DNA of 35,482 bases, taken from the IMG/VR virus record IMGVR_UViG_2529292997_000024; one strand, given 5' to 3'. This DNA comes from a virus (Duplodnaviria > Heunggongvirae > Uroviricota > Caudoviricetes > Peduoviridae). Positions 1 through 35,482 of the stretch are shown here, one piece after another. The notes beneath the pieces were generated by a model. That model did not search any database. It had not been told where the DNA came from and worked only from the letters and a program-made list of their open reading frames with translations. The translations under genes and the position numbers were made by a program. Numbering within the stretch: position 1 is the first letter of the stretch; the number at the start of each line of letters is the position of its first letter.

Positions 1-1362
1 ATGTTTAAACCGGAACTCCTTTCCCCGGCGGGAACGCTGAAAAATATGCGTTACGCTTTCGCTTATGGCGCAGATGCTGTTTATGCGGGCCAGCCGCGTT
101 ACTCCCTGCGTGTGCGCAACAACGAATTTAACCACGAAAATCTCCAGCTCGGCATCAATGAAGCCCACGCGCTGGGGAAAAAGTTTTATGTCGTGGTCAA
201 CATTGCACCGCACAACGCCAAGCTGAAAACCTTTATCCGTGACCTGAAACCGGTGGTGGAAATGGGGCCGGATGCGCTGATTATGTCCGATCCAGGGCTG
301 ATTATGCTGGTGCGTGAGCACTTCCCTGAAATGCCGATCCATCTCTCGGTACAGGCTAACGCCGTGAACTGGGCGACGGTGAAATTCTGGCAGCAAATGG
401 GCCTGACCCGCGTGATCCTCTCTCGCGAGCTGTCGCTGGAAGAGATTGAAGAGATCCGCAATCAGGTGCCGGATATGGAGGTAGAGATCTTCGTTCACGG
501 CGCGCTGTGCATGGCCTACTCCGGTCGCTGCCTGCTCTCTGGCTATATCAACAAGCGCGACCCGAACCAGGGCACCTGCACCAACGCCTGCCGCTGGGAA
601 TACAACGTCCAGGAAGGGAAAGAAGATGACGTTGGCAACATCGTACACAAGTACGAGCCGATTCCGGTGCAAAATGTTGAGCCGACGCTGGGTATCGGCG
701 CACCAACCGACAAAGTGTTTATGATCGAAGAGGCCCAGCGTCCGGGCGAGTATATGACCGCGTTTGAAGATGAGCACGGCACTTACATCATGAACTCGAA
801 AGATCTGCGCGCCATCGCCCATGTAGAACGCCTGACCAAAATGGGAGTGCATTCGCTGAAAATCGAAGGCCGTACCAAATCTTTCTACTATTGCGCACGC
901 ACCGCGCAGGTTTACCGTAAAGCTATCGATGACGCAGCTGCGGGAAAACCATTCGATACCAGCCTGCTGGAAACTCTGGAAGGTCTGGCGCATCGTGGCT
1001 ATACCGAAGGTTTCCTGCGTCGTCATACTCACGACGATTATCAGAACTACGAATACGGTTATTCAGTTTCTGACCGCCAGCAGTTTGTTGGTGAGTTTAC
1101 CGGTGAGCGCAAGGGCGACCTCGCGGCGGTAGCGGTGAAAAATAAATTCTCCGTTGGTGACAGCCTTGAGCTGATGACGCCGCAAGGCAACATTAACTTT
1201 ACCCTTGAGCACATGGAAAACGCCAAAGGTGAAGCTATGCCGGTCGCACCAGGCGATGGTTATACTGTGTGGCTCCCGGTCCCGCAGGATCTTGAGCTAA
1301 ATTACGCGCTCCTGATGCGTAATTTCTCCGGGGAAACCACGCGTAACCCCCACGGTAAGTGA
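1..1362 (+). CDS. yegQ: U32-family peptidase-like protein YegQ (RlhA-type 23S rRNA hydroxylation factor), complete 453 aa
   Basis: Full-length ORF starting MFKPELLSPAGTLKNMRYAF, recognised from memory as E. coli YegQ; host gene flanking the prophage on the left. Confidence 0.88.
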   Translation: MFKPELLSPAGTLKNMRYAFAYGADAVYAGQPRYSLRVRNNEFNHENLQLGINEAHALGKKFYVVVNIAPHNAKLKTFIRDLKPVVEMGPDALIMSDPGLIMLVREHFPEMPIHLSVQANAVNWATVKFWQQMGLTRVILSRELSLEEIEEIRNQVPDMEVEIFVHGALCMAYSGRCLLSGYINKRDPNQGTCTNACRWEYNVQEGKEDDVGNIVHKYEPIPVQNVEPTLGIGAPTDKVFMIEEAQRPGEYMTAFEDEHGTYIMNSKDLRAIAHVERLTKMGVHSLKIEGRTKSFYYCARTAQVYRKAIDDAAAGKPFDTSLLETLEGLAHRGYTEGFLRRHTHDDYQNYEYGYSVSDRQQFVGEFTGERKGDLAAVAVKNKFSVGDSLELMTPQGNINFTLEHMENAKGEAMPVAPGDGYTVWLPVPQDLELNYALLMRNFSGETTRNPHGK

Positions 1363-1396
1363 TTAATTTCGATTATTTTTCCCGGATGGAAAATTC

Positions 1397-1439
1397 TTAG
1401 AAACCGATCACATACAGCTGCATTTATTAAGGTTATCAT
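1397..1439 (+). promoter_or_regulatory. Putative cyaR promoter: CRP-like half-site (tcaca at 1408-1412, weak partner ttaga at 1397-1401) centred near -42, and -10 hexamer tatcat at 1434-1439
   Basis: Read by eye relative to the predicted cyaR 5' end at 1447; cyaR is known to be CRP-activated. The left half-site is degenerate. Confidence 0.4.
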
Positions 1440-1446
1440 CCGTTTC

Positions 1447-1533
1447 GCTGAAAAACATAACCCATAAAATGCTAGCTGTACCAGGAACCACCTCCTTAGC
1501 CTGTGTAATCTCCCTTACACGGGCTTATTTTTT
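1447..1533 (+). ncRNA. cyaR: CyaR (RyeE) Hfq-dependent small RNA
   Basis: Sequence gctgaaaaacataacccataaaatgctagctgtaccaggaaccacctccttagcctgtgtaatctcccttacacgggcttatttttt matches the CyaR sequence as I recall it, ending in a hairpin plus U-tract terminator. Confidence 0.8.
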
Positions 1534-1534
1534 A
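1507..1534. repeat. Left copy of the 28-bp prophage attachment core (aatctcccttacacgggcttatttttta), overlapping the cyaR terminator
   Basis: Exact 28-bp direct repeat with 33667-33694; ogr-proximal end of the prophage. Confidence 0.85.
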
Positions 1535-1596
1535 CGCGTAATACAATGAAATAAAAGGATTTATTTCTGGTCACGTCCACACATTGACCACATTGA

Positions 1597-1621
1597 CAAA
1601 AAAGCCCCTCGACTGAGGGGC
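1597..1621 (-). terminator. Rho-independent terminator downstream of ogr
   Basis: Stem gcccctc/gaggggc (1604-1610 and 1615-1621) with 4-nt loop; the A-run at 1598-1603 is a U-tract on the minus-strand transcript. Confidence 0.6.
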
Positions 1622-1634
1622 TTCCTGTTTGTAA

Positions 1635-1853
1635 TTACATCCACATAATTTGCTGCCCTGACGGCAACGGGTGCGGTCTTACGGCGTGGACTTCTCCCGG
1701 CTTCACGATGTATCGCTGTACCGACTCATAAGTGATGAACGTGGCGCTGCAATTCACGTTCTGACACTGGTGATAACGCTCTTTTGTCGTGTCAGTGATA
1801 TAGCGGCTTGTACGCGCATGTGCGGCATGCTGGCATAAAGGACAATGAAACAT
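1635..1853 (-). CDS. ogr: Ogr late-gene transcriptional activator (zinc finger, 72 aa)
   Basis: MFHCPLCQHAAHARTSRY...CQNVNC with Cys-x2-Cys pairs; 72 aa from the internal ATG at 1853 (ORF track extends to 1916). Confidence 0.85.
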   Translation of the reverse strand: MFHCPLCQHAAHARTSRYITDTTKERYHQCQNVNCSATFITYESVQRYIVKPGEVHAVRPHPLPSGQQIMWM

Positions 1854-1934
1854 CGCGAGCACCTCTTCCGGTTTTGTTGACGGTGCCATTTTAGTTAATT
1901 TATCCTTATAAAACAAACAGATAAAATAAAAACA

Positions 1935-3098
1935 TTACTCATCATCTTCTGTTTCGTACTCCACATCAGAAAGCCTGACCTCAAGCTCCAAGGACGTCGT
2001 GAAGCCGCTATTATTCAGAAAATGTGTCACCTTAGTGATTGTCCAGTCCTGCTCGTCTATGACGCGCTTAAAGCCTGACACTCTGACCGGTGTTTCCGTG
2101 TAAATATCAGCACGACCAGTGGCAAGGCTGATGGAGAACTCCGCAACGCCCCGTTGCAGTTTATCCCACTTCGCCTGAGCGGCGCGCATGGCCTGTGCTT
2201 TCGTGGCATATACCGTAGTCAGGGCAAAAACGTTGTCAGCTTCACCGGCCATGTATTCACCTTCGCGCGCTTCCGGTACTTTTGGCGCTTTCTTCTGCGT
2301 GACCGGTTTCGCTTTCGGGTGCTCCAGTGCGCGCAGGTGTTTTTCTTTCTTTTTGCGTTTCAGTTTTACCTTCTGCTTTTGCGGCTTCGGGTCTTTGGTG
2401 TGTAACCACTTTGCCGTTACGCCGGTGTAAGCTCCACGGTCAGCAATCGCAAAATGATGACGGTCGCCGTCGCTGCGGGTGATGGTAATCTGCGGGATTT
2501 TTTTACCGCTGGCCGTCACGCCCTGCCCCGCTTTGAGAAACAACAGTTTTCCCATTTTTACCGACACCTCACCGCCGTTGCGTTCTGCAAGACGGGTCAG
2601 GAATTTCGCATCAGACTCCTGCGACTGGTCAATGTGCGGGATTTTAATTCCTGCCAGTGACGGCGCGACACTGGCTTCCAGCCTGTTACGGGAGGCTATC
2701 GCCTCAACAATCGCACCGAGCGTGGTGTCATGCCAGGAGCCTTCACGGCGGGAATTGAGCGTCCCGCGAAAATCTGCACTCCGGGCGCGGATGGTGACCA
2801 CATCCGGTGCGCCCCGGTGTTCAACCTCATCAACGGTAAATTTCCCTTTGCATACCAGGGCAAAACCTTTCCAGCCGATATACACCGTCAGGACAGCGCC
2901 ACGAACCGGTAGCCCTACCTGCCCGTCGGCGTCGTTCAGTTCAATATCAAGCTGGTCAGCCTCAAAGCCCCGGTTATCCGTCAGGGTCATGCTCATCAGA
3001 CGGTCGCTGATATTGCCGGTAATATCCCTGCTGTCGAGCATCAGCATGTAATCCGGCGTCAGCGTACTGCCTGCATCAAATGTCAGCGCATCCAGCAT
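1935..3098 (-). CDS. D: Tail protein D (387 aa)
   Basis: Length and position match P2 gpD; follows U with overlapping stop/start. Confidence 0.85.
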   Translation of the reverse strand: MLDALTFDAGSTLTPDYMLMLDSRDITGNISDRLMSMTLTDNRGFEADQLDIELNDADGQVGLPVRGAVLTVYIGWKGFALVCKGKFTVDEVEHRGAPDVVTIRARSADFRGTLNSRREGSWHDTTLGAIVEAIASRNRLEASVAPSLAGIKIPHIDQSQESDAKFLTRLAERNGGEVSVKMGKLLFLKAGQGVTASGKKIPQITITRSDGDRHHFAIADRGAYTGVTAKWLHTKDPKPQKQKVKLKRKKKEKHLRALEHPKAKPVTQKKAPKVPEAREGEYMAGEADNVFALTTVYATKAQAMRAAQAKWDKLQRGVAEFSISLATGRADIYTETPVRVSGFKRVIDEQDWTITKVTHFLNNSGFTTSLELEVRLSDVEYETEDDE

Positions 3099-3577
3099 TA
3101 TCCCGCCCCCGTCATACCCGTGAATCTGGTCGCCATACTGCCAGCCTTACCGATGAGCGATTCCGCCTGTTTACCGATATCGCCATAAAGCGCGGCCAGT
3201 GATTCATCAACGCGGGTGAGTGACAGCGTAAAATCAATTTTCCGGGGTGTGCCGTCTGCAAAGAAAATACTCCCTGTTTCACTCACCTTGCTGACGATAT
3301 ACATGCCGTAAATCATGCCAGTGCCATCCAGCAACGGCCACGCCCGGCCTTCCTCTGCCATCAGCCTGAGCGTGGTCATCGTCAGCTTCCCGCCGGTCAG
3401 TTCGGGATAAAGCACGCCGGCAAGCGTCATGTTTTCCTCACCCACACCGAGAAACTGGTAGGCATCCCGTTTACCGATACGGGAATTTGACGGCCAGCGA
3501 TAATCTGATTCACGCTGCATGGTCTGGTGTGGCAGCGTCTGGCGCATAAAAACAAACATACCTAACGCGAGCATCAT
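3098..3577 (-). CDS. U: Tail protein U (159 aa)
   Basis: Length and position match P2 gpU, between T and D. Confidence 0.85.
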   Translation of the reverse strand: MMLALGMFVFMRQTLPHQTMQRESDYRWPSNSRIGKRDAYQFLGVGEENMTLAGVLYPELTGGKLTMTTLRLMAEEGRAWPLLDGTGMIYGMYIVSKVSETGSIFFADGTPRKIDFTLSLTRVDESLAALYGDIGKQAESLIGKAGSMATRFTGMTGAG

Positions 3578-3591
3578 TTTTCGTCACCTCC

Positions 3592-6039
3592 TTAACCGTC
3601 ATGCATCATGCTGGCACGGGCGCGCGCACGTTTATCCCGCTCGTATTTTTCGAGCGCATCCTGTAACTGGCGGTCAAGCTGTGTCCCCGGCGCAGTACCA
3701 CCCGTCAGGCTGATGTGATATTCGTTTTTACTCTGGTCCACATAAGAGCGACCAGCCGGTACCGTGACCGGCTGATAAGCCTGATAGCCTGCATAAGAGC
3801 TGGTCGCCGGAATATAACCACCGGTGCCATACGTGGCGGCATGAGTTCTGGCGGCGGTCTGGTCAAGTGTGTCTGACTCTTTGTTGATAACACCGAGTTT
3901 TTCCAGTACCCAGTCAATGCCGCTGCGCAGTTTGTTGAACGCATTAAGCGGCAGCATCAGCGCGTCAGCCAGTGCCTGCCCGAACATGACGCCCGTATCA
4001 CGGCAACGGTTCAGGGTGTCCTGGGTGGCTTTGACGGGGGCAATCAGGTTTTTAAACCACTGCCACGCGGCCTGTAACTTTTCACCCAGCCAGTCAAACA
4101 CCGGCTTAAGTGGCGCGAACAGTTCCCCCACCGGCGCAAATGCCGCTTTCAGCCCTTCCACCACACCGCCAAAGAATGCGCTGACAGGCTCCCAGTATTT
4201 ACGGATAAGCAACGCCCCGGCGACAATTGCAGCCACCACGGCCACAACCGGCCAGCTAATCGCCCCGATGGCCGTCATAACAGCACTGCCAACCGTCGTG
4301 AAGATTGCCCCCATTGCGCCTGCTGCCGCGATAATGGCATTGATGCCGGTGATAACCGGCCAGGCTACGAGGCCAATGGCACCGATGACACCAGTCAGCG
4401 CCAGTGCACCACCGACAATGATGCCGATGGTTGACGCCAGTGATTTGTTTTTCTGGATCCAGCCGTCGAGTTTTAACACATACTTTGTGGCCGTCTGCGT
4501 GAGATTACGCAGTGCGCCTTCCTGCTGGTCAAACAGGTCAGTCCCCACCGCCTCATAAGCGGACTGAAACTCCTTAAAGTCACCGCCGAGGTTGTCCTGC
4601 ATGATTTTAACCAGCTCTTCCGTTTTACCGTCCGAGGCTTTCAGCGTGGCGGTCAGCTTATCCAGTTTTCCGCTTGCAGCCGCTGCCAGTAAAACGTTCG
4701 CTGATTTCAGGGCTTCCTCACCAAAAATGGTTTTAAGGTATTCCCCCTTCTGAGACGTTCCCAGCTTGTGTTTATCAAAGCTGACCTGAATCTCTTTCAG
4801 AATGGTGAACAACGGACGCATATTTCCCTTTTTGTCCGAGGTTTTAACGCCAAGCTCTTTTAGTGCTTCCCATGCTTTCCCTGTCGGAGCCTGTAATCGG
4901 GTGACAACGGCACTACTACCCGTACCCGCCATTGACCCCCTGATGTTATTGTCATGCAGCACACCTGTCATGGCCGCTGCCTGCTCAAGACTTACACCTG
5001 CCGTCCTCGCAACCGGACCGAGGTAAGTCAGTGCATCACTGAGTCCCTGAAAATCAGCCGCCGACTTATTCATCGTTGCTGACAACACGTCGCCCACATG
5101 GCTGACATCATCATTTGACAGTTGAAAGGATGCCTTAGTCCCCAGCAACAGTTGCGCGTTTTCTTCCATCGACCGCTGATTCGCCAGTGCCATATTCAGC
5201 GTGACCGGCGTTGCCGCCTGAATAGCCGCAGCATCCCCACCCGCTTTCGCGATGATTATCTGTGCACCGGCCGCATCATCCGCCGAGGCGGCGGTATTGT
5301 CGCCGAGCTGGCGCGCCTGTTTGCGTAGTGCGGTCATTTCGGCGGAGTCTTTTGCCACTCCGAGCACGGCCTGCAATTCTGAGTTTTTCTGCGCAAACTC
5401 ATAACCGGGCATCAGCAACTTAACTCCGGCCATCGTTCCCGCCGCCGCAATCCCCACACCGGCAGCGCCTACTGAGGCCATATTTCCGGCCAGTTCCTTT
5501 CCGGCCTGATAACGCTGTTTGACTGCGTTAAGTTTTGCCTGTTGCGCACTGACACGCGCCAGCGCGTCGCGCTGACGGTTAAGCTGTGCGGTGGTTTCAC
5601 TGATACGGTTTTTCAGTCCCTGCTCATCATGTGCAAGATTGCGGGTATTAATTCCCACAGCGGCCAGTTCCCGCTGCTGGCGTTTAACGGAATCCGTCAG
5701 GCGGTTATATTTCGCCTGTAAGTCCTCCGCCGCTCGCTTTGCGGATTCCAGCACTTTCGCCTGAGCACGGGTTGGACGTTCGGTGTTTTTAAACTGTGTG
5801 GCAAGGGCTTCGGCTTCCTGCCGTGCCTTTTCAAGTGCATGACCAGTCACGGCGAGCTGCGCACTGGTCTTGCGAAATCCCTCAATACGGGATGCGTGAC
5901 CGTTCAGCTCGCGCAGTGATTTTTGTGTTTCCCGGATATCCCCCGACAGCGACTTGCTCGCTGTGCGGATGGATTTAAACGGGCGGGATGCCTGGTCAAC
6001 AGCCCTGAGCAATACCTGTAATTTTACATTGTTACTCAT
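3592..6039 (-). CDS. T: Tail tape measure protein T (815 aa)
   Basis: 815 aa with coiled-coil N-terminal region and Gly/Ala-rich hydrophobic central region; length matches P2 gpT. Confidence 0.9.
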   Translation of the reverse strand: MSNNVKLQVLLRAVDQASRPFKSIRTASKSLSGDIRETQKSLRELNGHASRIEGFRKTSAQLAVTGHALEKARQEAEALATQFKNTERPTRAQAKVLESAKRAAEDLQAKYNRLTDSVKRQQRELAAVGINTRNLAHDEQGLKNRISETTAQLNRQRDALARVSAQQAKLNAVKQRYQAGKELAGNMASVGAAGVGIAAAGTMAGVKLLMPGYEFAQKNSELQAVLGVAKDSAEMTALRKQARQLGDNTAASADDAAGAQIIIAKAGGDAAAIQAATPVTLNMALANQRSMEENAQLLLGTKASFQLSNDDVSHVGDVLSATMNKSAADFQGLSDALTYLGPVARTAGVSLEQAAAMTGVLHDNNIRGSMAGTGSSAVVTRLQAPTGKAWEALKELGVKTSDKKGNMRPLFTILKEIQVSFDKHKLGTSQKGEYLKTIFGEEALKSANVLLAAAASGKLDKLTATLKASDGKTEELVKIMQDNLGGDFKEFQSAYEAVGTDLFDQQEGALRNLTQTATKYVLKLDGWIQKNKSLASTIGIIVGGALALTGVIGAIGLVAWPVITGINAIIAAAGAMGAIFTTVGSAVMTAIGAISWPVVAVVAAIVAGALLIRKYWEPVSAFFGGVVEGLKAAFAPVGELFAPLKPVFDWLGEKLQAAWQWFKNLIAPVKATQDTLNRCRDTGVMFGQALADALMLPLNAFNKLRSGIDWVLEKLGVINKESDTLDQTAARTHAATYGTGGYIPATSSYAGYQAYQPVTVPAGRSYVDQSKNEYHISLTGGTAPGTQLDRQLQDALEKYERDKRARARASMMHDG

Positions 6040-6459
6040 TCGTGTTTCCGCTTCGCCGGAGCGCCTTTTCGCGCCATGTGATGAGTTCGGTCAGGCTCAT
6101 GGGATACAGTTCTGATGGCGGCCAGTGAAATATCACTGCCACATCCGCCATCAGGTCATCGACCGAGAGATTTTTCGGAAACGTCACTGCACCGAGTTCG
6201 GCGACAAAAAACCGACCACCTTACCGGCCAGCGCCACAAGGTCAGGCAGTTCCAGCGCGGCGACTTCCTGCTCGGTCAGCATCGGTGCCGTCATGCGCGG
6301 CAGCACTTTAATCAGTGCATCGACTTCGGAGTTCGCGACTGCAGCCAGACTGACACCGCGCAGCGTCCCGGCATTGGGTTTCATCAGCGTGACCTGTTCG
6401 ATAACCTGCTCACCACGTTTGACCGGATTGTCCAGGGTAATGACGTTTTCTTTGTTCAT
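6032..6459 (-). CDS. E+E': Tail assembly chaperone E+E', product of a programmed -1 ribosomal frameshift
   Basis: Minus-strand slippery heptamer GGTTTTTTG (plus-strand caaaaaa about 6205-6211) near the 3' end of E; the -1 frame continues FFVAELGAVTFPKNLSVDDLMADVAVIFHWPPSELYPMSLTELITWREKALRRSGNTNE to TAA at 6034-6032, overlapping the T start. Confidence 0.75.
6184..6459 (-). CDS. E: Tail assembly chaperone E (91 aa, non-frameshifted product)
   Basis: 91-aa ORF between FII and T, as in P2. Confidence 0.85.
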   Translation of the reverse strand: MNKENVITLDNPVKRGEQVIEQVTLMKPNAGTLRGVSLAAVANSEVDALIKVLPRMTAPMLTEQEVAALELPDLVALAGKVVGFLSPNSVQ

Positions 6460-6515
6460 GGTTTTCTCACTTCTGAATCGGGGTTAACCGGTCAGCCAGG
6501 CTGACCGGATGAAAA

Positions 6516-7034
6516 TCACAGGCCGATATTGCGGCGGTGTTGCTCCAGCCGGTCGACGCCGTTCACCTTCTCAATCATGTTGATGGTGTCGATTTCGACC
6601 AGCTCCTTACCGTCCATCGTCAGCCGGAAATAGGTGCAGACCACGGAGATTTTCGACTCGGTGTCTTCTCCCTGTTTGCCCTCGCCGGTGTCGATTTCTT
6701 TCTGACGTCCACGCATGGCCACCTCGACGGCCACCGTTTCGCCGGTATCGTCGCGCTGGTAAGAGCCTGCAAAACGAATCGGTACGGCATCCACACCGGT
6801 TGCGGCGTAAAGCTCCCAGATAACCGAATCCGGGAAGCCACCGAGCGACCACTCCATTGACAGCGCATCGTCATCAAGGCCGAGGTCTACCGGTGCGCTG
6901 CCGTTCATCCCCGCACCGCGATAGTTTTCGAGCTTACGGGTCAGTTTTGGCAGCGTGACGGACTTCGCGACGCCCTGATAGCTGTAGCCGTTCAGAAAGA
7001 CGTTCATTAACTTGAGTTTGCGCGGCATTGCCAT
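6516..7034 (-). CDS. FII: Tail tube protein FII (172 aa)
   Basis: Length and position match P2 gpFII. Confidence 0.9.
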   Translation of the reverse strand: MAMPRKLKLMNVFLNGYSYQGVAKSVTLPKLTRKLENYRGAGMNGSAPVDLGLDDDALSMEWSLGGFPDSVIWELYAATGVDAVPIRFAGSYQRDDTGETVAVEVAMRGRQKEIDTGEGKQGEDTESKISVVCTYFRLTMDGKELVEIDTINMIEKVNGVDRLEQHRRNIGL

Positions 7035-7046
7035 CGGTCAGGCTCC

Positions 7047-8237
7047 TTAATTGCTGTTAACCGAGGTGACCAGATTTGCCAGGTATTTATCGGTAATACG
7101 CTGGCGCAGGGTCAGGTTTTCAAGAGGAGGTACCGGTGTATAGTCGTAGTCGATATACAGTTTTCCGGCCTTGAGGGTTTCCGCATCGTTGGATTCTTCG
7201 CTGAACCAGCAGGTCGCATCCACGATATAGCCGTTTGTTTTCAACTCACGGAATTTGGCATTGATGCCGTCAACGATGTCGCGAATCAGCGTTGCGGTGA
7301 TGGGCTTGTCCACCGCCCACATGTGCGCCTCAGCCATCGTGTCGGCCAGCACCTGCGCGGTGCGGGTGTAGTTTTCAAAGAGGAACAGCGGGTCATCAGA
7401 GCAGGTACGGTTACCCCAGAAGCGGAAACCGTCACGGCGAATCAGCGTTGTGACGCCTGACTCGTTAAGCAGGTCAGCATCGGTGCCGGACTCCTGCAAA
7501 TCCCAGAATACGGACGCGCTGATGCCGGTAACACCGTTCACCCCGACGTTGGACAGCGTTTTATGCCAGCCCTGCTCCTGGTCGATTTTAGCGCGCAGAC
7601 CCAGCGCACGGGCGGTGGCATACGCGGTGGCGGTGGTACTGGTGACCGTATCCCATGCGAGGAAATCCGGCCAGATGACCATCAGCTCACGCTGGCTGAA
7701 ATTCTGGCGGTAGGCTTTCACCTCGGAAATGGTCTTACAGCCCCATGCGCTGATATACCCGAAAGCGCGCAGCTTCTGACAGACCGATGCCAGTGCAACA
7801 GCCACCTCTTTGGTGTCCAGTCCCGGCACGCCGAGAATACGCGGTTTAACACCGGTTACTGACTCCGCCGCCAGCAGGGCTTTCAGTCCGGTGTACTGAC
7901 CGTTTTCGTCGGTGGTGCCGATGATATTGGAAACGGTCTGCGCAAGTTTCGTTTCCTCGTCGTCGCCGGTGCCGTCTTCCACGCGCACAACAACGGTGAC
8001 CGGTTTTGACTGGTCGGCGATGGCCTGCAGCGACGCCGCCAGCGTGCCTTTTTTACCGGCCTTTGCAATTGCGCTCTGCACATTGGTAATCAGCACAGGT
8101 TTATTGAGGGGAAAGGTTTCCGCATCCGCATCGCTGGCCGTGCAGACCATGCCGACAATGGCAGTGGATACGGTGGAAATGACGCGGGTGCCGTCGTTAA
8201 TCTCCAGCACCTGCACGCCGTGATGATAGTCACTCAT
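7047..8237 (-). CDS. FI: Contractile tail sheath protein FI (396 aa)
   Basis: Length and position match P2 gpFI. Confidence 0.9.
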   Translation of the reverse strand: MSDYHHGVQVLEINDGTRVISTVSTAIVGMVCTASDADAETFPLNKPVLITNVQSAIAKAGKKGTLAASLQAIADQSKPVTVVVRVEDGTGDDEETKLAQTVSNIIGTTDENGQYTGLKALLAAESVTGVKPRILGVPGLDTKEVAVALASVCQKLRAFGYISAWGCKTISEVKAYRQNFSQRELMVIWPDFLAWDTVTSTTATAYATARALGLRAKIDQEQGWHKTLSNVGVNGVTGISASVFWDLQESGTDADLLNESGVTTLIRRDGFRFWGNRTCSDDPLFLFENYTRTAQVLADTMAEAHMWAVDKPITATLIRDIVDGINAKFRELKTNGYIVDATCWFSEESNDAETLKAGKLYIDYDYTPVPPLENLTLRQRITDKYLANLVTSVNSN

Positions 8238-8330
8238 CCGTTTAACTCCGTGGTTAATGGGTGCAACTATTTTCTGTTGTGCAGAGCATGAGACGCTATT
8301 TGACCTGGCTGGTCAGGGGATGAAACAACA

Positions 8331-8360
8331 GATAAAGAAAAGGCGGGCAATCAGCCCGCC
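8331..8360 (-). terminator. Rho-independent terminator downstream of the cargo pair, upstream of the FI late operon
   Basis: Stem ggcgggc/gcccgcc (8342-8348 and 8354-8360) with loop aatca; the adjacent A-run on the plus strand is a U-tract on the minus-strand transcript. Confidence 0.6.
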
Positions 8361-8513
8361 TGTCCTGATTTGTATTCACTCATTTTCCGACTGACAATTT
8401 ACATAGCCAAAACGCTATCAAATCTGACAGTCTGCTTGGAGCGAAAAGCGGACGTTGGAAGTTTAAAACTCGCGAACTACTCAGCGTCCATTGATGCGTA
8501 TTGTGTAACGTGA

Positions 8514-9152
8514 TTAACCACAGATGATATTGAAACGTTCTCCGGAAATCTTGACCATAATGTCAGACAGTTCGCTGACGGCATGGGCTTCAGATGATCC
8601 CGGAGCGTCAGGCTGAACAGCTATTACCGAAGCTCCACTTGCCAGCCCTGCTTTTATACCCGCAGATGCATCCTCAAATACCACGCATTCACCAGGCTCA
8701 AGGCCCAAAGCCAAAGCTGCTTTGATGTAACCCTCGGGACTTGGTTTTCCCGTCATTACATCTTCTGCACACACCATTACTATGGGTAAGGGGAGATTAG
8801 CCGCTTTCATCCTGTTTTCGGCAAGCATTCTGCCTGCCGAAGTGACAAGTGCCCAGCTATCCGGTGGCAGTTTTGATAAGAGTGCAGCGGCCCCTTTTAC
8901 TTCAGTAACGCCTTCTGTCGTGTTGATTTCAACCTCTTCGAGTGAGGCCGCGATTTTATTGGTTTTCTCACCTGCACCAATAAAATGCGTCAGTGTATCA
9001 ATCGTTTGCCGCCCGTGTGCGTAAGCAATCACAGCCTGAGTATCAAGACCGTATTCTGCACAAAAATCTCTCCAGACGCTTTCCACTACGGCTGTTGAAT
9101 CAACCAGCGTACCGTCCATATCGAATAAAAAACCCTTAGCGTTGAATATCAT
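8514..9152 (-). CDS. HAD-superfamily (class IA) phosphatase/hydrolase, cargo gene in the Z/fun slot
   Basis: N-terminal HAD motif I FLFDMDGTLVDS, plus a KPSPEG and a C-terminal FEDASAGIKAG motif. Start set at the second ATG (9152), which has an AAGGA Shine-Dalgarno with 6-nt spacing; the ORF track starts at 9158. Confidence 0.7.
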   Translation of the reverse strand: MIFNAKGFLFDMDGTLVDSTAVVESVWRDFCAEYGLDTQAVIAYAHGRQTIDTLTHFIGAGEKTNKIAASLEEVEINTTEGVTEVKGAAALLSKLPPDSWALVTSAGRMLAENRMKAANLPLPIVMVCAEDVMTGKPSPEGYIKAALALGLEPGECVVFEDASAGIKAGLASGASVIAVQPDAPGSSEAHAVSELSDIMVKISGERFNIICG

Positions 9153-9181
9153 TGCCATTCCTTAATGGTTGCAGAAGAAAG

Positions 9182-9820
9182 TTAATCAAACCATGTTTTT
9201 TCATCACCTTTCGCTACTCTCAGGCTGACAGCAATCTGCTCAGGCACAATTCTTGAAAGCGACAATTCAGGCAGGTCGTTGACATCAAAAAAATCAGCAT
9301 CGAGTGACTCATGGCTGATTGACAGGCTGCCACCTACTTCTTCACAGAGAAAAATCAGCTTGTAAACATGCCAGGGTAAAGGCGGATGGCCGTGAAGATT
9401 ACGATCCCAAACTCCCAATAGTTTAGTCACTCTGACTTTTAATCCGGTTTCTTCTTCGACCTCTCGACGCACAGCTTCAGAAGGTGTATCTCCAACATCT
9501 GCCCATCCGCCAGGAAGACTCCATAATCCATCTGCAGCCTCTTTCACCATCAGAATACGATTATTGCGCAGGATAAACGCACGCACATCTGTTTTGGGCG
9601 TCGCGTAACCCGTTTCCGATACATGAAACAAATCATTGCGGCTAATATCAAACTGCGAACTCAGCAGTCCAGCGGCAATTTCACGCAAGGCTTCATAGCG
9701 TTCCTTGTCAAAGACGTCTTTTGAATAGGTCAGGCCTGACTGCGCGAGGGCCTTTAGTCTCTGGGCAACAAAAATAAGCTTTTCTTGGGTCAACACTTCA
9801 GACATGTTTTTCATCTTCAT
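9182..9820 (-). CDS. Nudix hydrolase with an N-terminal extension, cargo gene in the Z/fun slot
   Basis: Nudix box GGWADVGDTPSEAVRREVEEETGL (Gx5Ex7REUxEExGU pattern); lies between G and FI, where P2 carries Z/fun. Confidence 0.7.
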   Translation of the reverse strand: MKMKNMSEVLTQEKLIFVAQRLKALAQSGLTYSKDVFDKERYEALREIAAGLLSSQFDISRNDLFHVSETGYATPKTDVRAFILRNNRILMVKEAADGLWSLPGGWADVGDTPSEAVRREVEEETGLKVRVTKLLGVWDRNLHGHPPLPWHVYKLIFLCEEVGGSLSISHESLDADFFDVNDLPELSLSRIVPEQIAVSLRVAKGDEKTWFD

Positions 9821-9968
9821 TTATGTATTCAGAGTTCCTGTTAAGGATACTGCTCAATTCAATGAAGAATAACAGATGCATCTGGCACCTGCTATGTCCG
9901 CTTCTGGCACAGAGCGGACTGTCAGATTATGCTTTACTCTACGCAATAGATATGTAAGCTCATACAAC

Positions 9969-10496
9969 TTATTGCGGCATTTCCGGCCATTTAGGATTTG
10001 CAGGCTCCACACGACTGACCAGAACGCTGTAGCGTTCCCATGCTTCCAGTCGGCTACGCTCCTCATCTGTTGCCATGTTCAGTCTGACCGCGCGCTCCAG
10101 CGGCAAAATCACGGATTCAGCATCTGCAAGAAGTCTGGCTTTCCGGTTTTCTGCCTGCTGCAGCAATTCCTCTGCCGTATAAATGCGTTTAATCACTTTG
10201 CCGTCCTTAAACATCCAGCCCCCTGAAATGTCCGCCCGTCGGTTAGTAGTAATATCCGCCACTTCAACAACACTTAATCCATCCGGTCTGATAGCTGTCA
10301 CATCCTTTTCCACATAGCGGATAATATTATCTTTGTCGTACGCTATTTTTATCGTGTCATCAGCAAAATACTTTTGTTCTTCGTACCAGTTCTTACCATC
10401 TTCTGAAAAAAACCAGACAACATCAAAGTCCTTTGTCAATTGATATTGTTCAACCGTTTTTGGATTACCCGCCGTAATATTTTTTAAATGCTGCAT
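9969..10496 (-). CDS. G: Tail fibre assembly chaperone G (175 aa)
   Basis: Length and position match P2 gpG, immediately downstream of H. Confidence 0.8.
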
Positions 10497-10499
10497 AAA

Positions 10500-13259
10500 T
10501 TATACCTGCGCCACGTTATACCATGTCCCGTTAATGTATTTCTGAACCGGTCTGTAATATACACCACCAATGTTATCGGCAGAGTTTGAGCCGGTATCCT
10601 GAACAATAATGCCGGAATATACACACCCGGACGGTGCCTGATGTGTCCATGTCATGCCATTGTTCGCAGGTTTGTATGTGGCAGCACCACCAAGCCGGAT
10701 ATCCCGGACATAGCGGGAATCAAAGTTACCGTAATCCGAGGGATTAACACGCCCCGTAATATTTATGGTTTTATTACTTTGAATACTTCCCGAGACAAAG
10801 CGCATAATATGGACGCTATTAGCATAAACATCCAGATTACCATCACCATTTTGTTTAAAGCCCGTGTCATTATCACCCAAAACAATCGAATTACCGCCAA
10901 GAGCACTGGATGTTCCTATACCCAGAGCACCATTCAATTGACCACCAGATAACGGCAGTGCACCGACATCTCCCGCTGTAGGTTTTCGCGTTGTGGTATA
11001 AAACTCAGACCAGTCAGCCTCGAATCCGTAACCGTCACGAGCAGAACGATAAAAAATACCGCCGTTCTTATAATTAACGCGGAACTGGGCGGCGGGACAA
11101 CTTCCTTCACCGATATTAAAATGAAGAATTAACGTTGATGCCCCACCAGTAGTTGCGTTATAGGCTCCGCTACTCCAGTTCCACCCAACGGCTTTATCAT
11201 TCGCAACGGTGTCTCCTGTTTTTCCTGAAGCAAATGCACCAATATTTTTCGGCGTCAGGTTAATATCTGATGTTCCATCAAACGAAACGTTATTAATTTT
11301 ACGGGCTGTTTTCAGCTTTGTTGCTGTCGCCGCATTGCCGGACAGTTCACCAGAAAGGCCAGCACTGAATGTCTGTTTCGCGCCCCATGTCTGGGCTTCG
11401 TCAATGATTGGTACTCGTCTTGCTGTGATCGTGCGGCTTCCCGGATTTCCTGAAATACGCACCATAAAAAAGCGGTAGTTGGCCTTACTTACAGTGCTGC
11501 GCCATACATGCATCGAGCGTCCCGAACCAGAATCATCACTCGGACCGACTGAGATGTTTATCAGGTTGCCATCAATGACGCCCCAGTCCATACCGTCGGG
11601 AATGTTGGTCATATTATCAAGCCGAACGGTTATCAGACTACCCGGTACAAAGTCGTAGGTCTGCCAGTCCAGACTGGATAGTTTTGCCACTGCGCCACCG
11701 ATGCCCAGATTCAGGGGAAGTGAATAAGATGTGTAAACTTCCCGCCATTCGCTCCATGAGCTGCCGGTAAAAACACGCTCAAACGTGCGACCTTTAAGGG
11801 TTGTACCTGTTCCGGCAGTTGTATAACGCTGCCATACGTTAACACCATCAAAGCGCCTCAACACTTCCAGAATACCGAGGACTGTCACGCCGTTTCCGTC
11901 CAGTACTGGACCGTTGGTCGCTTTACCTGTAACGCTGTAAATACCTGGTGAAGTCACATCATTCAAATCCCCGTCGTAATAACGACTCTCTGACTGATGA
12001 CCGACTCTTAACCACGGTTCCCACTGCGGATTTGATGCATCCCAGCTTGCCGCAAGGCAGCGGACGTACATATTTCCACGGCGAGTGGTATAACGTTGCG
12101 TTCTTCCATAATTCCCGCCTTCGAGGATCTCAAGCGTCCCCTGAGCAAAGCCGCCTTCCTCTGGATAATTGCGTTCATATGAAGCTATAGCCGAGCTACT
12201 GTTACGCCATAAACCAAGATGTTCGGCGGCTCCAAGCGTATTCAGGTCTATAGTCGTACTCAAAGGGCGGGTAGCTGATTGAGTGTGACGCCATACGCCC
12301 CACGGACCATCAGTGCCATTCCACTTATTGGCGAGTTTACGCATGTATACATTGCCGTCTCTTGTGGTAAAGCGTTGCGTACCTGCAAAATTGCCGGCAG
12401 CAAAAACCTCAAGCACACCGACAGCATTATCTTCCGGGAAATTTTTCTCCAGTGTTGCGTTAGTTGAGGTAGCTTTAGACCAGATCCCCAGATAAGCCTT
12501 AACGGGACCAAATGTATTCAGGTCAGCATCAAGCGGCATTTCGCCATTGTTTTTCATAAACGTCAGGCTGGTAACGCCAACATTGTCCAGAAAAGCGCCC
12601 TTATCTGGAATATCGCCACCGTTCTGGTCTTTCTGCATACGTTTTTCAGCATTGTCATAGGCTGCTTTTACTGCCTTTGGCGTTGCTGCCAGCTTTTCAC
12701 TGGTGCTGTTTGTTGCACTGCTTAACTGAGTAAAACCTTTTTCTGTCAGCGTGGCGTCAGGATGGCGACGGGACTGCTCATGCTCTGCGATTTTGTCATC
12801 GACGTAATCCTGCGTCGCCATCACTGTGCTGGCATCAATACTCAGCTCAACGGATGCCACGTTACTGACAATAATGACCATGCGGCAGGTCTGCGCACGT
12901 CCGGAGCCTTCAGCCAGTTCAGGCTTATAGCTTTCTGCCATGTTGGCGACCGCAATCAGTGTTCCGGCATCGTCATACAGACCAAGTTCACGCATCCAGA
13001 AGCCGCCCACTTCTGGCGGTACCACCAGTTCAGCCACGATATAGTTTTTATTCTTATTATCCACGCTGACTTTATTCAGAGCGTGACGCCAGACCTCATG
13101 CACCAGTTTCGTCTGACCGGCATCCGGCACCGGCAATTTGCCATTACCGTCACCCACGGCCATTGCAGACAGGTTTACTTTTTTCCCGCCGGGGACAGTG
13201 GCGGCTGCCAGCTTTGCGGCTCCGGCAGTAGTGATAACGGTTTTAAATTTCGTGCTCAT
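10500..13259 (-). CDS. H: Tail fibre protein H (919 aa; extended, with three tandem ~90-aa repeats)
   Basis: Position between I and G; far longer than P2 gpH (669 aa as I recall); internal triplicated repeat at about aa 244-512. Confidence 0.85.
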   Translation of the reverse strand: MSTKFKTVITTAGAAKLAAATVPGGKKVNLSAMAVGDGNGKLPVPDAGQTKLVHEVWRHALNKVSVDNKNKNYIVAELVVPPEVGGFWMRELGLYDDAGTLIAVANMAESYKPELAEGSGRAQTCRMVIIVSNVASVELSIDASTVMATQDYVDDKIAEHEQSRRHPDATLTEKGFTQLSSATNSTSEKLAATPKAVKAAYDNAEKRMQKDQNGGDIPDKGAFLDNVGVTSLTFMKNNGEMPLDADLNTFGPVKAYLGIWSKATSTNATLEKNFPEDNAVGVLEVFAAGNFAGTQRFTTRDGNVYMRKLANKWNGTDGPWGVWRHTQSATRPLSTTIDLNTLGAAEHLGLWRNSSSAIASYERNYPEEGGFAQGTLEILEGGNYGRTQRYTTRRGNMYVRCLAASWDASNPQWEPWLRVGHQSESRYYDGDLNDVTSPGIYSVTGKATNGPVLDGNGVTVLGILEVLRRFDGVNVWQRYTTAGTGTTLKGRTFERVFTGSSWSEWREVYTSYSLPLNLGIGGAVAKLSSLDWQTYDFVPGSLITVRLDNMTNIPDGMDWGVIDGNLINISVGPSDDSGSGRSMHVWRSTVSKANYRFFMVRISGNPGSRTITARRVPIIDEAQTWGAKQTFSAGLSGELSGNAATATKLKTARKINNVSFDGTSDINLTPKNIGAFASGKTGDTVANDKAVGWNWSSGAYNATTGGASTLILHFNIGEGSCPAAQFRVNYKNGGIFYRSARDGYGFEADWSEFYTTTRKPTAGDVGALPLSGGQLNGALGIGTSSALGGNSIVLGDNDTGFKQNGDGNLDVYANSVHIMRFVSGSIQSNKTINITGRVNPSDYGNFDSRYVRDIRLGGAATYKPANNGMTWTHQAPSGCVYSGIIVQDTGSNSADNIGGVYYRPVQKYINGTWYNVAQV

Positions 13260-13269
13260 TGTTTCTCAC

Positions 13270-13800
13270 TTATCCGGGATAAACAGTAATAACATCACCA
13301 TCACAGACCACACCGCCTGTATACAGACAGCCGGGAATGTCCTGGATAATGTTCAGACCGATAAGGTGGCGACTTGCGGGTTTGGCATCAGCAATCAGCC
13401 GTTCCATTTCCTGATACATTGCCTCTGTGATGCCACTTTCCAGTACACCAATATCGAGCCGGAAGGTGCCGGGCGGGTCACTGTTTTCCCACCACTCCGT
13501 CACGTTGATGAGATAGCCGAGCGGCTCCACCACACGCCGGATTGCGCCGATAGTGCCTTTATGACAGTGGATGAAATAGGCATCGCGGATAACGGCGCGT
13601 TTTGTCGCTTCCGGCCACTTTTCATCCCACCTGTCGACCGAAAACGCCCACGCCAGCCACGGCAGCAGATTTGCCGGACAGGTATCCGGGTTCCACAGCT
13701 CACGAATACTGACCGGCGTTTTTTCAATTTCCGCACAGGCTTTTGCGGCGGCAACTTCAAGCGGTGATGAGCCGGTCGGCAGCAGTCGCGAATCACTCAT
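13270..13800 (-). CDS. I: Baseplate protein I (176 aa)
   Basis: Length and position match P2 gpI. Confidence 0.85.
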   Translation of the reverse strand: MSDSRLLPTGSSPLEVAAAKACAEIEKTPVSIRELWNPDTCPANLLPWLAWAFSVDRWDEKWPEATKRAVIRDAYFIHCHKGTIGAIRRVVEPLGYLINVTEWWENSDPPGTFRLDIGVLESGITEAMYQEMERLIADAKPASRHLIGLNIIQDIPGCLYTGGVVCDGDVITVYPG

Positions 13801-14701
13801 CCGAGCCTCCGGTCACGACGCGGCATTCGGTGCAGAAAGACGCCTGCGTACTGTTGAGCACGATGTCGGCCAGTGGTGCGGCCAGCTCGACACGCTGCAC
13901 GCCTTCCACATGCAAAGCGGCATAAATGGCAGACAGACGGATGTCGCGCCCCAGCCGGTGCTGTGCCGTGATGTACGCTTCCAGTTTTTTCACGGCGGCA
14001 GCGCGTATGGGTTCGCTTTCGGGACCAGGGTAAAGGTAAAGCGTGGCGTTTATCTGGTATTCAACGATGGCGGCAGACTGCACGGTCACGCGGTCGGCCA
14101 CCGGCCTGACGTCCTCGCCATTAAGGGCGTTACGCACCACGGCCAGCAGGTCTTCGGATGCAACACCGTTATTTTCACGTGACAGCACAGAGATGGTGAC
14201 GCAGGCCGGAGACGGACTGGTTACAGAAATATCCGCGACACGCCCGTCGGCACTGCGACCATGATACTGATAAGCACCCACCGACCCGGCGACGCTTAAG
14301 CCCTCAAACGCCTGCTGAATACGCAGACGATAATCGGTGTCAGATTCCATCACTGCCGGTGTCGGCGGAATGGTCGAATCATCTGCCGGGGTGATAGTCA
14401 GGCGCGTGGTGTTGTAATTGGCACCAATCACATCAAGGTCATTACCGGCTGCACAGGCCAGCATCACCGCCCGTGCGGCCTCATTCACACGCTGACGCCA
14501 GATAAGCTCACGATAAGCGTTTTCCTCCAGCAGTTTGACGAGAGGCTCGGATTCCAGCGTCAGGGTACGGGCGACCGCCTCCTGCTGGTCTTCCGGGTAA
14601 AGGGAAATCAGTGTCGCCTTGCGTTCGGCAAGAATGGTTTCAAAGTCCAGCTCCTCGACCACATCCGGTGCGGGTAGCTGGTTCAGGTCGATAATCGGCA
14701 T
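13793..14701 (-). CDS. J: Baseplate protein J (302 aa)
   Basis: Length and position match P2 gpJ. Confidence 0.88.
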   Translation of the reverse strand: MPIIDLNQLPAPDVVEELDFETILAERKATLISLYPEDQQEAVARTLTLESEPLVKLLEENAYRELIWRQRVNEAARAVMLACAAGNDLDVIGANYNTTRLTITPADDSTIPPTPAVMESDTDYRLRIQQAFEGLSVAGSVGAYQYHGRSADGRVADISVTSPSPACVTISVLSRENNGVASEDLLAVVRNALNGEDVRPVADRVTVQSAAIVEYQINATLYLYPGPESEPIRAAAVKKLEAYITAQHRLGRDIRLSAIYAALHVEGVQRVELAAPLADIVLNSTQASFCTECRVVTGGSDE

Positions 14702-14705
14702 GGTT

Positions 14706-15053
14706 TCAACTCACATGGATGGTTAACGAAAGTGGCTGACCGGTGTCGTTGTGCTGACCGGTTAACGTGACCGTCATTCGCCCGTCAAAACTGCGCGCCG
14801 TAGTGACGGATGACAGGGTGACGCGGGGTTCCCATTTCAGCACCGCCATGTAACAGGCGACCTTAATCTGCAACTCAAGCGCCGGGGTCTGCGGCTGGTC
14901 AATCATTGACGCCAGCAACGAGCCGTAATCACGACGCATCACCCGTGAGCCGACCGGTGTGCGCAGGATATCGCCGATACTCTGGCTGATATGCTCAAGG
15001 TCAGTGACAGTCAGGCCATCACGGCGATTCATTCCGAGATAACGCGCTGTCAT
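14706..15053 (-). CDS. W: Baseplate protein W (115 aa)
   Basis: Length and position match P2 gpW. Confidence 0.85.
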   Translation of the reverse strand: MTARYLGMNRRDGLTVTDLEHISQSIGDILRTPVGSRVMRRDYGSLLASMIDQPQTPALELQIKVACYMAVLKWEPRVTLSSVTTARSFDGRMTVTLTGQHNDTGQPLSLTIHVS

Positions 15054-15685
15054 AGAGGACTCCCGGTTGTGCCGCCGCTGTCGCCGGGGTGTTTATGGGT
15101 ATGCAGTACCTTACCGTTTGATGAGAGTTCACCGCCGGTGTGTTCAATGTTGCCGCGCATCGTCCCGCCCTTCTGCACTTCCAGCGTGCCGGTAATCAGC
15201 CTGTTGGTGCAGACCACCTCCGGTGTGTCCAGGGTGACGCGGGTTGATGCTTTCACCATGACCACCGGCACCGTGGCGGTAACAGAATCAGAAGCCGTTA
15301 CGCTGGCCGTTTTAATTCCGCTTACCGTGAGTGCACTGGTTTCGGGTTCATACTCAATCACCGCCCCGTCAGGAAAACGGATATGCAGTGCATCCGCCGA
15401 CGCAGACGGCGCAGGGTTATCGCCGGAATAAATCCCCGGCAGAACGAACGCCGTGTCGAGTTCACCGCCCACGGCCAGAATCAGCACCTGTTCCCCCACG
15501 GAAGGTGCCCACCATGTGCGCGAACGCCCGGCACGACAGGTCAGCCACTGAAGCCAGTCGGTGCACATGCCGCCGGTCTGCACACGGCAGCGACCGGCTT
15601 TAAGGTTGGTTTCGACGACAAGGCCGGTGCGGATCATGTTGCGCAGTGCGCGCGCGAGTTCCTGGATATTTGCGAGAGTGTTCAT
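15050..15685 (-). CDS. V: Baseplate spike protein V (211 aa)
   Basis: Length and position match P2 gpV. Confidence 0.85.
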   Translation of the reverse strand: MNTLANIQELARALRNMIRTGLVVETNLKAGRCRVQTGGMCTDWLQWLTCRAGRSRTWWAPSVGEQVLILAVGGELDTAFVLPGIYSGDNPAPSASADALHIRFPDGAVIEYEPETSALTVSGIKTASVTASDSVTATVPVVMVKASTRVTLDTPEVVCTNRLITGTLEVQKGGTMRGNIEHTGGELSSNGKVLHTHKHPGDSGGTTGSPL

Positions 15686-15751
15686 AACGGGAAGGATGCC
15701 GCCGGGTCATACCGGCGGCAATGTAACGATGAGGTGTCGGGAATGGCACAA

Positions 15752-16204
15752 CTAACGGTCGAGGTGAGCCAGGATAATCTCTTCAATCATCTGCACATCC
15801 TCACCGGTAAAGCCGAGCAGAGGACGCGCCGGATAATCAATTTTCTTACCGTCTTTCCGGTTTTCTTCCGACAGACCGAAATGATGCACGCTGGCGATTT
15901 TCGGTGACTTCCCGCCGTAAAATTCCATTGATGCCTGTTCCGGGCTGGCGCGGATATGCAAAAAACGACTGGTGATAAGTTTCGCAAACATTTTTCGCTT
16001 AACACGACCGGTCTTTTTTCTGGCGCTCTGCTGCTGGCGTGGTGCGTAGGGTGTGCCGTCCGGGGCTTTCTGTGCCATCACCCGGCGCTGCTGACTCTGC
16101 CGCAGATGTTTCGCCAGTTCGGTGCTCAGTCGCCGACGCCCTGATGGTGACAGTGATTCAATCAGCCCGGTCAGCCGGTCTTCAAAACGCTTAAACTCAT
16201 TCAT
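15752..16204 (-). CDS. S: Tail completion protein S (150 aa)
   Basis: Length and position match P2 gpS. Confidence 0.85.
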   Translation of the reverse strand: MNEFKRFEDRLTGLIESLSPSGRRRLSTELAKHLRQSQQRRVMAQKAPDGTPYAPRQQQSARKKTGRVKRKMFAKLITSRFLHIRASPEQASMEFYGGKSPKIASVHHFGLSEENRKDGKKIDYPARPLLGFTGEDVQMIEEIILAHLDR

Positions 16205-16664
16205 CCCACTTGCTCACCAGTTCGCCATTGATATAAAGCTCCATCGGGCGGGTGACCGGCTCCGGCGGCGGAGGTTCCGGGATATTCTTCACATGCAGTG
16301 CGCCGTCCACCTCACTGACCAGCGTGCGCTCGGTCAGCATCAGGCTGATGCTGATATCAAAGCTGCTGTCATTGTTGATGTCCGCATAAAACGTGAAGCC
16401 CTTTTTCTGGCCTTCGTCGGTGGTCATGATGTCGGGCTGATTTTCCCGCAGCCACGCCAGCACCGGCACGATGAGCAGGTCAAAATCACCGGTAAAGTCG
16501 GTCACAATGACATTGAGCGTGTAACGCTTTTCGAATGACAGCGACGTCGCCAGTGTGGAGGCAATACTCCCGTTATCCACGAATATCCGCAGCATATCGG
16601 GGTTAGTTTTCAGCACCGTGACGGCATCAGTCAGCGCCCTGCGCAGGCTGTCGGGTTTGAGCAT
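16197..16664 (-). CDS. R: Tail completion protein R (155 aa)
   Basis: Length and position match P2 gpR. Confidence 0.85.
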   Translation of the reverse strand: MLKPDSLRRALTDAVTVLKTNPDMLRIFVDNGSIASTLATSLSFEKRYTLNVIVTDFTGDFDLLIVPVLAWLRENQPDIMTTDEGQKKGFTFYADINNDSSFDISISLMLTERTLVSEVDGALHVKNIPEPPPPEPVTRPMELYINGELVSKWDE

Positions 16665-16917
16665 CGTTTTCGTCCTGACAGTGTTTAATCATTTTTACCT
16701 GGCTGGCACAGCGTGCCAGCGCGTTCTCAAGCTGCCGGATATCGGCACTTAAATCGCCGTTCGTCTGCGGGTCACTGCCCGGCATCGGGCAAAGGCTCAC
16801 TTTCGGGCAGGCGTTGGCGACAATCACTGGCGTCAGTGCAGGCCGGACGCTGGTGCAACCGGCGCACAGCATCAGGCAGGTCAGCGCCATACCAGCGGCG
16901 AAAATCCTCGTTTTCAT
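16627..16917 (-). CDS. lysC: LysC, outer-membrane lipoprotein spanin (Rz1-like, 96 aa), embedded out of frame in lysB
   Basis: MKTRIFAAGMALTCLMLCAGC lipoprotein signal with lipobox; starts inside lysB in another frame and runs past its stop. Confidence 0.7.
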   Translation of the reverse strand: MKTRIFAAGMALTCLMLCAGCTSVRPALTPVIVANACPKVSLCPMPGSDPQTNGDLSADIRQLENALARCASQVKMIKHCQDENDAQTRQPAQGAD

Positions 16918-17197
16918 TAAGTAACCTCGTGATGGTTTTCTCGCGCTGTGCTTCACGTTTCGCGGCGTTCTCCAGTTCCTGACGCAGTGCCACCTGCGCC
17001 AGCTCGTTTTTGTCTGCCCTGGTAAGGGCAACATGAAGCTGGTTTTTCAGCATGGTGATGGTCGTCTGCTGTTCACTGGCGACGTTGTTCGCCCTGTCCA
17101 GCGAGGCGCGCAGGCTGGCATTTTTATGTTTCACCAGAAACAGACCGGCCACCGCCAGCGATAACAACACGACCAGCACAATCATCAGCTTTGACAT
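16772..17197 (-). CDS. lysB: LysB, inner-membrane spanin (Rz-like, 141 aa)
   Basis: N-terminal transmembrane helix followed by coiled-coil; length matches P2 LysB. Confidence 0.8.
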   Translation of the reverse strand: MSKLMIVLVVLLSLAVAGLFLVKHKNASLRASLDRANNVASEQQTTITMLKNQLHVALTRADKNELAQVALRQELENAAKREAQREKTITRLLNENEDFRRWYGADLPDAVRRLHQRPACTDASDCRQRLPESEPLPDAGQ

Positions 17198-17610
17198 AGT
17201 TCCCGCCCCTCAAGACGCTGACGACAGGCTTTACGTATCAGCCGGAAAAACAGCGACGCCACAAGATAAATCAGCGCGGTAAAAATCCACCCGGCAGCGA
17301 CCAGCGAGATAAACGTCGCCACCATCACCACCAGAGCCGCCGCCCGTCTGCGCCACGGCACCGGCTGCAAAAACAGCGACGTGACAATCTTCACGGCCAG
17401 CGATTCCGGCGGCAGCTCCCGCCCGTAGCGTTCCAGCACATACTCCGTGGCATACACGCCGACACCACCGGCAACCACACAGATAACCGTCGCCAGAATC
17501 GCCCAGGTGGCGACAAAACTGACGGCCACGCTCTGCGGGTAAATCAGGGACAGTGCCAGCATCAGCGCCAGCGACACGTTCAGCATCAGTGAAAGGGATA
17601 ATTTCTTCAT
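17185..17610 (-). CDS. lysA: LysA, multi-pass membrane lysis-timing protein (141 aa)
   Basis: Highly hydrophobic 141-aa ORF following K, as in P2. Confidence 0.8.
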   Translation of the reverse strand: MKKLSLSLMLNVSLALMLALSLIYPQSVAVSFVATWAILATVICVVAGGVGVYATEYVLERYGRELPPESLAVKIVTSLFLQPVPWRRRAAALVVMVATFISLVAAGWIFTALIYLVASLFFRLIRKACRQRLEGRELCQS

Positions 17611-17624
17611 GGTGTTTACTCCGT

Positions 17625-18122
17625 TTAAGCCGGTACGCCGCCAGCGGTACGCCAGACGGTGACCAGTTTTTCCAGTGAATGCTCACGCTGACCGTAACCG
17701 GCACCCGGCAGGGACGCCCAGATATTGCGACAGCGTGAAATGGCGCGCTCAATACGTCCCGCCCGGACGTCATCCAGTGCACCGCGTTCGCGGATCAACT
17801 GAATGGCAAGTCTGTCCTGTGACAACGGACTGAAATCCGGCAGGGCAAGCTGTTTGCGGTAATGCGGCCAGAACAGGTAAAGCTGCTGATAGCGACCGGA
17901 GGCCGTGGATTTTTCACCGCGACGGTTAAACACCTTCGCCGGTCGGCCATGCGCGAACGGGTGGTCACTGTAGTCGGTGAAAATTTCCGGCTTTCCGTCC
18001 AGTCCGGTGACTATCACGTCATAGCCCCGGTTTTTCGTCAGCGGATGGTTCGCCGTCCCTTCGGACACTGCCAGCATGTCGAGAAAGGCGGCGATATTCT
18101 GATGCGTGTTAATTACCGGCAT
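17625..18122 (-). CDS. K: Endolysin K (165 aa)
   Basis: Length and position match P2 gpK, downstream of the holin. Confidence 0.85.
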   Translation of the reverse strand: MPVINTHQNIAAFLDMLAVSEGTANHPLTKNRGYDVIVTGLDGKPEIFTDYSDHPFAHGRPAKVFNRRGEKSTASGRYQQLYLFWPHYRKQLALPDFSPLSQDRLAIQLIRERGALDDVRAGRIERAISRCRNIWASLPGAGYGQREHSLEKLVTVWRTAGGVPA

Positions 18123-18403
18123 TACGGTTTCCCCCTGCCCTTAAAGCGGCGCTGAATGGCAATCTCAATCACCTGATAACCGGCGATACCCAGCATGGAG
18201 CCGATGCCGCACACCGCAGGCAGTGACAGGTCAGGAAACTGCACCAGAACAACACCGGCAACCATCGAGACAAAACCACCGAGCAACATGCGCCCGATAA
18301 ACAGACGCGGGGTGATGGGTTCACCACCGGCAAGCACCTTGCCGACAACAATCAGCACCCCAATCATGAAAAGCGACAGGACGCTTTTTTCTTCTGCTGT
18401 CAT
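18122..18403 (-). CDS. Y: Holin Y (93 aa)
   Basis: Small protein with predicted transmembrane helices and a charged C-terminus; length matches P2 gpY. Confidence 0.85.
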   Translation of the reverse strand: MTAEEKSVLSLFMIGVLIVVGKVLAGGEPITPRLFIGRMLLGGFVSMVAGVVLVQFPDLSLPAVCGIGSMLGIAGYQVIEIAIQRRFKGRGKP

Positions 18404-18406
18404 GCG

Positions 18407-18610
18407 TTACTCCCACAGATTGACAGTTTCAGCCACGGGCGCGGTCTGAACGTCGGGCAGTTCGACGGCGGAGCCATGTGGCAGCACCGCACCCAGTTCA
18501 GCCAGTCCCGGATTTGCGGCGAGCACGGTCTCAACCACGCCCTCAGTGCGCCCGTAATACCGGACACAAATGGCGTCGAGCGTGTCGCCCTGTAGCGCAA
18601 AGGTCTTCAT
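18407..18610 (-). CDS. X: Tail protein X (67 aa)
   Basis: MKTFALQGDTLDAICVRYYG...; the internal ATG at 18608-18610 gives 67 aa; start overlaps the L stop. Confidence 0.8.
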   Translation of the reverse strand: MKTFALQGDTLDAICVRYYGRTEGVVETVLAANPGLAELGAVLPHGSAVELPDVQTAPVAETVNLWE

Positions 18611-19119
18611 CAGATTTGACTCACGATGCAGCGCGGCTTGTCCTGGATGCGCGCCACTGCCCAGCGCATATCCCGCCACAGCTCATCAATGGTGCTGTCA
18701 ATGCTGTCGGCCTTCTTGTCGCCTTTCGCACTGGCATCCACGCCGCGGTAACGCTCATAAAGCGACGCGGTCGCCATCGCACACACGGCGCGCTCGTAGT
18801 AAAAAACTTTGATACTTTCACCGTCGATATCGTCCGCCGGAACGTCCGCCAGACGCGTAAAACCGGCGGCAATTTTCTGTTCGCGGTACTCGTACAGCTC
18901 CGCATTTGTTTCCGCCATGCCTGACTTGATGGCCTCACGCAGACGGGCGGGGGCGACGGTCTGCTCAAGGCGCATACGTTCCCGGACGCGCTTCGGGTCG
19001 ATATCGGGAAAAAAGAACGTGTTTTTAATCACCGGCTCGTCGCCTGCCGGTTGCGGGATGACCACCGTACCCTCACCGGACACGGGAGCCTCCTTTCGCG
19101 GAATAATCAGCGTCATCAT
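18610..19119 (-). CDS. L: Head completion protein L (169 aa)
   Basis: 169 aa from MMTLIIPRK; length and position match P2 gpL. Confidence 0.8.
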   Translation of the reverse strand: MMTLIIPRKEAPVSGEGTVVIPQPAGDEPVIKNTFFFPDIDPKRVRERMRLEQTVAPARLREAIKSGMAETNAELYEYREQKIAAGFTRLADVPADDIDGESIKVFYYERAVCAMATASLYERYRGVDASAKGDKKADSIDSTIDELWRDMRWAVARIQDKPRCIVSQI

Positions 19120-19218
19120 GACTACCTCTGAAAAGTCGGGCGGTGGACGCCGGTGCAGTGTCAGGTGATTCACCCTCACTGACCGGCGTGCCGCCCTGGC
19201 GCGGGGCGCATTCGGTTG

Positions 19219-19962
19219 TTAACTGGCTTTCTTTTTCGGGCGTCCACGTTTTGCCGGTGTCACGCTCCGGGTCTTACGCGGGGCGCGGGTGGCCGCTTTG
19301 GGCTGCGGCTCCGGCTTCGGTTTCAGCTCCCGCTCCAGTCGTTCAATCTCTTTTTTGACGCCTGCCTGACAGTCGAGCTGTGTCGCACGTTGCAGGTGCG
19401 CCAGCGCACCGGCGGCATCACCACCGTCACGCAGAAACAGACCGGTGATTTTGTGCAGCTTTGCGCGCACTTCATCAGGCATGTCAGCCGTGGCGGTCAG
19501 TTCAAGGGTCTCCGTCAGCAGGCGGGTATCCACAGACTCACCGGCAGCGTGGGCGCGCATGGCCGCGAGCGCCACCTCCTCGGTGAACATGTACGGCGGG
19601 GGGCGGCGGTGTTTACCCGGCATGGTCAGACCGTACTTCAGGGCATAACGGGCAATCTCCAGCGCACCGGCAATATCGCCGGTATCCAGACGCCACAGCA
19701 TGACCGTCATCAGAATGTCATCCTGTGCACCTTTGCCCTGCTCCAGCACGCCGTTCACCCACGGCAACCAGAACGGCAGCAGTTCGCGTTTTTTCGCGGC
19801 CTTCAGCTCTTTTGAATAAATCGCTTTCAGTGTGCGCTGGTCTGCGGCGAGCTTAACCAGCATCTGCTCATAGACAGTTGCATGTCGCAGCGGGGCGGCT
19901 TCCCGCTGCGCGGTCATCGCTGCCGAGACCCGCATCATGTGGCGCTGTGCGGGACTCGTCAT
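19219..19962 (-). CDS. M: Terminase small (endonuclease) subunit M (247 aa)
   Basis: Length and position match P2 gpM. Confidence 0.88.
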   Translation of the reverse strand: MTSPAQRHMMRVSAAMTAQREAAPLRHATVYEQMLVKLAADQRTLKAIYSKELKAAKKRELLPFWLPWVNGVLEQGKGAQDDILMTVMLWRLDTGDIAGALEIARYALKYGLTMPGKHRRPPPYMFTEEVALAAMRAHAAGESVDTRLLTETLELTATADMPDEVRAKLHKITGLFLRDGGDAAGALAHLQRATQLDCQAGVKKEIERLERELKPKPEPQPKAATRAPRKTRSVTPAKRGRPKKKAS

Positions 19963-19965
19963 CGG

Positions 19966-21039
19966 TTACGCTCCCGGCTCTGCGGTCGCTTTAGCCAGTG
20001 TGGAGAAATCACCGACCTTAATTTTTTCCACCAGACAACCGGCGGCGTAGTCTTCCACCACGTAATCAATGTTCATTGACTCGTAGTTCTCCACGCGGTC
20101 GAGTTTCGGGTTTTCCTCAATCACGCGGCGATGGCTGTCATCCATGTAGTAGATGGACAGGTTTTCCAGCTTTGTGATGAGCATCGCATCCGCCGGGAAG
20201 TACGGGACGCGTACCGCCGGCAGGTTACCGATGCGTTTCTGGCTGATGATGACGTCAGCGGCCAGCATTTCGCTGTTGTCCTGCTCCTTGTTGACGATGG
20301 GAAAATACTTGTCCGCCAGTAGCTGACGTCCCACAATCACCACAAGGTCAGGGTCTTCCTGATACCACGGCTCAATCAGGTTGTTGGTCGCATCCATCAC
20401 CAGTGCGTCAAGGCTGGCATAATCACCGCCCTTACCCACGCGGATAACCTCAGAGGTGGTGTGCCCTTCCTCGTCAGTGACCTTGCTCATCACGCGCGCC
20501 GGGGCTTCATTGCGGTATTTCTGCAGCCAGCCGACCGCCACATCCTGCAGCATCGGATTACTGTTGCGGTCAGAGGTTTCGGCACGCCTCACGCCGTTAA
20601 AACCGACCATGATTAAATCAAGGGACTGGCGTTTGATAATGGCGTTACGGACACGGAGCTGGAAATCCTGATAACGCGCCCACAGGTCCAGCGTTTTGTA
20701 GCGGATATAAAAATCGAAGTTAATCTGGTCGCATTCGTACTTGTTTGACGCCAGCTTCGAGAAGTCCTTCGGCTGACGCTCGGTGCCACCGGCGGTGTCG
20801 GTGGTGCTGGCGATGGAGCCGGTGACACCGATGCCAATTTTTTCCCCTTTCATTTCGCTGACCGGCACAATATTGATGCGGGTCAGAAAGTCAGAGGACT
20901 CCTGCATGGTGTTCATCAGGGTCTGGGTGACCGACGGTTCAACGGTGAATTTTTTCGACACATCACCGGCGTCGATGCCGTTCAGTTCGGCAACACGGGA
21001 CAGGTAGGCATTAAATTTAAAGCGGGTTTCCTGGCGCAT
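19966..21039 (-). CDS. N: Major capsid protein N (357 aa)
   Basis: Length and position match P2 gpN. Confidence 0.9.
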   Translation of the reverse strand: MRQETRFKFNAYLSRVAELNGIDAGDVSKKFTVEPSVTQTLMNTMQESSDFLTRINIVPVSEMKGEKIGIGVTGSIASTTDTAGGTERQPKDFSKLASNKYECDQINFDFYIRYKTLDLWARYQDFQLRVRNAIIKRQSLDLIMVGFNGVRRAETSDRNSNPMLQDVAVGWLQKYRNEAPARVMSKVTDEEGHTTSEVIRVGKGGDYASLDALVMDATNNLIEPWYQEDPDLVVIVGRQLLADKYFPIVNKEQDNSEMLAADVIISQKRIGNLPAVRVPYFPADAMLITKLENLSIYYMDDSHRRVIEENPKLDRVENYESMNIDYVVEDYAAGCLVEKIKVGDFSTLAKATAEPGA

Positions 21040-21097
21040 AGTTTTTCCTGAAATTAAGGGTTAATCGTGAAGGTTTTCCCGGACTGACTGACGACGG

Positions 21098-21952
21098 TCA
21101 GCAGTTCGTCATCAGGGCATCACCGCCACCGCCGGTGGCCTTGCTGCGGCGCTGCTGGGTCAGACTTTCGGTGTGGTCGAGGCTGTTTTTCAGGCGGGTG
21201 AATGCCTGGCTGGTTTCATCCGCCCTGTCAGTCACATCCTGCTTAAGTGCGGAAAAGGCGGTTTCCATCTCAGCAAGGCGCTGCTCAGTGGCGCTCAGTT
21301 TTTCCTGCACATGCTCAGCGACAGCGGTCACCGCTTCATGCACGTCATTCAGACGGGCGTCATCGCTGGCCTGTTTGCGGCCAAAAATGGATTTCACCTT
21401 TTCGGTCAGGGCTGTGAACACGGTTTCAGGCAGGTCTTCAAATTCCAGCTCAACAGGCGTTGCCACTGAAATCAGGTTTTCAGGGCTTAATTTGAAGCGG
21501 TTCAGAGGGTTGTGTTTTGCCGTGCGGCAGAATTCCAGGTATTCCGTGCCGAGGCTTGCCGGGTCATCGGTGACGGCCAGACCCACCAGATAACATTTGC
21601 CGGTATTGGCAAAGTTCGGCTGAATTTCCATTGAGGTATAGACCTTCTGCGCGGCCTTGTTCATCGCGATAAGGTCATCGGTCGGGGTGATTTTCGCAAA
21701 CAGCGCCCATTTGCCTTTCAGCGCCGAATCATCGTCAATCTTTTCGGCCTTCAGTTCGACCACATCGCCATAACGCTTAAAAATACCGTCAGGCAGGATG
21801 CCGCGCAGATGTTCCAGGTTAATGCGGCAACCATAGACACGCGGGTCAAAGGTTTCGGCCATTTCCTGAATATCCTGCGCACTGATGACACGCCCGTCAC
21901 AGGTGTCACCCTCAACGCCGATACGAAAGAATTTTGAGACTTTTTTTGCCAT
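21098..21952 (-). CDS. O: Capsid scaffolding protein O (284 aa)
   Basis: 284 aa from MAKKVSKFFRIG (ATG at 21952; ORF track extends to 22018). Confidence 0.88.
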   Translation of the reverse strand: MAKKVSKFFRIGVEGDTCDGRVISAQDIQEMAETFDPRVYGCRINLEHLRGILPDGIFKRYGDVVELKAEKIDDDSALKGKWALFAKITPTDDLIAMNKAAQKVYTSMEIQPNFANTGKCYLVGLAVTDDPASLGTEYLEFCRTAKHNPLNRFKLSPENLISVATPVELEFEDLPETVFTALTEKVKSIFGRKQASDDARLNDVHEAVTAVAEHVQEKLSATEQRLAEMETAFSALKQDVTDRADETSQAFTRLKNSLDHTESLTQQRRSKATGGGGDALMTNC

Positions 21953-22125
21953 TGTCAGGAGTCCTGAATAGTGATTAGAGGAGTCACATGTCGGCATCAG
22001 TTTCCCGACGATGCGCATCCTCCGCCATCAGTCCCGGATGGCTTATCACTGACACAACAGCACCTTAGCGAATCGCGGGGCGCGACTCAGTAGCCTTGCC
22101 GTGTATTCATCACGGCGAGGTATTC
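21953..22125. promoter_or_regulatory. Divergent late-promoter region between O (minus) and P (plus); expected Ogr-dependent promoters
   Basis: Inferred from P2 genome organisation only. I found no exact TGT-N12-ACA activator site by eye. A GAGG ribosome-binding site precedes the P start codon. Confidence 0.4.
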
Positions 22126-23898
22126 ATGACCATCACCACAGACACCACTCTTTTACACGACCCGCGTCGTCAGGCGGCGCTGCTGTACTGGCAGGGGTTT
22201 TCCGTGCCGCAGATTGCCGCCATGTTGCAGATGAAACGCCCGACAGTGCAGAGCTGGAAACAGCGCGACGGCTGGGACAACGTTGCCCCCATCAGCCGTG
22301 TCGAAATGAGCCTGGAAGCGCGGCTGACCCAGCTCATCATCAAACCGCAGAAAACCGGCGGTGACTTCAAGGAAATTGACCTGCTGGGACGCCAGATTGA
22401 ACGACTGGCACGGGTAAATCGTTACAGCCAGACCGGCAGCGAGGCAGACCTTAATCCGAACGTCGCTAACCGCAACAAAAGCGGGCGGCGCAAACCGAAA
22501 AAGAATTTTTTCAGTGACGAGGCCATCGAAAAGCTGGAGCAGATTTTCTTTGAGCAGTCTTTCGACTATCAGTTGCACTGGTATCGCGCCGGGCTTGAGC
22601 ACCGCATCCGCGATATCCTGAAATCCCGCCAGATTGGCGCGACGTTTTATTTTTCCCGCGAGGCGCTGCTGCGCGCCCTGAAAACCGGTCATAACCAGAT
22701 TTTTCTGTCGGCCAGTAAAACGCAGGCGTATGTGTTCCGCGAATACATCATTGCCTTTGCCCGGCTGGTTGACGTTGACCTGACCGGTGACCCGATTGTC
22801 CTGGGCAATAACGGTGCAAAACTGATTTTTCTCGGCACCAACTCCAACACCGCACAGAGCCATAACGGCGACCTGTACGTCGATGAGATTTTCTGGATCC
22901 CGAATTTTCAGGTACTGCGTAAGGTGGCATCAGGTATGGCCTCACAGAGTCACCTGCGCTCGACCTATTTCTCCACCCCGTCCACGCTGGCGCACGACGC
23001 CTACCCGTTCTGGTCAGGTGAACTGTTCAACCGGGGACGCGCCAGCGCCGCCGAACGCGTGGAAATCGACGTCAGTCATAACGCCCTTGCCGGTGGGCTT
23101 CTCTGTGCGGACGGCCAGTGGCGGCAGATTGTCACCATTGAGGACGCCCTGAAAGGCGGCTGCACGCTGTTCGACATTGAACAGCTCAAACGCGAAAACA
23201 GCGCCGACGATTTTAAAAACCTGTTCATGTGTGAATTTGTTGACGACAAGGCGTCGGTGTTCCCGTTCGAGGAGCTGCAACGCTGCATGGTCGACACGCT
23301 GGAAGAATGGGAAGACTATGCGCCGTTTGCCGCCAATCCGTTCGGCTCCCGCCCGGTATGGATTGGTTACGACCCGTCACACCGTGGCGACAGCGCCGGA
23401 TGCGTGGTGCTGGCACCACCGGTGGTGGCCGGTGGCAAATTCAGAATACTTGAGCGTCACCAGTGGAAAGGCATGGACTTTGCCACTCAGGCGGAATCCA
23501 TCCGCAAACTCACCGAAAAATACAACGTCGAATACATCGGTATTGATGCCACCGGCCTCGGTGTCGGCGTGTTCCAGCTCGTGCGCTCGTTCTATCCCGC
23601 CGCGCGCGATATCCGCTACACACCGGAAATGAAAACCGCAATGGTGCTCAAGGCAAAAGACGTTATCCGCCGTGGCTGTCTGGAATATGACGTCAGCGCC
23701 ACCGACATCACCAGCTCGTTTATGGCTATCCGAAAGACCATGACCAGCAGCGGACGCAGCGCCACCTATGAGGCCAGTCGCAGCGAGGAAGCCAGCCACG
23801 CCGACCTCGCCTGGGCGACCATGCACGCCCTGTTAAATGAGCCACTCACCGCCGGTATCAGCACCCCGCTGACATCCACCATTCTGGAGTTTTACTGA
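22126..23898 (+). CDS. P: Terminase large (ATPase) subunit P (590 aa)
   Basis: 590 aa from MTITTDTTLLHDP; stop overlaps the Q start (tgatg). Confidence 0.9.
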   Translation: MTITTDTTLLHDPRRQAALLYWQGFSVPQIAAMLQMKRPTVQSWKQRDGWDNVAPISRVEMSLEARLTQLIIKPQKTGGDFKEIDLLGRQIERLARVNRYSQTGSEADLNPNVANRNKSGRRKPKKNFFSDEAIEKLEQIFFEQSFDYQLHWYRAGLEHRIRDILKSRQIGATFYFSREALLRALKTGHNQIFLSASKTQAYVFREYIIAFARLVDVDLTGDPIVLGNNGAKLIFLGTNSNTAQSHNGDLYVDEIFWIPNFQVLRKVASGMASQSHLRSTYFSTPSTLAHDAYPFWSGELFNRGRASAAERVEIDVSHNALAGGLLCADGQWRQIVTIEDALKGGCTLFDIEQLKRENSADDFKNLFMCEFVDDKASVFPFEELQRCMVDTLEEWEDYAPFAANPFGSRPVWIGYDPSHRGDSAGCVVLAPPVVAGGKFRILERHQWKGMDFATQAESIRKLTEKYNVEYIGIDATGLGVGVFQLVRSFYPAARDIRYTPEMKTAMVLKAKDVIRRGCLEYDVSATDITSSFMAIRKTMTSSGRSATYEASRSEEASHADLAWATMHALLNEPLTAGISTPLTSTILEFY

Positions 23899-24932
23899 TG
23901 AGCAAGAAAAAAGGGAAAACACCGCAACCTGCAGCAAAAACAATGACCGCCAGCGCCCCGAAAATGGAGGCGTTCACCTTTGGTGAGCCGGTGCCGGTAC
24001 TCGACCGCCGTGACATTCTGGATTACGTCGAGTGCATCAGTAACGGCAGATGGTATGAGCCGCCAGTCAGCTTTACCGGTCTGGCAAAAAGCCTGCGTGC
24101 TGCCGTGCATCACAGCTCACCGATTTACGTCAAACGTAATATTCTGGCCTCGACATTTATCCCGCATCCGTGGCTTTCCCAGCAGGATTTCAGCCGCTTT
24201 GTGCTGGATTTTCTGGTGTTCGGTAATGCGTTTCTGGAAAAGCGTTACAGCACCACCGGTAAGGTCATCAGACTGGAAACCTCACCGGCAAAATATACCC
24301 GCCGTGGCGTGGAAGAGGATGTTTACTGGTGGGTGCCGTCCTTCCATGAGCCGACACCTTTCGCGCCCGGCTCCGTGTTTCACCTGCTGGAGCCGGATAT
24401 TAATCAGGAGCTGTACGGCCTGCCGGAATATCTCAGCGCCCTTAACTCTGCCTGGCTGAATGAGTCGGCCACGCTGTTCCGCCGCAAGTATTACGAAAAT
24501 GGCGCACATGCCGGATACATCATGTACGTCACCGATGCCGTGCAGGATCGCAACGATATCGAAATGCTTCGCGAAAACATGGTTAAGTCGAAAGGCCGCA
24601 ATAACTTTAAAAATCTGTTTCTCTATGCCCCGCAGGGGAAAGCCGACGGCATTAAAATTATCCCCCTCAGTGAAGTGGCGACGAAGGACGATTTTTTTAA
24701 TATCAAAAAAGCCAGCGCCGCTGACCTGCTGGACGCGCACCGCATCCCCTTTCAGTTGATGGGCGGCAAGCCGGAGAACGTCGGGTCGCTGGGTGATATT
24801 GAGAAAGTGGCAAAGGTCTTTGTCCGCAATGAGCTTATCCCGTTACAGGACAGGATTCGGGAAATAAACGGCTGGCTCGGTCAGGAGGTCATCCACTTTA
24901 AAAACTACTCACTGGACACTGACAACGGCTGA
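23898..24932 (+). CDS. Q: Portal protein Q (344 aa)
   Basis: Length and position match P2 gpQ, adjacent to cos. Confidence 0.9.
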   Translation: MSKKKGKTPQPAAKTMTASAPKMEAFTFGEPVPVLDRRDILDYVECISNGRWYEPPVSFTGLAKSLRAAVHHSSPIYVKRNILASTFIPHPWLSQQDFSRFVLDFLVFGNAFLEKRYSTTGKVIRLETSPAKYTRRGVEEDVYWWVPSFHEPTPFAPGSVFHLLEPDINQELYGLPEYLSALNSAWLNESATLFRRKYYENGAHAGYIMYVTDAVQDRNDIEMLRENMVKSKGRNNFKNLFLYAPQGKADGIKIIPLSEVATKDDFFNIKKASAADLLDAHRIPFQLMGGKPENVGSLGDIEKVAKVFVRNELIPLQDRIREINGWLGQEVIHFKNYSLDTDNG

Positions 24933-24936
24933 ACAT

Positions 24937-24959
24937 CGCCGCCTGCGGGCGGCTTTTTT
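24937..24959 (+). terminator. Rho-independent terminator after Q
   Basis: Stem gccgcc/ggcggc with loop tgcg, followed by tttttt. Confidence 0.7.
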
Positions 24960-25101
24960 ACACCCCGTCATCACGCCCTCACACGCTCACCACCGCACAA
25001 AACACCCCGCAGACACACCAACGCCTCAACGGGCAGACTAAGCGCCGTCACGACGCGCTCAGACGCTGAAAAAATAAAATCAGCACCACCGCCAGCGCGC
25101 A

Positions 25102-25120
25102 GTGCTTTCCCCGCCTCGCC
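25102..25120. other. cos: cos site: 19-nt cohesive-end sequence of P2-type phages
   Basis: gtgctttccccgcctcgcc is the reverse complement of GGCGAGGCGGGGAAAGCAC, the P2 cohesive end as I recall it; lies about 170 bp beyond the Q stop. Confidence 0.75.
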
Positions 25121-25170
25121 CGCCCGCTTCGTGGGGCGGTTTTAATGCAGATGCATGTGAACACTCGAGA

Positions 25171-25200
25171 TTGACTGGATAAGACCTAAGGTGCATTAAT
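25171..25200 (+). promoter_or_regulatory. Candidate sigma70 promoter for the DprA-like/PRTase-like cargo operon
   Basis: -35 TTGACT at 25171-25176 and an extended -10 (tg-c-attaat, about 25192-25200) with 17-18 bp spacing, in AT-rich DNA upstream of 25259. Confidence 0.4.
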
Positions 25201-25258
25201 TTTTTGTTTTTTTACATGCAGTTTGATGCAAGAACATGCCCTCTAAAGTCTTGGTTTA

Positions 25259-26308
25259 ATGTGCTACACTTTTATACAAACCTATGATAAAAGCGATAAA
25301 AAATCTTCCATTTTGGCGAACATTATGACGGATATTGAAACAGCTCGATGGAACACAGAAAGTGCCGCTTTGTTGGCACTATCAGAAATACATGGCGTTA
25401 GTTATTGGACTCTATATAAAGTTGCTCAAAAGGGAATCAGATTTAGAGACATTGTTACCAGCCAAACATTAGCCAACTTTGAGTATCTACTTGGAGTAAA
25501 ACTTCATCGCCAACCTTATTATTTGAATGAAGGCAATTGGTCTGTTTTTCGGGACAGCATGATTTCTACGGCTAAAATATTACTCACACATTATCATAAT
25601 AGTGGTTACAAAATCATCCACCATGGTTCTCCGAGCTATCCAGACAAGTTGAATGACCTGTCTGAGCCGCCTTTCTGGTTGTTTGCTCAAGGCAATGTAT
25701 CCTTGCTAGATAAAAAGTGTGTTGGAGTTGTCGGCACCAGAAACCCAACCGCACTTGGAATTTATTTAACTCAAGCAGTAATCTCGCAATTTATAGATTC
25801 GGATTATTCAACTGTAAGCGGTTTAGCATATGGTATAGATCAATCTGCACATGAAGCATCCCTGTTATTTAAAATACCGACAATTGCTGTGTTAGGTACT
25901 GGCGTAAACTCAAATTATCCCAAAAATAGTGGCGAGATGAGAGGCCATATTGTAAATAATGGCGGACTGATTCTTACTGAGTATTTACCAAACCAAAAAC
26001 CATCACAGGAAAACTTTGTTCGTAGAAATAGAATTCAAGCAGCTTTAAGTGATGTATTGATCCCAGTTGAATGGGGCCTAAAAAGTGGGACATCTCATAC
26101 TGTGAGATATGCTGCTCAATTAAAAAGAGCGATACTTTGTCCTTTACTTAGGGGAACTACACCTCAAGAAGAGATTAAACATGCCTTGTCAGAGTACTCA
26201 GCTACGATAATGAATATTCCACTATCCGATTTTAAAGACGTGCAAAGCTTAATTAAATCAGCATCCGGTGTAAAAACACAGCAACTTTCTCTTCTGGGAG
26301 ATGAATAA
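25259..26308 (+). CDS. DprA/Smf-like (DNA processing protein A fold) protein; ShosA-like candidate
   Basis: Rossmann-type DprA motifs CVGVVGTRNPTALG, SGLAYGIDQSAHEA, IAVLGTGVNSNYP, LILTEYLP and NFVRRNRIQAALSD; AT-rich; start could instead be the ATG at 25325. Confidence 0.7.
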   Translation: MCYTFIQTYDKSDKKSSILANIMTDIETARWNTESAALLALSEIHGVSYWTLYKVAQKGIRFRDIVTSQTLANFEYLLGVKLHRQPYYLNEGNWSVFRDSMISTAKILLTHYHNSGYKIIHHGSPSYPDKLNDLSEPPFWLFAQGNVSLLDKKCVGVVGTRNPTALGIYLTQAVISQFIDSDYSTVSGLAYGIDQSAHEASLLFKIPTIAVLGTGVNSNYPKNSGEMRGHIVNNGGLILTEYLPNQKPSQENFVRRNRIQAALSDVLIPVEWGLKSGTSHTVRYAAQLKRAILCPLLRGTTPQEEIKHALSEYSATIMNIPLSDFKDVQSLIKSASGVKTQQLSLLGDE

Positions 26309-26309
26309 T

Positions 26310-27584
26310 ATGTATTTAAAGGCAGTTATATTTTCAATCGCAGATGTTGTATTACCATTAACATCTAACACTCAACCTCAGGAACTAAAATCTAGAATCG
26401 ACTCTGAATTACGTAAGTTGTTTGCGTTTTTGTCATCAAAAGGGATTAAAGTTATCTTCTTGACAAATAAAAATAGAAACGTGAGAACACATGACGGGAT
26501 CGTAACACTAGACGAATACCTAAAAAGGAAATTCCCAGAATCAATTCACTTTTGCCGTGAACTCGACAACAACATACCAGCAAAACAAACAGGGAAGGCC
26601 ATAGATTTCATCATGGCTGCGTTAGAATTAAAACGAAACGAAATGATCTATGTAGGGCGTTCTCAGGAAGACTTACAAGCAGCTACCAACGGGAATACCC
26701 TATTTATTAATGCGACCTGGTATGAACCGGTTACTGAGTACGGTTTTCAATTTTCAGAACCCAAAGAAATCGCTAGATTTATTGATGTCTTTTGCTTAAG
26801 AGAGCAGTTGTGGGGATGGCAAGGGCATTTTAATGAAGATGTTCACTACTACGCCTTAGCACCATTTAGCACATATGTCCCTGAATTTACAATGTATTCA
26901 GCCAATGCAAGAGACCTCGCAAAGCTATCGGTTGGAAGCCCCGATTTTTGGATAAGATATCTTGGTGCTAGCATTTATTTCTCTGGCTTAAGTGAAGGAG
27001 CAAGTTTTATAACCACCTACGTTGGACATAACGCTGAAGATCCTTATAAACTAGCAAACATTATGGAGCATGACCTAAAAGGTTTAGCAGTCTCATTCAA
27101 AGGAAAGTATCTAAAAGATCTATTCTTACGACATACAACAGCTATTAAATCACAGCAAGCTCGGATAGCTAAGCAAGAAGTAAACATCACATCTCAAATA
27201 AACACCGTTAATTTAAATCCTGCCCCTATTAAAAACCTCATCACCGGCGAAAGATATACCAACCCTCCTAAATTGAAAGGTAAGAAAATATTAGTTATTG
27301 ATGATTTTTGCACTGAAGGAAATGCTCATGAAACAGCCAGAATGTATCTAAAAGCTGCAGGCGCAAATGTAATAAATATATCGTGGTTAAAAACCATCAA
27401 TCGTGACGTTTCTATCTGTGAACCAACTCGCAAGATACGGCCATGGGAGGCCAATACACTTGATGTTGATGACATTAACTATGTCGGTACGATTGGTTAT
27501 GCTGAAAATGTAACTCACGGTAGTGCACCTCAAGTGTTATCAGAAAAAATTCAACAATATGATAACTGGGACTGGCCACAATAA
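26310..27584 (+). CDS. PRTase-like (phosphoribosyltransferase-type PRPP-binding motif) protein with a large N-terminal region; ShosT-like candidate
   Basis: C-terminal KKILVIDDFCTEGNAHETA resembles the type I PRTase PRPP loop. Start set at the ATG at 26310, which has a GGGAG Shine-Dalgarno with 9-nt spacing (alternative ATG at 26301 overlaps the upstream gene by 8 nt). Confidence 0.7.
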   Translation: MYLKAVIFSIADVVLPLTSNTQPQELKSRIDSELRKLFAFLSSKGIKVIFLTNKNRNVRTHDGIVTLDEYLKRKFPESIHFCRELDNNIPAKQTGKAIDFIMAALELKRNEMIYVGRSQEDLQAATNGNTLFINATWYEPVTEYGFQFSEPKEIARFIDVFCLREQLWGWQGHFNEDVHYYALAPFSTYVPEFTMYSANARDLAKLSVGSPDFWIRYLGASIYFSGLSEGASFITTYVGHNAEDPYKLANIMEHDLKGLAVSFKGKYLKDLFLRHTTAIKSQQARIAKQEVNITSQINTVNLNPAPIKNLITGERYTNPPKLKGKKILVIDDFCTEGNAHETARMYLKAAGANVINISWLKTINRDVSICEPTRKIRPWEANTLDVDDINYVGTIGYAENVTHGSAPQVLSEKIQQYDNWDWPQ

Positions 27585-27600
27585 ATTAATCCCATAATTT

Positions 27601-27630
27601 AAAGTGCCCCCTAATAATGGGAGGCACTTT
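27601..27630. terminator. Hairpin between the convergent PRTase-like gene and gene A; possible bidirectional terminator
   Basis: aaagtgccccc / gggaggcacttt inverted repeat flanked by A/T runs; the U-tract is weak in both directions. Confidence 0.4.
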
Positions 27631-27759
27631 AAATATTAAGAAGATAATGTCATTAAGCGAAATTTAACTATAATTTAAAACATTACAATTATTATTTTTT
27701 AAAGTTTACTATTACCCAATCCATCAATAAGACCTGTATTTATTCGTAATTTAATAGCC

Positions 27760-30015
27760 TTACCACTCATCAATCACTGGATATTTGAATTTTTTATTAT
27801 CATAAATCACCATCGCCCCACGCGCCAGCGCCTCAAGCTCCCATCGCTGAGGCCTGATACCGTTCTGAGCAAGGTCAACGCGGATACGGGTAATTTGCAA
27901 TCGTTCCGGCCGGGTCAGCCTGGCCGATGGTGCAATTTCATGTGGTTTTAACGGGCTTCCGTTTCTTTGCTGACGATTTGGTGTTCTCAGGCCGTGTTTT
28001 AATGCGCCCCTGAGCACCCTCACGACCTCCGGGTCATTCCATTCGATAACACCGTCATCAACCAGATTAAGCACTGCTGCGGCGTGTTCAGAAGGTGTGG
28101 GAGCCGGTAACGAAGTATCACCACTGGTGAGCTTTCCACAGTTATTGACAGGACTCCGAGGCGCGGCGATGCCGCTTTTTAAAGTCAAAGGCTCAACGAC
28201 CGGAACTTTCGGCACAATGCGCCAGTCCGTCGTTCTGGTGATATGAATATGACGCGCGCCGAGATGCGGCGCGTAAATGCCGACCACTCTCTCGACTTCT
28301 TCCTCGTACTCGTTAACTTCATCCGACGGGCTACGGGCGACTCTGACAGTCTGACAATCGCGCGGGACATTTGCCCCACCCTGCGCGCTGATATACAACG
28401 CAAAATCACCACTGTCTGCGGCGGCGCGTGCAGCCTCGACGCGCTCGTCAAACTCATCAGCAATGCTGACGCCGCGCGGCAATTTGCGTAGTTCACGGTA
28501 AGCCCCCATTGTCGGCAGGCCAACCGTTTTAAATTGCGGGATGCGCCACGTTGACGCCCATGCGGTAACAGCCGCTGCAGTGTCTTTCAGCGGCCTGCCG
28601 GTGTCGTTATCGAGCTGACCATCCAGTGCATAGCCGTCGATGTTTTTTGAAATGTATTTCGCGATATATCCCGCAGCACCGCCCCGGTTAAGGTGTTTTG
28701 CCTGAAAACGGTTTCGCGCGGCTCCTCTTTCGTCGCCATCCTCTTTGAGCGCATAGCGACGCATGATTTCGATAATCTGGTTACGCTGGCGTGAATTACA
28801 AAAAAGCATCATATGCCAGTGCGGCGTTCCGTCGTGGTGTGGCTCGACGACACGCAAACCGTAGACCTGTAAATCATTATCCTTGAATGCCGTGCGCATC
28901 AGGCTCCAGATACGGCAGAGATAACGCTGCGCATCCTTTGGATTAAATGCCTCATCGTTCCAGCCGTGATTAAGCTGCACGGTTTTACTTTCGCCTTTTC
29001 CTACCTGACGTGTCGGGTGATACTTTGACGGCGCGGTCAGCGTGATAAACATCCCCACATCACCCTCTGCAGCGGCGTAACGCTCAATACCGGCAATGGT
29101 GTTCATCAGCTCCATCCGGCGAATTTCAGGATTAGAAATACTGCCCATCACCTTACTGATAAGGTCGATGCGCTCGCCGGTTTCCCTGTTTTCAAGGTCA
29201 CACGATTTAAGAAATTCCAGATTTGCCTGGCGGCGCGCACGCACATCACGAATGGCGTGTTTACTGGCATAAGGAGAACGGTCTTTATTGACCTCCCCGA
29301 CAGCTATCAGTAACGCTTCATGCCAGCGCATACGCTGGCCTTTAAGCTGATGAGTCCACCACTCATCGTTAAACAGACGGGCAATGGCAGAATATGCCTG
29401 CCTCGTGGTCATCTGTCTTTTACGGTATTTTTTCCAGTAGAGAGGGGAAATATTGAAAGCTCGTGCAGCGCCAGCAACATGACCATACAGGTGATCCTGA
29501 GCCTCATCCGTAAACAGTGATTCTTTTTCGCCATGCGCATCCACCCAGGCATCGCTGAGTTCCTCATACATCATGAAAAGCTGCGATGAGATACGGGCGG
29601 CAAACTTTTTCAGCTCCTTGTCATTCATTCCCGGCAGGCGCGCATAGTGATCACGCTCTGCCAGAAACAGCAACGACGCGTCGGTGTTCATTTCATGGCG
29701 CTGATTCACACGCTCAATGCGCGGCCATAAACGACGCTGAAAAGTGGATGTGAGGAAATAAAACCCGTGCACCGGGCTTTTATTGCGCCGGATGTAGTCA
29801 TAGCGTGAAGTAAACAGCGAGCGCAAAAAGTAAGGCAGGCGGTTAATCGTGGATAAAACACCTTGCACCTGACGCATCTCGTCACGTGTAAGGGGTCTTT
29901 CGCGCCCGACGGCCTCGCGTGGCGCGTTCCATGCATAAGCACCGGTAAACGTCTTACCGGTGCCTGCGGCAAATGCTGACGGAGGGACAAAACGCCCGGA
30001 GGCTTTAACGGCCAT
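27760..30015 (-). CDS. A: Replication initiation protein A (rolling-circle nickase)
   Basis: Position and length (751 aa from the first ATG at 30015) fit P2 gpA (about 761 aa as I recall); the ORF track extends 14 codons further to 30057, where the codon is TTG. Confidence 0.88.
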   Translation of the reverse strand: MAVKASGRFVPPSAFAAGTGKTFTGAYAWNAPREAVGRERPLTRDEMRQVQGVLSTINRLPYFLRSLFTSRYDYIRRNKSPVHGFYFLTSTFQRRLWPRIERVNQRHEMNTDASLLFLAERDHYARLPGMNDKELKKFAARISSQLFMMYEELSDAWVDAHGEKESLFTDEAQDHLYGHVAGAARAFNISPLYWKKYRKRQMTTRQAYSAIARLFNDEWWTHQLKGQRMRWHEALLIAVGEVNKDRSPYASKHAIRDVRARRQANLEFLKSCDLENRETGERIDLISKVMGSISNPEIRRMELMNTIAGIERYAAAEGDVGMFITLTAPSKYHPTRQVGKGESKTVQLNHGWNDEAFNPKDAQRYLCRIWSLMRTAFKDNDLQVYGLRVVEPHHDGTPHWHMMLFCNSRQRNQIIEIMRRYALKEDGDERGAARNRFQAKHLNRGGAAGYIAKYISKNIDGYALDGQLDNDTGRPLKDTAAAVTAWASTWRIPQFKTVGLPTMGAYRELRKLPRGVSIADEFDERVEAARAAADSGDFALYISAQGGANVPRDCQTVRVARSPSDEVNEYEEEVERVVGIYAPHLGARHIHITRTTDWRIVPKVPVVEPLTLKSGIAAPRSPVNNCGKLTSGDTSLPAPTPSEHAAAVLNLVDDGVIEWNDPEVVRVLRGALKHGLRTPNRQQRNGSPLKPHEIAPSARLTRPERLQITRIRVDLAQNGIRPQRWELEALARGAMVIYDNKKFKYPVIDEW

Positions 30016-30280
30016 ATGAGCCAAAAGCCTCTGAACAACGCTTGCTGAGTTGCTCAACCTGCGCGTTTAAATCAGCAAAAGACTTTGCGCTTCCGGTCAG
30101 AATATCGTGATGCATCAGGCCGGAAACGAGCTGGCTTAATTTCGGGTAATAACCAACCACCGCCAGCCATTCCTGACCGGCGTTTTTACCGCTTTCAGCT
30201 CTCTTTTTCTCGTGGAGAATAAACTGAAAGCTGTCACTGGTAACGACATAACGTTCGCCAATTTCAATACGAATACTCAT
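30005..30280 (-). CDS. Small early-operon protein (orf83 position, 91 aa)
   Basis: ORF in the P2 B-to-A interval; stop just upstream of the A start. Confidence 0.6.
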   Translation of the reverse strand: MSIRIEIGERYVVTSDSFQFILHEKKRAESGKNAGQEWLAVVGYYPKLSQLVSGLMHHDILTGSAKSFADLNAQVEQLSKRCSEAFGSYGR

Positions 30281-30501
30281 GCCGTTCTCCGGTAATGTTT
30301 GTTTTTTGCTTCAAAAACTGACTGACAGGAAACACAACGCGTGGCTGACGGATAAGCCGCACGACGGGCAGCAGGTATTGGCGCGTCACACTCTTCGCAA
30401 ACCATCGCAGAAGCACCGCAATGTTTTACCCTTGCCGCGTTAATCTGGCGCTCCAGTAATTCAGCCTGTTGTGCCTGAATAAAATCTACGTTGTCCGGCA
30501 T
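30277..30501 (-). CDS. TraR/DksA-type C4 zinc-finger protein (orf82 position, 74 aa)
   Basis: CGASAMVCEECDAPIP...RCVSCQ gives a Cys-x2-Cys ... Cys-x2-Cys pattern. Confidence 0.65.
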   Translation of the reverse strand: MPDNVDFIQAQQAELLERQINAARVKHCGASAMVCEECDAPIPAARRAAYPSATRCVSCQSVFEAKNKHYRRTA

Positions 30502-30806
30502 TACCAGTTCCTTTTGTCGTTAAGGTTTTTAAATTCATCAGCGCAATAGCTGGCGATTTCTGTCGTTAATTTCGTCAGTTCATCCACGGAGGAGATTTGC
30601 TTGTGAAACACAGCGCGTTTAACAAGCAAATTGACCACATCAGACAGGAGGTTTAATTCGTTCTGATAAATCGCGATAACAGACTCAGTTATTTCGCGTT
30701 TTTCTTTATCAAGACCAAGTTGAATAAGAGACAAATCGCCATTTTTCATAACGGCGATTTTTAAGGCGTTATTCAGTAATACAACTGAACGAGAACAGGA
30801 CATCAA
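30501..30806 (-). CDS. Hypothetical protein (orf81 position, 101 aa), AT-rich
   Basis: ORF overlaps both neighbours by 1-4 nt (operon coupling); visibly lower GC than flanking genes. Confidence 0.55.
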
Positions 30807-31027
30807 AGCACCTCCCCGCGAGACAATCCGATATTGTGAAATTTTTCCGACTCCTGACTGAGCAGCTCGACTATCTCCACGCGGGATAACTCCGCCTTTG
30901 TGATGTGGCGAATCATGGCATCAAGATGAGAAGAAAAGCGCGTCGCAGCGTCGGCCTGTGCTTCGGTTCTGGCCTGTTGCAGCAGTAATGCGTATTTACC
31001 GCACTGATTTTCAGAAACTGTATGCAT
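30803..31027 (-). CDS. Hypothetical protein (orf80 position, 74 aa)
   Basis: ORF between B and orf81 with start/stop overlap. Confidence 0.55.
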
Positions 31028-31090
31028 AACTTTCTCCAGGCAAAAAGAAGCCCCGCACGATTAAGTGCGTTAAAAACTCTGGTTAATTAC

Positions 31091-31597
31091 TTAATGCAGA
31101 TATTGCTCTGGTTTTACCGACGTCAGAATTGTCGGTGCATACTCAAACAGGCTGAATAATTCACGTAATGCACGGAATAAAGCATCACGCCAGTAACATG
31201 ACTCTTCATTAATTCGCCAGTATGGCTGGTTAAATTCTTTTTCAGTCAATCCGGCATGCATAAATAAAGTACGACGCTGACTGACTGTTAAAAAACTAAT
31301 ATATGCATACTCACTTGCACCGACCTGACGACGTTTTGAGAATGCCCCACGCAATTCATCAATTGCACATACCAGTCGTTCACGTTCGACGTCGTTCATT
31401 TCTTCAAAACGCATCGTTGCGTGACGCTGTTTTAACTGCGCATGAAAGCAAACTGTTAGCCGTTCGCGCTCCATCATCTGATTATAATAATCACATGTAT
31501 CCTGCCAGCGAGGAACGGCAAGATGCTTACCAATTATCCGGCGCATAGCTGCTGGCTGTTTTTCAACGAGATTGAGCGTCATCACTGTCATTTCCAT
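31091..31597 (-). CDS. B: Replication protein B (helicase-loader-like)
   Basis: 168-aa ORF (166 aa from the second ATG), matching P2 gpB in length and position. Confidence 0.8.
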   Translation of the reverse strand: MEMTVMTLNLVEKQPAAMRRIIGKHLAVPRWQDTCDYYNQMMERERLTVCFHAQLKQRHATMRFEEMNDVERERLVCAIDELRGAFSKRRQVGASEYAYISFLTVSQRRTLFMHAGLTEKEFNQPYWRINEESCYWRDALFRALRELFSLFEYAPTILTSVKPEQYLH

Positions 31598-31782
31598 ACC
31601 CTCCGGCTTTTCAGAAAGGTCAGAGCCTTTTTTAACGGACTCTGTTTTTTGGTGCGGATAATGATTCCCTTACGCCCCTTACCGTGGGTGATGGTGAAGT
31701 CAATCGCCCTGGGGCTTTCGTTACGCAGTAACTGAGCAATACAACGAGGCTCATTCATACGGTTCTCCTTAACGTGGTTCAC
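31588..31782 (-). CDS. Small basic protein (orf78 position, 64 aa)
   Basis: ORF between cox and B, overlapping both. Confidence 0.5.
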   Translation of the reverse strand: MNHVKENRMNEPRCIAQLLRNESPRAIDFTITHGKGRKGIIIRTKKQSPLKKALTFLKSRRVWK

Positions 31783-32044
31783 CGAGACCTAACCACATCA
31801 ACCAGCCGTCACGAATCTCTTTAGGTCGGCTTTCATAAGCCAGTTTTAGTCCGTTATTCCATGCCGGAAGGTATACCCAATATTCACCTGCACGACCTGA
31901 AGCTGATTGTGGATCGGTCATATCAATTACAGGCAGCTTTCCTTTATCGATCATCCGACGAACCGCTCCTGTCGATTTTCCTATTAGTTTTGCGAACTCC
32001 TGATAAGGAATCGCATCAGTCATGAGTGTTACTTGCTTGCTCAT
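31769..32044 (-). CDS. cox: Cox, excisionase and early-promoter regulator (91 aa)
   Basis: MSKQVTLMTDAIPYQEFAKLIG...; 91 aa; divergent from C, as in P2. Confidence 0.85.
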   Translation of the reverse strand: MSKQVTLMTDAIPYQEFAKLIGKSTGAVRRMIDKGKLPVIDMTDPQSASGRAGEYWVYLPAWNNGLKLAYESRPKEIRDGWLMWLGLGEPR

Positions 32045-32158
32045 GTCGTCCTCTAGCCCTCATGAATTGCGTTTAATGTCTTATAATGCCTTTTAGTGCC
32101 CACATCCAAGCACTAAACAATCTACATCTAAACTAAATACTATTGAGATCTAAACACC
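32045..32158. promoter_or_regulatory. Immunity switch region (Pe/Pc promoters and C-repressor operators)
   Basis: Direct repeats atctaaac at 32126-32133 and 32148-32155 (22 bp apart) plus related cactaaac at 32111-32118; inverted repeat tttagtgc-N10-gcactaaa at 32092-32117; tataat at 32082-32087. Confidence 0.6.
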
Positions 32159-32458
32159 ATGTCAAACACGATAAGCGAGAAGATAGTCTTAATGCGAAAA
32201 TCAGAGTATTTGAGCAGACAACAACTTGCTGATTTAACAGGGGTTCCGTATGGCACGCTGAGTTACTATGAAAGTGGTCGTTCAACACCTCCAACAGATG
32301 TCATGATGAACATCCTGCAGACCCCACAATTCACCAAATACACTTTATGGTTCATGACCAATCAGATCGCTCCTGAGTCCGGGCAAATTGCGCCCGCTCT
32401 CGCACACTTTGGGCAAAACGAAACAACGTCGCCCCACTCCGGTCAAAAGACTGGTTAA
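32159..32458 (+). CDS. C: Immunity repressor C (99 aa)
   Basis: MSNTISEKIVLMRKSEYLSRQQLADLTGVPYGTLSYYESGRS..., helix-turn-helix; 99 aa as for P2 C. Confidence 0.88.
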   Translation: MSNTISEKIVLMRKSEYLSRQQLADLTGVPYGTLSYYESGRSTPPTDVMMNILQTPQFTKYTLWFMTNQIAPESGQIAPALAHFGQNETTSPHSGQKTG

Positions 32459-32573
32459 CAATTCATCGTGAATATATTCATCACAAGTGCCTACTATTGG
32501 TGGCTAAATTTCAGCCACCACGAAAAAAGCGATTAGTAGTCGCAAAAAAACACACCACTCGGAGGGTTTTCTG

Positions 32574-33587
32574 ATGGCAATCAAAAAACTCGATGATGGT
32601 CGATATGAAGTGGACATCCGCCCTACTGGACGTAATGGAAAACGCATCCGTAGGAAGTTTGATAAGAAAAGCGAAGCTGTCGCTTTCGAGAAATACACGT
32701 TGTACAACCACCACAATAAAGAATGGCTATCAAAACCAACAGACAAGCGACGTCTGTCGGAGCTGACACAGATCTGGTGGGATTTAAAGGGTAAACACGA
32801 AGAGCATGGGAAATCTAATCTTGGAAAAATTGAAATCTTCACAAAAATAACGAATGACCCATGCGCATTTCAAATTACGAAATCGCTTATCAGCCAGTAC
32901 TGCGCCACCCGAAGAAGTCAGGGTATTAAACCTTCGAGTATCAATCGTGATTTAACATGTATTAGCGGCATGTTTACAGCCCTGATTGAAGCGGAGTTAT
33001 TCTTTGGTGAGCACCCTATCAGAGGGACAAAAAGGCTTAAGGAGGAAAAACCAGACACAGGCTATCTCACGCAGGAAGAAATTGCCTTACTGCTTGCTGC
33101 TCTTGACGGCGACAACAAAAAGATTGCGATTCTTTGCCTGAGTACTGGAGCACGTTGGGGAGAAGCAGCTCGTTTGAAAGCAGAAAATATCATCCATAAC
33201 CGCGTCACGTTTGTTAAAACGAAAACAAACAAACCACGCACCGTCCCGATCTCAGAGGCTGTTGCCAAAATGATCGCGGATAACAAACGAGGTTTTTTAT
33301 TCCCTGATGCTGATTACCCTCGCTTCAGACGAACAATGAAAGCAATAAAACCGGATTTGCCAATGGGGCAAGCCACACATGCACTAAGGCACAGCTTTGC
33401 CACTCATTTCATGATTAATGGAGGAAGTATTATCACGCTACAACGGATACTAGGTCACACGCGGATTGAGCAAACTATGGTTTACGCTCATTTTGCGCCA
33501 GAGTACCTTCAGGACGCCATTTCTCTTAATCCGCTAAGAGGTGGTACTGAGGCCGAGAGTGTCCACACAGTGTCCACAGTAGAGTAA
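32574..33587 (+). CDS. int: Tyrosine integrase (337 aa)
   Basis: MAIKKLDDGRYEVDIRPTG... with C-terminal catalytic R...HxxR...Y region; GGAGGG ribosome-binding site 7 nt upstream; adjacent to the att core. Confidence 0.9.
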   Translation: MAIKKLDDGRYEVDIRPTGRNGKRIRRKFDKKSEAVAFEKYTLYNHHNKEWLSKPTDKRRLSELTQIWWDLKGKHEEHGKSNLGKIEIFTKITNDPCAFQITKSLISQYCATRRSQGIKPSSINRDLTCISGMFTALIEAELFFGEHPIRGTKRLKEEKPDTGYLTQEEIALLLAALDGDNKKIAILCLSTGARWGEAARLKAENIIHNRVTFVKTKTNKPRTVPISEAVAKMIADNKRGFLFPDADYPRFRRTMKAIKPDLPMGQATHALRHSFATHFMINGGSIITLQRILGHTRIEQTMVYAHFAPEYLQDAISLNPLRGGTEAESVHTVSTVE

Positions 33588-33666
33588 CGTTTAAGGGCTT
33601 TCAGTGGTAATTTATGCCGCTCAAACCCGCATTGTACCGTTGAAAGCCCCTACTGGTGACACCCTA

Positions 33667-33694
33667 AATCTCCCTTACACGGGCTTATTTTTTA
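33667..33694. repeat. Right copy of the 28-bp prophage attachment core
   Basis: Exact 28-bp direct repeat of 1507-1534, 79 bp downstream of the int stop. Confidence 0.85.
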
Positions 33695-33850
33695 TGCATA
33701 AGCCGTATCCTGGTCACCGTCTTCCATTGACCACATCGATAGAATCCCCCTTCATAACACGATGCCTTTCACGTAACGGCATCGTGCTCGTACAGATTCC
33801 GGCTACGCACAACCAGAACGCGCATGTTTGACGCTTACCAAAAAATATTC

Positions 33851-34168
33851 TCACTCTCCACATTTGAATGTCAGACGAGCGACGCCATGTAATCCTGCAC
33901 CTTCTGTCTTCAGGTCAACTATCTGCATTTTTTTGCCCTGAGTAACACAGAAATGAGCTGCATCATTTTTTACTATATTTTCTGCACCAGAAATTCTGCC
34001 CCTGGCTAAAGAAGCTTCGGCTTCGGTGTAGTATTGGTTATCGAGTTTACGCTGAATATTACTTTTATATGCAAGACCAAATTTACCGATACTTGTCTCA
34101 TCATTATGTACAGCACACCCAGACATAAGAAAAACACTAATTAATGATATAGCAGCTATCTTTTTCAT
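33851..34168 (-). CDS. yegR: YegR, small putative lipoprotein (105 aa)
   Basis: MKKIAAISLISVFLMSGCAV signal peptide with lipobox; host gene between the prophage and yegS. Confidence 0.7.
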   Translation of the reverse strand: MKKIAAISLISVFLMSGCAVHNDETSIGKFGLAYKSNIQRKLDNQYYTEAEASLARGRISGAENIVKNDAAHFCVTQGKKMQIVDLKTEGAGLHGVARLTFKCGE

Positions 34169-34582
34169 CTTACCTTCCCCCATTAAATACCAACGACACG
34201 CTCTGGTGTTAAAATATAATAATGGCATGATTATTATAATTGAATAGGATTATAATAAATGTTCTGTACAACATTTCCTACATAAGTAGGAATTACATAC
34301 ACGGAGGCCCTTCCGGGTAACCCCATGGGGGGGTTAATATATTTTTAATAGTATATTGAAGATGCCACTGTTTAGTTGAATATTAGGTATATGCTCTTTT
34401 TTGAAATTTACCTATGGCTACCGTTAACATTCACTGTCCCCATTGCAAGCTCCTGGTGGTAACCACTGAATCCTCTATACTTGAACTGATTTTTTATCCT
34501 CCGACTTTCATCCTGTTCTGACTCCACCTTTTCTTTTCTGCTCTACACTATCTACAGACCAATCATAAAGGCACATACGATC

Positions 34583-35482
34583 ATGGCAGAATTTCCCGCC
34601 AGCTTACTGATTCTTAATGGCAAAAGTACTGACAATTTACCATTGCGCGAAGCAATTATGCTGTTGCGTGAGGAAGGAATGACGATCCATGTGCGGGTCA
34701 CCTGGGAGAAAGGCGATGCCGCACGATATGTAGAGGAGGCCCGGAAGTTGGGCGTCGCAACGGTGATTGCCGGTGGTGGCGATGGCACCATTAATGAAGT
34801 TTCTACGGCGTTGATTCAGTGTGAGGGGGATGACATACCCGCGCTAGGAATTTTGCCATTAGGAACCGCCAATGATTTTGCCACCAGTGTAAGGATTCCT
34901 GAGGCACTGGATAAGGCGCTGAAACTGGCAATTGCCGGTGACGCCATTGCGATAGATATGGCGCAGGTCAACAAACAAACCTGTTTTATTAATATGGCGA
35001 CAGGCGGATTTGGGACGCGTATTACCACAGAAACGCCGGAAAAATTAAAAGCCGCGCTGGGTGGCGTCTCTTACATCATTCATGGCTTAATGCGCATGGA
35101 TACTCTGCAACCGGACCGTTGTGAGATCCGCGGTGAAAACTTTCACTGGCAAGGTGACGCCCTGGTCATTGGTATTGGTAACGGGCGTCAGGCCGGTGGC
35201 GGTCAGCAATTGTGCCCGAACGCGTTAATTAACGATGGCTTGCTGCAACTGCGCATTTTTACCGGCGATGAAATTCTTCCGGCTCTCGTATCAACATTAA
35301 AATCTGACGAAGATAACCCGAATATTATCGAAGGCGCTTCGTCGTGGTTTGATATACAAGCCCCACACGAAATCACTTTTAATCTTGATGGCGAACCGTT
35401 GAGCGGACAAAACTTTCATATTGAAATACTTCCGGCGGCGTTGCGTTGTCGATTACCACCAGATTGCCCATTGTTGCGTTAA
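34583..35482 (+). CDS. yegS: YegS lipid kinase (diacylglycerol-kinase-like fold), complete 299 aa
   Basis: [32 protein letters not shown]... with GGDGT motif; host gene ending at the window edge. Confidence 0.88.

Follow-up and report, generated by a model that had tools for sequence, protein, structure and literature searches.

Results

cyaR is intact between yegQ and a prophage

The window, by which we mean the whole stretch of 35,482 nucleotides analysed here, opens with host DNA. yegQ (trhP), a 453-aa ORF on the + strand (1-1362) that is so annotated in the matching RefSeq genomes, lies upstream of cyaR, as it does in unoccupied genomes and in K-12. The sRNA gene cyaR (ryeE) itself occupies 1447-1533 on the + strand, as judged from Rfam, from comparison with the unoccupied site and K-12, and from its fold. 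We found that the Rfam family CyaR_RyeE (RF00112) matches 1445-1530 on the + strand over the full length of the model (positions 1-85 of 85), scoring 100.7 bits where the gathering score is 47 (E = 3.4e-19). The naming of this gene as cyaR in an earlier note on the same DNA is thus upheld; the coordinates used there, 1447-1534, are those of the gene plus one base. The same note held that the gene stays intact after integration, and indeed every base from 1437 to 1533 is the same as in the unoccupied genome and in K-12.

The promoter region of cyaR (1397-1439, + strand), read directly from the sequence, is all host DNA. It contains a CRP-like site, TTAGA-N6-TCACA, at 1397-1412, centred at about -42.5 and with the half-site TCACA at 1408-1412, as well as a putative -10 element, TATCAT, at 1434-1439. 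This region is the putative cAMP-CRP-dependent promoter of cyaR, whose product is known as an Hfq-binding RNA of about 87 nt. The predicted fold of CyaR comprises a small internal hairpin and an 11-pair terminator stem: the intrinsic terminator hairpin lies at 1498-1525 (+ strand, 6-nt loop UCUCCC), and the stem is followed by UAUUUUUU, with the U-tract at 1526-1533. At the other end of the window are two further host genes, yegR (33851-34168, - strand; coordinates transferred via the composite query described below) and yegS (34583-35482, + strand; from the ORF list and RefSeq annotation).

An exact repeat brackets the element but carries only part of the terminator

A 28-mer, AATCTCCCTTACACGGGCTTATTTTTTA, is present in the window in two exact copies, at 1507-1534 and 33667-33694, both on the + strand, just as the earlier note had described the duplication. 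Such a repeat is not expected by chance: there were no matches in 100 shuffles, even with 3 mismatches tolerated. On the left the repeat ends where position 1506 (t) differs from 33666 (a), and on the right where 1535 (c) differs from 33695 (t), beyond which it can be followed as a looser repeat of 35 nt with 2 mismatches. The element bracketed by the two copies, with one core counted, is 32,160 bp long.

The two copies differ in what surrounds them. The cyaR-side core (1507-1534) forms the junction adjoining ogr and shares 27 of its 28 nt with the annotated attP core of P2. It consists of the last 2 nt of the 5' stem arm of the terminator together with the loop, the 3' arm and the U-tract; the remainder of the 5' arm, positions 1498-1506 (9 of 11 nt), lies outside the duplication. 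The core had been described as the terminator hairpin and U-tract of cyaR, and this description stands for the loop, 3' arm and U-tract but not for most of the 5' arm. The int-side core (33667-33694) is a partial copy of the cyaR 3' end, without a hairpin, and because it follows the stop codon of int, it has no promoter of its own. A terminator search found no terminator at 33667-33694, and the fold of this segment was no better than that of shuffled sequences (z = -0.04), since the 5' stem arm lies mostly outside the repeat. We therefore rejected the idea that the second core is a duplicated, functional cyaR 3' end.

The repeat is the recombination core

The outer flanks of the repeat (900-1534 and 33695-34400), joined into a 1341-nt composite, give the predicted attB. 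This composite is present as a single uninterrupted piece in E. coli CFSAN061770 (NZ_CP023142), with 1341 of 1341 nucleotides identical, and the annotation at the match reads yegQ - yegR - yegS; the alignment against a prophage-free yegQ-yegR junction that had been proposed earlier thus yields an exact match. The predicted attP, obtained by joining the inner flanks, is identical to phage 10W (OM475433) over 361 of 361 nt. Moreover, in the P2 record AF063097 the annotated attP core (24356-24382) consists of the same 27 nt, and only the core is common to the four sites that we compared. Because attB and attP are both rebuilt exactly from the flanks, these data place recombination within the repeat, in agreement with the earlier reading of the repeat as the recombination core.

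Sequence alone cannot show the position of strand exchange, and one might argue that the repeat is instead the target-site duplication of a transposition event, or a chance repeat, with the true junctions elsewhere. A chance repeat is at odds with the shuffled controls, joining the flanks restores, base for base, a natural empty site and a natural attP whose sole shared segment is the repeat, the element encodes a tyrosine integrase rather than a transposase, and the same 27 nt serve as the annotated attP core of P2. We regard the probability of this explanation as negligible; its transposition form was rejected on the type of integrase and on the exact reconstruction of attB and attP. We conclude, with a probability of about 0.97 and with no finding here to the contrary, that a P2-type temperate phage integrated here by means of Int, its attP core recombining with the identical stretch of 27-28 bases that closes cyaR at the 3' end. 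The attachment site is the classical preferred site of P2, presumably the one named 'locI'.

Both phage arms carry the sites expected of a P2-type attP. In the arm on the ogr side (1532-1596; transferred from the protein_bind features of AF063097 by an alignment without indel), a putative IHF site lies at about 1532-1565, and Int arm-type sites, ATGTGGTCA and TGTGGACG on the - strand, lie at about 1569-1596. The arm on the int side (33553-33650; coordinates likewise transferred from AF063097 features) contains two copies of the Int arm-type repeat GTGTCCACA at about 33553-33579 and a putative Cox-binding region at about 33577-33650. The published consensus of the Int arm sites is tgTGGaCa (PMC3448106), and the arm repeats of the window fit it on both sides of the core. 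P2 has the same layout of Int arm, IHF and Cox sites, the same 27-nt attP core and the same cos 19-mer (AF063097 / NC_001895).

By analogy with P2, Int would bind the core and the arm-type repeats, IHF would be bound between core and arm, and Int would then recombine attP with the identical host sequence; excision would require Int, IHF and Cox. Strand exchange inside a stretch that is the same in phage and host would leave a complete cyaR at the cyaR-side junction, with the promoter, the body and the 5' stem arm coming from the host and the loop, 3' arm and U-tract lying within the core, and would leave only a promoter-less 3' fragment of the gene at the int-side junction. Since the phage brings its own copy of the cyaR 3' end, integration regenerates the gene. 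As the core is identical in phage and host, the exact point of exchange inside it is hidden, and the number of phage-derived terminator bases in the lysogen may accordingly be anywhere from 0 to 27.

The element is a P2-type prophage that matches deposited phage genomes

The prophage body (1535-33666), delimited by matches to phages 10W and P24C9 and by alignment of P2 proteins, has the gene order ogr D U T E FII FI [HAD, NUDIX] G H I J W V S R, followed by lysCBA K Y X L M N O / P Q cos [ShosA ShosT] and then by A orf83-80 B orf78 cox / C int. Over its whole length it is a 100.0% nucleotide match to Escherichia phage 10W (OM475433), whose source field reads 'E. coli lysogens', and to Peduovirus P24C9 (LR595883 / NC_049388); a single base differs from 10W, near cos and the start of the 10W record. 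The two phage genomes are opened near cos, whereas the window holds the integrated form. Compared with phage P2 itself, identity is 96-98% along most of the element.

We surveyed the gene content by tblastn of all 42 annotated P2 proteins against the window. The genes Q, P, O, N, M, L, X, Y, K, lysA, lysB, lysC, R, S, V, W, J, I, G, FI, FII, E, T, U, D, ogr, int, C, cox, B and A are intact and colinear with those of P2, and across the structural and replication genes the proteins are mostly 91-100% identical. The essential P2 proteins all align at full length except the tail fibre protein H and the last 7 residues of A, and gene A is nevertheless a complete ORF in the prophage. Ogr, C, Cox and Orf78 are 100% identical to their P2 counterparts and Int is 99.7% identical: these include the late-gene activator gene ogr (1635-1853, - strand), cox (31769-32044, - strand), which encodes the excision directionality factor and repressor of Pc, the gene for the 99-aa immunity repressor C (32159-32458, + strand) and the tyrosine integrase gene int (32574-33587, + strand). 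The terminator of ogr and the F operon lies at 1601-1624 on the - strand and also has a weak terminator score on the + strand. The exact 19-nt cohesive-end sequence of P2, GGCGAGGCGGGGAAAGCAC, is found at cos (25102-25120, - strand). The same tblastn survey found the non-essential P2 genes orf30, fun(Z), orf91, tin and old to be absent; unlike P2, the prophage carries ShosA/ShosT and a HAD + NUDIX pair.

Judged by these features, the element is a complete P2-type Peduovirus prophage: with the essential P2 genes, the cos 19-mer, both att arms and both cores intact, it bears out the earlier impression of completeness. One may still ask whether it is a dead (cryptic) prophage, like the remnant in K-12, that can no longer excise or make particles. 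Remnants are common at the cyaR site: K-12 has one, and the ogr-side junction occurs in 1129 genomes against 812 for the int-side junction, which leaves about 317 with the former but not the latter. With the exception of the diverged fibre H and the final 7 residues of A, however, the essential proteins align at full length, free of frameshifts and stops, while cos, both att arms and both copies of the core are undamaged; in addition, two deposited phage genomes, one with the source 'E. coli lysogens', match at 100.0%. We therefore consider it highly improbable that the prophage is dead.

The element carries ShosTA, a HAD and NUDIX pair and a diverged tail fibre

Four cargo genes interrupt the P2 order. 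ShosA (25259-26308, + strand), which is DprA-like and 349 aa long, and ShosT (26301-27584, + strand), 427 aa, lie in the cos-proximal hotspot between cos and A, where P2 has old and tin. Both match full-length PADLOC profiles (E = 2.2e-231 for ShosA and 4e-296 for ShosT); in Pfam the pair gives DNA_processg_A and a weak Pribosyltran match that falls below the cut-off. These matches identify the adjacent DprA-like and phosphoribosyltransferase-like genes as a ShosTA pair, a toxin-antitoxin and putative defence system. A DprA and phosphoribosyltransferase pair in the same P2 hotspot has been described earlier (PMC9122126).

The second pair replaces fun(Z), between G and FI. Pfam and profile searches suggest a HAD-family sugar-phosphatase-like protein of 214 aa (8514-9158, - strand) and a NUDIX hydrolase of 212 aa with a Nudix_N domain (9182-9820, - strand). 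A search of a defence library returned no confident match to a defence system for this pair, the only candidate being a weak one, PDC-S07 (E = 6.6e-10).

The tail fibre gene H (10500-13259, - strand; ORF list and tblastn) encodes 919 aa, compared with 669 aa in P2. Its first 204 residues are P2-like (86%), and its C-terminal part differs, with 39% identity; the assembly protein G is 74% identical to P2 G. The divergence of H and G suggests that the receptor specificity of this phage may differ from that of P2.

The prophage is very probably viable but is probably not induced by mitomycin C

Since genomes that match it at 100.0% have been deposited as phages, the prophage is very probably viable. 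The immunity is of the P2 type, with a short C that lacks a peptidase domain and with Cox, not of the 186 type (CI, Apl, Tum). Each gene-sized ORF slot is filled by a P2 homologue or by one of the four cargo genes, and there is thus no space for a gene encoding a 186-type Tum antirepressor. By analogy with P2, the prophage would not be SOS-inducible. P2 is not induced by mitomycin C (PMC2669165), and because the C protein here is 100% identical to P2 C, a mitomycin C test would probably be negative even for a good prophage. Thus, the earlier suggestion that the prophage is 'probably inducible' fares well as regards viability, given the phage-deposited matches, but not as regards SOS or mitomycin C induction, given the identity of C to P2 C; mitomycin C is probably unsuitable as an induction test for this prophage. 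The antirepressor of the satellite P4 inactivates C.

Termination of CyaR in the phage context

The earlier note raised the question of whether the phage-derived flank changes the efficiency of the cyaR terminator. According to this idea, the phage sequence after the U-tract would measurably alter the termination, read-through or level of CyaR relative to the native flank. The phage and native flanks do diverge from 1535 on, and the CyaR terminator is leaky: in an hfq mutant, a double-terminator assay on a plasmid gave 41% read-through (PMC9765468). Transcripts that pass the terminator in the lysogen would, moreover, run antisense to ogr, beyond a hairpin with a poor T-tail. On the other hand, the hairpin, the U-tract and one further base are the same in both contexts, so the mature RNA is the same, and when transcripts extended by 42 nt are folded in silico, the terminator hairpin persists with either flank. 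For this reason we rejected competition between the phage flank and the terminator fold. In addition, a phage-type flank is already present in K-12, which we take to be the strain of the CyaR studies and a producer of functional CyaR; an effect of the phage flank would therefore be less new than it looks. Overall, we think it unlikely that the flank alters CyaR termination measurably.

In the predicted folds of the read-through transcripts, a downstream element, CUGGUCAC (1567-1574 in the phage arm and 33710-33717 in the native flank), pairs with GUACCAGG within CyaR (1478-1486). As CUGGUCAC is present in the phage arm and in the native flank alike, this predicted pairing is probably incidental.

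A more far-reaching idea is that cyaR read-through driven by cAMP-CRP and running antisense to ogr could tune late genes, or the response to the P4 satellite, according to nutritional state. It is based on the geometry of the locus, on the 41% read-through of the artificial assay (PMC9765468) and on the weak + strand terminator between cyaR and ogr, and we hold it to be a very long shot. If it were true, the phage would gain from the cyaR site something beyond a safe landing pad.

Occupation of the cyaR site in other genomes

We determined how often the site is occupied in 5426 complete E. coli genomes. The empty-site composite, or the composite with a small remnant, was found in one place in 4564 of them, the int-side junction in 812 (15%) and the ogr-side junction in 1129. 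The ogr-side junction therefore exceeds the int-side junction by about 317 genomes, an excess that mostly represents remnants like that of K-12.

In K-12, the same site holds a cryptic remnant downstream of cyaR that consists of ogrK and a fragment of gene D ('yegZ'), as the earlier note had stated. The cyaR-side junction of K-12 is nearly identical to that of the window over 130 nt; K-12 has lost everything from inside D to inside the second core, whereas the window keeps the whole phage. In the BW25113 locus (L002, about positions 1740-1765), the last 19 bases of the second core, TACACGGGCTTATTTTTTT, remain and are joined to the D fragment, which indicates that the K-12 prophage was killed by a deletion extending from D into the middle of the int-side core.

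When one genome per species was scanned, the exact 27-mer turned up in Escherichia and Shigella, in many species of Kluyvera and in two records bearing the label Enterobacter hormaechei. Of 16 loci from other species and genera with the exact core, 15 have it as the 3' end of a CyaR gene; in the remaining one, in E. ruysiae, it marks the far end of a P2-like prophage. In E. coli ECDA1023 (L006) and Kluyvera intermedia (L024), a second, diverged P2-like arm (gcctgtaataaactgaaataaaagaatttatttctctcaatgtccac...) lies directly against cyaR; the site therefore also serves another Peduovirus lineage, in Kluyvera as well. The two loci labelled Enterobacter hormaechei (L005, L016) have a CyaR score equal to that of E. 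coli and the exact core, and beyond the core their sequence is unlike both the E. coli flank and a P2 arm; it could represent another element at the site or a mislabelled record.

The native flank of the empty site resembles a phage arm

The host flank of attB at 33695-33753 resembles, in local alignment, the ogr-side phage arm (compare 1535-1610). The alignment scores 33, compared with 15.0 +/- 2.3 for shuffled sequences, and none of 2000 shuffles reaches this score. One Int arm-type site, ATGTGGTCA, survives in this flank. The homologous, longer flank of Escherichia sp. MOD1-EC7003 (L025) also retains the portion with the IHF site and scores 48 against 14.2 +/- 2.4. As controls, we examined the native flanks of E. 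ruysiae and Kluyvera (L018 and L009), and found no similarity to the phage arm.

The simplest reading of these data, and a probable one, is that a much older P2-like prophage once occupied the 'empty' site of E. coli and Shigella and left it as a scar. So read, the locus would most simply comprise three layers of occupation: the old scar, the K-12-type remnant and the intact phage. A search of a phage collection identified no donor lineage for the host flank at 33695-33860. The good matches to this segment were confined to two records, with an additional marginal match of 49 nt to phage 186 (E = 0.01), and the two records presumably include host flank DNA. We did not find this reading of the empty site stated in the searchable literature, though it may have been noted already.

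Discussion

A P2 prophage at cyaR is an already known, common and described arrangement. The genome paper on E. coli W names 'cyaR RNA' as the insertion site of the P2-like prophages Wphi2 of E. coli W and P2*B of E. coli B, and of ogr-D' of K-12 (PMC3032704), and a survey of prophage integration, with reference to work from 2001, lists ryeE in E. coli as 'previously known to be targeted by phages' (PMC3603311). As a discovery, the present case is of low value: the site is the standard one of a model phage and is occupied in about 1 in 7 complete E. coli genomes.

The gene-regenerating logic is likewise shared by many integrases directed at the 3' ends of tRNA, tmRNA and sRNA genes, in islands as well as in temperate phages. 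At its tRNA-Ile gene, phage 186 uses a core that is the 3' part of a structured RNA including a hairpin, and the same logic applies to Fels-2 and SopE-phi at ssrA and to Salmonella phages at ryeB/sdsR (PMC3448106, PMC3603311, PMC3333887). The site studied here differs from these in that the target is the terminator of an Hfq-dependent sRNA, not a tRNA-like fold, and in that the core is short (27-28 nt) and lacks the 5' stem arm.

What is gained lies in the annotation. The borders of the prophage are fixed to the base, cyaR is seen to be intact in the lysogen, and the phage is identified as a known isolate that carries ShosTA. Finally, the sequence downstream of cyaR varies from strain to strain, being a native flank, a K-12-type remnant or a full prophage, and this variation could matter for studies of read-through from the CyaR terminator.

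Follow-up and report, generated by a model that had tools for sequence, protein, structure and literature searches.

A Nudix-HAD gene pair carried as a mobile cassette between palindromic junction sites in the Z/fun slot of a P2-like prophage

The window, i.e., the whole 35,482-nucleotide stretch of viral DNA that was analysed, is, judged from its sequence, the integrated form of Peduovirus P24C9/Escherichia phage 10W. The interval between genes G and FI, which is the Z/fun position of P2, holds a Nudix hydrolase gene and a HAD phosphatase gene, both of which had been annotated beforehand in the P24C9 and 10W records. We think it somewhat probable that these genes form a 1.49-kb mobile two-gene cassette whose enzymes would act in sequence on a nucleoside-diphosphate-linked compound (NDP-X).

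Location and mobility of the cassette

Two adjacent minus-strand genes had been predicted between the tail-fibre chaperone gene G and the sheath gene FI, and this arrangement was recovered with both flanking genes typed by Pfam. The features of the slot are as follows.

9969-10496, minus strand: tail-fibre assembly gene G, bounding the slot upstream (Caudo_TAP, E 4.7e-33)
9182-9820, minus strand: predicted Nudix hydrolase with an N-terminal helical domain, CDP-Chase/UDP-X diphosphatase subfamily (Pfam, motifs, AF2)
8514-9158, minus strand: predicted HAD class IA phosphatase, YfbT/HxpA paralogue (HAD_2, TIGR01509, PRK11587)
8430-9919, minus strand: transferable cassette consisting of R site, Nudix gene, HAD gene and L site (near-identical copies with foreign flanks)
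8341-8361, minus strand: P2-backbone intrinsic terminator separating the cargo slot from the F-operon promoter region (hairpin and T-run)
7047-8237, minus strand: tail sheath gene FI, bounding the slot downstream (Phage_sheath_1, Phage_sheath_1C, Gp18_domIII_N)

The description of Z/fun as a variable moron locus agreed with the behaviour of the pair as accessory cargo, most P2-like phages sharing the flanks only (67 of the 70 matching phage records, with no cassette). The pair lies between G and FI, is patchily present among near-identical phages and has a foreign composition, with a GC content of 46.4% for the cassette versus 51.6% for the window; it is foreign cargo in the Z/fun slot. In phage 11W, whose backbone is 99.8% identical, the cassette was seemingly scrambled (70 to 89% identity, many indels), which probably reflects poor sequence quality in a 'partial genome' record and is not taken as decay.

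Copies of the cassette that were 99.3 to 99.5% identical over 1,490 to 1,491 bp were detected in E. coli loci with entirely different flanks. The cassette was present in at least four other contexts, namely two lambdoid prophage slots (the hokD-DUF977 slot, where the replication modules differ, and the tail-fibre end), an integrase island and one further viral contig. Thirteen further copies were found on IMG/VR viral contigs, one further flank type being among them. These alignments show that the cassette has, on sequence grounds, travelled with hardly any change between P2-like prophages, lambdoid prophages and an integrase island. A search for an empty lambdoid slot, using the fused left and right flanks as the query, detected no genome with the flanks joined; a lambdoid slot without the cassette holds other cargo, e.g., DUF4209.

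The original prediction was to fall if the genes turned out to be conserved P2 structural or assembly accessories. Their position among the tail genes is the one feature in line with such a role, and the distribution of the pair rules it out: most P2-like phages have the flanks with other cargo, none of 5,426 complete E. coli genomes has the cassette in the P2 slot, the cassette occurs as a unit in lambdoid prophages and the island, and the homologues are chromosomal enzymes in many phyla. We regard this explanation as next to impossible.

The pair had also been credited with its own hairpin/U-tract terminator. At that place there is indeed a strong hairpin followed by a T-run (dG -20.7 kcal/mol, z -5.45, with 0 of 200 shuffles as good), but it is located outside the cassette within a block (8201-8457) that is conserved in P2 and in P2-like phages whatever their cargo and, hence, is part of the P2 backbone and not the pair's own. 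No sigma-70-like promoter was detected in 8200-10050 with a simple consensus scan, which can miss real promoters, and the two genes are co-directional with the surrounding phage operon in every context. These two observations suggest that the pair is probably expressed by read-through of phage lytic transcripts; such read-through (from the V-G late operon in P2) would drive the pair, whatever weak expression there may be in the lysogen. The pair is sense-oriented, whereas P2 fun(Z) is antisense and lies downstream of the V-operon terminator inside its own cargo region. A TATCCT -10-like hexamer without a -35 element was noted by eye as common to the window and to another locus with the pair (L089), and was not called a promoter.

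Family assignment of the two enzymes

The Nudix reading frame encodes 212 aa and contains GGWADVGDTPSEAVRREVEEETGL. Nudix_N (PF12535; residues 14-61, 64 bits) and NUDIX (PF00293; residues 77-184, 68.4 bits versus a threshold of 21.1) were both above their Pfam cut-offs, confirming the clear Nudix box and N-terminal extension of the original prediction. The HMM classification proposed there as a check returned this domain pair. The true start is probably near 9805, a few codons downstream of the start of the reading frame, since the homologues are 207 aa; NCBI annotation likewise suggests downstream starts. The Nudix box, G105-WADVG-D-TPSEAVR-REVEEETGL, conforms to the superfamily pattern Gx5Ex7REUxEExGU, with the first E replaced by D; the same position is Y in CDP-Chase.

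Subfamily motifs were assessed using published definitions (PMC3655063). The N-terminal domain contains the HLH motif GUXXarX2DXXarDX[E/D]RXar as GLTYSKDVFDKERY (residues 29-42), whose G, D, D, E, R and Y positions were invariant across 11 homologues. The hinge motif YXTP is present as YATP (72-75) and the C-terminal LPXLS as LPELS (183-187), while the signature variant GXarXsm[E/D]UX2[S/T]X2EX3KEUXEEXGU is fitted by GWADVGDTPSEAVRREVEEETGL, save for R in place of K. The length, whether taken from the reading frame or from the homologue start, accords with the 200 to 210 aa of the subfamily. The closest solved relatives were 3Q1P (E 7e-50; approximately 50% identity, estimated from the printed alignment), 3O8S and 4HFQ. 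In an AF2 model, helices at 12-29, 36-57 and 61-64 precede the Nudix fold, the N-terminal domain having low pLDDT in this monomer, and the best Foldseek matches of the model were 6NCI, 3Q4I, 3Q1P and 4HFQ over 205 to 209 columns.

The motifs and the model assign the protein to the CDP-Chase/UDP-X diphosphatase subfamily, with a predicted enzymatic activity. It shares with B. cereus CDP-Chase (3Q1P/3Q4I/6NCH) and S. pneumoniae SP_1669 (4HFQ) a three-helix N terminus joined to a Nudix domain in 200 to 212 aa, all four subfamily motifs and full-length top fold matches. It differs in coming from a Gram-negative host and its phages, in the R that replaces the signature K and in the HAD pairing, which is limited to the clade of the window Nudix. 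The subfamily was stated in 2013 to be restricted to Gram-positive bacteria (PMC3655063). A total of 5,366 homologues were found, many in Enterobacterales, cyanobacteria, Bacteroidota and Planctomycetota; this description is outdated because there are hundreds of enterobacterial and other homologues, and we take the mismatch in range as a matter of family description and not as a ground to exclude membership.

Members of the subfamily are described as asymmetric homodimers with two distinct active sites that combine a CDP-choline or UDP-X pyrophosphatase activity with a 3'->5' RNA exonuclease activity (PMC3655063). Substrates named in the literature for individual members include CDP-choline, UDP-MurNAc(-Ala), UDP-glucose or, weakly, Ap5U. 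A screen of an S. suis member with 74 compounds gave weak activity on dinucleoside polyphosphates and nothing strong, ADP-ribose and cADPR being among the compounds named in that paper. No physiologically efficient substrate is known for any member.

Degradation of ADP-ribose-derived immune signals and NAD-cap or ADPR metabolism had been put forward as candidate roles. They received no specific support, since the motifs are those of CDP-Chase/UDP-X, the S. suis screen yielded just the weak dinucleoside-polyphosphate activity, and the scores fell far below the NCBIfam cut-offs for NudC, NudE and RppH (NF001299, 27.9 bits versus 158; NF008736, 19 versus 169; RppH models, 17 to 24 bits versus 116 to 259). 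NudF was absent among the NCBIfam matches of the protein. A 1999 report by Dunn et al. is said to place a Pro approximately 15 to 16 residues after the Nudix box in ADPRases and SQPWPFPxS in NudC. In the window protein, N, L and H occupy positions +14 to +16 after the box, and SQPWPFPxS is missing. We dismissed the names 'YjhB' and '3O8S ADP-ribose pyrophosphatase' as evidence, since they come from structural genomics or automatic naming and the enzyme, when screened, displayed no preference of that kind. The literature on NARP3 and other NAD pathways was irrelevant to the pair. T4 NudE and NadM-Nudix proteins share the Nudix fold and phage encoding with the window protein but belong to a different clade; Nudix proteins have been reported in approximately 0.25% of small phages (PMC9503650), and a Nudix of the present type was found in 9 of 50,697 phage records.

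The second gene had been called a HAD class IA enzyme from its FDMDGTLVDS motif, and this call was borne out. The 214-aa reading frame matched HAD_2 (79 bits, Pfam) and exceeded the cut-offs of TIGR01509 HAD-SF-IA-v3 (59.8 bits versus 29.4) and TIGR01549 (27.1 versus 23.3), with four catalytic motifs intact: DMDGT (13-17), TS (106-107), GKPSPEGY (K138) and FEDASAG (161-162). The true start is probably at 9152 (212 aa), six nucleotides downstream of an AAGGA. PRK11587 (YfbT) was the best NCBIfam model, with a full-length alignment (E 1.6e-56). The score of 191.1 bits is below the equivalog cut-off of 282 and, hence, the protein is a paralogue and not HxpA itself. The best solved relative was yeast glycerol-3-phosphatase 2QLT (E 2e-22); the fold, HAD class IA, and all the catalytic motifs are the same as in the YfbT/HxpA hexitol phosphatase and yeast Gpp1 (2QLT). 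YfbT acts on ribose-5-phosphate.

Pairing of the genes and possible functions

The Nudix and HAD genes are 23 nt apart, a gap consistent with co-transcription, and a spacing of 23 to 26 nt is kept in relatives. Values of dN/dS were approximately 0.1 for Nudix and 0.10 to 0.16 for HAD (0.09 to 0.16 for the pair overall), and the catalytic motifs are kept; both genes are under purifying selection. The adjacent pair was also present in L089 (84 to 89% amino acid identity) and in a second locus, L087 (71 to 80%), with matching dS, the two genes having co-diverged as a pair over three lineages from a dS of approximately 0.5 up to saturation. In L089 the order is GGACT-Nudix-HAD, with an R site upstream and an L site downstream.

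Beyond these lineages the association was nearly absent. Of 80 Nudix_N loci, each taken from a different further species, a single one had a HAD homologue within 6 kb, and examination of the neighbours in these 80 loci detected no family in more than 10 loci and none that was regularly adjacent. These contexts offer no clue to function and speak against a Nudix-HAD pathway of ancient origin. HAD relatives at 61 to 69% identity had no Nudix neighbour, which was present only above approximately 70% identity, and one Nudix relative (84% identity) is unpaired. In some E. coli genomes the Nudix gene persists beside a truncated HAD gene, and in one case (H52) the HAD part only is kept. The pairing is young. 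Sequential degradation of a nucleoside-diphosphate-linked molecule, as originally proposed, is chemically plausible, but the idea is weakened by the lack of adjacency in 79 of the 80 species and by the survival of each gene alone in some E. coli.

These observations could also mean that two unrelated house-cleaning enzymes travel together without any pathway coupling, as a near-neutral hitchhiker in a hotspot that is never empty. The absence of the pairing beyond one narrow clade and the truncated-HAD and HAD-only copies are compatible with this explanation, as are the classic promiscuity of both house-cleaning families and a report that P2 hotspots are never empty (PMC13586616). It does not readily account for strong purifying selection on both genes, co-divergence over three lineages, the preserved spacing or an identity of >99% in at least five contexts, which suggests recent repeated spread and not drift; we consider it rather unlikely.

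Under our preferred reading of a mobile cassette with sequentially acting enzymes, the pair would have arisen in an enterobacterial lineage, in which a GGACT-Nudix-HAD unit with the same end sites is present in a chromosome-like context, and phages would have captured it by recombination at these sites. The Nudix enzyme would convert NDP-X, a nucleoside-diphosphate-linked alcohol or sugar, to NMP and phospho-X, and the HAD enzyme would remove the phosphate from phospho-X. The net effect would be that a nucleotide-activated small molecule is drained or detoxified. We favour metabolic or pool-adjusting cargo over a sensor-effector immune system, and a defence role is kept open because slots bounded by these sites often hold defence genes as neighbouring cargo. 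The slot itself is the variable, defence-rich G-FI slot of P2 fun(Z), P2-EC67 ORF1 and PD-T4/PD-T7 (Vassallo et al. 2022); in contrast to such cargo, the window pair consists of two small-molecule hydrolases with no known defence homology. The defence role suggested originally found no match to known defence families. In PADLOC-DB v2 the HAD protein had no match and the Nudix protein matched PDC-S07 only, through a generic, weak Nudix-domain alignment (E 6.6e-10), while the PHROGs matches of the pair were limited to 'unknown function' and 'HAD hydrolase' families.

One defensive role would be depletion, in which the pair is expressed in the lysogen and irreversibly destroys a nucleotide-activated metabolite needed by an incoming phage or for its receptor (UDP-glucose, CDP- or ADP-linked sugars or dNTP-like compounds), with superinfection exclusion or abortive infection as the outcome. 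P2-like phages are recognised to have a second defence hotspot at Z/fun (PMC9519451), the same two sites bound cargo resembling known defence genes (see below), UDP-Xase hydrolyses UDP-glucose and UDP-MurNAc in vitro, and there is the weak match to the PADLOC candidate PDC-S07. However, that match involves only a generic Nudix domain, the pair has no sensor or regulatory component, constitutive depletion would be costly, and the lack of a detected sigma-70 promoter and the orientation suggest lytic read-through over lysogenic expression. The Nudix homologues in 80 species are solitary without conserved neighbours, and plainly metabolic genes occupy the same site-bounded slots. We therefore consider depletion unlikely.

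A further possible role is counter-defence, in which the pair, expressed during lytic growth, protects the carrier phage by breaking down an immune nucleotide of the host or a precursor of it; candidates are ADPR-derived signals, dinucleoside polyphosphates, alarmones and NAD-capped RNA. Co-direction with lytic operons in every context, with no promoter detected, fits this explanation. Soluble ADPR derivatives have been put forward as targets of the Nudix, Macro and NADAR domains of phages (PMC9503650), the S. suis member is weakly active on dinucleoside polyphosphates and a YfbT-like phosphatase could act on ribose-5-phosphate. Against it, the Nudix protein lies outside the T4 NudE and NadM clades that include most phage Nudix proteins, is of a type rare in phage records and scores far below the NudC, NudE and RppH cut-offs; the S. 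suis screen gave nothing strong, including for the ADPR compounds named; and the chromosomal homologues are widespread and housekeeping-like. This role seems distinctly unlikely.

Junction sites and cargo exchange

The ends of the cassette lie inside two 24-bp palindromes of 9-6-9 structure, identified by junction comparisons, which share their arms and differ in their spacers (TGGCAC upstream versus GAGCGA downstream). They lie within a 42-nt inverted repeat in the window (8421-8462 with 9887-9928).

9920-9928, no strand: P2-backbone half of the longer inverted repeat (TGTCAGATT), pairing with 8421-8429
9896-9919, no strand: 'R' junction site, GTCCGCTTC TGGCAC AGAGCGGAC
8430-8453, no strand: 'L' junction site, GTCTGCTTG GAGCGA AAAGCGGAC
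8421-8429, no strand: P2-backbone half of the longer inverted repeat (AATCTGACA), pairing with 9920-9928

The crossover points lie inside both palindromes, the outer arm belonging to the backbone and the inner arm, like the invariant spacer, being identical wherever the cargo is found. The R pattern was matched exactly in 79 viral contigs. Across 61 distinct contexts of the R site, information was approximately 2 bits inside the site and 0.1 to 0.4 bits outside; the L site was examined in 35 distinct contexts. In loci selected for the R site only, the L spacer was observed 40 times versus 5 times for all other spacers together. Tandem arrays, in which an L site is followed after 9 to 18 nt by an R site, were also observed. 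P2 and P2-EC67 have the same flanks, with left and right inverted repeats annotated in the record; the R and L palindromes flank P2 fun(Z), and a degenerate form flanks P2-EC67 ORF1. These sites flank at least 16 types of cargo from P2-like and lambdoid phages, P2 fun(Z) and known defence systems among them. The cargo includes PD-T7-1-like, NsnA/GmrSD-like, retron III-A and SIR2-like genes as well as metabolic genes (glyoxalase, GGACT and GNAT).

This organisation resembles integron attC cassettes and Acinetobacter pdif modules in having promoter-poor cargo, short imperfect palindromes and many unrelated cargoes per boundary. The arms (GTCCGCTTT/AAAGCGGAC), however, have no GTTRRRY core, no integron integrase was present beside any copy examined, and the sites are unlike pdif modules in having no XerC/D-like arms. 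In their identical arms, different 6-bp spacers and crossovers that map inside the sites, they are like heterospecific lox/FRT cassette exchange. No integrase or other recombinase is linked to the sites, and the junction sequences were not found in print in the literature searched.

We tentatively propose a cassette-exchange system, while regarding it as doubtful, in which a dedicated recombinase would swap whole cassettes between unrelated phages via heterospecific 24-bp core-type sites. Exchange would occur by paired crossovers within the 6-bp spacers, by analogy with engineered recombinase-mediated cassette exchange, and would cover the P2-like Z/fun slot, lambdoid slots (e.g., hokD-DUF977) and some chromosomal arrays. 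That the Nudix-HAD pair would, in addition, be a new nucleotide-metabolite-degrading defence or counter-defence module is less likely. Short-homology recombination or a conserved RNA-hairpin function could be the source of the same junction pattern; an Rfam scan of 8200-10050 detected no RNA family at E<=1, so that the palindromes correspond to no RNA element described so far. The proposed system is absent from recent hotspot surveys. As GenBank records from 2004 annotate inverted repeats at the P2 locus, the present findings extend an old observation and are not a first sighting.

The pair itself is a modest finding: a well-known P2 hotspot gains cargo of an unusual kind that does not look like defence, and the CDP-Chase/UDP-Xase Nudix subfamily now takes in Gram-negative bacteria and their phages. 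Recent spread through several prophage types and purifying selection indicate that the cassette is probably useful, and it is small enough for direct testing. The larger point is the packaging, i.e., that cargo ends on two sharply bounded 24-bp palindromes common to unrelated phage backbones. The latest survey of P2 and P4 hotspots left the recombination that swaps defence systems unexplained, weighing transposons, homologous recombination and illegitimate recombination without resolution (PMC13586616). The shared palindrome boundaries make this question experimentally tractable and, if the proposal is true, cassette exchange would be the missing mechanism for rapid defence-gene swapping at phage hotspots.

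Gene content and transcription of the Z/fun slot

Two adjacent minus-strand hydrolase genes, originally predicted from the sequence to lie in the Z/fun slot, were present as described in ORF calls and Pfam searches, and the position was correct, the same interval of reference P2 being occupied by fun(Z). The pair and its neighbours are as follows.

Genes of the pair and their neighbours
9969-10496, tail-fibre assembly protein, neighbour of the pair (Pfam Caudo_TAP)
9182-9820, minus strand, Nudix ORF of 212 aa with Nudix box GGWADVGDTPSEAVRREVEEETGL (Pfam Nudix_N PF12535, residues 14-61, and NUDIX PF00293, residues 77-184)
8514-9158, minus strand, HAD ORF of 214 aa with N-terminal sequence MAMIFNAKGFLFDMDGTLVDS (Pfam HAD_2/Hydrolase)
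7047-8237, tail sheath, neighbour of the pair (Pfam)

The longest ORFs are probably too long for both proteins (extra stretches 9805-9820 and 9152-9158). For the Nudix protein the likely start is the methionine of MSEVL near 9805, the third ATG, giving 207 aa as in its homologues, and for the HAD protein it is the second ATG, at 9152, giving 212 aa as in the NCBI annotation; a well-spaced AAGGA lies 6 nt upstream of the latter ATG. Positions 1507-25000 were 100% identical to Peduovirus P24C9 (LR595883/NC_049388) and Escherichia phage 10W (OM475433), whose records already name a 'NUDIX hydrolase' and a 'Putative phosphatase YfbT / HAD-superfamily hydrolase', indicating that the window is the integrated form of a known sequenced phage. 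As the match to these genomes starts at 1507, positions 1-1506 are presumably host chromosome or an attachment junction.

A hairpin with a T-run was detected at 8361-8341 (dG -20.7, z -5.45), which the original prediction had assigned to the pair as its own terminator. This assignment did not hold: the hairpin sits outside the cassette (8430-9919, minus strand) in a block, 8201-8457, that is common to P2 and other P2-like phages and lies directly upstream of the F-operon promoter. The terminator belongs to the P2 backbone and insulates the F operon against transcripts running through the slot. A consensus scan of 8200-10050 gave no sigma-70-like promoter, and the genes are in the sense orientation; together these points suggest that the pair, which is probably co-transcribed, is expressed chiefly by read-through of phage lytic transcripts. 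In this respect P2 fun(Z) is unlike the pair, being antisense and having the V-operon terminator annotated inside its cargo region. A motif, GTGCCAGA, recurs at 9869-9895 (minus strand ...CTGTGCCAGAAGCGGACATAGCAGGTGCCAGATGCATCTG...), directly next to the upstream junction site on its cargo side, and forms a weak AT-rich hairpin that was also picked up by the terminator scan.

Subfamily and candidate chemistry of the two hydrolases

The best solved relatives of the Nudix protein were the CDP-Chase of Bacillus cereus (3Q1P, E 7e-50), 3O8S of Streptococcus suis and the UDP-X diphosphatase of Streptococcus pneumoniae (4HFQ). This subfamily is defined by four motifs (PMC3655063), all of which were present (GLTYSKDVFDKERY, YATP, LPELS and the Nudix signature with one K-to-R change). 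In an AlphaFold model three N-terminal helices precede a confidently modelled Nudix domain, and the model retrieved CDP-Chase and UDP-Xase across ~205 columns. The subfamily was stated in 2013 to be confined to Gram-positive bacteria (PMC3655063), but this range is outdated, since thousands of homologues were found, many of them in Enterobacterales at 60 to 74% identity. The protein belongs to neither the T4 NudE nor the NadM clade, which dominate phage Nudix proteins (PMC9503650).

Known cleavage substrates are CDP-choline for CDP-Chase and UDP-MurNAc(-Ala) and UDP-glucose for UDP-Xase, the latter enzyme having a kcat/Km of at most 2900 M-1 s-1; 3'->5' RNA exonuclease activity has been reported for both enzymes (PMC3655063). 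A screen of the S. suis member against 74 compounds, in a paper whose named compounds include ADP-ribose and cADPR, gave just weak dinucleoside-polyphosphate activity, and the authors judged that the true substrate had escaped them.

The HAD protein had all the catalytic motifs and passed the HAD-IA models. It was closest to YfbT/HxpA, with a score of 191 bits (cut-off 282), indicating that it is a paralogue of that enzyme; its best solved relative was yeast glycerol-3-phosphatase. The most economical chemical reading would be cleavage of NDP-X to NMP and phospho-X by the Nudix protein followed by release of phosphate from phospho-X by the HAD protein. HxpA-like enzymes prefer phosphates of primary alcohols (polyol phosphates, ribose-5-phosphate and glycerol-3-phosphate, for example), a preference that would be more compatible with substrates of the NDP-polyol or ADP-ribose type than with sugar-1-phosphates.

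The suggested ADP-ribose, NAD or defence chemistry found no specific backing. Scores with the NudC, NudE, RppH and MutT models were far under the cut-offs, and in the PADLOC library of defence models the HAD protein had no match and the Nudix protein a weak match to PDC-S07 alone, restricted to the Nudix domain. As the Z/fun locus of P2 is a recognised defence hotspot (PMC9519451), a role in defence or counter-defence is possible. Overall, the original interpretation stood for cargo of the Z/fun hotspot, two intact hydrolases and probable co-transcription, failed for the terminator, and found no specific evidence for the proposed chemistry. The pair is best read as an already-annotated, recently mobile metabolic cassette that joins a known class of P2 hotspot cargo.

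Distribution of the cassette and age of the pairing

Among 70 phage records matching the interval, 67 had the flanks only and lacked the cargo, and the pair was found in the P2 slot of none of 5426 complete E. coli genomes. Nineteen of these genomes carried positions 8429/8430-9919 at 99.3 to 99.5% identity between unrelated flanks. The contexts were the hokD-DUF977 slot of lambdoid Rac/Qin-like prophages, between the replication module (DUF977) and hokD/rem (L002, L095-L099, with differing replication genes beside the cassette); the tail-fibre end of another lambdoid prophage (L001); and an island with an adjoining integrase and a truncated HAD gene (L100). A further 13 copies were present on IMG/VR viral contigs, one with an additional flank type. 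The cassette genes were co-directional with the flanking genes in every context examined by annotation (L001, L002, L095-L099 and L100). This Nudix type was present in 9 of 50,697 phage records, and among these the pair itself occurred only in P24C9 and 10W.

More divergent pairs were also detected. The pair of L089, with 85% identity at the nucleotide level, has a GGACT gene fused upstream and lies in a chromosome-like context; those of two loci with adjoining integrases (L087 and L088) have amino-acid identities of 80% (Nudix) and 71% (HAD). Values of dN/dS were 0.09 to 0.10 for the Nudix gene and 0.10 to 0.16 for the HAD gene, and dS relative to L089 was ~0.5 for both; both genes are under purifying selection and have co-diverged. 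The pairing vanishes outside this clade of close relatives. A HAD homologue lay within 6 kb in just 1 of 80 Nudix_N loci of other species, no Nudix neighbour was present beside HAD relatives of 61 to 69% identity, and a Nudix relative of 84% identity was solitary. No conserved neighbours of chromosomal Nudix homologues were found in loci from 80 species.

Some E. coli genomes keep an intact Nudix gene and a truncated HAD gene (L100, NZ_CP024245, 3552-3989; matches H50-H52), and the match in one genome, H52, was to the HAD half only, indicating that the two genes are not strictly co-dependent. Escherichia phage 11W (OM475429; locus L183) has a scrambled copy of the cassette at 793-2181 of that locus, with 70 to 89% identity, many indels and only the downstream junction site recognisable, in a backbone that is 99.8% identical; either highly unusual decay or low sequence quality would account for this copy, whose record is labelled 'partial genome'.

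Junction sites and proposed cassette exchange

At each end of the cassette lies a 24-bp palindrome. Both palindromes are best described as 9-6-9 sites; their inverted arms are the same (consensus GTCCGCTTT/AAAGCGGAC), but the spacers differ. The R site lies upstream of the cargo and the L site downstream.

Junction sites of the cassette (from the junction comparison) and of P2 fun(Z)
9896-9919, R site, GTCCGCTTC TGGCAC AGAGCGGAC
8430-8453, L site, GTCTGCTTG GAGCGA AAAGCGGAC
Reference P2 (NC_001895; locus L182) 336-359 of the locus, R site of fun(Z), GTCCACTCT GTGCCA AAAGCGGAC
Reference P2 (NC_001895; locus L182) 2433-2456 of the locus, L site of fun(Z), TTCCGCTTC TCGCTC AAAGGAAAC

The P2 sites enclose ~2.07 kb, including the annotated V-operon terminator; the classical Z/fun cargo is thus itself one of these cassettes. 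The P2-EC67 record annotates a 'left/right inverted repeat' at this position.

A scan of IMG/VR for the exact R pattern yielded 79 contigs (842 kb) with more than 10 different outer flanks. Counting every 24-mer in the 842 kb with both arms at most 2 mismatches from consensus gave 85 sites with spacer TGGCAC, for which the scan had selected, 40 with GAGCGA, for which it had not, and 5 with all other spacers, where ~1.5 sites of any spacer would be expected by chance. Per position, information content in 61 R and 35 L contexts was ~2 bits within the 24-bp sites, a value partly set by site selection, versus 0.1 to 0.4 bits outside, the sharp edges being the informative part; one additional base was conserved on the cargo side of each site. 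In these contigs 36 R...L pairs enclosed 16 cargo types, and the same two sites enclose at least 16 unrelated types in P2-like and lambdoid phages. Defence or defence-like cargo included PD-T7-1-like (E 3.8e-83) and NsnA/GmrSD_N-like (2e-56) proteins, a type III-A retron reverse transcriptase (7e-170) whose partner is probably a phosphoribosyltransferase, as well as SIR2-like and RelA/SpoT-like proteins; among the metabolic or regulatory cargo were glyoxalase, GGACT and an HTH and GNAT pair.

Several arrangements of sites and cargo were also observed. A tandem of L site, 9 to 18 nt and R site occurs in L089 (6700-6765) and in three IMG/VR contigs (L121, 1795-1858; L155, 12601-12666; L161, 606-671), a layout resembling that of integrons, as though one cassette ends where the next starts. 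In L089 the bases between the two sites lengthen the palindrome (GCTGAC TTTCAGAAT GTCAGC), and the fused GGACT (gamma-glutamyl cyclotransferase-like) gene shares the R...L limits of the pair (4875-6723); in contig L140 the GGACT gene alone forms a 548-bp cassette. In the Qin prophage of E. coli K-12 (L184), ydfV-flxA lies between a degenerate R site (5982-6005, GTCCGCTTT GTGCCA GGAGCAGCC) and an L-like site (6973-6996, spacer TTGCTC); this unit is inverted relative to hokD compared with the Nudix-HAD slot, and relBE separates it from hokD.

Across five contexts of the cassette the spacer and cargo-side arm were constant at both ends, while the outer arm varied with the host element. In a lambdoid slot with a DUF4209 gene in place of the pair, the outer arms were kept and the inner arms changed. 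The DUF4209 protein (595 aa) occupies the hokD-DUF977 slot of two E. coli lambdoid prophages (L101 and L102) in the orientation opposite to Nudix-HAD, with the same outer arms and spacers as the Nudix-HAD slot of other strains; in L101 its gene is broken by IS1203.

The junction comparison placed the crossovers inside the 24-bp sites, suggesting site-specific, heterospecific cassette exchange. Such a pattern would be expected if strands were exchanged within the spacers of core-type recombination sites, and two sites differing in spacer would yield oriented exchange of whole cassettes. No recombinase was linked to the R or L sites, and Red/RecET-type recombination on ~24 bp of homology could be an alternative source of the same junctions. 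The palindromes could also, as a second alternative, be hairpins conserved for a function at the RNA level, with recombination as a by-product.

The junction sequences appeared in none of the papers covered by the literature search; the P2 repeats were reportedly first described in 2004 (Nilsson et al.). Recent surveys of hotspots make no mention of the R and L repeats, and in one of them (PMC13586616) the way in which cargo is swapped is described as unresolved. The R/L junction pair, by which this cassette and many defence cassettes of unrelated temperate phages are defined, is the lead to follow.

Follow-up and report, generated by a model that had tools for sequence, protein, structure and literature searches.

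An AT-rich island at positions 25140–27759 of the analysed window, a stretch of 35,482 nucleotides from a P2-like prophage, contained only two open reading frames (ORFs), located on the plus strand at 25259/25325–26308 and 26301/26310–27584. The GC content of the island was 0.371, against 0.533 for the remainder of the prophage (0.557 for genes P and Q, 0.531 for gene A), and it represented the window's lowest-GC stretch of 2.6 kb, in agreement with the first-pass annotation, which had described an AT-rich insert between cos and replication gene A. On the left side it is preceded by the portal gene Q (23898–24932, plus strand), an ORF annotated as "phage portal protein" in the collinear records of APEC O1 and phage P24C9, and by the cohesive-end site cos at 25102–25120 on the minus strand. 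The latter was identified by an exact match to GGCGAGGCGGGGAAAGCAC, the 19-nt cohesive-end sequence of P2, with 0 chance matches expected. Phages P24C9 and 10W are deposited as linear records, both ends of which lie within about 12 nt of this sequence. On the right side lies gene A of the minus strand (27760–30015), encoding the nicking endonuclease of phage replication and recognized by the Pfam family Phage_GPA (E=1.3e-122). Its start was placed by reference to the CDS of 2256 nt annotated as "replication endonuclease" in the collinear APEC O1 record; the maximal ORF extends to 30057. The entire window is collinear with Peduovirus P24C9, as judged by the order and sizes of the ORFs, and the prophage has cyaR as its integration site, with yegQ and yegS on either side (CyaR and the att repeats were located). 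With Q and A as the left and right anchors, the two genes occupy the place of the variable genes found between Q/cos and A of P2-like phages; the flanks and the published definition of this hotspot both agree with the earlier assignment of the island to the P2 tin/old cargo slot. The pair is almost certainly accessory cargo of the cos-proximal Q-A hotspot.

The two genes, designated shosA and shosT after the system to which they are assigned below, are adjacent and co-directional, as expected for an operon, and both converge on gene A. The TAA stop codon of shosA occupies positions 26306–26308, and shosT could start either from ATG 26301, overlapping shosA by 8 nt, or from ATG 26310, leaving a gap of 1 nt, with GGAG located 9 nt upstream of the second start (junction sequence, ggagATGAATAATATG). 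Both the adjacent or overlapping stop and start and the transcription opposite to gene A had been read correctly at first pass, the former being visible at 26301–26310. For shosA, an in-frame ATG at 25259 would add 22 amino acids, and this extension (25259–25324), aligned to APEC O1 and to a 95.8%-identical variant to look for coding constraint, had zero substitutions and hence offered no variation from which constraint could be read. The start at ATG 25325 was chosen since the PADLOC profile, the RefSeq protein, and the crystallized constructs all begin there.

The best candidate for a sigma70 promoter of shosA-shosT was found upstream of both possible shosA starts, at 25171–25200 of the plus strand, and comprises TTGACT (25171–25176), an 18-nt spacer, and TGcATTAAT with the -10 hexamer at 25195–25200. 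This site came from a relaxed scan, whereas the strict scan revealed no site upstream of shosA, and the number of promoter-like sites that it counted over the whole region (7) did not exceed that in shuffled sequence (8.3 ± 2.4). The sigma70-like promoter proposed earlier is therefore retained only as a plausible candidate, whose moderate match to the consensus does not stand out statistically against an AT-rich background. APEC O1 and the 95.8%-identical variant both retain the -35 hexamer, the variant having lost the TG, and the active published clones contained the native upstream region. Downstream of shosT, in the AT-rich DNA that separates it from the convergent gene A, a strong hairpin was located at 27597–27634 (minimum free energy −21.8 kcal/mol, z = −4.8 versus shuffles). 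It was not called by the terminator scan because no T-run follows it; judged from its sequence, it could possibly stop transcription of both shosT and gene A.

The product of shosA (25325–26308, plus strand, 327 aa) is a DprA-like antitoxin, as indicated by Pfam, PADLOC, PDB, and RefSeq matches. The Rossmann-type motifs of DprA/Smf noticed in the first gene were borne out by the Pfam domain DNA_processg_A (E=9.8e-60, residues 113–317). The PADLOC ShosA profile matched over positions 1–327 of 327 with 764.6 bits, starting at residue 23 of the long ORF, and the protein was 100% identical to PDB entries 9VZO and 8ZVA and to the APEC O1 RefSeq CDS. It is DprA-like rather than DprA proper because its scores fell below both NCBIfam equivalog cut-offs (171.2 bits versus 191.15 for TIGR00732 and 128.6 bits versus 495 for PRK10736).

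The toxin gene shosT (26310–27584, plus strand) encodes 424 aa (427 aa if translation begins at ATG 26301), with a HAD-like pyrophosphatase domain in the N-terminal part and a phosphoribosyltransferase (PRTase) domain in the C-terminal part. Pfam matches to Pribosyltran, Hydrolase, and HAD_2 were weak, the HAD and Pribosyltran ones each falling in the half of the protein where that domain is expected. Pribosyltran (PF00156) reached 22.0 bits, below the gathering cut-off of 26.3, and covered residues 306–360 only; the Pfam check suggested for this gene thus failed at the threshold, whereas the PADLOC ShosT profile matched at full length (979.5 bits, positions 1–427 of 427). The PRPP-binding-loop-like motif reported previously was present as ILVIDDFCTEGNAHETA (residue 330 when the protein is counted as 427 aa). 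Within it lie the catalytic residues designated D331/D332 in the published numbering, which is based on 424 aa; R56 of that numbering is present as well. The protein was 100% identical to PDB entries 8ZVB, 8ZVC, 8ZVD, 9W2P, and 9W2Q and to the APEC O1 CDS. That it has a PRTase fold is known from the crystal structure determined for the identical protein and not from the profile match.

Taken with the published phage protection, the full-length PADLOC matches and the complete identity to the PDB proteins uphold the proposed ShosTA-type module, in which a DprA-like antitoxin is paired with a PRTase toxin. We are highly confident that the island represents ShosTA, a toxin-antitoxin system directed against phages, carried as cargo of a P2-like prophage, and no finding speaks against this identification. 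The locus is already known: published work on these very proteins covers cloning, phage challenge, crystal structures (apo and with PRPP), and mechanistic analysis. They are 100% identical to ShosA and ShosT of E. coli APEC O1 (ABJ01487/ABJ01488; pFR105), and the two loci agree in gene order, in the junction, and in lying within a P2-like prophage between cos/Q and A. The coding DNA differs by 5 synonymous substitutions, and the upstream sequence is identical from 25137; 15 further substitutions fall in the stretch from the end of Q to the spacer behind shosT, 14 of which lie at positions up to and including 25136. The second variable slot of the APEC O1 prophage carries a different cargo than here.

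The first-pass annotation had further suggested that the order of the genes and the large N-terminal region of the toxin might represent a variant. A novel form with the antitoxin preceding the toxin and an extra toxin domain could be argued from the name "TA", which suggests the reverse order, and from the second PADLOC ShosT profile, which is far shorter (237 positions). However, both features belong to the reference system, in which the order, as read in the APEC O1 record and in distant homologues, and the two-domain toxin are the same as in the 100%-identical pair studied here. Homologues with 31%–41% identity on plasmids of Pseudomonas fragi, Piscirickettsia salmonis, and Rhizobium leguminosarum likewise have the DprA-like gene 10–14 nt upstream of a full-length HAD/PRTase gene. 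The identity to the PDB proteins and the APEC O1 record, together with these distant loci, refutes the variant, which retains practically no probability. The locus adds nothing new to biology, and its value is mainly one of calibration, since a defense system in a phage cargo hotspot was rightly recognized from raw sequence alone.

All evidence on the function of the identical proteins was obtained with plasmids carried by laboratory strains. Rousset et al. (2022) cloned the APEC O1 locus ("DprA + PRTase", pFR105) from the same P2 hotspot with an insert that begins in the 3' end of Q, found protection against T7 and lambda, and listed it as system #9 with 246 occurrences among 18,150 P2 hotspot loci (Table S5B). 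Mechanistic work on the system comes from Pu et al. (2025) and Yang et al. (2026). Under the native promoter, APEC O1 shosA-shosT reduced T7 plating about 10^6-fold. ShosT alone is toxic and is counteracted by ShosA. Its PRTase domain binds PRPP and is needed for killing (D331A/D332A abolishes toxicity), and the N-terminal HAD-like domain hydrolyzes pyrophosphate and raises toxicity, which R56A weakens slightly. Purine metabolism is disturbed as a result, with aberrant DNA duplication, filamentation, and death. With four common purines, ShosT showed no activity. ShosA, a DprA-like homodimer, binds single-stranded DNA (ssDNA) and RecA and offsets the damage via recombination; since it does not bind ShosT, the pair is a type IV toxin-antitoxin system. 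ShosA is intrinsically unstable and its level drops after infection. T7 Gp0.7 shuts off host transcription, so that ShosA is not replenished, and phage ssDNA or replication intermediates may draw ShosA from RecA. The pre-made ShosT then halts both the infected cell and the phage, that is, acts by abortive infection, although the early culture collapse typical of this outcome was not seen by Pu et al.

The two mechanistic papers differ on the favored trigger, transcription shut-off or ssDNA competition. An alternative in which phage ssDNA or replication intermediates are sensed directly, by competing ShosA off RecA, with passive decay of ShosA after transcription shut-off no longer the main route, would be consistent with neutralization requiring the ssDNA-sensitive interaction of ShosA with RecA, and with published escape mutants of T7, SECphi4, and SECphi18 in genes for SSB and primase-helicase. 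We regard it as possible but somewhat doubtful, because co-expression of T7 SSB with ShosTA was not toxic, while that of Gp0.7 was, and because chloramphenicol or rifampicin alone activates the system and ShosA protein drops upon infection. The ssDNA and transcription shut-off routes are not mutually exclusive.

As a genuine toxin-antitoxin system whose antitoxin is labile, the cassette might also serve mainly as an addiction module that stabilizes the prophage by killing cells that lose it, with defense being incidental; plasmid homologues do adjoin other toxin-antitoxin modules. This function is improbable, since a P2 prophage, once integrated, is very stable anyway, the P2 slot holds old/tin and many validated defense systems, and the cassette alone protects up to about 10^6-fold against T7.

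The cassette was found in 30 of 5,426 complete E. coli genomes, one copy per genome, and all 25 of the 25 loci listed were located between the portal and replication-endonuclease genes within P2-like prophages. In this sample it is not a ubiquitous pair at unrelated chromosomal sites, which the first-pass annotation had named as evidence that would count against a defense module. Phages P24C9 and 10W carry an identical cassette. These figures also bear on a housekeeping role, in which a DprA/Smf recombination mediator would be combined with a nucleotide-salvage PRTase, without toxin-antitoxin or defense functions. Genome annotations ("DNA-processing protein DprA" for the first gene, "hypothetical protein" for the second) and the DprA-like binding of ssDNA and RecA would suit such a role, but we give it next to no credence in view of the rarity and location of the cassette, the sub-threshold equivalog scores of ShosA, the toxicity of ShosT alone, and its inactivity on common purines. 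The other cargo slot of the prophage contained a NUDIX+HAD pair. A link of this pair with ShosTA was checked because ShosT perturbs nucleotide metabolism, and was rejected: 22 complete E. coli genomes had NUDIX+HAD and 30 had ShosTA, with zero overlap.

As a defense system of this prophage, ShosTA would operate as follows. shosA and shosT would be transcribed as one operon from a constitutive promoter just inside cos, and their translation may be coupled across the 1-nt gap or 8-nt overlap. The operon would be expressed from the lysogen and so allow the prophage to guard its host against T7-like and lambda-like phages. There is a slim chance that in the native lysogen the cassette has a role beyond those described with plasmid clones, in that it engages the gpA-driven rolling-circle replication of its own carrier, or acts on P4 satellites or rival P2-like phages; the sequence contains no pointer to any of these roles. 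Rolling-circle replication driven by gpA generates ssDNA, and the phage might have to evade or exploit its own ShosA/RecA sensor.

Several known systems share components with the one described here. In PsyrTA/RqlHI the antitoxin is likewise DprA-like, and the literature groups PsyrTA with ShosTA. However, the PADLOC PsyrA profile gave 83.6 bits with the ShosA protein of the window, about 9 times lower than the ShosA profile, and neither protein matched the PsyrT profile, so the window encodes ShosTA and not PsyrTA. PRTase effectors of retron systems are noted in the papers, but the reverse transcriptase and msr/msd of retrons are missing from the island. ShosA has the DNA_processg_A Rossmann domain in common with DprA/Smf proteins and is similar to structures 3UQZ, 4LJR, and 3MAJ (E=1e-15 to 1e-22), whereas its N-terminal region of about 110 residues is different and it is paired with a toxin, for which it acts as the antitoxin. 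Type I PRTases, such as adenine PRTase (APRT), share with ShosT the PRPP-binding loop with an acidic pair (VIDDF), and the PRTase fold in the ShosT crystal structure resembles APRT. Unlike them, ShosT is monomeric, with a non-canonical six-stranded core and a long PPi loop, and is fused to a HAD-like pyrophosphatase. The old and tin genes of P2 lie in this same slot next to cos, flanked by Q and A, and are also prophage-borne accessory genes excluding other phages; their proteins and mechanisms are unrelated to ShosTA, the two-gene operon found here being a toxin-antitoxin pair.

The window contains a complete P2-like prophage that is collinear gene for gene with the deposited phage Peduovirus P24C9. 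It is bounded by att core repeats at 1507-1541 and 33667-33701, which share 94% identity across 35 nt, and a second imperfect repeat (70%) lies just inside or beside them at 1567-1610 and 33710-33753. The cyaR sRNA gene was found at 1445-1530 (Rfam CyaR_RyeE, 100.7 bits), placing the integration at its 3' end. The prophage is flanked by host genes for a peptidase U32 and a DAGK/YegS-type kinase; from the gene order of E. coli K-12, we take these to be yegQ and yegS, respectively. The P2 cohesive-end site (cos) was located at 25102-25120 by an exact match to its 19-nt sequence, with 0 matches expected by chance. Since the portal gene Q ends at 24932, left of cos, and the replication gene A is a minus-strand ORF ending at 27760 (Phage_GPA, E=1e-122), the AT-rich island between them lies exactly in the Q-cos-A slot, as the first-pass annotation had proposed. 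In the reference phage P2 this slot is occupied by old and tin, and it is a hotspot of anti-phage cargo (Rousset et al.).

The island (25140-27759) is the most AT-rich 2.6-kb stretch in the window, with a GC content of 0.371 versus 0.533 in the remainder of the prophage, 0.557 in the genes P and Q to the left and 0.531 in gene A to the right. Only two ORFs of any size were present, both on the plus strand (25259-26308 and 26301-27584) and thus opposite to gene A, with which the second gene is convergent. The junction reads ggagATGAATAATATG; the first gene stops with TAA at 26306-26308, and the second could start either at ATG 26301, with an 8-nt overlap, or at ATG 26310, after a 1-nt gap and with GGAG 9 nt upstream, so the ORFs are overlapping or adjacent, as had been noted. 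The RefSeq start of the second gene, shosT, is 26310, yielding a 424-aa product that agrees with the literature numbering of catalytic residues. For the first gene, shosA, the start at 25325 (the second in-frame ATG, 327 aa) is common to the PADLOC profile, RefSeq, and the crystallized constructs. A longer form, with 22 additional codons from 25259, appears only in the annotation of phage P24C9; the added segment is invariant throughout the compared sequences.

The shosA product contains a complete DprA domain (Pfam DNA_processg_A, E=9.8e-60), in line with its earlier assignment to the DprA/Smf type. It fell short of the equivalog scores that NCBIfam sets for true DprA and is a DprA-like protein rather than a DprA orthologue. 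The expected Pribosyltran domain of ShosT did not reach significance: Pfam gave only sub-threshold matches, to Pribosyltran around the VIDDF loop and to HAD hydrolases in the N-terminal third. PADLOC profiles matched both proteins end to end (ShosA, 764.6 bits; ShosT, 979.5 bits). A Protein Data Bank search revealed 100% identity of ShosT to entries 8ZVB, 8ZVC, 8ZVD, 9W2P, and 9W2Q, and of ShosA to 9VZO and 8ZVA, all derived from genes ABJ01487 and ABJ01488 of E. coli APEC O1, the strain carrying the reference ShosTA. The coding sequences of APEC O1 and the window differ by five synonymous substitutions and have identical translations, and the upstream regions are identical from 25137 onward. 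The original observation is confirmed, with the promoter as a caveat, and its interpretation as a ShosTA-type module is supported, save for the remark on a variant.

The APEC O1 P2-hotspot locus, cloned as plasmid pFR105, protected against T7 and lambda; its insert begins within the 3' end of Q and therefore carries cos together with the native upstream region (Rousset et al. 2022). ShosTA was independently listed as defensive, and a shosA deletion was not obtained, possibly due to toxicity (Millman et al. 2022). A native-promoter construct decreased T7 plating about 10^6-fold; ShosT alone was toxic, ShosA rescued the cells, and D331A/D332A abolished toxicity (Pu et al. 2025). The same work assigned residues 1-164 of ShosT to a HAD-like pyrophosphatase and 165-424 to a PRPP-binding PRTase, and reported that ShosA is unstable and that the trigger is T7 Gp0.7, acting via host transcription shut-off. 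Yang et al. (2026) described ShosT as a monomeric, non-canonical PRTase and ShosA as an ssDNA-binding homodimer requiring RecA binding, and put forward ssDNA competition as a trigger.

As others have shown with identical proteins, ShosT uses or sequesters PRPP, disturbing purine metabolism and damaging replication, and ShosA offsets it indirectly, through RecA-dependent recombination. Once infection halts the supply of ShosA or diverts it, stable ShosT is left to arrest both cell and phage. In the window, shosA and shosT probably form a single operon expressed constitutively from the lysogen. Of the sigma70-like promoter suggested earlier, the best candidate upstream of shosA was only moderate (TTGACT at 25171-25176, an 18-nt spacer, and TGcATTAAT), but a stricter scan missed it and showed no excess of promoter-like sites in the AT-rich DNA. 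A 15-pair hairpin at 27597-27634 (-21.8 kcal/mol, z = -4.8), in the AT-rich spacer between shosT and A, lacks a T-run on both strands and may stop both transcripts.

The cassette was found in 30 of 5,426 complete E. coli genomes, in one copy each and always on the chromosome. Portal and replication-endonuclease genes flank it at all 25 listed E. coli loci, and the only deposited phages carrying it are P24C9 and 10W (100% identity). The pair is therefore not a ubiquitous housekeeping one scattered over unrelated chromosomal sites, and the results named beforehand as counting against the first-pass interpretation were not obtained. In E. coli strain 4114 (NZ_CP071328.1; locus L008, 434-1402), an IS5-family element has entered the presumed promoter region, between cos and shosA, leaving shosA and shosT intact. 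Two genomes (e.g., E. coli ESBLEC_HM50, L007) harbor a diverged allele (95.8% DNA identity) of the cassette, equivalent to window positions 25140-27700. ShosT of this allele has 18 substitutions (96% aa identity) versus five in ShosA (98%), and the candidate extended -10 no longer has its TG.

A second cargo slot was observed between the tail-fibre assembly gene G (9969-10496) and the sheath gene FI (7047-8237). Its two minus-strand genes, with a GC content of 0.47 over 8514-9820, encode a Nudix_N-containing NUDIX hydrolase (9182-9820) and a sugar-phosphatase-like protein of the HAD-IA type (8514-9158). In PADLOC, the former had only a generic NUDIX-domain match to the candidate PDC-S07 (36.8 bits) and the latter no match; the pair is a possible candidate for a role in defence or counter-defence. 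It occurs in 22 of the 5,426 genomes, none of which carries ShosTA, so the two cargoes assort independently. Since their combination is the same as in P24C9 and absent from all 5,426 complete E. coli RefSeq genomes searched, the window probably comes from a lysogen of a P24C9-like phage from outside this set.

Plasmids of Pseudomonas fragi, Piscirickettsia salmonis, and Rhizobium leguminosarum carry full-length homologues with 31-41% identity, and in all three a DprA-like gene precedes the HAD/PRTase gene by 10-14 nt. On the Piscirickettsia plasmid (L004, 637-6230), an MqsR/MqsA toxin-antitoxin pair directly precedes the homologue and HNH endonuclease and terminase genes follow it, suggesting that this homologue, too, has a phage-plasmid or prophage-like setting. 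On Rhizobium plasmid p3 (L005, 3779-5312), a second, convergent pair of a DprA-like and a hypothetical gene adjoins the homologue. A plasmid of Streptomyces sp. NBC_01220 (L006, 2414-5864) encodes a distant ShosT-like protein (~25% identity, 541 aa), followed by a DprA-like protein and a ComF-family protein, ComF having a PRTase fold; this different arrangement may represent a related but distinct module. The first-pass annotation had regarded the gene order and the large N-terminal region as possible signs of a variant. This reading was rejected, since the reference APEC O1 system has the same shosA-shosT order and N-terminal HAD-like domain, and both recur in the three homologues with 31-41% identity. 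The ShosTA system of the window is one already known in detail.

Follow-up and report, generated by a model that had tools for sequence, protein, structure and literature searches.

Background

A general link between PRTases and DprA was noted by Iyer et al. in 2017 (PMC5512222), and a DprA+PRTase pair of the P2 hotspot, a hotspot which adjoins cos, protects against T7 and lambda (Rousset et al. 2022, PMC9122126). Crystal structures of ShosT and ShosA are those of the E. coli APEC O1 proteins, and they were reported by Pu et al. (2025, Nat Commun; PMC11961720) and Yang et al. (2026, NAR; PMC12961424). Both crystallographic studies number ShosT as 424 residues (PMC11961720, PMC12961424), and the crystals show two Rossmann-type domains with boundaries at 1-164 and 165-424 (PMC11961720, PMC12961424).

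Expression of ShosT perturbs purine metabolism and is accompanied by filamentation and DNA duplications; ShosA neutralises the toxicity without binding ShosT, the pair defends against phage, and ShosA is able to bind ssDNA and RecA (PMC11961720/PMC12961424). Two triggers are reported: host shut-off by T7 Gp0.7, acting on the unstable ShosA, and phage ssDNA, acting via ShosA-RecA-ssDNA. The PRTase of ShosT is non-canonical: it is a monomer, its sheet has six strands and its PPi loop is nine residues long (PMC12961424). ShosT binds PRPP-Mg and none of the purines tested (PMC11961720/PMC12961424). In the numbering of the papers, the PRTase mutant D331A/D332A has no toxicity (PMC11961720), R285E likewise abolishes it (PMC11961720/PMC12961424), and R56A, in the N-terminal active site, lowers it only marginally (PMC11961720).

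The N-terminal domain has been compared by Pu et al. with the HAD-type pyrophosphatase BT2127, which it resembles, and purified ShosT consumes PPi in a Mg-independent manner in an end-point assay (1 uM protein, 100 uM PPi, 30 min, single end-point) (PMC11961720). An orthophosphate sits at the HAD site with R56, N53, K54 and K92 as ligands, and in the PPi co-crystal 8zvd it is the product phosphate; Pu et al. proposed that PPi hydrolysis pulls the PRTase reaction (PMC11961720). The text on PPi hydrolysis in that paper gives neither kinetics nor catalytic-residue controls. Yang et al. described the domain first as of 'unknown function' and later took over the pyrophosphatase view of Pu et al. 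(PMC12961424). The HAD catalytic motifs are not discussed in either paper: the sole mention of 'haloacid' is in a reference, and 'nucleophile' is used of the PRTase alone (PMC11961720/PMC12961424).

The ShosTA cassette and its prophage

The window analysed here, i.e. the whole stretch of 35,482 nucleotides, contains the following landmarks:

1..1362, U32 peptidase gene (YegQ-like), at the left window end
23898..24932, P2-type portal gene
25102..25120, minus strand, P2-type cos 19-mer GGCGAGGCGGGGAAAGCAC, exact match, between the portal gene and shosA
25325..26308, plus strand, shosA, DprA-like antitoxin gene, 327 aa from M23
26310..27584, plus strand, shosT, toxin gene, 424 aa from ATG 26310
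27760..30057, minus strand, P2 gpA replication gene
32574..33587, phage integrase gene, in the right part of the window
34583..35482, YegS-like lipid kinase gene, after the integrase, at the right window end

The window is an integrated P2-like prophage, since the U32 peptidase and YegS-like kinase genes lie at its ends and the integrase gene inside. In E. coli K-12 the yegQ-yegS interval holds a cryptic P2 remnant. ShosTA is cargo of the cos-adjacent hotspot in this prophage. G+C is 0.38-0.42 across 25-28 kb versus 0.53-0.58 in the adjoining kilobases, and the low-G+C region with ShosTA is placed between the portal gene and the gpA replication gene. The P2 cos 19-mer has a single exact occurrence in the window, with 0.01 expected by chance. 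The P2-hotspot setting of the pair is that of the DprA+PRTase system (Rousset et al. 2022, PMC9122126). GC-rich hairpins resembling terminators are present at 24938..24953, directly after the portal gene, and at 25120..25139, abutting cos, and a promoter scan around the cassette gave 7 sites versus 9.1 expected from shuffled sequence, i.e. no excess.

Of 5426 complete E. coli genomes, 30 carry the 2.9-kb ShosTA island, and Peduovirus P24C9 and phage 10W have it with 100% identity. In the GenBank/RefSeq records of the island, those of P24C9 and phage 10W included, the toxin is labelled 'hypothetical protein'. In E. coli strain 4114 (NZ_CP071328.1) the island aligned as two pieces and the matched region includes an annotated IS5-family transposase, which suggests that the cassette of this strain is inactivated by insertion.

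Identity and numbering of ShosT and ShosA

By its sequence, the product of 26310..27584 (+) is ShosT, which is the toxin in ShosTA, a toxin-antitoxin and abortive-infection system of two genes. The PADLOC ShosT model (PDLC03012) covers positions 1-427 of 427 (E 4e-296), the protein shares 100% identity with PDB 8zvb/8zvc/8zvd across 427 aa, and its residues 3-427 match PDB 9w2p/9w2q. There are zero differences at the protein level from the ShosT of APEC O1 studied by Pu et al. (2025, Nat Commun) and Yang et al. (2026, NAR), and the upstream ShosA is the same; 8zvc and 9w2q are PRPP complexes of a protein identical to that of the window. The nature of the N-terminal part of ShosT is therefore a question already answered by the crystallography of 2025 and 2026 on the identical protein.

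The longest shosT ORF (ATG 26301, 427 aa) overshoots. The Shine-Dalgarno GGAG at 26297-26300 sits 9 nt upstream of ATG 26310, at a proper distance for this codon but not for ATG 26301; the homologues begin MxLK; and, because this agrees with the numbering of the papers, the true start is ATG 26310 (M4), where a preliminary description of this DNA had also placed it. A residue number in the papers is consequently the ORF number minus 3, and ORF numbers are used below unless the papers are named.

The longest ORF containing shosA (25259..26308) extends beyond the start at M23 (nt 25325), a start which was assigned because the PADLOC ShosA model matches this upstream ORF from residue 23 (E 2e-231) and because ShosA residues 1-327 match PDB 9vzo over the full length; 8zva also matches. 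Pfam DNA_processg_A (PF02481) is found in ShosA with E 1e-59. The shosA stop codon (26306-26308) ends 1 nt ahead of the shosT start.

Domain organization of ShosT

The predicted structure of ShosT is that of 8zvb/8zvc and consists of two well-folded domains (pLDDT 92). The domains and the main PRTase motif are:

26310..26801, plus strand, cap-less HAD-fold N-terminal domain spanning ORF residues 4-167 (1-164 in the papers), a pyrophosphatase domain according to PMC11961720
26802..27581, plus strand, type I PRTase domain of non-canonical form, spanning ORF residues 168-427 (165-424 in the papers)
27288..27326, plus strand, PRPP-binding loop (I330-L-V-I-D334-D335-F-C-T-E-G-N-A342), placed by Pfam, PDB profile matches and mutants

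The interval 26310-27250, which lies inside the 427-codon ORF 26301..27584 (+), had been flagged as an unassigned region of about 300 aa in front of a short PRTase-like motif. This extent was not borne out: the separate domain has about 164 residues, and half of the flagged stretch, 26802-27250 (ORF residues 168-317), is the first half of the PRTase domain and holds H243, K283 and R288. A novel N-terminal domain of about 300 residues was accordingly rejected. The suggestion of a second enzymatic domain held in so far as a HAD-like domain, reported to be a pyrophosphatase (PMC11961720), precedes the PRTase, and failed as to its size. The observation that the PRTase signal is short in sequence was sound. 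In fact, Pfam PF00156 matches ShosT residues 306-360 only (E 1e-4; its 22 bits fall short of the 26.3-bit cutoff), and the matches of a 48-sequence family profile to PDB PRTases are confined to positions ~294-350, around the PRPP loop. That loop, which reads ILVIDDFCTEGN (a hydrophobic strand, then DD, then T-x-G), is the sole part that sequence profiles recognise as PRTase, because the ShosT PRTase is non-canonical. A Pfam-style match thus badly underestimates the catalytic domain, as the domain boundary shows.

Among the ShosT homologues there is no variation at D334, D335, H243 and R288 and hardly any at K283; H243, in the long PPi loop, and K283 and R288, in the flexible loop, touch PRPP in the complexes and are needed for toxicity (PMC11961720/PMC12961424). 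For the C-terminal part the best non-self Foldseek match was H. pylori ComF (7p0h_A, E 2.8e-4, 209 columns), a protein not mentioned in PMC11961720 or PMC12961424. ComF is a PRTase-fold competence protein in the pathway of DprA, and the PRTase of ShosT is paired with the DprA-like ShosA. Like ShosT, ComFC (H. pylori, 7p0h), RqlH/PsyrT and retron-effector PRTase modules are of PRTase fold and occur alongside DprA or in conflict systems; the similarity is weak, however, and they have other partners, namely a zinc finger or a helicase. Moreover, ComFC binds ssDNA and is no toxin, whereas ShosT is a toxin.

Structure comparison gives the N-terminal domain a Rossmannoid HAD core fold, and its best structural neighbours are phosphomonoesterases. 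The degenerate HAD-like pattern that the preliminary description had mentioned with little confidence proved to be real. Pfam PF00702 matches ShosT residues 33-130 (E 3e-4, 21.7 bits versus a gathering cutoff of 26.4) and HAD_2 matches residues 41-136 (E 5e-3, 17.5 bits versus 23.8), while many homologues at 35-42% identity clear the Pfam HAD thresholds (e.g. P0092, 38.7 bits). A profile of the domain searched against PDB matched HAD-IA phosphatases, with 2hi0 at E 8e-7 and motifs II, III and IV aligned, the corresponding ShosT segments being 'LTNK', 'IPAKQ' and 'YVGRSQED'. In Pfam scans of ten homologues the HAD profiles match only positions ~75-178, so that motif I and the cap are outside their coverage; a cap domain is absent in the model of ShosT, and the Pfam HAD matches miss the cap positions. 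When the N-terminal-domain profile was compared by hhalign with the window's own canonical HAD (8514..9158), only the motif III-IV part aligned, with a probability of 3%.

The HAD-IA phosphatases, such as the putative phosphoglycolate phosphatase 2hi0, differ from ShosT in having the C1 cap, a motif I of D-x-D and a motif IV of G-D, against S-x-A and G-R in ShosT. BT2127, the HAD-type ('type III') pyrophosphatase for inorganic PPi from Bacteroides thetaiotaomicron (3qu2 etc.), ranked 9 among the HAD neighbours of ShosT and was not the closest, i.e. no specific closeness to BT2127 over HADs in general was found. According to the titles of its PDB entries, BT2127 possesses a cap domain that is seen both open and closed, and Asp13 and Glu47 were mutated in the deposited entries; ShosT is without the cap and without the Asp residues.

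With a mean top-residue frequency of 0.46, versus 0.50 and 0.49 in the PRTase domain, the N-terminal domain equals the PRTase domain in conservation and is therefore functional, not decaying. We regard its fold and ancestry as settled, its chemistry as only half so.

HAD motifs of the N-terminal domain

In HAD enzymes the motif I Asp forms an aspartyl-phosphate during catalysis, and carboxylates of motifs I and IV hold Mg2+. The peptides quoted in the preliminary description are all present in the ORF (AVIFSIAD at residues 8-15, VIFLTNK at 51-57 and IYVGRSQEDLQAA at 116-128), and the motifs were located as follows:

26325..26351, plus strand, degenerate HAD motif I (V9-I-F-S12-I-A14-D15-V16-V17), from the sister-clade alignment
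26463..26468, plus strand, HAD motif II (T55-N56), aligned to 'VVSNK' of 2hi0
26583..26585, plus strand, HAD motif III lysine K95 (paper K92), aligned to the K of 'RRKP' in 2hi0
26655..26672, plus strand, HAD motif IV remnant G119-R120-S-Q-E-D124, aligned to 'GDSEID' of 2hi0

Strand beta1 comprises residues 8-11 in the predicted structure, and it is followed by Ser12 at the site of the nucleophile Asp and Ala14 at the Asp+2 site. The register of motif I is fixed because a sister clade, described below, reads V-I-F-D-L-D-G-T-L against V-I-F-S-I-A-D-V-V in ShosT. Position 12 is S, G or A in 48/48 close homologues. N56 is found in 46/48 homologues, and the backbone of N56/K57 (paper N53/K54) holds the phosphate in 8zvd (PMC11961720). 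K95 is a lysine in 46/48 homologues and K/R in 59/59 representatives. In motif IV an Arg (R120) replaces the first Asp and the second (D124) is invariant. The published phosphate ligand R56 (ORF R59) is a Trp in 26/48 homologues.

A sister clade with intact HAD motifs

The N-terminal-domain profile was searched against 1.84 billion cluster representatives and returned 1247 proteins at E <= 1e-3. Nearly all of the strong matches are 380-430 residues long and begin with the domain, and the PRTase DD motif was present in 60/60 full-length representatives aligned; therefore all the aligned representatives are HAD-PRTase fusions. They split cleanly into a ShosT clade (n=39, including the protein of the window) and a sister clade (n=20), which compare as follows:

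Nucleophile position (ORF 12): G/S/A/N/C in the ShosT clade, D in 0/39; D in 20/20 of the sister clade
Position 16 (ORF V16): mostly V in the ShosT clade; T in 19/20 of the sister clade
First motif IV Asp (ORF 120): N/A/S/R in the ShosT clade, D in 0/39; D in 17/20 of the sister clade
K95 and D124: kept in both clades

The sister clade (e.g. P0227, P0231, P0244, P0208) shares with ShosT the two-domain architecture and the PRTase DD motif at ~24-25% identity, and its proteins have 380-407 aa at the loci L001, L002, L004 and L005. Its HAD motifs are intact (DxDGT or DxSxT, S, K, GDxxxD); it keeps the canonical HAD catalytic residues, whereas ShosT has neither the nucleophile Asp nor the first Asp of motif IV. 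A DprA-like gene is directly upstream of the sister-clade gene in 4/4 loci checked, which are:

L001, 451-2791
L002, 1471-3784
L004, 2883-5191
L005, 85-2446

At L004 the pair adjoins DNA methyltransferases and a CHAT/TPR protein.

Canonical HAD catalysis is implausible in ShosT because both Asp residues are lost together across the clade, and we consider it unlikely for the N-terminal domain. The coupled loss fits with the reported Mg-independence, which is untypical of HAD enzymes, and with the weak R56A phenotype. What this comparison adds to the published work is modest: the clade-wide loss of both HAD Asp residues, set against an intact sister clade, is absent from PMC11961720 and PMC12961424.

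Role of the N-terminal domain

The flagged interval corresponds to the first 314 residues of ShosT, composed of a HAD-fold domain and the N-terminal half of the PRTase. The HAD-fold domain keeps a phosphate-binding half-site (T55/N56, K95, D124) but is without the nucleophile Asp and without the first Asp of motif IV, and the N-terminal half of the enlarged monomeric PRTase supplies the PPi loop and the flexible-loop PRPP ligands. We consider this account, with the N-terminal domain as an accessory module, very probable. The N-terminal domain may then handle the PPi/phosphate side of the PRTase reaction, for instance by pulling it forward, and would be neither the toxic activity nor the phage sensor. 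A role in sensing or in setting specificity, as proposed in the preliminary description, found no evidence: R56A is marginal versus the abolition of toxicity by D331A/D332A, and the published triggers work via ShosA. A regulatory or ligand-binding role may nevertheless apply to the domain, because the canonical HAD catalytic Asp is missing.

Whether ShosT truly hydrolyses PPi through this domain stands at about an even chance, because the canonical catalytic residues are absent. Two readings are live, namely a weak, non-canonical PPase and a phosphate/PPi-binding pseudo-enzyme whose half-site is under selection. According to a stronger form of the latter, the domain is a dead HAD whose ligand is phosphate, PPi or a phosphorylated metabolite and which regulates the PRTase or positions it allosterically, a sensor or regulator not far from the proposal of the preliminary description; the reported PPi consumption would be marginal or come from elsewhere. 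The joint loss of both Asp residues, the nucleophile and the first one of motif IV, throughout the 39 ShosT-clade representatives agrees with this, as do the conservation of K95, N56 and D124 in a domain conserved as much as the PRTase, the phosphate bound at the HAD site (PMC11961720), the absent cap, and the marginal effect of R56A at a position (R59 in the ORF) that is not conserved. However, an assay of PPi consumption has been published, as has a PPi co-crystal that holds the product phosphate (PMC11961720), phosphate is the sole known ligand, and the published triggers work via ShosA, not ShosT. We regard a dead HAD as a tentative proposal, somewhat doubtful as it stands. Equally tentative is its evolutionary extension, by which such a pseudo-enzyme would gate or tune the PRTase toxin in the ShosT clade, the catalytic ancestor surviving in the DprA-linked sister clade.

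It is very improbable that the domain is a phosphatase removing the 5'-phosphate, or another one, from the PRTase product to leave a riboside and not a nucleotide: the DprA-linked sister clade does keep the full phosphatase motif set and phosphomonoesterases are the best structural neighbours, but the nucleophile is missing in ShosT and in its entire clade. The reading of all of ShosT as a single canonical PRTase, extended at its N-terminus by a long stretch that is disordered or idiosyncratic, has practically no likelihood left. The PRPP loop alone is detectable by Pfam, as this would have it, but the predicted structure and the crystals agree on two folded domains and the HAD homology is significant; the single canonical PRTase, which the preliminary description had named as the outcome that would overturn it, was rejected on the two domains seen in the model and in the PDB entries.

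The loss of the HAD Asp residues against the intact sister clade offers a cheap and concrete test of the model in which a PPase pulls the PRTase reaction. The sister clade is also a route towards the substrate of the ShosT toxin: if the comparison is correct, its chemistry, perhaps that of a phosphatase for the product of the PRTase, could give a hint of the acceptor and the product of ShosT.

Other cargo and ORFs of the prophage

In the low-GC right-hand part of the prophage lie two ORFs, 31091..31597 (minus strand, 168 aa) and 33851..34228 (minus strand, 125 aa), with zero Pfam/PADLOC matches. A second low-GC cargo pair is located at 8514..9820 on the minus strand, between the tail sheath and tail-fibre assembly genes (P2 Z/fun-type position). 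It is composed of a canonical HAD_2 hydrolase (8514..9158, 214 aa, Pfam E 5e-22) and a NUDIX hydrolase (212 aa, E 8e-19) that carries a Nudix_N domain and weakly matches the PADLOC candidate PDC-S07 (E 7e-10). At a coverage of at least 80%, this HAD_2/NUDIX pair is present in 19 of 5426 complete E. coli genomes.

Follow-up and report, generated by a model that had tools for sequence, protein, structure and literature searches.

A Probable Decayed P' Arm beside the Right att Core

Immediately to the right of the right att core, the window (the whole stretch of 35,482 nt that was analysed) contains at 33695-33753 (+) a sequence which is most probably the decayed P' arm of a P2-family element that integrated at the sRNA gene cyaR and was eroded to a 774-bp island with a decayed core. 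This relic is homologous to the attP P' arm at 1535-1600, from which it differs by a deletion of 17 nt.

The relic begins at 33695, where it abuts the core, and it is oriented in the same way as the P' arm that starts at 1535 in attL of the resident prophage. In the 7 nt beyond the core, five of the seven positions agree (CGCGTAA versus TGCATAA). A repeat search paired 1567-1610 with 33710-33753 (44 nt, 70% ungapped identity), and the similarity fades near 33753. The offset of this repeat pair is 32143 compared to 32160 for the core, which corresponds to a 17-bp indel. The top local alignment places CTGGTCA-CGTCCACACATTGACCACATTGA opposite to CTGGTCACCGTCTTC-CATTGACCACATCGA with a score of 33, a value that was reached by none of 2000 dinucleotide shuffles (mean 15.3, sd 2.3, maximum 26) and that corresponds to P ~3e-5 in a Gumbel fit. 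Most P2-like phages carry CATTGACCACATCGAC in this position and are thus closer to the relic than the window's own prophage.

An earlier note on this DNA had described the sequence to the right of the right core as an imperfect copy of that to the right of the left core, with an indel of roughly 17 bp, and had derived it from the ogr-proximal end of a former P2-like element. The copy and the indel are confirmed by the values given above, and the derivation from the P' end is borne out by the homology at the core boundary and by the empty sites in sister species (see below). The extent of 33695-33765 assigned to the relic has to be corrected, though the similarity itself stands: it ends near 33753, and the relic is the left tip of a larger island at 33695-34468.

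A BLAST search of the relic against phages returned, apart from a match to phage 186, solely records that include host flank, namely "Phage TP" AY639599 with a K-12-type region and vB_EcoM-720R8, which includes yegR-yegS; no extant phage with a closer P' arm was among the matches. Scanning IMG/VR with the 16-mer ACGCACAACCAGAACG yielded 51 loci, and extended similarity was observed only in 186, one 186-like contig, and prophage contigs with host flank. The remaining ACGCACAACCAGAACG loci lack extended similarity and were discarded as chance matches. A side observation concerns the IMG/VR prophage contigs L069, L084, and L130, which show a hybrid right junction with CGCGTAA (phage type) followed by the host-type GCCCTATCC; here the exchange is located to the right of the canonical core, inside the extended YGCRTAA similarity.

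Layout of the Window and the att Core in cyaR

The window extends from yegQ/trhP (1-1362, +) at its left end to yegS (34583-35482, +) at its right end. A P2-like prophage of approximately 32 kb, flanked on both sides by a 28-nt att core, is situated between yegQ/cyaR and yegR/yegS. Its ogr (approximately 1635-1860, -), D (1935-3098, -), A (27760-30057, -), and int (32574-33587, +) genes were located, as well as its cos site (25102-25120, +), which served for comparison with the fossil element. A complete ShosTA defence system was detected at 25259-27584 in the cos-proximal hotspot of this prophage (PADLOC: ShosA E 2e-231, ShosT E 4e-296). Furthermore, two cargo-like genes encoding a HAD-family hydrolase and a NUDIX hydrolase are situated among the tail genes at 8514-9820; the NUDIX hydrolase gave a weak PADLOC match to the candidate system PDC-S07 (E 7e-10), and the gene pair may be located in the Z/fun-type region.

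The sRNA gene cyaR (ryeE) occupies 1445-1534 (+). It matches Rfam family RF00112 at 1445-1530 with 100.7 bits and an E-value of 3e-19 (gathering score 47), and it is kept downstream of yegQ across enterobacterial genera. Its last 28 nt, AATCTCCCTTACACGGGCTTATTTTTTA, represent the P2 att core. This core forms attL of the resident prophage (B-O-P') at 1507-1534 (+) and recurs with the same letters at 33667-33694 (+), where it is attR of the resident prophage and also the left-hand core of the fossil element. According to the predicted fold, the cyaR terminator is built of the hairpin GCCUGUGUAA/UUACACGGGC and a U-run, and the att core covers the loop, the 3' stem, and the T-tract of this terminator. 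The stem halves co-vary between genera, with GCCTGCGTAA/TTACGCAGGC in Citrobacter and Salmonella and GCCCGTGTAA/TTACACGGGC in Kluyvera. The 3' half of the E. coli cyaR gene is identical to P2 attP and differs at two positions from that of the sister Escherichia species; its end may have been replaced by phage copies.

Phage targets of this kind have already been named, i.e., ryeE/cyaR in E. coli and ryeB/sdsR in Salmonella (PMC3603311, PMC3333887). In integrations of this type, which affect sRNA as well as tRNA genes, the 3' end of the gene is restored by the copy that the phage brings along. The present locus resembles them in that the core coincides with the end of the gene and in that foreign DNA has repeatedly piled up downstream, as at the sdsR locus. 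It differs from these in that one of the insertions is resolved as a phage fossil bounded by a decayed repeat of the core, and in that a leftover gene, yegR, is now near-universal in E. coli.

Composition and Right Boundary of the Island

The island (33695-34468) is composed of the P'-arm relic, a 186-type terminus fragment, yegR, and a P-arm relic, and is followed by a decayed core at 34469-34497. All four fragments occur in the order and orientation expected for a P2-like prophage that shares the direction of the resident one. The GC content of the island is 40%, compared to 50-54% for yegS and yegQ.

The 186-type fragment at 33798-33846 (+) corresponds to the right end of 186-like genomes just inside cos (30517-30565 of phage 186), with 79.6% identity and an E-value of 0.01 in BLAST; in the pairwise comparison none of 2000 shuffles scored as high (P ~4e-8). 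Between the cos flank of the resident prophage and the E. coli relic no match was obtained (P 0.76), and the similarity of this flank to the island of L178, the GTDB species representative labelled E. coli SCPM-O-B-8794, which belongs to a divergent Escherichia lineage, was weak (P 0.0045). Thus, the ancient terminus is of the 186 type and unlike that of the resident phage. To the left of this fragment, an inverted repeat at 33758-33786 (unstranded) consists of a perfect 9-bp stem, CACGATGCC and GGCATCGTG, separated by an 11-nt spacer. Its fold z-scores are -4.5 and -3.0, no T-run follows the repeat, and the terminator scan made no call there. In L178 the equivalent position is occupied by the palindromic cos-flank sequence TTTTAATACATTTGCATG, of which the repeat may be a diverged form.

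The P-arm relic at 34429-34468 (+) corresponds to the int-side arm that adjoins the core. Comparing the core-anchored 40-mers 34429-34468 and 33627-33666, 26 of 40 positions are identical, which was equalled neither in 20000 shuffles nor among 20000 genomic 40-mers; this significance is restricted to the comparison anchored at the core boundary, the unanchored local test being not significant (P 0.05-0.1). The second att core, AATCCTCTATACTTGAACTGATTTTTTAT (34469-34497, +), marks the right boundary of the fossil element. It shares 18 of 29 positions with the ancestral core, a value equalled by 13 of 20000 shuffles, so that the E. coli copy on its own would be a weak candidate. Directly after it, at 34498, the ancestral cyaR-yegS spacer (…CGACTTTCATCCTGTTCTGAC…) restarts. 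These boundaries were taken from direct inspection and exact motif coordinates, as MAFFT misaligned the short sequences and set their ancestral spacer against the relic; the resident P' arm (1535-1600, +) was likewise delimited by exact motif coordinates.

Taken together, 33695-34468 is an insertion with core repeats that is P'-like at its left end and P-like at its right end, which is the signature of P2-type integration in the orientation of the resident prophage. A tblastn search with all prophage proteins of the window gave no match in the islands of E. coli or L178 besides yegR itself, and no phage protein-coding remnant was recognised there.

The K-12 Remnant and Other Remnants at the Same Site

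A P2 remnant of K-12 at locI, consisting of ogrK and a fragment of gene D (yegZ), was reportedly described by Barreiro and Haggård-Ljungquist in 1992 (J Bacteriol 174:4086). The order in K-12 is attL, ogrK, D', a deletion junction inside the right core, and then the same relic as in the window. In K-12-type loci, ogr and D' are 97% and 96% identical, respectively, at the amino-acid level to those of the window's prophage, and neither ogr nor the 3' part of gene D is present in the relic. Since K-12 carries both, with ogrK-D' situated to the left of the relic, the ogrK/yegZ remnant and the relic are separate entities, and the earlier note, which had called the ogrK remnant the same kind of relic, has to be corrected in this respect. 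Both have in common the attachment site, the orientation, and the origin from a P2-family prophage shrunk by internal deletion. In contrast to the remnant of K-12, which is young, strain-restricted, and located left of the relic, the fossil is far older and devoid of phage genes; it has come close to fixation in E. coli and constitutes the right flank of attB itself.

Further remnants occur at the cyaR site of other species. In E. albertii NBRC 107761 (L182, 1518-4913), the core is followed by a truncated P' arm, an IS fragment, cdtABC, a P arm, and a second core; this locus is a cargo-only P2-like remnant. In C. amalonaticus S646, fragments of ogr, V, and int (ogr', V', int') are present, and an Enterobacter species carries a V fragment. 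In S. enterica subsp. diarizonae (L193, 2050-5000), the cyaR core is followed by a P'-like arm with the sites CCCACCACA and TTGACCACA and by ORFs of 358 and 138 aa, whose products we judge from their sequences to be NleB/SseK-like and chaperone-like, respectively; a second core was not detected at this locus. Three Enterobacter loci (L227, L229, and L231; approximately 2990-4925) contain two cores approximately 1.9 kb apart around two uncharacterised, hydrophobic-looking ORFs of 321 and 199 aa. YegQ of L229 is 99% identical to that of E. coli, which is odd for Enterobacter. The remnants in K-12, E. albertii, C. amalonaticus, Enterobacter, and S. diarizonae are in good agreement with the repeated integration and decay that had been proposed for this site.

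With regard to the size of the ancestor, the surviving parts of the fossil, i.e., att arms, a cos-flank fragment, and one cargo-like gene without any fragment of a structural or replication gene, would also be expected from a small integrative element or satellite with a P2-type Int, a cos site, and a cargo gene instead of a full-size P2/186-like phage. Such an element would require fewer and smaller deletions, and P4-like satellites, too, keep a cargo hotspot beside cos (PMC13586616). Nevertheless, we regard a satellite as improbable, since all significant phage matches are to full Peduoviridae genomes, the younger Citrobacter and Enterobacter remnants at the site retain phage genes (ogr, V, and int), and K-12 illustrates the erosion of a full P2 at this very place.

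Arm-Type Sites in the Relic

Arms of the P2 type carry at least two direct repeats each of an arm-type site with the consensus tgTGGaCa (PMC3448106). The resident P' arm contains two such Int sites, CGTCCACA (1574-1581) and TGACCACA (1585-1592), which are the reverse complements of TGTGGACG and TGTGGTCA. In the relic, one site is intact, namely TGACCACA at 33728-33735, a perfect match to the attP P' site, and the other one is decayed to CGTCTTCCA. With one intact copy instead of two direct repeats and a core spacing that is 14-17 nt shorter than in attP, 33695-33753 would by sequence criteria be classified as a relic and not as a functional arm.

The intact copy of TGACCACA raises the question whether the relic was kept for a function. 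As a putative site approximately 34 nt from the core, it might be bound by the N-terminal domain of P2 Int and affect locI preference or excision, considering that attR in lysogens becomes P-O-(P'-like). This site falls within the longest run free of variation in a set of 23 E. coli haplotypes, which were compared by means of anchors independent of the relic. This run of approximately 21 nt is not statistically unusual, however (rough estimate ~0.2), and hence no functional constraint is claimed; the 23 haplotypes gave no evidence of constraint on the relic. Moreover, the second arm site is decayed, the spacing to the core is shortened, L178 lacks both sites, and P2-like phages use the same attachment site in the relic-free E. 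ruysiae. We therefore assign a low probability to the preservation of the relic for an Int-related function, and decay of a former P' arm remains the preferred reading.

Distribution in E. coli and Empty Sites in Related Species

The right flank (33640-34400) was matched in 5424 of 5426 complete E. coli genomes, including prophage-free ones, and in most of the matches listed the similarity begins exactly at the core. In the prophage-free strain ECOR29 the order is yegQ, cyaR/core, relic, yegR, and yegS. Due to its presence in nearly all E. coli, with or without a prophage, the relic is part of attB locI and not a peculiarity of this strain.

Among related species, the locus was recovered from 78 GTDB species representatives by anchoring on YegS; this sample comprises one genome per GTDB species, and E. 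fergusonii is missing from it. In at least 35 enterobacterial species, the core is located approximately 147 nt after yegQ and at most approximately 110 nt before yegS, and neither the relic nor yegR is present. Such empty sites were observed in E. whittamii, Escherichia sp. E1V33, Citrobacter, Klebsiella, Enterobacter, Kluyvera, Atlantibacter, Lelliottia, and Pseudocitrobacter. Here, the core is followed at once by the spacer equivalent to the window from 34498 onward, and the sequence is continuous across the insertion point. In E. ruysiae, attR of a P2-like prophage lies directly against the ancestral spacer, without an island. Since the sister species keep the core without relic or yegR, the relic is not regarded as ancestral host DNA; it is old and has become essentially fixed in E. 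coli.

These data bear on the reverse direction of transfer, in which the sequence beside cyaR would be ancestral host DNA and the P' arm would have been taken up by P2-like phages, e.g., via imprecise excision. The presence of the relic in essentially all E. coli, prophage-free strains included, is what such a history predicts, and the earlier note had named the same ancestral sequence in prophage-free strains as an observation that would speak against a phage origin. Carriage by such strains was indeed found, ancestry was not: the relic is missing at the same conserved site from the sister Escherichia and from more than 30 further enterobacterial species. P2-like elements of island-free hosts (E. 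ruysiae, E. albertii, and C. amalonaticus) carry the P' arm all the same, this arm holds the Int arm-type repeats that define a P2-type attP (PMC3448106), and the island additionally contains a second core, a P-arm stub, and a stub of a phage genome terminus. An origin of the P' arm from host DNA is therefore very improbable, and the direction from phage to host is retained in the following.

A Graded Series of Erosion

L178 provides a less eroded version of the island. Compared to the window, its YegS is 96% and its yegR product 93% identical at the amino-acid level, and dS is 0.34-0.70. The left end of the L178 island is longer, and its P' arm lacks the 17-nt deletion (CGTAA-CCAATTGAATTAAAA-GATTTGTTTCTGGTTACGCCC, P ~8e-6). 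Over an 81-nt stretch that follows, there is homology to the outermost right part of the phage 186 genome, starting from the genome terminus beside cos (score 70, P ~6e-13), and in the sequence upstream of this homology 11 of 25 positions match cos when counted by eye. The second core is also clearer than in E. coli, with 21 of 29 identical positions and an equal result in one of 20000 shuffles. In a comparison with 50,697 phage records, the L178 island matched Peduoviridae only, besides one host-flank record and two marginal hits to Acinetobacter phages (E 0.4). In detail, nt 95-174 match the terminal approximately 80 nt of 186, SEN1, SW9, SI22, BIS20, EtG, Midge, PSP3, and Yersinia phages, and nt 1-50 match the attP of P2-type Peduovirus with 80.4% identity (BLAST, E 0.03). 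The left core of L178 has TTACAC(A)GGC like attP, and the right copy has TTATGCAGAC, which is near the ancestral TTACGCAGGC. This difference of one or two bases may reflect a crossover to the left of these positions.

Intermediate stages were observed within E. coli. Four of the 5426 genomes contain variant relics in which most of the 17-nt gap is filled with P'-like bases. Strain PMV-1 (L057, approximately 640-810) contains an extra segment of approximately 172 nt directly downstream of yegR, at position 33846/33847 of the window, which extends the homology to 186 and L178. This segment is kept in some E. coli and in L178 and is deleted in the window and many other strains; its differing presence between E. 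coli strains indicates that erosion of the island is continuing within the species. A graded series thus leads from extant P' arms via L178 and the rare E. coli variants to the common E. coli relic.

Since the rare E. coli variants and L178 fill the 17-bp gap with bases resembling the P' arm, the similarity is due to homology, and a chance recurrence of two short AT/GC-mixed blocks beside both att copies, to which the best block of 31 nt and the approximately 70% identity of the E. coli relic over 44 nt might lend themselves, is effectively refuted by these sequences together with the result of the 2000 shuffles, the anchoring of the match at the core boundary, and the independent homologies to the P arm, the 186 terminus, and the second core.

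yegR, the Sole Intact Gene of the Island

The gene yegR (33851-34168, -) encodes a small predicted lipoprotein with the lipobox LMSGC and is the sole intact gene of the island. Its product is annotated as YegR or lipoprotein YegR and bears the precomputed Pfam family label PF27694; neither a PADLOC match nor a match above threshold in the Pfam-A scan was obtained. The gene is AT-rich (GC 39%), and its dN/dS of 0.07 against L178 points to purifying selection. The sister Escherichia species do not possess yegR. Among 50,697 phage records, no YegR homologue was found beyond records with host flank. The distant homologues are few and occur in non-phage settings (in Enterobacter, an island rich in IS elements; elsewhere, a chromosomal locus), and none of them in P2 contexts.

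yegR adjoins the cos-flank stub, and the same relative place is taken by ShosTA in the resident prophage and by orf97 in phage 186. P2-like phages are known to carry cargo in a hotspot of the cos-proximal (TO) region (PMC13586616, PMC3091744), and cdt-V is carried on P2-like prophages according to a statement cited in PMC5136569. The position of yegR beside the cos-flank stub, like that of cdtABC between P' and P stubs in E. albertii, is thus similar to that of cargo in grounded prophages and in the hotspots of P2-like phages, from which it differs in that YegR has neither a phage homologue nor a PADLOC match. Hence yegR probably arrived as phage cargo of the cos-proximal hotspot. Due to the lack of a phage homologue and the occurrence of the distant homologues outside of phage contexts, it is the position of the gene that suggests this origin.

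Proposed History of the Site and Its Meaning

The homologies, the boundaries of the island, its absence from sister species, and its near-fixation in E. coli can be read directly from the genomes; Int-mediated integration followed by deletions is the mechanism that we infer. In an ancestor of E. coli and L178, a temperate P2-family element would have integrated by Int-mediated recombination at the 3' end of cyaR, in the same orientation as the resident prophage. Internal deletions would then have eliminated two blocks, the late region (ogr to cos) and the early region (cargo hotspot to int), leaving behind the P'-arm stub, the 186-type stub of the cos-side genome end, yegR, the P-arm stub, and the decayed second core. 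Serving as the cyaR terminator, the left core was preserved intact. As this left core is still the primary P2 attachment site (locI), newer P2-like phages, including that of the window, integrate directly to the left of the fossil, and the ogrK/D' remnant of K-12 would represent a later round of the same process. Since the P' and P arms are of the P2 type and the terminus fragment is of the 186 type, either a mosaic ancestor or two separate events are needed.

The fossil does not constitute a new kind of biology: it is a well-supported case of a known kind, a decayed prophage with one retained gene. An earlier description of the fossil, or of the homology between the locI flank and the P' arm, was not found in the literature searched, from which key older papers were absent.

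It is tempting to speculate that the fossil is still active, with locI being an attB with a built-in P'-like arm and, in parallel, yegR being a domesticated cargo lipoprotein, e.g., an exclusion or defence factor. We consider this unlikely. If the first part were true, attR of every locI lysogen would resemble attP, which might contribute to the preference of P2 for locI or alter the efficiency of excision; if the second part were true, E. coli would have kept yegR under selection since the ancient lysogeny.

The 3' end of cyaR emerges as a multi-species hotspot at which P2-like elements erode to their cargo (E. albertii, cdtABC; S. diarizonae, an effector-like gene; E. coli, yegR), and the fossil provides a clean, datable case of prophage decay and gene domestication. 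For yegR, uncharacterised and present in nearly every E. coli, the location inside a phage-derived insertion offers a concrete hypothesis on its origin and a reason to test phage-related functions. The primary site of P2 in E. coli, finally, is more than mere host DNA, as the cyaR terminator, which makes up its left half, is flanked on the right most likely by the stump of an earlier P2-family prophage.
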